Notes: generated by a model not told the origin, from the sequence alone. A stretch of 64,000 nt of DNA from Eledone cirrhosa (GCA_964016885.1 OZ024746.1:57660001-57724000); one strand, 5' to 3'. Shown: positions 1 through 64,000, numbered from the stretch's first letter. Program-made: numbers and translations.

Positions 1-1209
1 GTTGGAATAATTCAAGTAAGCGGCCCCATAAGGAGTCAGATGATAGTTAGACGTCACATGAGAAAGACAATTGACCTTCTCTATTGAAATAACTGGCAAA
101 TATCATAAAGTAATAGCACAATAATATATACAAAAAGATAAATCCCTAGATTTCTAAAAGCTAAACATTAAAAACAAATACTGAACAGCGAATATATATA
201 TAAAAATTACACTATTGAATCCTCATGTAATATTTCATTTTATTTCTATATTTTATTTTTAAACTCTAAATTTATGATAGATCCTGTTTGCGTGTGGATT
301 TGTTATTTATTTAGCAACGTGTCTAATGTAATAAAAGGAAAGCAAATATAGCAAGACTTTTCGAAATATCATGAAAGTAAGCGAGTGATTTTTTTTGCGT
401 TTTATTTGTGTGTTTGTATTTTTTGTGTTATTGGTGGCTGCACTGCTCTTCATGATCGTGGTGGTGTTGGAAGAGTTTTTATTTCTTCTTTTTCCTGTTA
501 TATTTCAATTTACTTTTTCATTACACACTTTTTTTGCTTTTTTTTAATTTTATTTGCCTTATCGTTATCTGAAATGAAATGCTGTGATTTGGAAGCACTT
601 CTCTCTACACCGCAAAACGTGGCGCCATACAATTATTGAATTCAATAATGTTATAGAAAAGCTAACACACTACGTTGAAAACTAATCCCTGAAGAACACA
701 TGAATGAATTTATGAATAAATAAAGAGGCGAGAAATGCTTGAGGAATAAACCAATATTGTATTGTTGATTCTGTAAAGGTAACAACAACAATAAAGAATA
801 AACAGAAAAAAAACGAACGATGTATATAATAAGAGATACAAGCAATGCTGTAAAATAAGGGGGGAATATTCTAAAGAATTAAATATTCGAAAATCGTTAA
901 TAAGCCGGTGTGTATTGGTGATTAGCTTGATTCTACGACAATGCTGGAAATATAATCTGCACACCCCACTCTTTCTAGGTGTCCATCATCATACATACAT
1001 ATTTTGATACTTATTTAAATACATGCATGCCTATATGGAAGTATGTATATGTGAAAGCTTGTATGAATATATCATCACTTTCTATGTTCTGAAATATACA
1101 CATATACACACAAATATATTTATTTATAAATAAATATATACACACACACACACATACACCCCACACACCCCACACACACACACGCGCATATATATATATC
1201 TCGAAAAAG

Positions 1210-1307
1210 AGTCAGGAGCCGACGGCTGGGTTCCGGCCATTTCGACAGATAGATCCGAACTGGATCTAGCTGTAAAATGGGCCTGAACTCATTCGTCTGG
1301 ATCCTGA

Positions 1308-1310
<3 letters not shown>
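1210..1310. repeat. Small fold-back repeat carrying the 3' half of a hammerhead motif (family also at 1660, 5172, 10478, 44738, 52529)
   Basis: Imperfect inverted repeat centred on GATCCGAACTGGATC. Minus strand reads GAAATGGC..GCCGTC. Flanked by (TA)n. Confidence 0.6.
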
Positions 1311-1378
<68 letters not shown>

Positions 1379-1592
1379 GAGAAGAAAGAAGAATACTGCG
1401 TGGTTGCACATGGGTTACATATGATAAAATTAGTCCTTCGTCAGTGATTTGCCAACCATCATTGATATTTCATCGCATTAAAAATCATATACCTCAGGTT
1501 GGTGCGAGCAATAACTAAAAAAAGCTATTGGGACAAGTAAATCGCGTAAAGCGAGTGAGACAAGTAAACAACATAGAAGGATGAAAGCAACG

Positions 1593-1661
<69 letters not shown>

Positions 1662-2379
1662 AACCAGTAAGACCCCAACAGCTGAGCTCAAGCCGTCTCG
1701 ACGGCTAATATATATATATATATATTGGTTAAGGACTCAGAAGTTAGACATTTGTTGTGTGGTCTGCATAAGAACACGAATTAAATAAAAACCTGTGCAA
1801 ACATTACAGTCTGTCAGAATATTTCACTTCCATAAGTTCGCCTCATCACCGAGTTTTTCCTAAAGAAACATTTGGGTAGATAGGAGAAATTTCAGATAAC
1901 TTTGTCTCCGTTTTTTTCATTTATCGAGGAACAGTCGAAAAGTCAGCAGCAGGATGAATAGATGAAATTTTAAAGAGATTACTACAAAGTGAGTGATGCT
2001 GGCAGATCTTTGTATTCTGCCTATTGGACTGCGTTAGGCTTTAGGTAAGCCACCAAACAATTGAACGTTGAGCATTTGGATGTCTGCAGGCGCAAGTAAG
2101 TTAATTAATATGTGTGTTTGTTTGTGGATTCGTTTACGCATGTGTTTAGGTGTAAACACACACAAACATATGCACACGCGCACACGCACACACACACTCG
2201 TTCACACATACACACACACAGACACAAACACACGAACACACATACACGCACACACATATATATATATATATATACATATATGAAAATATAGAATGAGATA
2301 TATAAAGATAGAGGAGAGGGAGAAGATGTATGAACGGAAGGAAAACTTGAGAAAATGTTATCAATCTGCAATTTGCTTC

Positions 2380-2431
<52 letters not shown>

Positions 2432-2520
2432 ATGTATATATAATAGACAAAACGAGGAAGTTTCGTTTACTTATGAAAAGTAATTATTGCGTATCGACCT
2501 GTTACACTTGTATATATATA

Positions 2521-4625
2521 TATACCCTTATCACAAACCAGGTGAAATACTTACATATATTAGCCCACACTCTAACCACCCACCGGCAGTCGTCAGAGCA
2601 GTAATCAAATCTATCTCGTATAGGATCTCCATGCTATCAGCAAATGAGGAGATATTTATAAACCATGCGGCATATTATAATAAGGCTCTTTCTGAATCTG
2701 GTTATGAACAGTCGATTTACTACATACCTAAATACCATAACACAGACACTTCACCACAACCATAATAAACTTAACACTAGAACTAGAAATACCTTACCAT
2801 ATAGCCACATTCGACGGAATTTTAACAGTAACAGCACCTATACAGGGAACATTAATGGTGGCAGTGGCCTGCTTCCCACTCCAAGTAGCAAACTAAAAAT
2901 CAACCCTAGAATAGGAATGAGCAATGGAATGACAAATAACAAATGCCCAGGTAATAATAACCCTATGAAGGCTCCTACCAACTCCACTAGAACCCCTAGA
3001 ATGAATAGGCCTAGACATGTCACCTGGCTTAAACCACCATTCTCCTCTAATCTAGCCACTAATATCCCTAAACGCTTCTTCTCTATCCTATCTAAAGGCC
3101 CCCCCCCCCCCCCAAAAAAAAACCCCATAAATATTACAAACTCTTTAAGAAAAACAACATTAAAATCTCATTCTCCACAACATCTAACCTAGCTAGCCAC
3201 ATCGCATTCAGTAATCATAATAAACTGAGACAGTATAACTCCCACACTACGGTACCACCACCACCACCACCATCAAATACACGACGCCACTACACCAACA
3301 CATACTCTAGTAGCACACCTCCCCCATCTAATCCTTCTAGCACTGACCAACCGCTTAGGTTAAACAACCCTACTCTCACTAACCGCAGAAGTAACTGCAA
3401 CTGCCGTAACCCTAATGCATGCCCACTAAATGGACATTGCCTGACACCCAATATAGTTGATAGGTGCACGGTTAAAACTGCTTCGCATACCAGCTCCTAT
3501 ATCGGCTCTACCTCTAACCCTTTAAGGTACGCTATAACGCGCACTCTTTTTCCTTCCGAGACCCTAACAACAGATGTTCGACATCTCTAGCTAGGCTCAT
3601 TAAAAACATTAAATTAACCAACATTGAACACTCACTAACATGGGATATCTTGGCTAGGGCCCAACCGTTCAATGGACGAAGAAACACTTTTGACGTCTGT
3701 CTTACCGAAGCATATTGCATAACTCTATCACGACCTCTACCGATTTACGATAGAACGGAGGTAACAATTAGCTGTCAACATCGAAGGGCAAATTCCTTCG
3801 CCAACAGAATATTTGACCCAACATAGTCATCTAGCCCCATTTTTACTTGTAGGTAATAAGTTAAATAGTTATAGCTAACTTAGATAATTATAAGTTACCT
3901 CCCTTATATTGTCTCTCAATTAAAAAATTTAAAAAATTAGCACTCCTTAACTATAAACTACCCACAATTTCTAATCTCTCGAGGAGTTACTTCCTCTGAA
4001 ACCACCCTCTAATTAGTAAGGTAAATATGTCCATTGGCGGCCATCTTGTTACCCATAGGCAGATTTCACACAATGCAGCCTCGACAGAAGAATACTTCTC
4101 GACTATGGCAGATAATAGATATACCCAGGACACCATAGTGAAATACCAATATATGGAACATTACATTCATGTAACATTATTTCCTTATTTTAATTTATAT
4201 TCCTTTTGAATTTCCGATGAGCTGCTCTAACTTTACCTAATTTAATTATTTTCAACTGAACCAGATCAATAATGATCTATAATCATTTGATCCAGAAATA
4301 TTATATGGAGTAGCGAAACAATTGTAAACGGACATTATTATTATTAATATTATTATTATTATTCTCTACATTCCTTACATCAAACTAAAATATGTTGACA
4401 ATCTATTAATAATGTCTTCCTTGTAAAATTTGTGGTCTTTTTTTGCTTAACTAATGAATATTTACAGCGCTGTGCACCTGACCTCTACATGAACCAAGCC
4501 ACCTAGCTGCCTTCCAGTGCATATTGCACATTGAGCACATGCCTTTACGCTTTGGCTTCTAACTAATTCACCAATCTCTCTTCTCCTCTGCTATCTCCTC
4601 TCCTTTCTCCATCTCTCTCTTTAAG
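2521..4625 (+). mobile_element. 5'-truncated, frameshifted Penelope-like element (RT thumb, Cys linker, GIY-YIG, 3' pLTR)
   Basis: PYHKP..SNHPP, WLKPPFS, then CNCRNPNACPLNGHCLTPNIV..SYIGSTSNP at ~3395-3520. Degenerate HHR at ~4214-4326. Confidence 0.85.
4208..4332 (+). ncRNA. Degenerate type I hammerhead motif in PLE 3' region
   Basis: CCGATGA (U4>C), stem II GCTGCTC/GAGTAGC around a long loop, GAAA-CAATTG-TA palindromic stem III. Stem I is weak. Confidence 0.5.
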
Positions 4626-4661
4626 ATTGGTTACTCTTGAACTGTGTATGTATATATATAT

Positions 4662-4726
<65 letters not shown>

Positions 4727-4734
4727 AGTTTGTT

Positions 4735-5168
<434 letters not shown>

Positions 5169-5171
5169 AGC

Positions 5172-5345
5172 TCAAGCCGTTTCGACGGCTATTTCTGGAC
5201 TTCTGAGTCCAGTAATAGCCGCCGAAACGGCTAGAGCTCTGCCGTCGGGGGTCATACATTTTCCTAATTCCCACTCTAATACCTTAAGTATTGGGTACGC
5301 TGGAGCGTTATGGTTCATCTGGTTCCTTACCACAATTCCTTTGTT
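5172..5345 (+). repeat. Fold-back half-hammerhead repeat with tail
   Basis: GCCGTTTCGACGGCTA...TAGCCGCCGAAACGGC-TAGAGCTCT-GCCGTC, followed by a tail shared with the 10478, 44738 and 52529 copies. Confidence 0.6.
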
Positions 5346-5350
5346 ATATG

Positions 5351-5394
<44 letters not shown>

Positions 5395-5853
5395 GAGAGA
5401 GAGACAAACACAATAACAGAGAGTGCAGTACGAACAGTGTGGTACTAGGTTTACGCTTGAGAGTGGTGGATGGGGGACGACGTTTCGGGCAATAGCCCTT
5501 CACCAGGAGAAAAGTGGGTAGGAAAAGAGTCCGAGGGTGTAAGAGGGAGTGGTGGAAAGATATTAAAAAGGGGTAAAAATTAAATGGAATGAAAAAAATT
5601 AAAAGTAAAACAAATGGTGAAAGGTTGTGAGGCGTTTAGAGGTGGTGGTGGTTGGATGGAGGGTGGAGAGTGGAGAAGGATATAGGGGCCCCGAGGGGGT
5701 AGGCTGGAAACTGGTGTGTGTGTATGTCTGGATGTGAGTGTGAAAGTTTGGGGAAGAACGAGGTTCCATATATATATAGAGAGATAGATATAAATATCTC
5801 TGATACATATATATATATTTAGTTATGTAATAAACAACATAAGGCAATTATTA

Positions 5854-5907
5854 CATTTACCAGTGGTTTCTTAAAAGCAAAAAATGTTGCTTTCAATCCT
5901 CAGAATT
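5854..5907 (-). ncRNA. Type I hammerhead ribozyme (antisense arm copy)
   Basis: Reverse complement reads ATT-CTGAGGA-TTGAAAGCAA..TTGCTTTTAA-GAAACCACTGGTA-AATG. Confidence 0.75.
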
Positions 5908-6061
5908 AAAAAAATCCTGGTCTGTTTATTGAATGTGGATTTTAAAAACAAAAATGTAATCTATATGAAAGTGAGGCTGGAGAAAGAAGAAGGAAAGGAA
6001 AAATAAAATAAAACCACACATGCAAACACACACACAAACACACACACACACACAAAAGCAT

Positions 6062-6097
<36 letters not shown>

Positions 6098-6272
6098 GCA
6101 TACACTCATACATACACACAAACATATTCATATATATATGTGTATATAAATACACACATACACATACATATACACATACATACATACGCACATAAATATC
6201 AACACATCCATACATACACATACATATATACAACCTCACACACATATATATATGTAGAAATATAAACATACA

Positions 6273-6325
<53 letters not shown>

Positions 6326-7036
6326 GCATACACATACATAGCCATACACACATACATATACATACATACATACACACAATCATACCTATATACACACGTA
6401 CATACATACACATACATAAATGCGTACGTATACATGTACAAAATTAGAAAAATATACACTCCTCTACAAATTCACACACGCAAATAAATATAAGAAAAAA
6501 TATATATAAAAAAATTAAATAATAATAAAGATTATTATACATTTGACAGCGATACAAACGGCGGGTAGATGAACAGACACACGTGGTAAGCAATACACAC
6601 AAATGCACGTACAAATACGTACGAAAAATTAAATACATACACACACTCTCACACATAAATATACATATACAAATACATAAACACATACATACACATACAC
6701 AAATACATACACAAACACGCACACACACACACGTATACAATTATACACACACATATACACATACATATACATATATATATAAAAATACACACACACATAT
6801 ATATGTATACATTCACACACACATACATAGCTATACAATTATACACATACAAATACGTACATATCATAAACACGCACAACCAAATACAAACACACACACA
6901 CACACATACATATATACATATATATACATATATACATATATGTTTGTGTGTAAAACTCAATCTTAGATAATTCATATGAACCTTACATATACATATATAT
7001 AGTAGTAATGTAATAAGCAACATAAGACAATTAATC

Positions 7037-7091
7037 CATTCACCAGTGGTTTTTTAAAAGCAAAAAAATGTTGCCTTCAATCCTCAGAATG
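7037..7091 (-). ncRNA. Mutated hammerhead copy
   Basis: Same motif with GAAA>AAAA and cleavage-site UG. Confidence 0.55.
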
Positions 7092-8784
7092 AAAAAAACT
7101 ATTCTATCTACATATATATATATACACACACATATATATATATATATATACATATACACATACATACACATACATATTGGTATGTGAAGGGTAAGGCAAA
7201 AAGAATATACGGGGGGGGGCATAGGAAAAGGTGAAATATAAGAGGAGATATGGGAGAAAAAAAAACAAAAAAATAATACAAGAGTACAGAACGTGGATTC
7301 AGCAAATAAAAAAACCGTAGCAGAAGTAAAGAGCAGAGGAGTTCAAGGCGGTTGATTTATCATAGAAGTTTCAATCCAGTTACAGATCAGTGTGATTTCA
7401 GATGAGGACAGCATCTGAAGATCTCAGTCTTTGAGTTAAGGCAAGCGGAAGTGGCTCTCAAGATTAGCAAAATCCTATATTTTTCTGTGGTACACAAAGA
7501 ACAATTCTTTGTGCCCACTTGGTACTCCCTGGAATGGTCTAAGATAGACCAATCGATAGAGTATCCTTGAATTCCCACACCTTAGTTGCAAGGGCCGTTG
7601 TTGATAAATTCCGTAAAGATTTAATCAATACTTTTGCTAACCTTAACCTTAAAATCACTATAGATAGGAACCTTAATAATGCTAACTTTCTTGATATTAA
7701 TCTTGATCTACTTACCGCCTCTTTTAAACCCTATCATAAACCTAACGAAAATCTTAGGTATATACACAAAGAGTCTTGCCATCCCCCTATAGTTTTTAAT
7801 AATCTTATTCTTAATATTAGCCGTAGGATTTCTACCTTATCTTCGTCTATAGACATTTTTAATAAAGCCCTTAAGAACAGCGGTTTAACAGTAAAAAGTT
7901 CTTATTTACCTACTGCCCCCCTAAAACTAACCGCAATAATAGGAAAAGGAAAATTATTTGGTTCACACCCCCCTTCTCTCTTACTGTCAAATCTAATGTA
8001 GGAAGGAAATTCCTTGAACTCTTAGACAAACATTTTCCTCCTAATCATACATATTATAAGATATTTAATAGGAACGTAGTTAAGATCAGTTACTCTTGTT
8101 GCCCATTTATCAAGTCCAATATCACCAGTTCAAATCATACGATAACAAATCCAGGATGCAATTGCAGGGTAAATGTAACACCAAATCTGTTGTTTATGAG
8201 GCTAAAATAATACCGGTAATAAACAACTAGCCACCCAGGAGTGAGCGATATGTCGGTATGACACAGGACATGTTTAAAACCAGATTTTACTCACATGTTG
8301 CTTCTTTTAACCACTCCGATAAACGAATATCAACGGCCCTCGCAAGCAAGGTGTGGGAATTCAAGGATAGTAACATCCCGTACTCTATCGATTGGTCTAT
8401 CTTAGACCATTCGAGGGAGTACCAAAGGGGAACAAAGAATTGTTCTTTGTGTACCACAGAAAAATATAGGATTTTGCTAAACTTGAGAGCCACTTCCGCT
8501 TGCCTTAACTCAAAGACTGAGATCTTCAGATGCTGTCCTCATCTGAAATCACATCTGATCTGTAACTGGATTGACACTCCTATGATAAATCAACCGCCTT
8601 GAACTTCTCTGCTCTTTACTTCTGCTACGGATTTTTTATTTGCTGAATCGACGTTCTGTACTCTTGTATTTTTTTTCTCCCTTATCTCCCCTTATATTTC
8701 ACCTTTTCCTATGTCTTCCCCCCGCCCCATATATTCTTTTTGCCTTACCCTTCACATACCAATATGTATGTGTATGTGTATGTA

Positions 8785-8847
<63 letters not shown>

Positions 8848-8890
8848 GTGTGTGTATATATATGAATATGTAGATAGACCAGGTTTTTTT

Positions 8891-8945
8891 CATTCTGAGG
8901 ATTGAAGGCAACATTTTTTTTCTTTTAAGAAACCACTGGTGAATG
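8891..8945 (+). ncRNA. Hammerhead copy with G at the cleavage position
   Basis: CATT-CTGAGGA..GAAACCACTGGTG-AATG. Confidence 0.6.
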
Positions 8946-9214
8946 GAATAATTGCCTTATGTTGCTTATTACATTACTACTATATATATATATATATGTA
9001 AGGCTCATATGAATTATCTAAGATTGAGTTTTACACACACACATATATGTATATATGTATATATATATGTATATATGTATGTGCGTGTGTGTGTTTGTAT
9101 TTGGTTGTGCGTGTTTATGATATGTACGTATTTGTATGTGTATAATTGTATAGCTATGTATGTATGTGTGTGTGTATTTATACATATATATATGTGTGTG
9201 TGTGTGTGTATGTT

Positions 9215-9247
<33 letters not shown>

Positions 9248-10079
9248 ATATGTATGTGTATAATTGTATACGTGTGTGTGTGTGCGTGTTTGTGTATGTA
9301 TTTGTGTATGTATGTGTTTATGTATTTGTATATGTATATTTATGTGTGAGAGTGTGTGTATGTATTTAATTTTCCGTACGTATGTGTATGTGCATTTGTG
9401 TGTATTGCTTACCACGCGTGTATGTTCATCTACCCGCCGTTTGTATCGCTGTCAAATGTATAATAATCTTTATTATTATTTTATTTTTTTATATATATTT
9501 TTTCTTATATTTATTTGCGTGTGTGAATATGTAGAGGAGTGTATATTTTTCTAATTTTGTACATGTATACGTATGCATTTATGTATGTGTATGTATGTAC
9601 GTGTGTATATAGGTATCATTGTGTGCATGTATGTATGTATATGTATGTGTGTATGGCTATGTATGTGTATCTGTATGCATGTATATATATATATATATTT
9701 ATATATGTATATATATATATATATGTATGTTTATATTTCTATATATATGTGTGTGTATATATGTGTGCGTGGTTGTATATATGTATGTGTATGTATGGAT
9801 GTGTTGATATTTATGTGCGTATGTATGCATGTTTATATGTATGTGTATGTGTGTATTTATATACACATATATATGTGTATATGTGTGTGTGTGTGTATGA
9901 ATGTATGTATATATATATATATAAGTATGTGTGTGTTTATGTATGCTTTTGTGTGTGTGTGTTTGCATGTGTGGTTTTATTTTATTTTTCCTTTCCTTCT
10001 TCTTTCTCCAGACTCACTTTCATATAGATTGCATTTTTGTTTTTAAAATCCAAATTCAATAAACACACCAGGATCTTTT

Positions 10080-10132
10080 CATTCTGAGGATTGAAAGCAA
10101 CATTTTTGCTTTTAAGAAACCACTGGTAAATG
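10080..10132 (+). ncRNA. Type I hammerhead ribozyme, intact core
   Basis: Stem I CATT/AATG, CTGAGGA, ~10-bp stem II, GAA-ACC(ACT)GGT-A. Confidence 0.8.
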
Positions 10133-10477
10133 TAATAATTGCCTTATGTTGTTTATTGCATAACTATTAAGCTCTGTTACCTACATAGAGTACTCTTTTT
10201 CGTGGACTTTTCCGACGGAATTACTTCATTCATACATATATATATTTATACATAATCGGAGAAAGCTAAAAGTGATACTCCGGTCAAATTGCAACTCACT
10301 CAACAAACATTAGGAAATACCAGAGTATATTCCCAATTAATCGGTTGGGGTGCTAACTATATTGTATTGTGTGGATAATTGGCTGTATTATTTCATATGA
10401 GATATATCAAATATATCATTTCCCAGACGACTCGGTTCATTATAAGATTTCTACAAGTTGGGTGAAATATATATATA

Positions 10478-10695
10478 TAACAAAGAGGGTTTGGTAAGAT
10501 ACCATGTGACCCATAACGCAGCTGAGTCCTCAATACTTCGAATAGTAGAGTGGGTAATAGATAAAAAACGTCAGGAACCCGACGGCCGTTTCGACAGCTA
10601 GATCCGAACTAAGCCACCACTATACAGGTGGATTAGTTCGGATCTAGCTTCCAAAATGGCCGGACCTTAGCCACTGGGTTTCTGACACTTTCCAT
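10478..10695 (-). repeat. Fold-back half-hammerhead repeat with tail
   Basis: Minus strand reads GTC-GAAACGGCCGTC-GGGTTCCTGAC. Inverted arms AGCTAGATCCGAACTAA/TTAGTTCGGATCTAGCT. Confidence 0.6.
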
Positions 10696-10989
10696 ATATA
10701 TATATATGAGTAATAATGGAATAGTAATTTAACAATATTTGTTAAGTTCTGAAAAGTTCAATGCGATCTTGGTTTCTGCGTTAACTATGAATTCAAAACA
10801 ATCGAAAGAATCCTCCTAACGTGAAAGTTCTTGCTGTAAGCACTCTGAGGGCAGCAGAGAATAAATATTTAAATTGAAGAAAATCAAGATCTTGAAATTA
10901 AATCTATTTCGTTTCTATGTTTGGCTGTGTATATTTATATACAATTTTCTCACGAGTATGGAAACGATTGGAAACGATTGTAGAGGTTG

Positions 10990-11557
10990 AACATTGCCAG
11001 GGAACGTCTCCACGAACCACCTAAATAGACCATAAAGGTGGTTTTGTCTTTGCGTGTAATTGTTCTCCCCGATCCACATAATGACGTATTATCTTCGTTT
11101 TTTCCGTTCATTGCTAGGGAACCTGTCCTCGAACCAAAGTATCGTTTTCCTGTCTTTCTTCGGTTGCAACGTTTTTCGAAATATTTACTTCTGCGTTCAC
11201 AGATTAATTTTTTTTAGTTTCAGTAGATCCCATTAAGGGTGAAAGCAGCGATTCTTTGCTTAAACATTAATCCGTTATATTAATAAATATTTGCTCTACG
11301 ATTCTTATATATTTGATATATATTTATCCTTATCCACCCTTTTATATATATATATATATATAGTGTTCTCATCGCTCCAAATAATTGTTTCTACTTTTTG
11401 GCACAAGGCCAGTTATTACCCAGTACATTACTGGTACTTTATTTTATCGACCCCGTAGGGATGAAAGGCAGTTAACCTCGGGACGTATTTTAATGTTATT
11501 TTAATAAATATTTGCTCTACGGTTTTATATATTTTATATATATTTATCCTTATCCAC

Positions 11558-11560
<3 letters not shown>
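10990..11560. repeat. Unclassified dispersed repeat, rearranged; inverted homolog at 18702-18930
   Basis: Shared blocks GGGAACGTCTCCACGAACCACCTAAATAGA and TAATAAATATTTGCTCTACG..TATTTATCCTTAT (the latter twice here). Confidence 0.6.
11381..11481 (-). mobile_element. tRNA-derived SINE, 3' part
   Basis: GGCACAAGGCC..CTGGTACTTTATTTTATCGACCCC..GGATGAAAGGCA matches the other SINE copies. Confidence 0.75.
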
Positions 11561-11612
<52 letters not shown>

Positions 11613-12356
11613 ATGTATAGAAACAATACAAAATAATTACCTCATTACCAGAGGTTTCCCGAATAAGACAAATACGAAAGAAACGTCTTCATTCGTTCGT
11701 CGGACGAGGCAATATAAAACATAGATAAATATTTGGAAAGTCTCCTCAAGAAATGCAAGAAAAATAGCCATATAAAATATATGAAAAATGTTTTTAAGAA
11801 ATATAGCTAGGTGATGTGTATATGTATGTATATACACTCACAGATATACACATGTATGTATGTACAAATGTGTGTGTATAGTGAAAATGTGTGCGTAAAT
11901 ATATGTATGAGGGCAAGTATGTCTGTGTATATGTAACGATAGACACAGACATGATGTGAATGTCTGGTTGACAGGTATACAGAAAAAACAGGGGATTAGA
12001 TACATTATAAGAATATGAAGGCACGCGTATAAACACACGCGCACGCGCGTACACTTATGTGCGGAAGAAAAAGAGGTAAGGGATTGTAATAGTAAAAAGA
12101 AAGTATCATTCTCGATATAATTATAAAAATGGAACAATAAATTAGAAAGAAAAAATTGCAAAGGAAAGAAAAGAAAACAAACAAGGTACACGCGTACATA
12201 CACACATATATCTAAAAGAAACATATATCTATAACAAAATATATATATTCACGCAATAGGTGCAGACAAAAGCGTATGCACGCGTACATACACACACAGG
12301 ATGCAAATATATATATATATATACATACGCACACATACATATCCATACATGCAGTA

Positions 12357-12396
<40 letters not shown>

Positions 12397-12784
12397 TACA
12401 CTCACGCACGTTGACCCACTAACATAAAAATAAGAATGTAAACAAACATAGATATAAAAACAGATATAAAAACACACATACATACACATATATATCTACA
12501 CGCACACTCCCGCACATACGGAGGCGTTCGTGTAAATATACAGAAAGTATACACACGTAAAGACGCTCAGACACATAGATACAGGGTGTAAAAACAGCCT
12601 TGTGAATAAGTGAGTACAAATATAAAAATAAAAATATAAAATTGGCTGCGAAATAACAGAAAATATCTGGAGTGGAAAATGCAAGTGACTTGTAATCAGG
12701 TAGTGAAGAAAATAGGGAAGTAAAAGTTGGAAAGTGAAGATATTAGGTAAGTGAATCGGAGAGTAAGGGGGGGTGGATGTGAAG

Positions 12785-13023
12785 TAAAAATAAAAATAAA
12801 AATAAAAATAAAAAAAAAAATAAAAATAAAAATAAAAATAAAAATAAAAATAAAAATAAAAATAAAAATAAAAATAAAAATAAAAATAAAAATAAAAATA
12901 AAAATAAAAATAAAAATAAAAATAAAAATAAAAATAAAAATAAAAATAAAAATAAAAATAAAAATAAAAATAAAAATAAAAATAAAAATAAAAATAAAAA
13001 TAAAAATAAAAATAAAAATAAAA
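12785..13023. repeat. (AAAAAT)n hexamer tract, ~40 units, abutting the SINE 3' end
   Basis: Directly visible. Confidence 0.95.
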
Positions 13024-13028
13024 TTAAT

Positions 13029-13220
13029 AATTGTTTCTACTTTTTGGCACAAGGCCAGCAATTACCCAGTGCATTACTGGTACTTTATTTTATCGACCCC
13101 GTAAGGATGAAAGGCAAAGTTAACCTCGGCGGGATTTGAACTCAGAATGGCAAAGACCGTAACTCTATGCGTCAAAGCATGGCGTCCGACCCTCTACCGA
13201 TACTGCCAATCCATCGCCCT
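13029..13220 (-). mobile_element. tRNA-derived SINE, full length
   Basis: Minus strand has A-box-like TGGCAGTATCGG and B-box-like GAGTTCAAATCCC. Four copies in the window. Confidence 0.85.
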
Positions 13221-13511
13221 TTAATAATAATAAAAATAAAAATCCATCGCCCTTTAATAATAATAAAAATAAAAATGAAATTAATAATAAGGTTAAAAAT
13301 GAAAGTAAATCAGAAAAGGTAGTCTTAAAGAGAATGATTTAAGTGAAGAATAAGAGCTTATGGAGGATAAGTATCTGAAAGTGTGTTAAGTTTATATGAG
13401 CTGGAAAGCAGGTGTGATTTCATGTGTGGGCAACTGGTGAAAATTTCTGTCTTAGTGTTTAGGCATGTATATATATATATATATTAATATATATACACAC
13501 ATATATATATG

Positions 13512-13607
<96 letters not shown>

Positions 13608-13707
13608 AATATAGACATAGAATATTCGAAAATATTCTGTATGTTTATAATAAACATTTTGAAGACCTAATCGCTATAGAATAGAATACGTCACGTATTA
13701 CAATTAG

Positions 13708-13796
13708 ATTCTCGATAAAAGCAAGGGAAGTAATCTACGCGTTTCATTCTTGTTAGAATTCATCAGGACCACATATCCAGTGCTTTTATCGAGAAT
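13708..13796 (-). ncRNA. Type I hammerhead, first of 11 minus-strand copies (every 310 bp)
   Basis: Reverse complement of the motif described at 17070-17158. Confidence 0.88.
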
Positions 13797-16700
13797 GACA
13801 CAGCTAGAGACTTATAGAATACTTAGCTGTGTACAGGAACTGGTTTGAAAGAGCGGTTGCCGGTCCGGCAGAAATTAGAAATTGGAATAAATGCTCTGAA
13901 ATAGCGATATATATGTGAATATAGACATAGAATATTCGAAAATATTCTGTATGTTTATAATAAACATTTTGAAGACCTAATCGCTATAGAATAGAATACG
14001 TCACGTATTACAATTAGATTCTCGATAAAAGCAAGGGAAGTAATCTACGCGTTTCATTCTTGTTAGAATTCATCAGGACCACATATCCAGTGCTTTTATC
14101 GAGAATGACACAGCTAGAGACTTATAGAATACTTAGCTGTGTACAGGAACTGGTTTGAAAGAGCGGTTGCCGGTCCGGCAGAAATTAGAAATTGGAATAA
14201 ATGCTCTGAAATAGCGATATATATGTGAATATAGACATAGAATATTCGAAAATATTCTGTATGTTTATAATAAACATTTTGAAGACCTAATCGCTATAGA
14301 ATAGAATACGTCACGTATTACAATTAGATTCTCGATAAAAGCAAGGGAAGTAATCTACGCGTTTCATTCTTGTTAGAATTCATCAGGACCACATATCCAG
14401 TGCTTTTATCGAGAATGACACAGCTAGAGACTTATAGAATACTTAGCTGTGTACAGGAACTGGTTTGAAAGAGCGGTTGCCGGTCCGGCAGAAATTAGAA
14501 ATTGGAATAAATGCTCTGAAATAGCGATATATATGTGAATATAGACATAGAATATTCGAAAATATTCTGTATGTTTATAATAAACATTTTGAAGACCTAA
14601 TCGCTATAGAATAGAATACGTCACGTATTACAATTAGATTCTCGATAAAAGCAAGGGAAGTAATCTACGCGTTTCATTCTTGTTAGAATTCATCAGGACC
14701 ACATATCCAGTGCTTTTATCGAGAATGACACAGCTAGAGACTTATAGAATACTTAGCTGTGTACAGGAACTGGTTTGAAAGAGCGGTTGCCGGTCCGGCA
14801 GAAATTAGAAATTGGAATAAATGCTCTGAAATAGCGATATATATGTGAATATAGACATAGAATATTCGAAAATATTCTGTATGTTTATAATAAACATTTT
14901 GAAGACCTAATCGCTATAGAATAGAATACGTCACGTATTACAATTAGATTCTCGATAAAAGCAAGGGAAGTAATCTACGCGTTTCATTCTTGTTAGAATT
15001 CATCAGGACCACATATCCAGTGCTTTTATCGAGAATGACACAGCTAGAGACTTATAGAATACTTAGCTGTGTACAGGAACTGGTTTGAAAGAGCGGTTGC
15101 CGGTCCGGCAGAAATTAGAAATTGGAATAAATGCTCTGAAATAGCGATATATATGTGAATATAGACATAGAATATTCGAAAATATTCTGTATGTTTATAA
15201 TAAACATTTTGAAGACCTAATCGCTATAGAATAGAATACGTCACGTATTACAATTAGATTCTCGATAAAAGCAAGGGAAGTAATCTACGCGTTTCATTCT
15301 TGTTAGAATTCATCAGGACCACATATCCAGTGCTTTTATCGAGAATGACACAGCTAGAGACTTATAGAATACTTAGCTGTGTACAGGAACTGGTTTGAAA
15401 GAGCGGTTGCCGGTCCGGCAGAAATTAGAAATTGGAATAAATGCTCTGAAATAGCGATATATATGTGAATATAGACATAGAATATTCGAAAATATTCTGT
15501 ATGTTTATAATAAACATTTTGAAGACCTAATCGCTATAGAATAGAATACGTCACGTATTACAATTAGATTCTCGATAAAAGCAAGGGAAGTAATCTACGC
15601 GTTTCATTCTTGTTAGAATTCATCAGGACCACATATCCAGTGCTTTTATCGAGAATGACACAGCTAGAGACTTATAGAATACTTAGCTGTGTACAGGAAC
15701 TGGTTTGAAAGAGCGGTTGCCGGTCCGGCAGAAATTAGAAATTGGAATAAATGCTCTGAAATAGCGATATATATGTGAATATAGACATAGAATATTCGAA
15801 AATATTCTGTATGTTTATAATAAACATTTTGAAGACCTAATCGCTATAGAATAGAATACGTCACGTATTACAATTAGATTCTCGATAAAAGCAAGGGAAG
15901 TAATCTACGCGTTTCATTCTTGTTAGAATTCATCAGGACCACATATCCAGTGCTTTTATCGAGAATGACACAGCTAGAGACTTATAGAATACTTAGCTGT
16001 GTACAGGAACTGGTTTGAAAGAGCGGTTGCCGGTCCGGCAGAAATTAGAAATTGGAATAAATGCTCTGAAATAGCGATATATATGTGAATATAGACATAG
16101 AATATTCGAAAATATTCTGTATGTTTATAATAAACATTTTGAAGACCTAATCGCTATAGAATAGAATACGTCACGTATTACAATTAGATTCTCGATAAAA
16201 GCAAGGGAAGTAATCTACGCGTTTCATTCTTGTTAGAATTCATCAGGACCACATATCCAGTGCTTTTATCGAGAATGACACAGCTAGAGACTTATAGAAT
16301 ACTTAGCTGTGTACAGGAACTGGTTTGAAAGAGCGGTTGCCGGTCCGGCAGAAATTAGAAATTGGAATAAATGCTCTGAAATAGCGATATATATGTGAAT
16401 ATAGACATAGAATATTCGAAAATATTCTGTATGTTTATAATAAACATTTTGAAGACCTAATCGCTATAGAATAGAATACGTCACGTATTACAATTAGATT
16501 CTCGATAAAAGCAAGGGAAGTAATCTACGCGTTTCATTCTTGTTAGAATTCATCAGGACCACATATCCAGTGCTTTTATCGAGAATGACACAGCTAGAGA
16601 CTTATAGAATACTTAGCTGTGTACAGGAACTGGTTTGAAAGAGCGGTTGCCGGTCCGGCAGAAATTAGAAATTGGAATAAATGCTCTGAAATAGCGATAT

Positions 16701-17069
16701 ATATGTGAATATAGACATAGAATATTCGAAAATATTCTGTATGTTTATAATAAACATTTTGAAGACCTAATCGCTATAGAATAGAATACGTCACGTATTA
16801 CAATTAGATTCTCGATAAAAGCAAGGGAAGTAATCTACGCGTTTCATTCTTGTTAGAATTCATCAGGACCACATATCCAGTGCTTTTATCGAGAATGACA
16901 CAGCTAGAGACTTATAGAATACTTAGCTGTGTACAGGAACTGGTTTGAAAGAGCGGTTGCCGGTCCGGCAGAAATTAGAAATTGGAATAAATGCTCTGAA
17001 ATAGCGATATATATGTGAATATAGACATAGAATACACAGCTAAGTATTCTATAAGTCTCTAGCTGTGTC

Positions 17070-17158
17070 ATTCTCGATAAAAGCACTGGATATGTGGTCC
17101 TGATGAATTCTAACAAGAATGAAACGCGTAGATTACTTCCCTTGCTTTTATCGAGAAT
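17070..17158 (+). ncRNA. Type I hammerhead, first of 4 plus-strand copies (predicted cleavage after 17130, 17440, 17752, 18062)
   Basis: Distal stem I ATTCTCGATAAAAGCA/TGCTTTTATCGAGAAT (16 bp), internal loop, proximal stem I GTGGTC/GATTAC, CTGATGA, stem II ATTCT-AACA-AGAAT, GAA-ACGCGT-A. Confidence 0.9.
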
Positions 17159-18221
17159 CTAATTGTAATACGTGACGTATTCTATTCTATAGCGATTAGG
17201 TCTTCAAAATGTTTATTATAAACATACAGAATATTTTCGAATATTCTATGTCTATATTCACATATATATCGCTATTTCAGAGCATTTATTCCAATTTCTA
17301 ATTTCTGCCGGACCGGCAACCGCTCTTTCAAACCAGTTCCTGTACACAGCTAAGTATTCTATAAGTCTCTAGCTGTGTCATTCTCGATAAAAGCACTGGA
17401 TATGTGGTCCTGATGAATTCTAACAAGAATGAAACGCGTAGATTACTTCCCTTGCTTTTATCGAGAATCTAATTGTAATACGTGACGTATTCTATTCTAT
17501 AGCGATTAGGTCTTCAAAATGTTTATTATAAACATACAGAAAATATTTTCGAATATTCTATGTCTATATTCACATATATATCGCTATTTCAGAGCATTTA
17601 TTCCAATTTCTAATTTCTGCCGGACCGGCAACCGCTCTTTCAAACCAGTTCCTGTACACAGCTAAGTATTCTATAAGTCTCTAGCTGTGTCATTCTCGAT
17701 AAAAGCACTGGATATGTGGTCCTGATGAATTCTAACAAGAATGAAACGCGTAGATTACTTCCCTTGCTTTTATCGAGAATCTAATTGTAATACGTGACGT
17801 ATTCTATTCTATAGCGATTAGGTCTTCAAAATGTTTATTATAAACATACAGAATATTTTCGAATATTCTATGTCTATATTCACATATATATCGCTATTTC
17901 AGAGCATTTATTCCAATTTCTAATTTCTGCCGGACCGGCAACCGCTCTTTCAAACCAGTTCCTGTACACAGCTAAGTATTCTATAAGTCTCTAGCTGTGT
18001 CATTCTCGATAAAAGCACTGGATATGTGGTCCTGATGAATTCTAACAAGAATGAAACGCGTAGATTACTTCCCTTGCTTTTATCGAGAATCTAATTGTAA
18101 TACGTGACGTATTCTATTCTATAGCGATTAGGTCTTCAAAATGTTTATTATAAACATACAGAATATTTTCGAATATTCTATGTCTATATTCACATATATA
18201 TCGCTATTTCAGAGCATTTAT

Positions 18222-18267
<46 letters not shown>

Positions 18268-18268
18268 T

Positions 18269-18626
18269 AGATCAAAAGATGGTTAAAAGAGTTCCATATA
18301 TTTTATTATAGGGAGAAATGATATGAAGGTTAAAACACACTTGTGAATAGTGCACTTTTAAATTTTAAATATGTTGATTTAAAACTGCACTATTCACAAG
18401 TGTGTTTTAACCTTCATATCATGTCTCCCTATTTCATCTGACGAAAACGCAAATGTTATTGCATGATGATATTTGTTTTTGAAATGCCCATAATAAAATA
18501 CATGGAACTCTTTTAACCATCTTTTGATCTTATATATTATTTATACTCCAGTCCTACAAACTGTAGAGTGCTTCTTATCCGATATCTGCATTGCTTTATT
18601 GTACTACAATAAAACTCACCTCCTAC
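18269..18626 (+). mobile_element. Short palindromic non-coding HHR element (second copy 47219-47600)
   Basis: Inverted arms around ~18360-18380. HHR at 18430-18500: TATTTCAT-CTGACGA..GAAATGCCCATA-ATAAAATA. (TA)n flanks. Confidence 0.8.
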
Positions 18627-18704
<78 letters not shown>

Positions 18705-18970
18705 CTGAATAAGGATAAATATATATCAAATATATAAGACCGTAGAGCAAATATTTATTAAAATAACAGATTAAAATACGTCATTATTTGGAGCGATGAA
18801 AACAATTACAAGCAAAGACAAAACCACGTTGATGCTTTAAATGAAGTCGTAGACTAATATTCTATTTAGGTGGTTCGTGGAGACGTTCCCTGACAATGAA
18901 CGGAAACAACGAAGATAATACGTCATTATGGAAACTATATTTATAAAAACATATTTATTTCATTATATGT

Positions 18971-19145
18971 GAATTGGCAGTATCGGTAGAGGGTCGGACA
19001 TGATTACCAGCATAGTTACGTCCCTTTACGTTCTCAGTTCAAATCCCGCCGTGGTTAACTTTGTCTTTCCGCCTTACGGCGTCGATAAAATAAAGTTCCA
19101 GTAATGTACTGGGTAATTGCTGGCCTTGTGTCAAGAGAGTAACAC
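18971..19145 (+). mobile_element. tRNA-derived SINE
   Basis: TGGCAGTATCGGTAGAGGGTCGGAC..GTTCAAATCCCGCCG..GTCGATAAAATAAAG. Confidence 0.8.
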
Positions 19146-19149
19146 TTAT

Positions 19150-22100
19150 ATATATTTCAAGGTACCAGCATTTTGGTACCCCCTCATCAGAAAAAATACA
19201 AAATTTGTTTTATAAATGGTGACATACCCAAGCAACCAGACATTATCGGTTCAGGTTCAGTTCTGATAGTGAAAGAAAAATTTCAAATCTTTAGGATGAA
19301 TATGTAAATGGGGTTGAAACGTAACGATGAAAAAAGATCGTTATATTTAGACGCTAGGTAAAGTTAAATAATTATTAGGATAATTTATAAATGGATGAAC
19401 AAAAAAAAAAGAGAGGCTAATATTAATATTAGGGTGTAAGAAAATTTAAGGAATGATCATAAGAAAAAAGTATAGTTAGAAATACAATATTATTATTAAG
19501 ATAATTTTTTTTTTTAATTAAGATATACTACTAATTATTGGATCTATTCAAATCACGAGTTATAATATTATATAGATAATATTTATAAGTATATTTTAAG
19601 GTTGTAAGTATATTTTAGTTAATTATATTACAACGTGTTATTTATATAAATATTTTTGGTGAGTATATATGTTGTTATTTTCACTACATAGATAAATTAA
19701 ATATTTTTATATATTTTAAGGGTTACGAAGATTTTTGTGTTTACATTTTCAATATATAGTTAAGAAAAGGAGGACGTAGTTATAAATTTTATTGGGAAGA
19801 TTATTTTGTCCATTCAGATAGTTCAGTCAAGATAGGAATCATTCACAAAAAAATTATTAAATCAACGAAAATAAATATTTATTTAAAGTTTAGTTGTTAC
19901 GTAGAAGGAATGTTTAAGCGTGTTACATTATAGTGGAAAAGATGACTCCAATGTTTCTTAGTTATAATAATTATGTTACATTTGTCATTTAATTCTAAAT
20001 TTACTTTTAAAGAAATATATAATTAAGATATATGCGGAATATGAGTAGAACAATTTAATATATTTTGTATATGATTATAAGGTATTTTATATTAGATGTT
20101 TTCAAAGACAAGAATTATTTTATATATGTATTTAGATAGTATTATCTACATCAATGCATGCGTTAAAGTCTATATAGTGAAACAAATATTATTACAGACA
20201 TCATAAGTATATTTAGAAACATTATCAAATTTATCACAAAAAAGATATATTTCAAAATAACATTGAAAACCATTAAAAAGAATATCATTTGAAAAAGAAT
20301 ATCATTTGAAAAATATTAGATAAAAAGAAAAATATCATTTAAAAATAACAACAAAATCTCGACAAAAACATAGTGAAGACATATAAAATGTAAACAAGTG
20401 AAATATATTCTATAGATTAAAGATACCTCTAAAAGTAAATCTTTGGAGATGTCTACAAAAACTGAATTATTCTTTCTTTTTGTTAATTGAGTTTCTGTAA
20501 GGGGCAATTTGAATCGTCTCTACAGTTACATTTTCCAGAGTTATTGTTACTATGAACGGTACTATTATTATTATTCGTATTAATACTGTTATTAGTAATA
20601 TTAATATTGTTATCTTAGTTTATTTGGTTTGGGTTTAAATTTAAGTTTCTATTATTAATTCTATTTATATTGTGTGCTATGTTCATCGTAGTAGAGTAAG
20701 ATATACTATTAGTATATCTGTTAAAAATAGAATGGTATCTATGGGATTTAGGAAAACACTTATCTAATGCTTTGAAAAATAGGTTTGCTACAAATGTTTT
20801 AACGCCTATCGAGAATGGGGGAGAGTACCAAATAATATTTCTAGTTATACTTCTTTTGTTTGATCTACTATTTATGTAAAATCGATTATTATTATTATTA
20901 TAGTTAATTTTAGGATGATTTTGCATGTTATTGTTATCTAAGTATTTAATTTTACTCGTGTAGCTAGCTCTATGAAAATCATCACTGTAATATTCTGCCT
21001 TGTTATCAAACATATTTGTATTAGCTGAAATGCGTGAAATGCTTTCCTGGATATTATTGACAATAGTATTTCTTACATTTCTAGGATGGTTAGAGTGGAA
21101 GCTTACATAGTTTAGGTTTTCATTAATCTTATGGAAAGGGTGATATAGATCTGAGCTAAGGTTTAAAGTTACATCTAAGAAGTTAACAGTTTTATTATTA
21201 TTCTCAATTTCTAAATTAAGGTTGTAATTATTGAAAAATTATATGAAAGATTTCTTTTTCCTATTAAGTTCACTATTGCTATGATTTTCGACTAGAAGTA
21301 ACATATCGTCGCGATATAAGCCCCCGGCCATCTCTGGCATTTTTCTATGTAGTACATTAAGAATAAATATTCCAACGAGGTCCGTTTCTTGAGCTGTGTC
21401 AGATGATCCCACTGTGATGTCGAAATTGTTCTGTCTGTCAGCTCTTGTCTAGAGATGGTTATTAAATTCAATTAGGCTTTTGCGTGCGGTTAAAATGATA
21501 TTTATTTCTTCACAAGATAAGTCCGTATATTTTAAAGCATAAATAAGTGCCTTATTGAGTAAGTTGGGGGTAATTGAGGAGAAGTAATTAGCAATATCCA
21601 TTTGTATAAATGTTTTATTATGTTTTAATTTAATGTCTACAAACCAATCTATTACTTCCTTTGTACCGTTCCATAGTTTAAGGTGTGATTTTTACTTAAG
21701 TACTGGCATGATCCTATCTATTATATGTTTGCTAATTATGCCTAAATCAGATCTAGATGGTGCGATGAGTATAACTGGTAGTTTAACTTCGAAGTTTCTT
21801 TTGTGGTCGTTTATATTAATCATCTTCGGTTCCCTAGGTATAAAAGGTTCAGTCTTATTTTGAATGCCTAATTTATAAATAATTTCCGAGGCTTCTTTAT
21901 TTAGGGTTGATAGATCTTCATTTGAGGTTTTTTCATAGTTTTTCCTGAGTTCATTCACTATCAAATTATTATAAGCCTCCTTTTCCATACCGTATAAGTT
22001 ATTGGTTTTGTCCGATTTTACAGAGATCTTCTTTGTTTTTTCGAGATTGTCTATTTTGTTTTTGAGGCATTTGGTGCATTCCTGACATATAAATTGGTTC

Positions 22101-22530
22101 TTTTGAAATTTAACGTTCTTTTATTATGGAGATTAATTCATTTTCAAATTAGTCTCGTAGTTTGTTGAAGGTGTATTTTTCCTTGATTTGAAAATAAGAT
22201 CAACATTTTATTTGAATTTATTTTTTCCTTTTTCGATTTCTTATCAAAATGGAAAGCGCGCTATCTAAGTCCCTTATGAAAGAATCGGATTTTCCTATTA
22301 GTTGTTTTAAATATTCCTTATTTCTAGGTAAGGGTACATCCTTAAGAGATGAAGATATTCCATTATTAATACTTTACAATCTGTTATAGTTTAACGTGCT
22401 CTATATTAAAGGAGCTATTTATATGCAAAGAGATATTTGATTTGTTGGTTATTCAACAAATTTATTTATAACATATTTGAAGCACTCTACAAGTTTTCTG
22501 GAGTATAATATGAATCATATTAATAAATGG
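19150..22530 (-). mobile_element. Near full-length decayed PLE (YRDD-type RT)
   Basis: SDLGIISKHIIDRI; FDITVGSSDTAQETDLVG; GGLYRDD at ~21305-21325; WYSPPFS. The 3' end has an HHR-like CTGATGA-GGTACCA/TGGTACC-GAAA at 19155-19190. Confidence 0.88.
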
Positions 22531-22729
22531 AAACTATATTTATAAAACCATATTTATTTTATTAAATATATTATAAAACAATTATTTATTATATATATTA
22601 TAAAACACATTTTAGTGTTAAAAAGACAGTAGCCAAGCTACTAAACTATAATAGCAGTTTTGGCAAATTTTTGCTCAACAAAATAATTTGGAGGTAATTA
22701 TAAAGAATTAGTATATCTACCAACATATA

Positions 22730-24157
22730 CAGGGTGAGGCATAAAAACAGTTACAAAATAAAATGCAAATAGTTCTTGAAAAAAACATTTATTTCAAGAT
22801 CTGACTGCAACAAATAGTAAGTAATATATGATTAAACAAGTGCACAACATTTTATTCGAAATGCTTTCCTCTAACTCTCACCACCGCTGGAAGTCTTCTA
22901 GGAAAGTCTTCGATGACTGCACGAACAGTTTCCATGGTTATTTTCTCCCATACTTTATTCAGTTTTGATTTTAGAGTTTCAATATTTTGGCTAGGAGTAG
23001 AGCAGGTTTCACTCTCAAGAATTGGCCATAAAGAAAAATCGAGAGGGTTGAGATCTGGTGATGTGGGAGGCCACTCTTCCTTACTCATCCATGCAGAACA
23101 ATGGTCTCTACACCACTGTTGTGTTATGCAAGCAGTGTAGCTCGTCGCTCCATCTTGTTGGAGAGTCCAAATGTCATCGCCATAAACAGATATGCACCAT
23201 GGCATCAGTGCTCCTTCCAAAATATCCTTTATGCAAAGTTATTTGTTAATTTTAACTCCTTGAGGCACAAAAATCAGAGGAAACTTACCTCTTTCAGAAA
23301 TGGCTGCCCAAATCATCACTGATGCTGGTTTCTGTGTTCTGAACACTTTTCCTACACTTGAAGGAATTGATTTGAGACTTTTTGCAAGTTCGATCACTTT
23401 GATGATTGTGAGACTGCTGCACAGTGAATAACTTCTCATCTGTAAAGATGATGTTTTGCAGCGTGCATCCTTGATACAGTTCAATAACAGTTTACTTCTG
23501 GAGAGCCTCTTTTCAATTGTGGCTGCAGAAAGAAGCTCCCTCTTTTGGAACTTATAGGGTGACATCCCAAGATCATCTCGACATATCCTCCGCATAGTTC
23601 TCGGCGATGTTTCTGCTTCTTCTGCCACTTTTCTCATGGACATTCTTGGATTACGCCTTATTTTTTCCCTCACACTTTTAACGAGTTTTGGTGTTCTTGA
23701 GGTGCGAGGGCGTCTGGATCGAGGTCTGTCTTTGATCGAGGAAGTTTCCTTAAATCTATCGATGGTCCTTTTGATCAACATTCTATTGATCTTAAGAATT
23801 TACCCCAGTTTAAATATCTTGGGTGGAGTCAGGCCTTTTTCATGCTTCTCTATTGTGAACTTTCTTTTCAATGCAAGGGGATGCAAAACAATTATATGAA
23901 TAATGTAAAATAAGAAAATTATAAAAATTAACTTACTTACTAAAATTTCACTCCAACTAATTAGTTTCTGAAAGGGAATAAACATGGTTTCCAAATGGAG
24001 GGCATGGAGAAGCCGTTTCGTCATCAGGAAGTCTGTTCTCAGCTAAGATACCTGGCGATGCGTAGACACAGGGAACGTATGCAAAAATAATTCAGTGGAT
24101 AGAAAAAAGCAAGCGTGGACTAAATTCCAAGACGTTGAAAAAATAGGTATGCATCTG
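22730..24157 (-). mobile_element. Tc1/mariner-superfamily DD37D (maT/Bmmar1-type) transposon relic
   Basis: TA|CAGGGTG left end and degenerate CTG|TA right end, ~1.43 kb, with transposase fragments inside. Confidence 0.8.
22852..23880 (-). pseudogene. Frameshifted DD37D transposase
   Basis: DRPRSRRPRTSRT; SVMIWAAIS; QQDGA followed by 37 residues to the D of WPPTSPDLNPLD. Confidence 0.9.
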
Positions 24158-24354
24158 TATATATATGTCGGTAGATATACTAATTCTTTATAATTAACTC
24201 CAAATTATTTTGTTGAGCAAACATTTGCCAAAACTGCTACTATAGTTCATATTAACGGCTTGACTACTGTCTTTTTAACACCCCACTCCTCACTGATTAA
24301 CCTCGATGTCATGTGATTGATACTTTTTAATTTGCCACCGACCAAGTAGGCAGT

Positions 24355-24605
24355 GAATTTTTCAATGTCTTGGAATTTCGTCCACTCTTGTTTTTTTCCA
24401 TCCACTGAATTATTTTTGTATAAGTACCCTGTGTCCACGCATCGCCAGGTATCTTAGCTGAGAACAGACTTCCTGATGACGAAACGGTTTCTCCATGCTT
24501 CCATTTGGAAACCATGTTTATTCCCTTTCAGAAACTAATTAGTTGGAGTGAAATTTTAGTAAGTAACTTAATTTTTATAATTTTCTTATTTTACGTCATT
24601 CATAT
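24355..24605. repeat. Inverted duplicate of 23893-24142 (maT 5' non-coding region)
   Basis: ~250-bp reverse-complement match; the ORF track shows METMFIPFQKLISWSEILVS on both strands. Confidence 0.85.
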
Positions 24606-24657
24606 ATGTATATATATGAATATATATACACACACAGACACACACACATACACACAC

Positions 24658-24823
<166 letters not shown>

Positions 24824-25374
24824 AAGGAAATATATATCCTTGATATATTCAGCTCCGTTAACTTGTTGAGCTATTTCAAATGTCGAATAAACCTGGCTTC
24901 TATTTTTAGTGGTGTAAGTTTGTGAGACACGTTAAGACACCCTGTGTGCTATAGATATATATTGCACACTATTCAGTTTTTTAATTTACTTAGAAGTGTC
25001 TAGGATACTAATTTATCACCAAATGATGAGCATAAATTTGTAATTCTATACACAATTAATTTTGCGAAACAACACCAAGTTGTCTGCGTGATTGGTACTT
25101 ATCACAATTCCGGTTTGTATTTAGTTTCTTGATTTTTTCTTAAATTGACACAGGCAGACCCAATTGTCTATAGTTAGGATTATTTTCAGCTTAGCGAATC
25201 TGGTCCCTTACGATTTGAACGCATATATGTATATGTCTGTGTTCGTTTTTCTTTTATATTCATTTATAATATACGCATCGGAAATATTTCTTTCTTAGAG
25301 CTATTTGTTGTAAGATACTATTTTGAGTTACTAACTCAATATATACAATTGATATATATATATATATATATATC

Positions 25375-25743
<369 letters not shown>

Positions 25744-25774
25744 GTATATATATATATGTATGTATATCTATCTA

Positions 25775-25875
<101 letters not shown>

Positions 25876-25892
25876 TAGTTTTAATATAGATT

Positions 25893-25943
25893 AGATTCTA
25901 CAGGACTAGAACTGTTTCATTCTTTAGAAATCATCAGGAATCT
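25893..25943 (-). ncRNA. Type I hammerhead motif
   Basis: AGATTC-CTGATGA-TTTCTAAAGAAT-GAA-ACAG(TTCTAGTC)CTGT-A-GAATCT. Confidence 0.75.
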
Positions 25944-26495
25944 GGGTATCAAAAAATAAATATGGTATTTATAGGTCTCTACAAGTGGTAGGAGAGGGTG
26001 GGGAGTGGGATGGGTGTAGGTCGTTGGTTGATAGAAAAGGGAATTCATTAAAAGCTAATTCTACAAAGCATAGTTTATTTTTATTAATTTTTGTTTTTAG
26101 AGTAACAAAGGCAGACAGAATTCTATAAACATTCCGGATGGCATACCATTCCTTGTCATTAAGTTTCTCTTAAGCTAACAGATGTATATAAGATCAGTGG
26201 GAGGTCAGTCATGGTAGATAGAATTAAAGGAAAGGGAGATTCTTTAAAAGCTAAATTCATTAAGGTTCTACTAAGTGACAAAGGTTTAGAGAATTCTGTA
26301 GACAGATTCAAAATACTGAGTGCATATCTTACAATTATCTTCGAAATTCTCTTAAACTAATCAACTATATGCCAAAAATCAACAGACACATTAACAAAAA
26401 AACACACTCACTCACACTCTCGCGAGCAACCATAAACACACATACACATACACATATACACACATAAAAACACACACACATATATAAATATATTC

Positions 26496-26577
<82 letters not shown>

Positions 26578-26731
26578 ATACACACATACATATATATACG
26601 CACACACACACACACATATATATATATACATATATATATACACTCACACACATACATACATACACACAAATATACATGTGTAAACATATACATACATATA
26701 CACATAGATATAGATATATATATACACACAC

Positions 26732-26782
<51 letters not shown>

Positions 26783-26842
26783 TAATATATACATACACAC
26801 ACATACATATATATATACAAATATACACACACATACACACAA

Positions 26843-26912
<70 letters not shown>

Positions 26913-26994
26913 TAATATTTGATGAACATTTACATGTTTTAGTTGCAATTGACTAATAAGATCGCTAGAGTGAAAAATCTTAATTCAACAACGT

Positions 26995-28221
26995 TCTGAC
27001 ATCGGCTCTATCAGTAAGAATATCCTGGATAGAGTTCTACCATCATTGCGGGCAGCTTCACCACTTCCACTCTGGAGCAGAACATCTGAGGCAATATCAT
27101 GGTTCTAAAAATTACCCGACAAACACCACACTCGCTTCCTGCAACTCGACATAGAAAACTACTATGCCTCTATCTCGGAGACCCTCCTGAAGGACGCAAT
27201 TAACTTTGCCAGGAATTTTACCAGCATTACCGATGCCGAGCAAGTTGTTATCCTCCACGCTCGTAAGACCTTTCTATACCACGATGGATCTTACTGGATC
27301 AACAAGAAATCTCAGACCCTATTTGACGTTAGCATGGGGGCGAGTGACTCGGCTGAAATTAGCGACCTTGTGGGCCTGTACATCCTACATCACCTGAAGA
27401 ACCTCTTTACCGGCCTAACGGGAGGTTTATACCGAGACGACGGCCTCTTCGCCCTGCAGAAGGTTAACCCCAGAACCACCGATGGGTTTCGGAAAAACTT
27501 AAGCTCTTTCTTCTCTAATCTAGGATTTAGTATAACTATAGAATCTAATTTGACTAGGGCCAACTTCTTAGATGTCACTCTCGACCTAGATACTTCCCTC
27601 TATTACCCGTACCACAAACCTAACGAGTCCCTTAAATATATTAATGTTAATTCAAACCACCCCCAAAACATCACTGATAACCTAGTAAAAAGCGTTTCTA
27701 TTAGAATATCTGGCCTCTCAGCCAACAAAGATATTGTTAATGCATCTGCCTCCTACTACAATGAAGCCCTCGCCCGTAGCGGATTTAAAGATAAGATAAC
27801 TTACCTAGAAACCACCGCAAGATTGCAGAGGAGGAATAGACATAGGCAGATTAGCTGGTACAACCCTCCCTTCAATAGAGAGGTATCTACTCCGATATCT
27901 AGGATTTTCTTCACTTTGCTGAAATTACACTTCCCCATACAACATAGGTACCACACCATCTTTAATAAGAACCCAATAAGACTGTCTTACTCCACCACAC
28001 CTAACCTAGCTAGGAATATAGCCAACCACAATTCTAAAAAATTAAATAAGCCAACCACCTCCGAACCCAATCCCTGCGACCTTTGTATTTCAGAGAGCTA
28101 CGAAATTTTATTCGCCAAAGGCGCGCTACTGAACAAACTCTCTGAACACTGCCCGAACTGCATGCACAAGAAATTTGCAACTTTCAAACACTTTAAGCCA
28201 GTGTTAAAGCCCGATGGCTAA
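26995..28221 (+). pseudogene. PLE reverse transcriptase remnant; GIY-YIG core deleted
   Basis: SDIGSISKNILDR; QLDIENYYASI; FDVSMGASDSAEISDLVG; GGLYRDDGL; NFLDVTLDL; WYNPPF. Jumps directly to the C-terminal CDLCISE..LLNK. Confidence 0.9.
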
Positions 28222-28513
28222 AAACGACCTTCCCCTATTGGCCCCTATACATCCTTCCCACCCCTCCTCAACCTGAAATACGGCCACTATGGTTATGTGA
28301 GTACCTCTTTCCTATCTACATTTTCTGCCTGTAGAGGTGTTTTTATGTGCCTGCGTATATGCGTATATTTATTGCGTACTTATTTATTTGTATGTGTATG
28401 TATTTGTGTGTATGTGTGTATATGTATGTGTATGTATATATATATAGGTATGTGTGTATATGTGTTTTATGTGTGTATTTTTATGTATGTATATGTATGT
28501 ATATATGTATATG

Positions 28514-28570
<57 letters not shown>

Positions 28571-28657
28571 ATATATGTGTATGTATGTGTATGTGTATGT
28601 ATGTATATGTATGTATGCATATATATATATGTATATGTATGTATGTATATGTATATG

Positions 28658-28722
<65 letters not shown>

Positions 28723-28760
28723 ATGTGTGTGTGTGTATATATATGTGTGTGTGTGTGCAG

Positions 28761-28833
<73 letters not shown>

Positions 28834-29092
28834 AGTACCTCTTATATATATGTGAGTACCTCTTATATATATATATGTGAGTACTTCTTTCCTATCTACA
28901 TGTTCTGCCTGTAGAGGTGTTTTTATGTGCCTGCGTATATGCGTATATTTATTGAGTACTTTTTATTCGTATGTGTATATATTTGTGTGTATGTTTATAT
29001 ATATATGTGTATGTATATATATATATGTATGTGTGTATATGTGTTTTATGTGTGTATTTTTATGTATGTATATGTATGTATATATGTATATG

Positions 29093-29155
<63 letters not shown>

Positions 29156-29240
29156 ATATATGTGTATGTATGTCTATGTGTATGTATGTATATGTATGTA
29201 TGTATATATATATGTATATGTATGTATGTATATGTATATG

Positions 29241-29289
<49 letters not shown>

Positions 29290-29366
29290 ATGTGTGTATG
29301 TGTGTGTGTGTGTGTATATATATATGTGTGTGTGTGTGCAGGTGTGTATATATATATATATATGTG

Positions 29367-29445
<79 letters not shown>

Positions 29446-29808
29446 GTGCGTGAGAGAGAGTGTGTGTGTATATATTTGTGTGTGTGTGTATGTGTGTATG
29501 GGTGTATATATATGTATATATGTTTGTATGTAGTATGTATGTGTATGTTTATGTATATGTATATATGTATATATATAGATGTATATATATAGATATATAT
29601 ATATATTTATATATATGCATGTGTATGTGTGTGTGTGTGTGTATATATGTGTATATGTGTGTGTGTGTATATATGTGTGTGTATATGTATGTATGTATGT
29701 ATGTGTGTATGTGTGTTTGTATGTGTGTGTATGTGTGTATATGTATATATGTGTATATATGTTGTGTGTTTGTGTGTATGTGTATATATGTGTGTATATG
29801 TATATTTG

Positions 29809-29883
<75 letters not shown>

Positions 29884-30693
29884 ATATATATATATATATA
29901 TATATATAAACAAGGTTTAGTAAATAATGAAAAAGTTTCAAAATAAATTTAAAAAAATTGACTTTACCTACTATAGTTACCTTTACCGATCGGTTTCGAA
30001 TCCCAAAAATAATACGGAGACCATACGGCCTTCGTTGCAAAGAAAGATTCTCGTCAGAAGGTTCTTTTCATTCAAAGAATATAAAATTCCTGAATTTAAA
30101 TCACAAACTAGCGCTATCAAAAACTGTTCCTGGGATGAGAGTGGATGATGTAGAACAGGTTTATCAAGGGCCGTAGCAAAGATAGAGGCAAAAGGAGGTA
30201 GGTCAAACTAGCCACCGCTATTGCTAGCAGCAGTCGGAATTACCCGGTTTGTTCTCAACGTTAGTGGAGGTAGTAGTAATATGAAATACGTCCCTTCACG
30301 CACAAGGCGCCAAGGTACGCATGTATTGTCCAACCAAGTGCCAATGTGGTTCAATGGCGGGTTAATAAATTAACGAGCCAGAACAAATATAAACAAGGTT
30401 TAGTAAATAATGAAAAAGTTTCAAAATAAATTTAAAAAAATTGACTTTACCTACTATAGTTACCTTTACCGATCGGTTTCGAATCCTAAAAATAAAACGG
30501 AGACCATACGGCCTTCGTTGCAAAGAAAGATTCTCGTCAGAAGGTTCTTTTCATTCAAAGAATATAAAATTCCTGAATTTAAATCACAAACTAGCGCTAT
30601 CAAAACATCATCCACTCTCATCCCAGGAACAGTTTTTGATAGCGCTAGTTTGTGATTTAAATTCAGGAATTGTATATTTTTTGAATGAAAAGA

Positions 30694-30777
30694 ACCTTCT
30701 GACGAGAATCTTTCTTTGCAACGAAGGCCGGATGGTCTCCGTTTTATTTTTGGGATTCGAAACCGATCGGTAAAGGT
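30694..30777 (+). ncRNA. Type I hammerhead with palindromic stem III and long stem II
   Basis: ACCTT-CTGACGA-GAATC..GATTC-GAA-ACCGATCGGT-A-AAGGT. Confidence 0.88.
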
Positions 30778-31176
30778 AACTATAGTAGGTAAAGTCAATT
30801 TTTTTAAATTTATTTTGAAACTTTTTCATTATTTACTAAACCTTGTTTATATTTGTTCTGGCTCGTTAATTTATTAACCCGCCATTGAACCACATTGGCA
30901 CTTGGTTGTACAATACATGCGTACCTTGGCGCCTTGTGCGTGAAGGGACGTATTTCATATTACTACTACCTCCACTAACGTTGAGAACAAACCGGGTAAT
31001 TCCGACTGCTGCTAGCAATAGCGGTGGCTAGTTTGACCTACCTCCTTTTGCCTCTATCTTTGCTACGGCCCTTGATAAACCTGTTCTACATCATCCACTC
31101 TCATCCCAGGAACAGTTTTTGATAGCGCTAGTTTGTGATTTAAATTCAGGAATTTTATATTCTTTGAATGAAAAGA

Positions 31177-31260
31177 ACCTTCTGACGAGAATCTTTCTTT
31201 GCAACGAAGGCCGTATGGTCTCCGTTTTATTTTTGGGATTCGAAACCGATCGGTAAAGGT
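31177..31260 (+). ncRNA. Type I hammerhead, second plus-strand copy
   Basis: Same motif, 483 bp downstream. Confidence 0.88.
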
Positions 31261-31428
31261 AACTATAGTAGGTAAAGTCAATTTTTTAAAATTTACTTTG
31301 AAACTTTTTCATTATTTACTAAACCCTGTTTATATTTGTTCTGGCTCGTTATTAACCCGCCATTGAACCACATTGGCACTTGGTTGGACAATACATGCGT
31401 ACCTTGGCGCCTTGTGCGTGAAGGGACG

Positions 31429-31531
<103 letters not shown>

Positions 31532-31655
31532 TATATATTATGTATGTATGTATGTGTGTATGTGTGTATGTATGTGTGTGTGTGTGTATATATGTATATA
31601 TGTGTATATATGTTGTGTGTGTGTGTATGTGTATATATGTGTGTATATGTATATT

Positions 31656-31760
<105 letters not shown>

Positions 31761-31802
31761 ATATGGGTGTATGTATTTGTGTATATATGTATGTTTGTGT
31801 GT

Positions 31803-31861
<59 letters not shown>

Positions 31862-31880
31862 TATATGTATGAATGGTGTA

Positions 31881-31951
<71 letters not shown>

Positions 31952-32173
31952 ATGTATGGTGCTTTTTCCTTATATATGTGTATATGTGTGTGTGTCTGTA
32001 TATATATATGTATGTATGTGTGTGTATGTATATGTATATATTTGTCTGTGAGTATTGATTTATTATTTTCTAGATCGTACAGGCAGACCTTACGTTGTTG
32101 AATTAAGATGTTTCACTCTAGCGATCTTATTAGTCAATTGCAACTATAACATGTAAATGTTCATCAAATGTTA

Positions 32174-32242
<69 letters not shown>

Positions 32243-32264
32243 TATATGTGTGTGTTTGTGTGTA

Positions 32265-32297
<33 letters not shown>

Positions 32298-32324
32298 GTA
32301 TGTGTGTGTATGTATGTATGTATG

Positions 32325-32380
<56 letters not shown>

Positions 32381-33116
32381 ATATATATATCTATGTGTAT
32401 ATGTATGTATATGTATAACACATGTATATTTGTGTGTATGTTTGTATGTGTGTGAGTGTATATATATATGTGTATATATGTGTGTGTGTGTGTGTGTGTA
32501 TATATATGAATGTGTGTATGTGTATATATATATATATATGTGTATATATATATATATATATGAATATATTTATATATGTGTGTGTGTTTTTATGTGTGTA
32601 TATGTGTATGTGTATGTGTGTTTATGGTTGCGCGCGAGTGTGTGAGTGAGTGTGTTTTTTTGTGAATGTGTCTGTTGATTTTTGGCATATAGTTGATTAG
32701 TTTAAGAGAAGTTCGAAGATAATTGTAAGATATGCACTCAGTATCTTGAATCTGTCTACATAATTCTCTAAACCTTTGTCACTTAGTAGAACCTTAATGA
32801 ATTTAGCTTTTAAAGAATCTCCCTTTCCTTTAATTCTATCTACCATGACTGACCCCCCACTGATCTTATATACATCTGTTAGCTTGAGAGAAACTTAATG
32901 ACAAGGAATGGTATGCCATCCGGAACCTGTTTATAGAATTCTGTCTGCCTTTGTTACTCTAAAAACAAAAATTAATAAAAATAAACTATAACTTTGTAGA
33001 ATTAGCTTTTAATGAATTCCCTTTTCTATCCACCAATGACCTACACACATCCCACTCCCCATCCTCTCCTATCACTTGTAGAGACCTATAAATACCATAT
33101 TTATTTTTTGATACCC

Positions 33117-33167
33117 AGTTTCCTGATGATTTCTAAAGAATGAAACAGTTCTAGTCCTGTAGAATCT
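33117..33167 (+). ncRNA. Type I hammerhead motif in PLE pLTR
   Basis: TTC-CTGATGA-TTTCTAAAGAAT-GAAACAG..CTGTA-GAATCT. Confidence 0.72.
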
Positions 33168-33250
33168 CATCTATATTAAAACTTTCATACTCTGCAATTT
33201 ATTGAGTACCTTACTTACTGTGGTTACCTCCGATTCAACCCGGAATAACG

Positions 33251-33285
<35 letters not shown>

Positions 33286-33509
33286 CTACGTAAATTGACT
33301 TCCGTTTTTTCTATTCAAATTCCACTCCGAAACATGGGTAGAACATCCTTAACACTAACACGTGTTCACACAATTCCTCTCCAAACACACATTTATTCTG
33401 CATACAATGACAATAAAATATTTGCACATGCAACTGTTTGCATTGAAACAGAGCTAAACATTCAACTATATATTCACTTACACACACACAGATAAATAAA
33501 TAAATAAAT

Positions 33510-33568
<59 letters not shown>

Positions 33569-34559
33569 CGTTCATATATATACTTTTTTCCCTTCCTGTT
33601 TTACTCGCTTTCAATTCCTTTATGCATATGTATTCATACATAGTCATATGTATATATTTATAAATACGTGTGTGTTCATATGTATATGTTTATGCATACA
33701 TACATTTATATATATGTGTGTATATATGTTTTCCTTATCCAAATGTTTGGATTGCGAACGTCTCTCTATCTACATTCTTTGTAAACTCTGAACGCTATGT
33801 CAGCGCGATATACGGTCTATAGGCTTGTAATCATGTCTTCTCCCCAAAATACCAACATACCCTTTCATTTATAACCCTTCTATTATTAGCTAAATCATTG
33901 GAAATCATCCAGCAGCCATCGACCTGCCTGCCCTAACACCTAGTTTCGTGTTTGTTACGCCACGCCATAGATATCTCTCGTTCGTACTTTTTTCGTGTAA
34001 TTGTTATGCTGACATGTAGAAAATATATAATCTATACAACAATTCTTACATACAGCCATATAATTTTCGCGTCTTTATCTCAAAGACAAAGCAGGGCTTG
34101 CTATTCTATCCATTTATCTAACTACCTCTCCCGTTTTTCCCCCTCTCTCTATCCCCCCTCTCTCTCTATATCTATATATATATATTGTAATCTCTTCTTA
34201 CTGGTTCATTCCTGCTGTCAAAACGGAGGATAAATAGAGTGAATCAACAAACATCAAATCAGCAGCCGACCTACCTTCCATATTCATGCCTTGCATTTGA
34301 AAATATTTGTTCCACGTGCACACACATGAGAGTTTTAATGTTTGCCTTTTCAATGAAACTACATTCAATAACTACTTCATTTTCTGAACTCCCCACCTGC
34401 CACACATAGTTAATTTCCCCCATAATCCCGCAGCAAAATAGAGAAGATGGAGATAAAATCGGTGAATCTCATCTTTGATTGACTGTTAGCCACAACAATC
34501 TAATTCTTCTATATATCGCCACCATATAATCTTAAAAACAGAGATACATAATGAATTCA

Positions 34560-35820
34560 AATTATGTGCATTCGTATTCTCTGTCTTCCTTTGTATATAT
34601 TTACTTGAGTTTTACTTTGGTGGTGCTTGCTTTCAATTGCATTTTTCCAGTCTTAGCGCTAAAGTCACATAGTATTTTTCGGAATAGAAATCTTACTGAA
34701 TTATACAACATCGATATGATAATTTTTCTTGGAACTTTTCGCTTTTTGTAAGACAAAACACGAGACTCTAGATAAATGCGTCAAAATTGCAGATGCCAAT
34801 ATGTTAAAAGTACCAGGGAAATTTCCCTGAAATCACACACTTACAATGGGAAGGGTATATTGTCTAATATAGATCCTTGAATATTAGAGTTACAGTACGT
34901 AGTAAGACGAACATCTAATGCCAGCTTAACATATGTTAGGAATAAGAGCCATAGATCTATTTCCAATATGGCATTTATTTCCAAATGATTCCCTTGCAAT
35001 TTCTCCCCAGAGAGTCAAGAACTTCCAGTATGAGATTCACTAATACGAAATGTGTGTCATGCCAGCAGATGTTAAGAGACGATACTGCGGTATGAGCATT
35101 CTGCTAGTAATAGTTAGACCACTATCAAATGTCCCATACGGTATGCTATTAATAGTGTGATTTTGATGTTTTCTTACCTTCATTAGATCAATTAAATTTT
35201 ATGATAATAAAGTGATTTCTCCTTTGCATATACTTTGCATGACCGACATACGAAACAACGTATTAGGAAAATTGAAGCTCGCCAAAGATCACTTAAAAAA
35301 AACTTAGATGGCATTGTAGGCCGTGACTATTGGGATAAACTAAAAAATGTAAAACTAAACCCTTTCCAACGCCACCGTTAAGGGAATATTACCTGTATGA
35401 TGTGAAAAGTCAACATTGCTTAAATGATTTCGGCATACTTTTAAAAAATGAAATTACGGCTTGTGTCGCGTGCTAACCGCGTATAACAAAAATCAAAATC
35501 ACATTTCATGATAACATTACGATAACATTATTTCACCTCTACTGGTCCCGTTCTCTTTAACAACACACAGAAACACAGAAAATGAGAAACAGATCGAATA
35601 CTATACAAAATGTGTTTGATGAAATTCATCCAAGTAATTCCAGATGAACCTCAACTCCGCGATATGTCACCGAAACCAATAACTCTCTATATGAGTAGGC
35701 TATAGTCACCAAAACATGACATATGTGTGGATCATGATTTGAAAGACTTTACCTGGTGATATTATTACGTTAGACATGGCTTGGGCTGTTGTTGACGGAA
35801 TCTAATCAAAGCTCTCTAAA
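34560..35820 (+). mobile_element. Highly decayed CR1/Jockey-group LINE 3' fragment
   Basis: ~35325-35405 translates DYWDKLKNVKLNPFQRHR, resembling the DYWERLKxLKLYSLQRRRER motif. Many stops. Confidence 0.45.
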
Positions 35821-36475
35821 CCGTTATATATATTAAAGGTATCCTAAACGGACGGTAGTCCGTTTAGTAATATTGTTGTGGTCGTGTTTTCGTTGGCAAT
35901 CGTCTGTTTACGACAGTACAGCGCGGCTCTACTTTATTTAATTGAGATAAAACTTATATGAGCATGAACAGTAGATCATTACACATCTTTTGGTTTAAAA
36001 ATCTAGAAATTTGGTCCAGCGGGAAAAAGTTTATAATCAAAGTTTGCTGATAAATCTTGTGTTCAAGTGAGTAGTAAGCGTGACGCTAGGGGAGGTAATC
36101 CAGAAATGACGACGTTTGGAAAAGTTTAATTACTGCATGAAAGAAATGATTAAACAATTGAACTTGCTCAATCTTCACAACATTGAAAATTGGTCAAAAT
36201 TTGACAAATCTGACTTCAATCCAGACATGATTCATTTGAACAATGTTGGAAATCTTAAATTGACACGAATTTTTGCCAATGTTTTTGCCACCTGATCCTT
36301 GTTCTATGGCTGACTGACTAATTTTCTGACTTAATAAAATGTCATCATACTAGTAATGCACAATGGTCATTTTAAAATTTAAATTTTATTAAATAGTTGT
36401 TGCTTGCATTGCCTTAAAATAGTAACAAGAATGTACACATACTTATTAAAAATACATCATTATCAGTCAAATCAG

Positions 36476-36835
36476 TCAAATGTCACTAAAAGCCAGGTGG
36501 TCGATAACAACTTCTATAAGATTAGTTACATGCTCACACATTGGATCACCTCTCATCAATGGCATTGGGTGTCTGAGATAATCGTGGAGATAACTGATGA
36601 AGTCACAAATGAAGTGATGGTCTTCCAGTGTGAACAACTCCCTATATCCATTGATATATGTGATGGCTTCCGATTCATAGGTGCATTTTATGAGGAATTC
36701 CATGCATCCGATTTTCAGTGATTCAATGGGCATTTTATCAGAGATGATAAGGTATTTGACCACGTTTTGCTTTGTAAGTAAATTTGAGAGAATCACTGTA
36801 GTCAACGTCATTTCTTTGCATGGGTTTTTGTCCAT
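36476..36835 (-). CDS. 119-aa ORF resembling a BACK-like helical region that follows BTB domains
   Basis: LSNLLTKQNVVKYLIISDKMPIESLKIGCMEFL fits the pattern LxxxLxxxNVxxxLxxADxxxxxxLKxxCxxF. Preceded by TTTTTAG and followed by AATAAA. Confidence 0.4.
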   Translation of the reverse strand: MDKNPCKEMTLTTVILSNLLTKQNVVKYLIISDKMPIESLKIGCMEFLIKCTYESEAITYINGYRELFTLEDHHFICDFISYLHDYLRHPMPLMRGDPMCEHVTNLIEVVIDHLAFSDI

Positions 36836-37107
36836 TCTAAAAAGCTAAAATGATAAAGTATTACTACTTACATCTATTGTTGTAACACCATTGAAATGCA
36901 CAAGTTTCACAAATTCACTATTATGCACTAATCATCTCAAATGCATTCATGATTTACTAGGTTTGTCATTAAGCCAGTTGCCTCAACTAGATTGCAATTA
37001 TACTCAAAAGAACTTTAAAATGTCAATCACTTGTCAGTAATTCACTATGATCATTTAATTATTAGATAGTTGTTGCTTGCATTGCCTTAAAACATAGTAG
37101 ACCAGAT

Positions 37108-38130
37108 ACAAAAATGCGTACAGCAAAAAAAAGTAATATTGTTGGAATATAAACCTTTAAAAATACAGGACAAGAAACTAAAATAAAACTTTAAAAGAAT
37201 GGGACAAGAAACTAAGATAAAACTTTAAAAGAATAGGACAAGAAACTAAGATAAAACTTTAAAGAATTGGACAAGAAATAAAAATGTTTACAATAATATT
37301 ATTGGCAACATTTTTTTATTCGTTTCCTGTGCTATGCCCCAGTATCTTCTTGATTAGTGCATAATAATTGTCATGCTCTCATTGTGCGTTGCCCCTGAGC
37401 GGTTGGTTCTGGTTGAGGTTGGTTGGCTGAGCAGTTCTGCTCCGTCAGAATGACCATTGCAAGAAGAATTGGCCGATGCAGCTGCAGGTCTCCTCCAAGA
37501 ATGCACTTCTGGTCCCGCAACACCACACGAAGATGGAGAAGACGACCGGGACAAGATGTCGACTCTGACCACCGACTACGGCACCTCCCTCAACCACCGG
37601 TCCTCCCTCCCTCTGTCCCGTCATCCCTCCAGTCCTCCTGCTCCCCCTTCCTGTACCAGAAAGCTGTGGCACGCATTCATCTGGACTGCCGGACTTGACT
37701 CAAGGACAAGATGCAAGGAGAAGATGGACGGGTTGGTCAAGATCAAGGATCAGCGGGACGACAAGACCGTCCGCTGCTGCTCAAGATCTGTGATCATGGG
37801 CCCATGGGTCCATTCACATTATGCATGACACACGAGGTGTGTCGCCGAATGATGAAATAGGGGTATGGTTATGGCCCAATTGGTGTTCAAACCAGGATCA
37901 AATGATCCCCCCGTCTGACGACGACCTCTGAATGTGGAACTCGATTTTTTACCAATAAAAATGTTGCCACTAATATTATTGTAAATTTTTTTATTTCTTG
38001 TCCAATTCTTTAAAGTTTTATCTTAGTTTCTTGTCCTATTCTTTTAAAGTTTTATCTTAGTTTCTTGTCCTGTATTTTTAAAGGTTTATATTCCAACAAT
38101 ATTACTTTTTTTGCTGTACGCATTTTTCTA
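37108..38130. repeat. Inverted repeats (~37108-37321 / 37954-38130) with ~32-bp internal subrepeats around a GC-rich core
   Basis: GGACAAGAAACTAAGATAAAACTTTAAAAGAAT occurs x3-4 on the left and is mirrored x2-3 on the right. Confidence 0.85.
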
Positions 38131-38134
38131 TCTG

Positions 38135-38187
<53 letters not shown>

Positions 38188-38309
38188 ATATATATATGTG
38201 TGTATATATATATATATATAGGTTTATCCCATGTTCAATCGGGGGGGGGGGGGCACAGTAAGGAAGGTACTCAATACATACCAGAGTATTAATATTTAAT
38301 ATAGAAATG

Positions 38310-38385
38310 GCTTCTACAGGACTAGACTGTTTCATTCGGGAGAAACACTCGAATGAACCAGTTCTAATCCCGTAGAAGGCATCTC
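38310..38385. repeat. Fold-back remnant of the 25.9/33.1-kb HHR family, inverted within stem II
   Basis: TTCTACAGGACTAGACTGTTTCATTCG..CGAATGAACCAGTTCTAATCCCGTAGAA. Confidence 0.6.
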
Positions 38386-38389
38386 ACTA

Positions 38390-38474
<85 letters not shown>

Positions 38475-39160
38475 CTCGCTTCCTCTCTCTCTCTATCTCT
38501 CTCTCTCTATATATATGTGTGTGTATGTGTGTGTATAATATACATACATATATATATATATATATATGTACATGGTGTTGGTATTTCTTTGCAAGAATGG
38601 TTGTTTGGATGTTGATTCTCATCACAGCTCCCGTCACATATTGTATGTCCTCCTCAGTGACTACTTTTGGTGCTACTTTGTTACACCATATTGCCAGGGA
38701 GAATGTAAGAAAGAACAAACGAGAGACACAAAATAACAACGGATTAAGTCATTAAGGAAGTCACAGAATATGTGCCGAAAGACATTTGATGACAATCAAC
38801 AAATCGGCTGTGAAATTATAATAATAGATTGAAGTGAAACCCACACGCACGATTCTTTTTATAAGCAGCATGACGCTCACAAAGTATAACAATATATACA
38901 TATATACATGTGTGTGTTCGTGTGGGTGTATGTGTGTGTTTGTGTGTGTATGTATTTGTCTGCGTATGTATGTGTGTATGTGCGTATCATTGTATGTATG
39001 TGTGTATGTGTGTGTATTTGTGTGTCTATGTGTTTGTATATGCTATAAACAGCGATTGACTATCGAATATATATTCCTAGCTATGAGCAAGCAACACCTC
39101 AAAATATAGTATCAATAAATATACTGTATGATTTACAAGATATATATATATAATATATAT

Positions 39161-39282
<122 letters not shown>

Positions 39283-39703
39283 CATAACTTAGTATGTGTG
39301 TGTGTGTGAATGCGCGTGGGCGCGTGAGTGTGTGTGTATGTGTGGTTAAAACCCAACTAGATTTACATCGAAATATATTGACTTTAAATCTAAGACACCT
39401 GAATGTTTATAATTATTTCTTTAAGACAATATTTCCTGATATCTAACATAATAGCCATCGGATGAAATACAGAGCAGAGCTGAAAGACTTTAACCTTGCA
39501 ATATATCTTCAGCTTATCTTCAAGTATTCACACATACACACACACTAACACTTACACAAAGACAAACATATATATATATACACAAGTACGAACACACATA
39601 TATTCATATATGGTCTGTGTATATTATATAATTCTTATGGATATATATTTTCATATATCATAATTATATTTATATATATATATACACACACATATATATA
39701 TAC

Positions 39704-39765
<62 letters not shown>

Positions 39766-39850
39766 TATATATGTATATATATTTCTATAAATATATATTT
39801 ATTTATTCATACATATATATATATATGTATGTATATATATATATATTTAT

Positions 39851-39916
<66 letters not shown>

Positions 39917-41714
39917 TTATTTATTTGTTTATACATATATGTATGTCCAAAGATATATTTATATATATGTATATAGATATATACAAATGTATGTGTATGT
40001 GTTATAGCAAGTAGACATCTGTTAGTGAGTGTATGTATTTGTGTTTGTGTATATAATCATCAGCAACAATCCAACATTATCGACTGATTTATGTACTTTC
40101 ACTGTATTGAATCTCGTTCTGATAGATTACTGTCGAGCGTTGAGGTCTTCTGTCTTCTCTCTTACTTCTTTCAATCGTATCGCCATATCAACAAACTCAT
40201 TTCACTCCACGATTTCTTTCCATCTTCCACTAATGCCGATATAATAAGACTTTTGTATTCCACACTGTCAGAGATGTGACTCCGGTGAAAGATGGCATTT
40301 CTTATTCAAGATTTACCTACAGCTATTATTTCAGTTAGCTATGAAATGGAATTAGGTTTAAAGTGATAAATAGAAGACCTGTTTGTATGAAAATCCAAAG
40401 AATTGTGCCTTAGCGCGTTTAAAGTGATTTTACTAAAACGACTAAGAAATATAAAAGGTCGGGAGATTTTTTGGGATATACGACTCTTCATGTGACTGAA
40501 TATATATGCGCAATTTTCATAAATATTCAAACAGTATTATTTATCAGATTTATCCAATAATTGTTATCTTATTGGTTATAATAAATCTATATATGCATAC
40601 AAAGTTGAGAGTGGTGTGTACGCGTGAGTGTTTTATTAATAATTGTGTACCGATTTAATGTTGGAATGTTTACAGGTTTTATTACAAAAAGGAATGGTGC
40701 TGATTCTCAGATCGGATCAAAGAGAGAATGTTTTCTATGACCTTTCCATTGCCGATAATATCCGCCCGTTGCTGGCCTTGTTTGAAAAGAAGAGACAATT
40801 ATTTGAGAATCTATACATAGTCACTTTGTCCGCTAGAATAATGACTACATAACTCAATTCGCATATTAATAACTTTTGAATACAAAAACAACCTGTAATG
40901 ACTAAGCCGAAAATATACATGAAGAGGCCTGTCAATTTGAATGTTTATGTCTTTACTATGAAAATTAGTAATATTATAAAAACACTTTTTTATATATATA
41001 AAGCAGTTATTATGTTGTTACGTTCCCTTCGGGAATATATAACTAATGCAGTTTTATGTGGTATATGACGTTAAGTTTTAAAATATTGTAGTCCTGCATA
41101 TACGCTCGGTTAAAAATGGTCAGCTAAACATAGCAATAAACAATATCAGCAGCAACACAAACAGCAACAATAACATGAACAACATTAACAACGTCTGAAT
41201 CAGCTATGCTTTTCTACCACATAGTAAATTGTACATTTTCAATCTTCCTATTACTCACAACTAATTAAACATTCTATATTATTTACACCAGTATTGATTT
41301 ACAGGACTCTGAAAAATTACATTTACGCACGTATATTGTTAACTGAATTGTTTTTATCTTCTATAGTTATCTTATATTTTTGCTGTCTCTATTCAAGATT
41401 ATCCTAGCAATCACGGTTTTCAATGATTGGAGAACATTGACCTCGAATACCAATCATAACGATGGCTAGTATAGAATTACTTGTTTAATCATTTCAGCAA
41501 AATTTACCCACGATGTATTTCGCGCTGATTTAGAGCTCTGAAACGAAGCATTAAGATTTATTTTCCTTTACCCGTCATATATCCTGGTGCTTTGGTTTGT
41601 CCTACGCATGTCCTATAACTGGGGTATTATATTATTTTAAAATAGTCGATCAGTTTCTGTTCTGAGAAAATTACTCGAGATCGCGTTATATAAATATCTG
41701 GAATATATACATAC

Positions 41715-41780
<66 letters not shown>

Positions 41781-43154
41781 TTTATTCAATCTTCTGGGAC
41801 GTGAACGAATTGGCCCTTATCCAAACTAGAATATTCTATTACTGTCTATATTGTAAGGATAATCATTAAACAATATAAGATTTTGTACAAAATTTCTTTG
41901 GCATTCTTAGTATATCACATTAAGTGTAGGCTGAAGTAATTTCAAAAGAACTGATAGCAAACTTATAGAAAACTGACCCGTGGCCGCTTGTCATAAACTA
42001 GGTTACTGACAAATCTGTGTATTCTGTCAGGAATTTGCAGATTTCCACCAATCATTCGAGGAAGTGAAGCCGCCTAGCAAAGAGAAATCTATTTTCCGCA
42101 ACAATTCGTACGTGATTTAATGAATGAAATCTTTTTAAGTGTTCGCTGAACTATAAGTACACACCAACGACTTCTTTAAGATAATAGAGTTTCGATTACA
42201 ATGCTTTCTTATAAGACAGTATTTGTGGTTCAGGCTGCAGGAAAATGTTGAAATAACGGCTGCGAGATTAAATAACGTATATGACGATCAGGAATCACGG
42301 AGAGATGAATCGGTAGAATGAAGGTTCGTATAACTTTAAACCTCTATCTAGTTTTAGCCTCAACATTTATGGCAACTAGCAGTGGCCAATGCACCTATAC
42401 TTTTCTCATTAGACACTGTTGATGTATAATCCCTTTACCCAACGTGTCTTTTTTAGACAAATATATGTAAGTATTTAGGAAGATTTGGCTAATAACTTGA
42501 GTGATGTATAGAGGCACATATTTTAAGCGAACAGGTTTCTAAACTGTCAAAACAGCCATGCACAATTATTAATTGTTATATCAAAATCAGTGTTTCAAAC
42601 ATGTTTATTTTATCAGTGTTCGTAGGTGGACAATTAAACGGACCTCCATCGCATTAGACTATGATGGTGCACTGTTTGATCAAGGAAACAGCTGACCTCT
42701 TAAATTAAAGTATAAATGAATAGATTAAGAAAATGCGTGTCTGTGGAATACTGACGCACGTATATATTCATTATACAAGTCGGAGATTAAGCTGATCCAC
42801 CGAATGAATGCACATCGTCATATGAGAGGAGTATTCATTATCGTCTAAGGGATATTTATCGTGTCTTCTTACCTACGATCTTCAGTTGTAACGAGGCAGG
42901 AGTGACACGTTTAGTTGAAACAGAACTGAATGCTGACTTAGCCTTCTAGATTGAGTACGTAAATTTCGGTTAAATACCACTTTTCTCCCTTACAAAAGAA
43001 AAGTACCTTGGTTTATATGATCTAAATTATACAATTATACTGTATCTAGCATGCAAAGTGGAATTAAACATTCGGATGACGTCTAAATACCAAAATCTCA
43101 GAAAAGAGGAAATATATATTCAGTTATATAATCCTATGTTGACCTTCGAAGGTT

Positions 43155-43285
43155 AACATATGTTGATGCCCTAAGGACAGACACTGGTCTGTTGGAGACG
43201 CAGGACATGGCAGCGATAATGAGTGACAGAGACCGCTGGAGAGAACTCGTCCATGGATCTCAGGAATTTTACCCGCCGTGAATAG
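43155..43285 (+). mobile_element. RTE LINE extreme 3' fragment
   Basis: Reverse-complement match to 4910-5026. Confidence 0.75.
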
Positions 43286-43811
43286 AAATAGAATATAATC
43301 CTAAATACTGATCGAAAGACGCGATAACGTCGTTTATTTCATCGGACAACTAAATGATCATTGACGATACAGACGGAGGATCCTACATTAAATTTACGCC
43401 GCACTCTTTATCTCAGTTTGAACATAGGAAAGATTGAGGAATTAAGAAGATCAGTTCACAAATATATGAGATCCCTGGTTCGATATATATGTTTAGCAAC
43501 TTGTGCTGTACAAACTTGCTTGTAGAATTGGATAGACGGACGGACGCCCGTCAGATGAATTTTAGCTGTAATTCAATTATCCGCCTTTGCCATATAAGGC
43601 GCCAGTTTATTTGTTAAGAGAATGACGTTAAATGTATGTGTTTCTATGGTATATTAAATTCACGAGTCGCTCGTTGAGTTGACTAACGAATGCATATGTG
43701 CCGTGGAAACTGACGGAGAACGCATTATGTATCTCAGTATAATTGTATTTTATGCAGGCAATAAAACGAATAATTTGAGCTTCAACAGTAGCATTATAAA
43801 CATCTATATGG

Positions 43812-44002
43812 AAGAGCGGTGGATTGGCAGTATCGGTAGAGGGTCGGACGCCATGCTTTCCAGCATAGATACGTCCCTTTACGATCTGAGTTCAAATCCC
43901 GCCGAGGTTGACTTTGCCTTTCATCCTTACAGGGTCGATAAAATAAAGTACCAGTAATGCACTGGTTAATTGCTGGCCTTGTGCCTAATGGAGAAACAAT
44001 TA
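43812..44002 (+). mobile_element. tRNA-derived SINE, full length, with possible TSD ATTATAAACATCTATATG
   Basis: A/B boxes present. ATTATAAACATCTATATG occurs on both sides (~43793 and ~43999). Confidence 0.88.
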
Positions 44003-44445
44003 TAAACATCTATATGTTCCTGTAACACCTGGAAACTAGGACAGCAAATATGAAAGTAAAGCGAAGTCGTTGACCTAAACTTATTATTTGCTTTACAAAC
44101 AATTGGTAACCATACTATTTCACATCAATTTGCTGCAAAGAATCTACACTTGGATATTAATAAAACACAGAAATTCATGGGTATATATATATGATCTACA
44201 CAGATCTGTCATCTAAGTTGAAAATATAACAATCAACGGCTTTCAACAGCGAGTTTTTTTATCAGTAGGTCAACATCCTATGGAAAGATTTATTTCCTAC
44301 ATCACTTCTGGTATAAAATATTAATTGAAGAAAAATGGCAAATTTAACATACTGTAAGCCTATTGTGCAATTTGTAATCATCAGGTATGTTATATTTATC
44401 CACATATGAACATATGCATCTATATATATATATATATTATTAATA

Positions 44446-44524
<79 letters not shown>

Positions 44525-44737
44525 GTGTATATATATATTCATATATAAATTTATAGGATATATGATTATATATATATATGTAGATAAATGAATATGAAAC
44601 ATATATATACGTGGTGTGTTAAGAGAAATATAACGAAATATACCTAATTTCTTCTGTAGAAATTAGGTCTATTTTGTCTATTTAATATTCACATTCACAA
44701 TTGCTTATATATATATATATACATATATCGGCAAAAG

Positions 44738-44878
44738 AGTGAGGTCTCCGACGGCGGCGGAGCTCCGGTCGTTTCGACAGCTAGATCGGGATACTGATAC
44801 TTTTCCTAATACCCACCCTAATACATCGATTATTCTGGTGCGTTATGGTCTTCCTGATAGATTACTACACCGTCTTTG
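44738..44878 (+). repeat. Half-hammerhead repeat family copy
   Basis: CCGACGGCGGCGGAGCTCCGGTCGTTTCGACAGCTAGATC plus the family tail. Confidence 0.55.
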
Positions 44879-44884
44879 TGTATG

Positions 44885-44982
<98 letters not shown>

Positions 44983-44996
44983 TGTGTGTATATATA

Positions 44997-45042
<46 letters not shown>

Positions 45043-45046
45043 TATA

Positions 45047-45451
<405 letters not shown>

Positions 45452-45459
45452 TAATATAT

Positions 45460-45497
<38 letters not shown>

Positions 45498-45498
45498 G

Positions 45499-45531
<33 letters not shown>

Positions 45532-45549
45532 TATATATATATATTTATA

Positions 45550-45669
<120 letters not shown>

Positions 45670-45671
45670 TA

Positions 45672-45704
<33 letters not shown>

Positions 45705-45729
45705 TTATATATATATATATGTATATATA

Positions 45730-45826
<97 letters not shown>

Positions 45827-45837
45827 ATGTATATATA

Positions 45838-45945
<108 letters not shown>

Positions 45946-46058
45946 TAAAAAAATAATGAATAAAACAATGAAATAGTTCCTTATATTAAACAATCTATAT
46001 ATATATATTTATATATATTTGTATATATATATATATAATATATATATATATAATATAT

Positions 46059-46141
<83 letters not shown>

Positions 46142-46146
<5 letters not shown>

Positions 46147-47030
46147 CAACTAGAAATAGATTGACATATATATATAAAATAAATATATGAAACAATCTCA
46201 GGGAACAATTTGTAAAGTGTGTAAGCACACATAGCTAGGTAGGTAACTAATTAAAGTTTAACTAGAACTTCAAATATAGATACCTTTTAAAATGATCAAT
46301 CTCCTTTGTATTTATTTATCTAAATAAAAAATATATTTCACCAATTAATCTGTAAATCACAGTAGTCAAATCCCGGATTGTCACCAAAGGAGAAGATCCA
46401 ACTATCTGTGTTTACACAGCAAACGCAAATCTGTGAATGACTCGCTGATATGGCGCATGTTTCTCAGACATGACAACCCTTAATTTTATTTTGTATATTT
46501 ATACGGCCCCTTAATTGTAGATCTAACTAAGTTGTATGGACTCGTCTACTATTTCTCGCTGTCGATAATCCTATTCACGCCACTGGGATGACGCTGTGCG
46601 ATGTGTGTATTTTCGTTTAAATGCAACACGTGGTAAGAGTCATTCACAGATTTGCATTTGCGGAAACACAGATGGATGAATCTTCTCCTTTGGTGACCAT
46701 CCAGATTTGACTACTGTGATTTACCGATTAATTGGTGAAATATATTTTATATTTAAAGCAATATATACAAAGGAGATTAATCATTTTAAAATGTATCTGT
46801 ATTTGAAGTTCTAGTTAAACTTTAATTAGTTACCTACCTAGCTATGTGTGTTTACACACTTTACAAATTATTGCCTGTGATTGTTTCATATGTTTATTTC
46901 ATATTTATATATATATGACAATCTATTTCTAGTTGATATAAAATGTTCGGATCTTTTCATTGGAATCTTTTGGCTTATACTGCAGTGGATATGGCGCATG
47001 TCTCTCAGACATAACAACCCTTAATTTAAT
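46142..47030. repeat. Fold-back element with ~300-bp arms (46142-46443 / 46637-46938) and tail
   Basis: Visible inverted repeat in (TA)n. Same family as 25375-25620. Confidence 0.8.
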
Positions 47031-47032
47031 TT

Positions 47033-47600
<568 letters not shown>

Positions 47601-47776
47601 TATATATATATAGTGGAAATTCTGCTTCGTTGAATCGAGACGTATCCGCGGACCGCGCGTTTTCAGAGTCAAGTTTGATCAACACATCAATCGTGCCTCG
47701 AACTGGTCGCCCGAGAAACAATTGTAATATGTCCGATAAATTCCTTTCGTCGCCACACTGATTCTGTTTTTCCTCT

Positions 47777-47841
<65 letters not shown>

Positions 47842-47866
47842 CTATTATATAATATATGTATGTATG

Positions 47867-47920
<54 letters not shown>

Positions 47921-47925
<5 letters not shown>

Positions 47926-49516
47926 CGTAGTTTAGAAAGCCACAACAATGCAGATGGGAAATCTCGAGGTAGGAAGTGAATGATAGATAGGAGAAATAGG
48001 AGAAGGTGAAATTGAGAGAGACAAAGATGAAAACAAAACAAAGGTAGAAGGGTTACCGTAGTGGAGATTTAATCCCAATATTTCGGGCTCACGCCCATCA
48101 ACGGGGGAAAGTTCCAAAAAGGGGGGGAACAGGCTAAGCCGGAGAAAGTTGTAATGTTAAAACAGGAATGCCGTTATGGGGAGAAAATTTAAATGAGGGA
48201 AAGAATGTGCGTGCGCGTGATAGGCTGTGGTAAATGCCACTGACCAAATGGGTTAAATCAAGAGCGCTAGCGTGTGAAAGCCGTAAAATATGTGTGTGTA
48301 AATATATATGTGTGTGTAGCTGTGTGTGTATGTTTAAGTGTGTATATGTGTGAATGTGTGTGTGTGTGAAAGATAGTGGGCTGTAGAAGCTGGAAATCAA
48401 AGGGTGTGAAAGGTGGTAGGTTGTAAAACATTTGCGATAAATGTAACAAGTTTTACATAGGTAGCACCATCCGACCCCTACATGTTCGTATCAAGGAACA
48501 TATCAACACCAACGCATCTTCCTTCCGTAAACACATCCTTAAATGCGGAAACACACAGGGTAGACCCTTGGTCACAGTCCTAGCGACTGAACGCAGCATC
48601 GGATCCTTAAGGATAAAGGAAGCACTTGTTATTAAGAACCTCAGACCCCCACTTAACAACCGGGCTGAGAGAAATGAGCTGACATGGCTAATTTAACCAT
48701 AGTGACCATTCACAGCCCTCACGGCCTGCTATTTTCACACACACGCACGTATATGCATACCCATACGCATACACACACACATCTATATTTATACACGCAC
48801 ACATGTTTTTACAACCTACCACCTTTCACACCCTTTGATTTCCAGCTTCTACAGCCCACTATCTTTCACACACACACGCACTCACACATATACACACTTA
48901 CACATATACACACACAGTTACACACACATATATACCCATACGCATACACACACACATCTATATTTATACACGCACACATGTTTTACAACCTACCACCTTT
49001 CACACCCTTTGATTTCCAGCTTCTACAGCCCACTATCTTTCACACACACACACACTCACACATATACACACGTACACATATACACACACAGCTACACACA
49101 CATATTTTACGGCTTTCACACGCTAGCGCACCCTCTTGATTTAACCCATTTGGTCAGTAGCTTTTGCCACAGCCTATCACGCACACGCGCATTCTTTCCC
49201 TCATTTAAATTTCTCCCCATAACGGCATTCCTGTTTTAACGACATCACAACTTTCTCCGGCTTAGCCTGTTCCCCCCCTTTTTGGAACTTTCCCCCGTTG
49301 ATGGGCGTGAGCCCGAAATATTGGGATTAAATCTCCACTACGGTAACCCTTCTACCTTTGTTTTGTTTTCATCTTTGTCTCTCTCAATTTTCACCTTCTC
49401 CTATTTCTCCTATCTATCATTCACTTCCTACCTCGAGATTTCCCATCTGCATTGTTGTGGCTTTCTAAACTACGTATTTTACATATTTCACAATGCTTCA
49501 AGCAAACTTTAACACC

Positions 49517-49520
<4 letters not shown>
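47921..49520 (+). mobile_element. 5'-truncated PLE with inverted arm (47921-48432) and GIY-YIG remnant
   Basis: Inverted repeat with ~48978-49480. ~170-bp tandem duplication in the 3' UTR. Confidence 0.88.
48433..48696 (+). pseudogene. GIY-YIG endonuclease C-terminal part (not in ORF track)
   Basis: Manual translation CDKCNKFYIGSTIRPLHVRIKEH..LRIKEALVIKNLRPPLNNRAE. Confidence 0.88.
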
Positions 49521-49569
<49 letters not shown>

Positions 49570-50384
49570 TTATATTTATGTATGCCTGTATGTATGTGTA
49601 TGTGTATGTGTATAGACATAACAAATCGAGATGAGAGATTAGATATACTAAACCATTTAATAGCTTTAGAAAAATGTTTTAAAGCACATTACCACCCTTA
49701 CATACATACATAAATGCATGCATTCCACAGTATGGCTGCTATATGATAATGCGCATATAGTATATAACCGGGTATGAATATTAAGAAAAAAGAAAAACAA
49801 TTTCACATTAATGTCTGTACATCACACTTAGTATGCACATTTCAAAGGCATTAAAATGTCATTATGTAATATATATCGATTGCTTATCGTCTGACATGTG
49901 TTGAAAATGTAATCGATATTTTGTTTATGCACTTGGTTTTTAATGTGCCTATACTCGAACGCATGATGTCATTTTTGGTTAATATTATACATATATAAAA
50001 CAACGCATGGTGTTTCTTCAATTTTTCAGCCCACTCGTGAAATTCACAGCGTATTCACAGCAAATCAGGCAATGCATATTACAAGTCTGGTCATTTGTCT
50101 TGCAATTAAAATTTAATTTTCTTTAGTTGGGCAACAGTACAACAAGCTACCGGGCATCCACCCAACGATCTAACTTATATAAAATATTTTATGACTAAAC
50201 ATATATATATATATAAATATTTATATACACGGGGATACACACATATATAAACACACACACTCAGACACACAGAGGCAGACAGACACACCGCACATATATA
50301 CATATATATATATATGTATGTATGTATACACGCACGAACATCTTTCGTATCATTGAAATTTTCTTTGCTTCCTGCATTTAAATA

Positions 50385-52490
50385 TTCCACGACTCTCTAC
50401 TACTTTACCTCTACTACAATCTTCTCACACCACCTTCTTCTTCTCGCCCGTCTATTTTCACTCCCACCCTAGTACCGTCAATATGCCCAATCTCAAATCT
50501 TTCATCTCCATTCTACTCTCAAGCGCCTCCTCCAACCTCTTCCCCCCCCCCCCATATATATCCAATCCTCCCTGTATCTCTCCAACCTCATCTTCACCAA
50601 AACACGATACAACACATTTTTAAGTCGGTGTCGCCACTACCACCTCATTCCCCGCGGTTTCCGCCTCAAGTTTGCCCCCACCTCTTACTCTGCTCTCACC
50701 ACTGAGCCCATCCTTACTCGCTCCTATCGCCAGCTTATGCGGGTGACCATTCGATCAACTCTCGACGGAGTTCTCCCTAATGTCTACCTCCATCTCTCCT
50801 CCACTTGCCGCCCTTCCCTCGCCCAATCCCTTATCCAATTCATCGTTTACCTCAATCGCCTCCTTTTCAATTTCCTCAATTCCATAAAAAACCACAAACT
50901 CGACTCACTCCGCTCCCCGCCTGCCGTCACCACCCATACTCATATCACCTCCAACCCTAACCTCTCTATCCCGTAACCTACCACCGCCTTTCCTCTCCCC
51001 ACCACTAAATCTGCACACTCTTTGCCCAACCAGCTTGACCCCTCCGCCTCCGCCTCTTTCACTCCTTCACATCCCTGAACTGTAGTCCCCATAACCCAGG
51101 ACCTACCACTCTCCGAAGTTGAGCGCTCCCTCCTCGCCCGTTTCTTGCGTTTTATACCTAACACATCTACCTGCGATGAGTTCCGCACACGTGCCGAGAT
51201 TGAAGGGTACTTCCGTCCATTAAAGCTGAAAACTTTTTTTCACGACACGCCATCATCGACACAGACGGATGACTTCAATCGTCTCAGTCACCGGCAATCA
51301 CATTGGACGCCGAGCTCTGGCCAATTCAGCACCCTCGACTCCTTTGTTGATACTTGCCGGCGTACTGTGAATCGGTTCCGTTTCCACCAGCATTCTCGTC
51401 GTTCTAACATCACAGGAAATGAGCTCTCCGCTCTTCTTAACCTTCGACGTCGTGATGACATTGTCATCAAACCCACTGACAGAGGTGGCGCTGTGGTGGT
51501 TTGGAGCGTACCCCTCTATAGGGCTGAGGCTCTCTGCCAGCTTCACAATACCTCTTTTTACCGCCCTTTATCTTCCGAACCCATGCCTGGCTAACAACAA
51601 CTCGTGTCCTCCACCATCCACGAGCTCATCTCCTCCTCTCTCCTACCCCAACAGCCGCTAACCTTACTATACGCACCCCTCACACACCCACCATCTACTC
51701 CCTCCCCAAAATACACAAAATAATCCTGGCCGTCCTATCGTTTCTGCCCCACCGAGATAATTTCTGAATATTTCGAAACCAGCCTCGCCCAGTTGGTCGG
51801 TTGTCTCCCCTCCCACATCCACGATGCAAATCATGCCCTTAGACACTTCAACACTTTCCCCTTCCCTCCTGATCCCTCCCGCCTTCTCTTTACCCTGTAC
51901 ATGACCTCTCTCTACACCGTCATCGTTCACGATGACGGCCTCCGCGCTCTCCAACATTTTTTTAGATTTACGCCCCACCCCTTACCCCAGCACTATCACT
52001 CTTCCACTCAGCCGTCTGGCTGAGCTTGTTCTCACCCTCAATGGATTTTCTTTTTCGGGTGAATTTTATCAATAGGTCTCTGGGGTAGCGATGGGAACCA
52101 GAATGGGTCCAAACTATGCCAACTTGTTAGTTGGCTACGTCGAAGCCCAGATCTTCGCCCAGTACGTTGGACCGACTCCTGAGCTATGCGGTCGTTATAT
52201 CGACGACTGTATCGGCGCCACTTCCGTATCATGAGAACAGCTCGACTGTTTTCTTTCTTTTGTCCAATATTTCCATCCCTCTCTCAATTTCACCGCCTCC
52301 GTCTCCGATTCTTCTGTCGCTTTTCTAGATATCTCTCTTCCCCTCAATCTATCTTATTTCATTCTTTCTGACTGAGGACTAGTGTCCGAAACGTTAAGAC
52401 CCTCTTCCTATTATATCAAACGTTAACCTAATATATCCCTTCCATATACTGTACCGATAGTGTTGTTACTTCTGTTTACCTTTTACATAT
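50385..52490 (+). mobile_element. Decayed PLE, YIDD-type RT (Neptune-like, tentative), 3' part deleted
   Basis: DIVIKPTDRGGAVVVW; PGRPIVS; GVAMGTRMGPNYANL; RYIDD. Minimal HHR-like motif at 52363-52399. Confidence 0.88.
52363..52399 (+). ncRNA. Minimal hammerhead variant
   Basis: TCTT..CTGACTGA (one extra base)-GGAC-TAGT-GTCC-GAAACGTT-AAGA. Confidence 0.55.
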
Positions 52491-52528
52491 ATATATATAT
52501 ATATATATAAATGTATATATAGGAAAAT

Positions 52529-52705
52529 TGTCAGGACCACGACGGCTGAGCTCCGGCCGTTTCGGCAGCTATGTCTAGACGTCGAAACGGCCGGAGCTCA
52601 ATCGTCGGGGAGTTGATACGTTTCCTATTACCCACTCTACTACGCTAAGTTTTGAGTACTCTGGTGCGTTATGGTCCACCTATTATTTTACGACACCCTC
52701 TTTAT
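52529..52705 (+). repeat. Fold-back half-hammerhead repeat with tail
   Basis: GACGGCTGAGCTCCGGCCGTTTCG..CGAAACGGCCGGAGCTCAATCGTC. Confidence 0.65.
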
Positions 52706-52726
52706 TATACACCTTCACACACACAC

Positions 52727-52787
<61 letters not shown>

Positions 52788-54010
52788 TATTTGCGTGTGC
52801 TATAGAATTCATTATGTTTTCTTGTTTATAGTTTAAAGCAAACAACAAATGTATAGCTATCCATTTAAAGTATTGTATCACAGGAACTGCTCCGTAATAA
52901 TTTATCATATTTTGCTGTAATCGCATATCAACGTCACACTTTTATATCAAAAATACCACTCCATCATTAATGTGATAAATAATGTACAACAAGATTCATA
53001 TTTACAGACAAATATGTGGCAGCTGAACATGTTATAATCATTTAATAGCATATTTTTAAAACATTTCATACGTTTTATAGCAGAAATATATATTACTCCT
53101 CTAAATTGGCTGGGTTTATAATTACAAAATGCATTCATTTAATTTTTGATTATTACATTCTATGTACTGATGCTTAAATCCCCGATGTTTTCTTGCCCTT
53201 CTCCAAAAGTTTACTCCGGTCCTTCGATCTATATACAAATATATTTATTACAATATATTAACTAAATAATTACGGATATAAGCTGAGAGATAAGTATGCA
53301 GAGAGAAAGACAGATTGGCAAATAGATAGCCAGATAACAGATATATAGCCAGATAGAAAGAAAGAAGGATAGATATATAGAGCGATAGATAAATAGATAT
53401 TTAAAAAATATATAGATATATTGATATATATATATAGAGAGCGCTAGAGACAGAATGACAGATAGATAAATAGATATATAGATGTGTATGTATATATAAA
53501 CATTATAATAATTTGATCAAACATAACCAAATAGTAAAAATTTCATGGTATTTAATTGATCTATTATAGATGAATTAATATTTGAAAACAACGATCAGCT
53601 ATCATGTCCCTTCCTTCTTTCTTTCTTTCTTTCTTTCCTGTTGCAGTTATGTATTCCATCCTCTCTTTTATATCCCTCTCCCTCCTTTTTATCTTCATCT
53701 TTTTATATTTTTCCCTCTTCTCTTCTATTTAGCACTCTTTCTCTCTCTTCTATTTCTTCTCTAACATAGATTGAAATATTTTAACATTTATGTACTTATA
53801 TGTTTATTTATTTATTCTATATTTTCTCATACTCACCCCCTCCTGATACTTATATCTCGCTCCACATCCTTCTCTTCCTCATATTTAGTTTGTCATGTTA
53901 TTTCTTTTTTTCTTGAGTATATAAATTTTGAGTTTTGTTGTAATAAATCACTGCCAAGACTGAAATTGAACCATCAAGACAGGTGTGGTATGTCATACAT
54001 CAATTCATGT

Positions 54011-54074
54011 ATTTTATCTGATGAGGACGTACTGAAAAAACAGCACAGTACCTCCGGAATATATATAATAAAAC
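54011..54074 (+). ncRNA. Degenerate hammerhead
   Basis: TTTTAT-CTGATGA-GGACGTACTG..CAGTACCTCC-GGAA(GAAA mutated)-TATATATA-ATAAAA. Confidence 0.5.
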
Positions 54075-54092
54075 ATATATATATATATATAT

Positions 54093-54939
<847 letters not shown>

Positions 54940-55599
54940 GAGAAAAGATGAATATAAAATTAAAATGCTTTTATAAAGGAATTTATAAGGTATTGACATA
55001 TGTTTCTGTAACAGACGGAATACCTATGTATCGCTGATTGCGTAGTCATATAATGTTAGCAAGTATTCGATAGCAAATGTATAATCAGTTGTCACTTCTT
55101 CAGAGATATTGGATAAATTGAAAAAACTCAGAAAAATTGAAGTATTTATATTAGTTGTAAGAAAGGAAGAAGAGAAGGGATAGTATATGACAGATGGCAA
55201 TTCAATTTACTGGTAAATAAGTATATAAAAGTTTCTAATGAGAATACAATGAGTATATGGTTTATTTTATCTAAATAAGAATTTTTGGGAGTGCCTATTT
55301 TAATCTATACTTGACCAATTGAACAATGGACAGGGCTGGTCGTTTGGTGTAGTAGTATTAATAGATATAAAGTGTCAATTAAGGAAGAGGGAGATTTTCA
55401 CTGCTACTGAATAACAACAATGCTGGTAGCCTGCTGGTATATGCATTAGGGAATTGAATTAAGAAATCTCATGTTATCTATAACAGTTTATATTAAATGT
55501 TAAATAATAGAAGAGTTGATAGAATTAAGACTAATAGAGAATGTTAATATGTATTGTGACAATCAAACGGAGATGGAGACAGGCGTTCAATCCTGGTAG

Positions 55600-57035
55600 T
55601 GTTTGTAATATGAAAATGTAGATTTCAAGCGATGGTTACAGTATAACTATCGCTCTATTCTGTTATTTAATAAAATATTTTTGGATTTCATAATACAAAA
55701 TAATTCCATATTACACAATTTACAAATTTCCTGTCCGTTAGTAATGCAGGTGACGCTATTATATCCCATTTTAGGTTAAATTGTTGGTTATTTTCGCGCA
55801 GCTGCCAAGCCTTGTCTGCGAGTGTTGTTACATAACGCTGGTTTTCATGTTTTATCGAGTAACGATGTCTATAAAGGCGAGATTTGAAGGAGGTAATTGT
55901 AGACCCCACATAGTACCACTTCTGGCTATCCGATTCGATAGTACATTTGTATATGATGTTGCGTTCAAGACACTGATTGTTCAACGGCACATTCCTGGTT
56001 GGACACAGTTACAGTTATAATTTTGCGTTGTTGTATTGACATGGATGGGTTGATGAGGTTGCTTAGGTAGGACGGGATGTTGTTTGTTGTTTTGGGATTT
56101 TATAGCCGATGCTTTACGTGTATTGTTATGTGCTGGAAGGCGTTTATACAACCGTTTTGCGTTAAGCTTTTTTATATGTTGTTCAATATTAGGGGCGGTT
56201 GAATATGAAAGTCGAATAGTGTTAGGGTTTAAGATTTTATTATATTTATGTGATGTTGGAAAGTGTTTTTTAACTAATCGAAAGAATTGTGAGGGTAAAT
56301 TGGTTTTAATAGAGTTGTTATAGACCGGGTTGTACCATATATACTCTTTACATCGCATTCTGTTTGTTGGTGTGCGACTATTAGTGTGTCTATTGCGGTA
56401 GTGTATGTATGGTGGTGATTCTATGCTATTTCTAACTCTATGAGATTTATTTTGGGTGTTTTCGTGGTCGTCGACTATATACTCTATATTATCTAGGTGT
56501 CCAGCCTTCCTAAGTGCATCATCATAATATTCTGCATGTTCTTTGAAGGTTTGCTGGTTGGACGACAGGCGGGAGATTCTAAGGGAAATATTTCTAGGGA
56601 TGGATTTAATTATAGATGGTGGAGGGTTAGAACCCGTATTTACATATTTAAGGTACTCATTTAGTTTATGGAACGGTTTAATCGTTTCTGTATTGAGATT
56701 CAAAGTAACATCAAGGAAATTAACCTCTTTGAGGTTATATTCAAATGTAATATTTAATCCTAGTTCCTTAAAAAGCTTTCTGATATGTTTACGCATCCTT
56801 TCTAAATTCTGGTTATTCATATGCTTAACTAATAAGAGCACATCGTCACGGTAGATTCCACCGTGGAGATCCTTGAATTTTCCTTGTAGTCTGTAGGTGA
56901 TATAAATTCCCACAAGATCAGTTACTTCCGCCGAATCATTGGAACCCATAGTAATATCAAAATTAGAAGGTCTATCTTTGCGAACCCAGTAGCTATCATC
57001 AAATTTAACAATAGTTTTCCTCGCTTCCATAATAA
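55600..57035 (-). pseudogene. PLE RT + GIY-YIG, 5'-truncated and frameshifted
   Basis: FDITMGSNDSAEVTDLVG; GGIYRDD; NFLDVTLNL; WYNP; CNC..PLNNQCLERNIIYKC..YYVGST..FKSRLYRH. Confidence 0.92.
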
Positions 57036-57563
57036 TAACCATCGCTTGAAATCTACATTTTCATATTACAAACACTACCAGGATTGAACGCCTGTCTCCA
57101 TCTCCGTTTGATTGTCAAAATACATATTAACATTCTCTATTAGTCTTAATTCTATCAACTCTTCTATTATTTAACATTTAATATAAACTGCTATAGATAA
57201 AATGAGATTTCTTAATTCAATTCCCTAATGCATATACCAGCAGGCTACCAGCATTGTTGTTATTCAGTAGCAGTGAAAATCTCCCTCTTCCTTAATTAAC
57301 ACTTTATATCTATTAATACTACTACACCAAACGACCAGCCCTGTCCATTGTTCAATTGGTCAAGTATAGATTAAAATAGGGACTTCCCAAAATTCTTATT
57401 TAGATAAAATAAACCATATACTCATTGTATTCTCATTAGAAACTTTTATATACTTGTTTACCAGTAAATTGAATTGCCATATGTCATATACTATCCCCTC
57501 TCTTCTTCCTTTCTTACAACTAATATAAATACTTCAAATTTTCTGATTTTTTCAATTTATCCA

Positions 57564-57684
57564 ATATCTCTGAAGAAGTGACAACTGATTATACATTTGC
57601 TATCGAATACTTGCTAACATTATATGATTACGCAAGCAGCGATACATAGGTATTCCGTCTGTTACAGAAACATATGTCAATACC
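57564..57684 (+). ncRNA. Hammerhead-like motif with long stem II (mirror at 54990-55108, minus)
   Basis: CTGAAGA-GTGACA..TGTTAC-GAA-ACATATGT-C. Stem I is poor. Confidence 0.55.
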
Positions 57685-58839
57685 TAATAAATTCCTTTAT
57701 AAAAGCACTTTCATTTTATATTCATCTTTTCTACATTTTCTCCGGAATACAATTTATACTTGTTGAGCAAACCTACACGTACGCTGTTCATCTCTAACGT
57801 GACGATATATTATCACTACAATATTGATAACCTGAAATTTTATATATATATATATATACATATCTCTCGCTAGCCGACCCCCTCTATAGATATAGACATG
57901 GGTGACAACATTACTTTCTGTCTATCTACCTCATCCTAACACCTGGAAAACACACAGCGTTCCTGTTTCTCTCTCTATCTATGTACATAATTGTTTGTTT
58001 CAATATTTTTACACGACTGTACGTAAAATCCCCGGCATATGTCTTTGTATTGTCCCCTTTTATTGTTTCGCCATTGTGGCAAATAAAGATATATATCTAT
58101 GTACATATCTCTCACCTGACGGTCCCACTCTCTACAGAAAGTGAGTGTGACGGAAGGACGGGTGAACAGACAGCGCTATTATTATAATATGTATTAAAAC
58201 TTTGAACTTACAGAAGTGTTTCAGTGCTTATTTGATCAAGCTCAGTGGGTGTGCCGCCTAGTTCAAGTTTACCTATCATCTTTTCACAGTTTAAATATAA
58301 AGTACCAGTCTAGTACAGGGTTCCGTGTTTCCTCCCCCATCTCCACTCTCTCTCTCCCAGTTCATGTTCCTCATTCGCCAGAAGAAATCAGACCTGATAG
58401 AGATGGGCGCCATCAAATGTATATTGCCCAGGGTATCATGGCAGAGAAATCCGGGCTTGCTTTGGGAATTCAGTGGCCACACATGAAGGGATAGATTTCT
58501 CGACATTAGATTAATCTTTTCTGACATTGTTTATCATCACTAAACCATGTCAATTCCATGGATATTTAAAAACCACACGTTTTAAAAGGACAGAAATTCC
58601 CTGACTGATTGTTGTCTGTAAACCATGGAGTTTAAAGATTCAGCATCCAACGTGTATTCTAGCTTCTGTATAACAGGAGTTACAGTTTCACAATTACAAA
58701 TCTAACATTTATCCAATGATCCTCTGTCTAACGTCGAAACAATATTCTCTCATGTTCAAGGTTATATTATCTACATATTTTCCCTCAATAATTATGATTT
58801 AATATTCACAATGTAAGTAACCATATCTGCTGCTCTTGT

Positions 58840-58991
<152 letters not shown>

Positions 58992-59495
58992 CAATATATT
59001 TTGAGAGCTGGTATTAATGATGTGTTAATATGATCACCTGGATTTCGAGAACATAGTACCATATTGAAATTTGTTGAGATGGACAACATAAAGACATATG
59101 TTGATGATGCTGTGTTTGTCACCAGCTGAGCCATTATCGAGCCTGTCTATTACATCTCTTCATTATCAAATGTGTCTATGTATATTGAACATGTCATGAT
59201 TCGCAGGAGATTTTGAGCAGGATTAATAACAGGTACATGTTCCCGCGTTATCAGAATATTCACATGAATAAACTTATCTCATATGATATTTTGTATATGT
59301 AGAACTAAGGAATGTATGTATTCTTAAATATGTTTCCATATATACATGTCATATGTCACATTTTATGATGGTATTAAATAATTTGATACGTACACACACA
59401 AACACACACGCACACACACACACATATATATATATATCCATTAAATTAAGTTACCAAACACTAATTTATATAATAATTTAATTCACAATTGTTTC

Positions 59496-59563
<68 letters not shown>

Positions 59564-62429
59564 AGTGCGTGTGTGTGTGTTGTTTAAGAAGCTAGACGAA
59601 GGGAATCGGTAGATTTCCGTCAATCTCTTACGTACTCAATGATAGACAAGTTTTGTACGTTATAAATACGAATCAGAGTGCACATATACGTTACCCAATA
59701 ACATAAACGACGACTTGCATCTGCTGATATTTGCATATCATATAAATCTGGTCTGTCAACAATAGTTCCATTGTCTACCATTATTCACTTTACAAAGGCA
59801 ATATCTGCAGATATTACATGACTTCGCAGATATTACATTCCAGTCGCTACCATCACAAGTATAAGTTTCAGATATGTGACAGTGACCGCTCCCAAAGATG
59901 AAGTCGGTTGAAAATTGATCATTGATAAAATGGCAGAAAATTCAAAATCTTAAGGGGAAGAAGTAGCTTTTGATATATGCATAAGTAACGAAAATATTTA
60001 AAATGTTATAATATATATTTCTTTTAGTCAAACACCTGTTCCGACGACGATTGATCCAGTTCGAATAACGTAGCAGCCTATTTTAAAAAAAATCAAAGTT
60101 GAAGTGACTGAGAATACCACAAACACGTGTACCTTTAATTCAGTTCTCAGGGAGATACAACATGAGAGAATGAACTCTTGAATTACTCGTAAAACCCCTT
60201 TGATTCAGCTGAACGAATTGGAGCAACATGAAAAGATGTCGGGCTTGGAACAACAAACACACCACTCAGAAACGAACTTATGAATTTATGAACGTTATTT
60301 GAACGCACACTAAACACTAAAGCGTGCGACTTTACATAATACGATTAAATATAATTTCCTTGTTCAGATTTCTGTTATTCAACAAAGAAATGTAAAACAA
60401 GAGAATAATTCAATACAATGATATATTAGTTTAACGCTTGGTAAAGTAAAAAAGAAAGTTTTAACTGCTCGAAATGTCTTCCTTCTGAAGTCAGTATAAG
60501 AGAGAGAAGAAAAATTATTTGGGTGAAAGAACAAACAGGACACACGACTACAGTAAGTAAAGAAGGAAGCGGAGACAAATGTAGATAGAAGAGAAAGAAT
60601 GATTTGTGTTAGTCAACCATCTTGAAACGTGAACATTTCAGAACGAGGCTAGAGTATTAACGAGGTATCAACAAGGCGTCATGGGTGTAGAATAAAATGT
60701 GTTTGTAAGAGTGTGTTTGTAAAAACATTGTAAGTGTATGAAGGATGGAGTTTGTGAGAGACCGTGAAAGTAGTTGTAGAGCTATTTGTCATGTCTTGTT
60801 GGTTGTGAATATACGTACGTGTGTGCTTGTTTATGTGAGTGTGCATGTGAGGTGACAATTGAAGGGTACGACTGTGTAGTTATGTGTGCATATTAATGCA
60901 CACACTATATTAAGACGCCACATTCATATGTTTATGTTCTATGTGAGCAACGATGCGAAAGGCTGAACGCCAATGCGGATATAAAGAGAATGGAAGACGA
61001 TAGGACGTAGTTTGGCAATAAATGTTGGGAATAATCTGACGGAAAAACGGTCCAAGGAAGATCACAAATACAACCTCACACTGAGACAGCACATGCACTT
61101 CAGTACAGACACACGACAACGCAAACGGACTTTAATAAGTACGATTAATTTATAAATACGCGTCATAACTTTAGTAATATTTCTATAGTATAAACTAACG
61201 ATAAGAATGGGAGGAGTAAAACGAACATCACTGTTTTACATACTATGTCTGTGTTCACAAGTATGAATATACACTCTTGACAGGTGCAATGTGTCCGAAC
61301 GCGGAAGAGGCGAACTCCCATCGTCATCCGGCCAATCTCTCTCGCCCTCCCCATCTCTCTGTATAGTGAGCAAATGGGGTCCCACGTGCTGGCCACCCCA
61401 CAGCCCCGGCGGACAGAATGGAGTAGGTGTTCCCCGGAGGATGGTAAGGGAGATGCTCTGGAAGAGCCATTCCATATCGCGAGGCTCACACCTGCGGCTG
61501 GCCAGCTCGGCGCATATGGTGGAGAATAATGCATTCAGACAACGTCTACAAGTGCAAGCATAAATATGTATATATCTATACATGCATATACGCACTTATA
61601 CTCACGTATACTCACATATATAAGTATATTCATTGACGTACGCATACACACTTGTAAACATATGGGAACAAACCAAGGATAGGAGCATGTGTGTTATTGA
61701 TGTATGGAGTGAGTAATGGAAGTGTTACGAGTGTGTATGATACCAGAGTATACAAGTCTACAGGCGTAAGTTAAAAGAAGTCTAAGTCGTGTGTGCTGCG
61801 TGACTGACGAGGGCAATGGTGGAGATATTCCTGTGTGTGCTGTAGGATGTGAATAATATGTGTAAGGTGAAGTGTGCCTGTGTGATGTGTGGTATATTAG
61901 GGTCTTGTGTGATTGAGTATGTTGCTTTGCATGTGTAGGGTGCTATTGGGGATTAGGCCTGTGATTAGGAGCTGGACGAGTGTGTTAAAGTTTTTGTCTG
62001 TGAAATTATATGGTGGCTGATAGTCGAAATATCAATACATGAACCGTTCTGAAACAGGAGATTGGCGGCCCATTGTGCGAGAAGAGGGCGGGGCAGAGAG
62101 GTTTTGTGTCAAGCATCAGAGGGGATGGAGGTGACACACGATAAGAGTTACGTCGTTGACTAATCAAAACTCCCTGTCCCTATATATATATATATATATA
62201 TATATATTTCGTTTCTGAATTTGTTTAGCAAGATTCTTTATCTGAAATTGTGTGTTGAAACCGATATTGTTATACTTTGGGAGGGTCATGTTGCCAATAA
62301 GAAACACACGCACCAGTAGCTTTCACTTCAAATTATTATATATTTATAAATTTATAAAGTTACAAATCTACAAATTTATAAATTTCTGGTTGGTTGGTTG
62401 GTTCCACAACCAGATAGTTGTTTATATAT

Positions 62430-62474
62430 AGTCATAGTCATTTCGTCACACACTCTGTGACCTCTTCAGTGACT
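62430..62474 (-). ncRNA. Minimal type I hammerhead downstream of the PLE ORF
   Basis: AGTCA-CTGAAGA-G-GTCACA-GAGTG-TGTGAC-GAAA-TGAC-TA-TGACT. Confidence 0.75.
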
Positions 62475-62688
62475 GGGGATTCCTTTCTTTGTTTCTGTGC
62501 CTTTCCTTTCTTGTCCTACGCCATTTTGTTTCTGTGTGTGTGTTGTGTGCTCAGTTTGCGCATGCGCCACATCCGGGTGTCTGTGTGTGTTTGTGTTCAT
62601 TTATCTATTTGTTTATTTATTTATTTATTTATTTACATGTTATTGGTTGGTTGTTTGTTCTATGTGTGTGTGTGTTTTCATTTTGTCC

Positions 62689-64000
62689 TTAATTGTAAGT
62701 TGTGATGTTGCTGTTCCACTCATATTTTCTATTTAATTTTGGTTGTAATTCTTTTATGTTTATTGCCTCTGTAATTTGTCTAGACTTTGCATCTTTTCTG
62801 TGTGTAGATTCTATTTTTATTTCTATGTTCTCTAATTTACCCTTGTGTTCTTTCTTAGCATGTTGGGAGAGTACAGATGATTCTTTATTATCTTGAAGGT
62901 CTCGCCAGTGTTCATTTATCCGTTCCCCTATACTACGAGCTGTTTCACCTATGTACACTATATTTTTGTTTCTACATTGTCCTTCAGTACATCTTATGCT
63001 ATACACTACATTTCTAGTTTTACAGTTAATACGGGGGCTTATTTTACAGGTTATACATTTCTTATCTATACATGAGTGTCTTTGAAACGGGTATGTCTTG
63101 CTAATAAGTGTTTTTACGGAGGTACCTGGTGTTTCTACTATCTTAATATTGAGTTTATGTTTATTTAGGGCCCTTCTAAATTTGTAGGCTAGTTCGCCTT
63201 TAGGGGTTGTATCGATGAACATTACAGTCTGGTCTTTATTGCTAGAATACCATGAGTTTATTCTATTGGCCTTGTTCCTAGTTCTTTCTATTCTATTCCA
63301 AAATTTGCTCCTATACAAGGGGCAGGTCCCATTTATGTCATTATTTACCATTTTTTCCCATTTGGTTCTGGCTCTTCTATACACTCTGATTCTATCTCTC
63401 TGATTGTAGCCAGAGAACTGCATACGGTGGATGAAGTGTTCTATGTGTCTCTCTAGTTCTTCGGGGTTGCACATGCGGGACACATTTCTCATCACCCGTA
63501 CCAAATCCGCAATCAGTATGTTGATTTTGGTATGGTCCGAAATGGCCGAGTTTCGGTGGATCAGATGTTTGGAAGTCATGGGTTTGGCATAATGAAAATG
63601 GAGGATTTGTTTTTGGTTGTTAATGGTATCTAACCAGAGCTCTGTGTCTAGTACAGGTAATCGATGGTTGGGGTGTCTACTTGGGTAGTCTATAGTAACT
63701 CTAATGCTCTGGTGGATGGAGTTTGCTATTTGCTGGATGCTTTCCATTGTGTTTTTCTCTAGTTCCTGACTGTTCTCTAGAGGGGGTGTCATAGCTACGA
63801 TGTTTATATCATCTACGTAGCGGGAGTACATTATCAGGGTTAAGCTGTCTTCTAATTGTTCTTTAAGTTTAAGTTTAAGTCTACTGTCCCACCATACCAT
63901 GAATAAGTTAGCTATGTCGCCTGCAATGCTAACACCAATGGCTGCTCCTTCCTCTTGGGCATATGTTTTTCCATTAAATTTGAACATATGTTCCTTAAGG
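62689..64000 (-). CDS. PLE polyprotein C-terminal half (RT, Cys linker, GIY-YIG), open to window edge; Naiad-like (tentative)
   Basis: QEEGAAIGVSIAGDIANLFMVWWD; RYVDD; LPVLD; CIDKKCITC..C; VVY..YIGETARSIGERINEH; RQITEAINI..LNRKYEW. No stop in 432 aa. Confidence 0.92.
   Translation of the reverse strand, partial: LKEHMFKFNGKTYAQEEGAAIGVSIAGDIANLFMVWWDSRLKLKLKEQLEDSLTLIMYSRYVDDINIVAMTPPLENSQELEKNTMESIQQIANSIHQSIRVTIDYPSRHPNHRLPVLDTELWLDTINNQKQILHFHYAKPMTSKHLIHRNSAISDHTKINILIADLVRVMRNVSRMCNPEELERHIEHFIHRMQFSGYNQRDRIRVYRRARTKWEKMVNNDINGTCPLYRSKFWNRIERTRNKANRINSWYSSNKDQTVMFIDTTPKGELAYKFRRALNKHKLNIKIVETPGTSVKTLISKTYPFQRHSCIDKKCITCKISPRINCKTRNVVYSIRCTEGQCRNKNIVYIGETARSIGERINEHWRDLQDNKESSVLSQHAKKEHKGKLENIEIKIESTHRKDAKSRQITEAINIKELQPKLNRKYEWNSNITTYN

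Follow-up and report, generated by a model that had tools for sequence, protein, structure and literature searches.

Head-to-head arrays with two fixed outer ends in a young hammerhead retrozyme family of Eledone cirrhosa, and their likely origin by double target priming

The window analyzed here, a 64,000-nucleotide stretch of the Eledone cirrhosa genome (GCA_964016885.1 OZ024746.1:57660001-57724000), harbors two arms of a 310-bp hammerhead-bearing unit joined head to head within (TA)n, and this layout is the rule of a whole family rather than a peculiarity of one locus. By every feature testable from sequence, the family is a young, non-coding and non-autonomous non-LTR retrozyme family, the architecture, copy number, end positions and haplotype pattern of which were observed directly. 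The best explanation, which we consider likely as a whole scheme, is double target priming on a retrozyme circle by a (TA)n-targeting EN+ Penelope-like (PLE) protein.

The array in the window is adjoined by (TA)n at both outer ends. Its parts are listed below, with unit positions numbered from the first nucleotide after the predicted cut.

13468..13604, no strand: left (TA)n target tract, the last 8 nt of which double as unit positions 132-139
13597..17034, minus strand (ribozyme sense): left arm, 3438 bp, 11.09 units, outer (3') end at 139, inner end at 112
17033..17034, no strand: head-to-head junction, a 2-nt microhomology, the overlap common to both arms
17033..18227, plus strand: right arm, 1195 bp, 3.85 units, inner end at 213, outer (3') end at 165
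17131..17440, plus strand: one cut-to-cut 310-nt monomer, the predicted circle
17228..17247, plus strand: 8-bp hairpin, unit 98-117, just upstream of the proposed first priming site
17247..17269, plus strand: degenerate (UA)n tract, unit 117-139, proposed annealing site for the (TA)n target end
17270..17302, plus strand: tail, unit 140-172, between both proposed priming sites
18226..18264, no strand: right (TA)n target tract

A previous sequence-only reading had described two opposed arms of 310-bp units in (TA)n, with copies identical except for a 2-nt insertion near 17541. Both descriptions were confirmed, as the arms comprise 11.09 and 3.85 units, and 12 of the 13 complete cut-to-cut units are identical, the other being the 312-nt unit that carries this insertion. 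Fifteen CTGATGA cores (11 minus, 4 plus) are present, and the right arm extends 26 nt past unit position 139 as a tail. The unit is non-coding, its longest stop-free stretch being 59 codons.

The hammerhead motif consists of a CUGAUGA core and GAA-ACGCGU-A with a predicted cut after GUA, so that CUGANGA, GAAA, NUH and three stems are all found. The anatomy of one copy is as follows.

17070..17158, plus strand: one type I hammerhead, predicted cut after 17130
17070-85/17143-58, plus strand: distal stem I (16 bp)
17094-99/17131-36, plus strand: proximal stem I (6 bp, two G-U)
17100-06 and 17121-24, plus strand: core
17107-20, plus strand: stem II (5 bp)
17124-29, plus strand: palindrome

The stems, core and palindrome proved to be as first described, except that the supposed internal loop contains a further 3-bp helix. 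The predicted folding energy of the circular monomer is -67.9 kcal/mol (z = -4.5 versus 60 dinucleotide shuffles). In a lone unit, stem III has only 2 bp; when two copies are cofolded, a double hammerhead is predicted in which stem III joins both molecules by 6 bp (-70.7 versus -62.8 kcal/mol for two monomers). The type I hammerhead is thus predicted by folding to be most stable as a dimer, and dimer action has been described for hammerhead motifs with such a stem III (PMC4209133). A search of the window with Rfam returned no match at the gathering score; the best match, Hammerhead_HH9, scored 21.5 bits (E 0.0074), whereas its cut-off is 52, and thus Rfam recognizes the ribozyme weakly. Two observations count against the scheme proposed below: the stem II closing pair is A-U or U-U instead of the usual G-C, and in vitro cleavage was absent in eight of nine predicted Xenopus retrozymes (10.64898/2026.07.22.740005). 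Among stem substitutions, pairing is kept in 5 of 6 locus-wide changes versus 1 of 10 single-unit ones (one-sided Fisher about 0.008, hand calculation), and none of the 22 locus-wide variants falls in the 12 core positions, a result that is weak alone, fewer than one being expected. These substitution patterns support selection on the ribozyme pairing.

The 3.0-Gb genome contains 17,233 occurrences of a ribozyme 16-mer (control 0), corresponding to at least 5.3 Mb, and the junctions of unit positions 165 and 139 with (TA)n occur 1017 and 1371 times, respectively (control 0 for each). At about 10 units per locus, 17,233 copies amount to roughly 1,400-1,700 loci, and a large satellite block is therefore unneeded. 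Within-array variation at the unit level is 0.05%. These counts, together with 60 examined loci, upheld the suggestion of young, dispersed hammerhead multimers with a Penelope-type insertion signature. The expectation of variable permutation was correct for the dispersal and for the inner ends, which vary, and incorrect for the outer 3' ends, for which two fixed sites are used. A single-locus or ordinary satellite was rejected, given over a thousand sites of about 10 units each with fixed ends. The two-armed loci contain unit sequence alone between TA tracts, with no LTR and no RT/GIY-YIG ORF inside them, and the pLTR of a coding PLE was likewise rejected. Beside 12 single-arm loci, no joined RT/GIY-YIG ORF was found; one of these loci is without inner flank, and another (L126) gave short weak matches. 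A Neptune-type neighbor at L101 was tried as a chimeric second arm, and this reading was dropped because the piece lies across a 200-N gap.

The outer ends of the arrays follow a strict pattern. In a first sample of 20 loci taken by similarity alone (the window plus 19 from the 150 listed of 437 matches), 17 were two-armed and head to head, with one outer end at 139 and one at 165 or 170; in the remaining three, one second arm was cut short at 209 and two single arms ended at 165. Exactly one 139 end was present in all 45 simple two-armed loci (a set leaving out L118 and L123, which overlap or duplicate other loci), and the partner lay at 165-172 in 44 of them (165 in 31, 170 in 9, 172 in 3 and 168 in 1, with one cut short); as 40 of the 60 examined loci were picked by one end, for those only the partner end is informative. 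The first 198 Mb of C1 contain 72 tail ends, and for 51 of these a 139 end in head-to-head orientation lies no more than 20 kb away, versus 0.5% expected by chance; no tail end is paired with another tail end, and the lone apparent 139-139 pair on C1 represents two neighboring insertions. Eighteen of the first 20 C1 tail ends proved two-armed, one reached a gap and one belonged to an arm of more than 22 units. Among the first 20 of the 49 unpaired 139 ends, 13 have an inverted arm ending at 166-172, which implies that about four in five 139 ends are two-armed, and 7 are single-armed, which is counted against double priming. All three insertion marks of PLEs are present, namely an inverted 5'-truncated copy, a one-sided tail bounded by two internal end sites and a (TA)n target bias, and the tail of 26-33 nt is at or just under the published 30-40.

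The ends and joins also carry traces of priming. At unit position 131, 36 of 53 terminal 139 copies have a target T in place of the unit C131, versus none of 522 internal copies, suggesting that a (TA)n end annealed across the UA-rich tract and overwrote this position. The polarity of the arms is that expected from extension of both 3' ends of a cut target on sense RNA, which points to target-primed first strands. The 8-bp hairpin next to the first site is kept in a sister family (family D, below) with a compensatory change and may be considered a candidate RT-binding element. The inner ends are uniform along the unit (KS p 0.96 and 0.30; 45 loci). Microhomology of at least 2 nt was found in 19 of 34 clean joins versus 18% expected (p 7e-7), 9 of 43 measurable joins being inserted or complex and left out of this test. 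In one join (L097), the 16-bp distal stem I provides the pairing, as expected of two cDNAs of the same sense.

For cleavage, the circle, the enzyme and the order of steps, we infer the following scheme. The arrays would be transcribed, and the tandem hammerheads would cut as dimers to release 310-nt monomers, which, as in known retrozymes, would be ligated into circles. A (TA)n-targeting EN+ Penelope-like protein, most likely of the Hydra clade, would bind this RNA and cut both (TA)n strands; one DNA 3' end would anneal to the UA-rich tract and prime at unit position about 139, and the other would prime 26-33 nt further 3' (165-172). The two first-strand cDNAs would then roll round one template for less than 1 to more than 22 turns, and their free ends would meet via a few complementary bases and be filled in, generating head-to-head arms. 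Counted against the scheme is that two polymerases sharing a small circle would have to displace one another. That the loci record double rolling-circle TPRT, with a dimeric PLE, two fixed sites, a single ribozyme-made 310-nt circle and strand displacement at both active sites, seems to us an even chance. If so, the retrozyme circle would be a real transposition intermediate, and the inverted pLTR and one-sided tail of all EN+ PLEs would reflect an ordered two-site reaction.

Judged by the haplotypes, the template behaves like one unit copied many times, probably a circle. Twenty-one haplotypes were distinguished among 52 loci, 16 of them seen once, and all markers were common to both arms in 35 of 36 testable loci, the 36th being an ambiguity of gap placement. 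None of 105 inner ends lies at the cut site (5.1 expected), and 532 crossings of this site contain 4 errors versus 2.7 expected; linear monomers are thus unlikely templates. Four of the 52 loci depart from a single haplotype, namely L037, with an off-type unit among its 6, L103, with one variant repeated 5 units apart, L104, with two variants repeated 7 units apart and T13C once per arm, and L129, with one single-unit variant in each arm. For these loci, oligomeric templates, conversion or later duplication are needed, and their fit to occasional oligomeric templates keeps alive the alternative that PLE double priming used uncut linear multimeric transcripts of long arrays (or oligomeric circles), with the ribozyme incidental to insertion. 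We regard this alternative as unlikely. It would accommodate the variants of L104 that recur 7 units apart, the single-unit variants in both arms of L104 and L129 and the one off-type unit in six of L037, and it agrees with the tandem arrangement of coding PLEs in this genome (L147, 3115-bp period) and with the use of unprocessed RNA by PAc, for which cleavage is not required in vitro (PMC11167929). However, the unit number of such a template would limit the product, yet the 16 once-seen haplotypes fill whole arrays in both arms. No single-unit variant is common to loci of the same haplotype, and the two shared ones occur on different backgrounds, although the power of this comparison is low. 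Moreover, locus-wide changes respect ribozyme pairing, and only 4 of 45 arms with a 139 end have their inner end within 160-176 (about 2.5 expected), with no stop at the start of the other arm.

The other alternatives fare worse than linear multimers. Growth in place of short PLE-type insertions, by slippage or unequal crossover, is improbable here, although local growth was proposed for vertebrate retrozymes (bioRxiv 10.64898/2026.07.22.740005) and the repeats 5 and 7 units apart in L103 and L104 are such as block duplication gives. Array length is independent of internal divergence (rho 0.07, p 0.64, 49 loci), 21 of the 49 loci are without any unit-level variant, including arrays of 4-5.5 kb, and arms exceed two units each in 33 of 45 two-armed loci. 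In addition, the arms of the older family D are short (1-2 units; loci chosen by best single-unit match). Head-to-head palindromes have also been read as self-priming (PMC3846280), in which case a single priming would be followed by fold-back, the second arm being a copy of the first. The inner ends are no more than 7 nt apart in 5 of 45 junctions (2.2 expected), as fold-back would give, but the other 40 junctions are asymmetric and the second arm has its own fixed end site. Since a copy cannot outgrow its template, and the longer arm is the 139 arm in 23 loci and the tail arm in 22 of 45, fold-back copying is excluded as far as these loci allow, and we give it very little credence. A fold-back artefact of assembly or library has a negligible chance: the loci are known from the assembly, in which a gap separates two copies of one locus (L111 and L123), L101 breaks off at a gap and the flank sequence of L117 is mirrored, but flanks are unmirrored in 41 of 42 scorable loci (3 of 45 having no flank to score), and the end difference is fixed, the haplotypes are locus-specific and the old family D has the same layout.

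Double target priming is further supported by sister family D and by resident Hydra-clade PLEs. Family D has a 314-nt unit, about 71% identical, with 3096 candidates and copies 92-95% alike, and its end sites at 140 and 167 are equivalent to the two sites of the main family. Among 21 loci of family D, six pair a 137-141 end with a 167-171 end and two pair 169-176 with 128; most of the others are single or damaged. In L155, both ends may be of the short type. Its ribozyme has different letters but the same fold, with a non-palindromic stem III. Pair counts between the main family (A) and family D were limited to four helices, as MAFFT misaligned stems I and III, and three double changes were found in the stem II pairs and the hairpin before the priming site, within one family contrast only. 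In family B, which has a 468-nt unit, the end sites are 232 and about 300. Intact Hydra-clade PLEs of the 758- and 714-aa families have two end sites about 69-72 nt apart in TA-rich repeats, with one end site per arm in the window's own copy, L085, L173, L175 and L176. The difference between these tails and the 26-33 nt of the retrozyme is counted against the scheme. Four coding PLE families (758-, 781- and 714-aa Hydra-type and one Neptune-type) were compared with the unit, a fifth, older family being left out; in these four, no sequence in common with it was found outside the ribozyme, which is also counted against the scheme, and none was assignable as partner. The ribozyme core and stem II of the 758-aa Hydra family match the common T287 haplotype except for a 2-nt insertion. 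The wider alignment scores 41 versus a shuffle maximum of 55, and the 758-aa tail fits family B better than the main family; this family is therefore not assignable as the partner. The six PLE fragments of the window gave nothing meaningful against Pfam.

In L1 twin priming, two target ends prime two cDNAs that are joined head to head with microhomology, and the second site is variable and marks the stopping point of the first cDNA. In the retrozyme, by contrast, both sites are fixed, and each cDNA would pass the site of the other many times. The present family resembles metazoan non-LTR retrozymes (Cervera and de la Pena 2020, PMC7229834), which are likewise low in GC and present in thousands of copies, with non-coding units of 170-400 nt in tandem, each carrying one type I hammerhead that has a short palindromic helix III; for these elements, reverse transcription of a circle into tandem cDNA was proposed. 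The consulted part of that report gives no insertion anatomy and does not decide between a LINE and a PLE as partner, whereas two fixed sites, (TA)n, inverted arms and one haplotype per locus are found here. EN+ PLEs of the Hydra clade (Craig et al. 2021, PMC8557442) have an inverted 5'-truncated copy, a tail at one end, a (TA)n bias and a hammerhead, the first three also being reported in PMC3846280 and PMC8969392, and the non-autonomous head-to-tail Chlamys elements (MRC1) are a precedent (PMC8557442). Unlike those PLEs, the retrozyme has no ORF, its arms are multi-round concatemers and its tail is shorter than in the local Hydra families. In PAc, the Anolis PLE of the Poseidon group (Frangieh et al. 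2024, PMC11167929), the tail is set by two neighboring internal sites at which reverse transcription starts; as proposed here, these sites lie 3' of the hammerhead, the enzyme cuts both target strands and extends them, the target is AT-rich and the protein is a predicted dimer. PAc showed neither a strand difference in start site nor homology to the target, whereas each retrozyme insertion combines both kinds of site and the first appears base-paired to (TA)n. Initiation by PAc is not homology-guided and uncut RNA is its main substrate in vitro (PMC11167929), both of which are counted against our scheme. Vertebrate retrozymes have likewise been regarded as non-autonomous PLE sequences, on the basis of co-occurrence and pLTR homology and with arrays attributed to local amplification (Li et al. 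2026, 10.64898/2026.07.22.740005); the arrays here seem to have been long from the start, and pLTR homology appears confined to the ribozyme.

The retrozyme class and its PLE link are known or proposed, and the ordered two-site, two-armed and multi-round insertion is the addition of this study. Neither two-armed, fixed-end retrozyme insertions nor a cephalopod retrozyme were found in the openly available literature, including the consulted part of PMC8490949 for the two-armed layout; subscription papers, supplements (Figure S9 of PMC7229834) and Repbase may bear on this. Whether PLEs mobilize retrozyme circles and how PLEs form tandem or inverted ends and tails were named as open points in PMC7229834 and PMC8557442, respectively. 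In this family, a single reaction on a 310-nt template has left more than a thousand nearly unaltered products; as the priming sites are precisely located, the target is known and the same genome encodes intact candidate enzymes, both points become testable in a tube. The family also speaks against local growth as a general explanation for retrozyme arrays, and it illustrates how a genome can quickly gain long inverted repeats, here about 5 Mb.

The unit was also looked for outside this genome. The metagenome contigs searched gave no match. Between 68 and 96% of the words of the unit are contained in 20 public runs (17 studies, 18 organism labels), none of them recorded as RNA, and the plain reading of these occurrences under other labels is trace host DNA or cross-contamination, which supports no model in particular. 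Three of the runs yielded one closed 310-nt contig each, with A276 and A287, no loose ends and a depth of 10-26, at which a circle and tandem DNA look alike; it is highly doubtful that these closed single-haplotype contigs represent the circle itself moving between hosts.

The 310-nt retrozyme is one of several hammerhead-bearing repeat families in this genome. A second retrozyme family of 468 nt (L084:8285-9374, with further copies at loci L041, L077 and L123) likewise carries a palindromic stem III and shares the head-to-head layout of the 310-nt family, and its tail, the stretch between the two end sites, is about 69 nt long and equals that of the 758-aa Penelope-like element (PLE). In a third hammerhead-bearing repeat family (L037:5839-9901; L068, L069, L115 and L128), stem II has a U-U pair at its base; upstream of the ribozyme lies ATGCAAAT, an octamer-like motif.

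Coding PLEs, considered as possible partners of the retrozyme, are also found in the window, as follows.

About 25880-33250: member of the 758-aa Hydra-type PLE family, inserted as two arms, with ends at +61 and +128
Near 25937, minus strand: ribozyme of this insertion
Near 33123, plus strand: ribozyme of this insertion
29904-31335: near-perfect inverted repeat of 702 bp, within the span of the 758-aa family insertion
50473-52400: partial Neptune-type PLE; a hammerhead lies near 52371
55122-57552: 517-nt inverted arms flanking a partial member of the 781-aa Hydra-type family

The 781-aa family forms tandems, despite the fact that a pattern search found no canonical hammerhead in it. A younger Neptune-type family (L086-L091 and L124) likewise terminates in (TA)n and, in L124, has a tail of about 36 nt; it is therefore a further candidate for the partner of the 310-nt retrozyme.

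Within the 310-nt unit, numbered from the predicted cut, the block best conserved between this family (family A) and its 314-nt sister, family D, spans positions 170-236 (window 17300-17366). This block lies directly upstream of the ribozyme and has a TATA-like stretch at its end; it is a candidate internal promoter.

Independent arrays were found only about 7 kb (G000:C1:15423557-15438407) and 1.1 kb (L104/L118) apart, which suggests that the 310-nt array insertions cluster locally. Loci L111 and L123, with identical junction and variant, represent one insertion present twice, flanking an assembly gap. Single closed 310-nt contigs were obtained from three public sequencing runs (X3, X15 and X20) under three different organism labels, and all are of one haplotype, which is a minority haplotype in the Eledone cirrhosa assembly.

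Other repeats were observed in the window besides the array (13597-18227). A small nested inverted-repeat element (18265-18530) adjoins the array on the right; at 37149-38089 lies a terminal-inverted element that contains 34-bp subrepeats. A SINE-like repeat is present in three copies (near 11437, 13083 and 19080), two of which flank the array, and the same repeat interrupts the second arm at locus L040.
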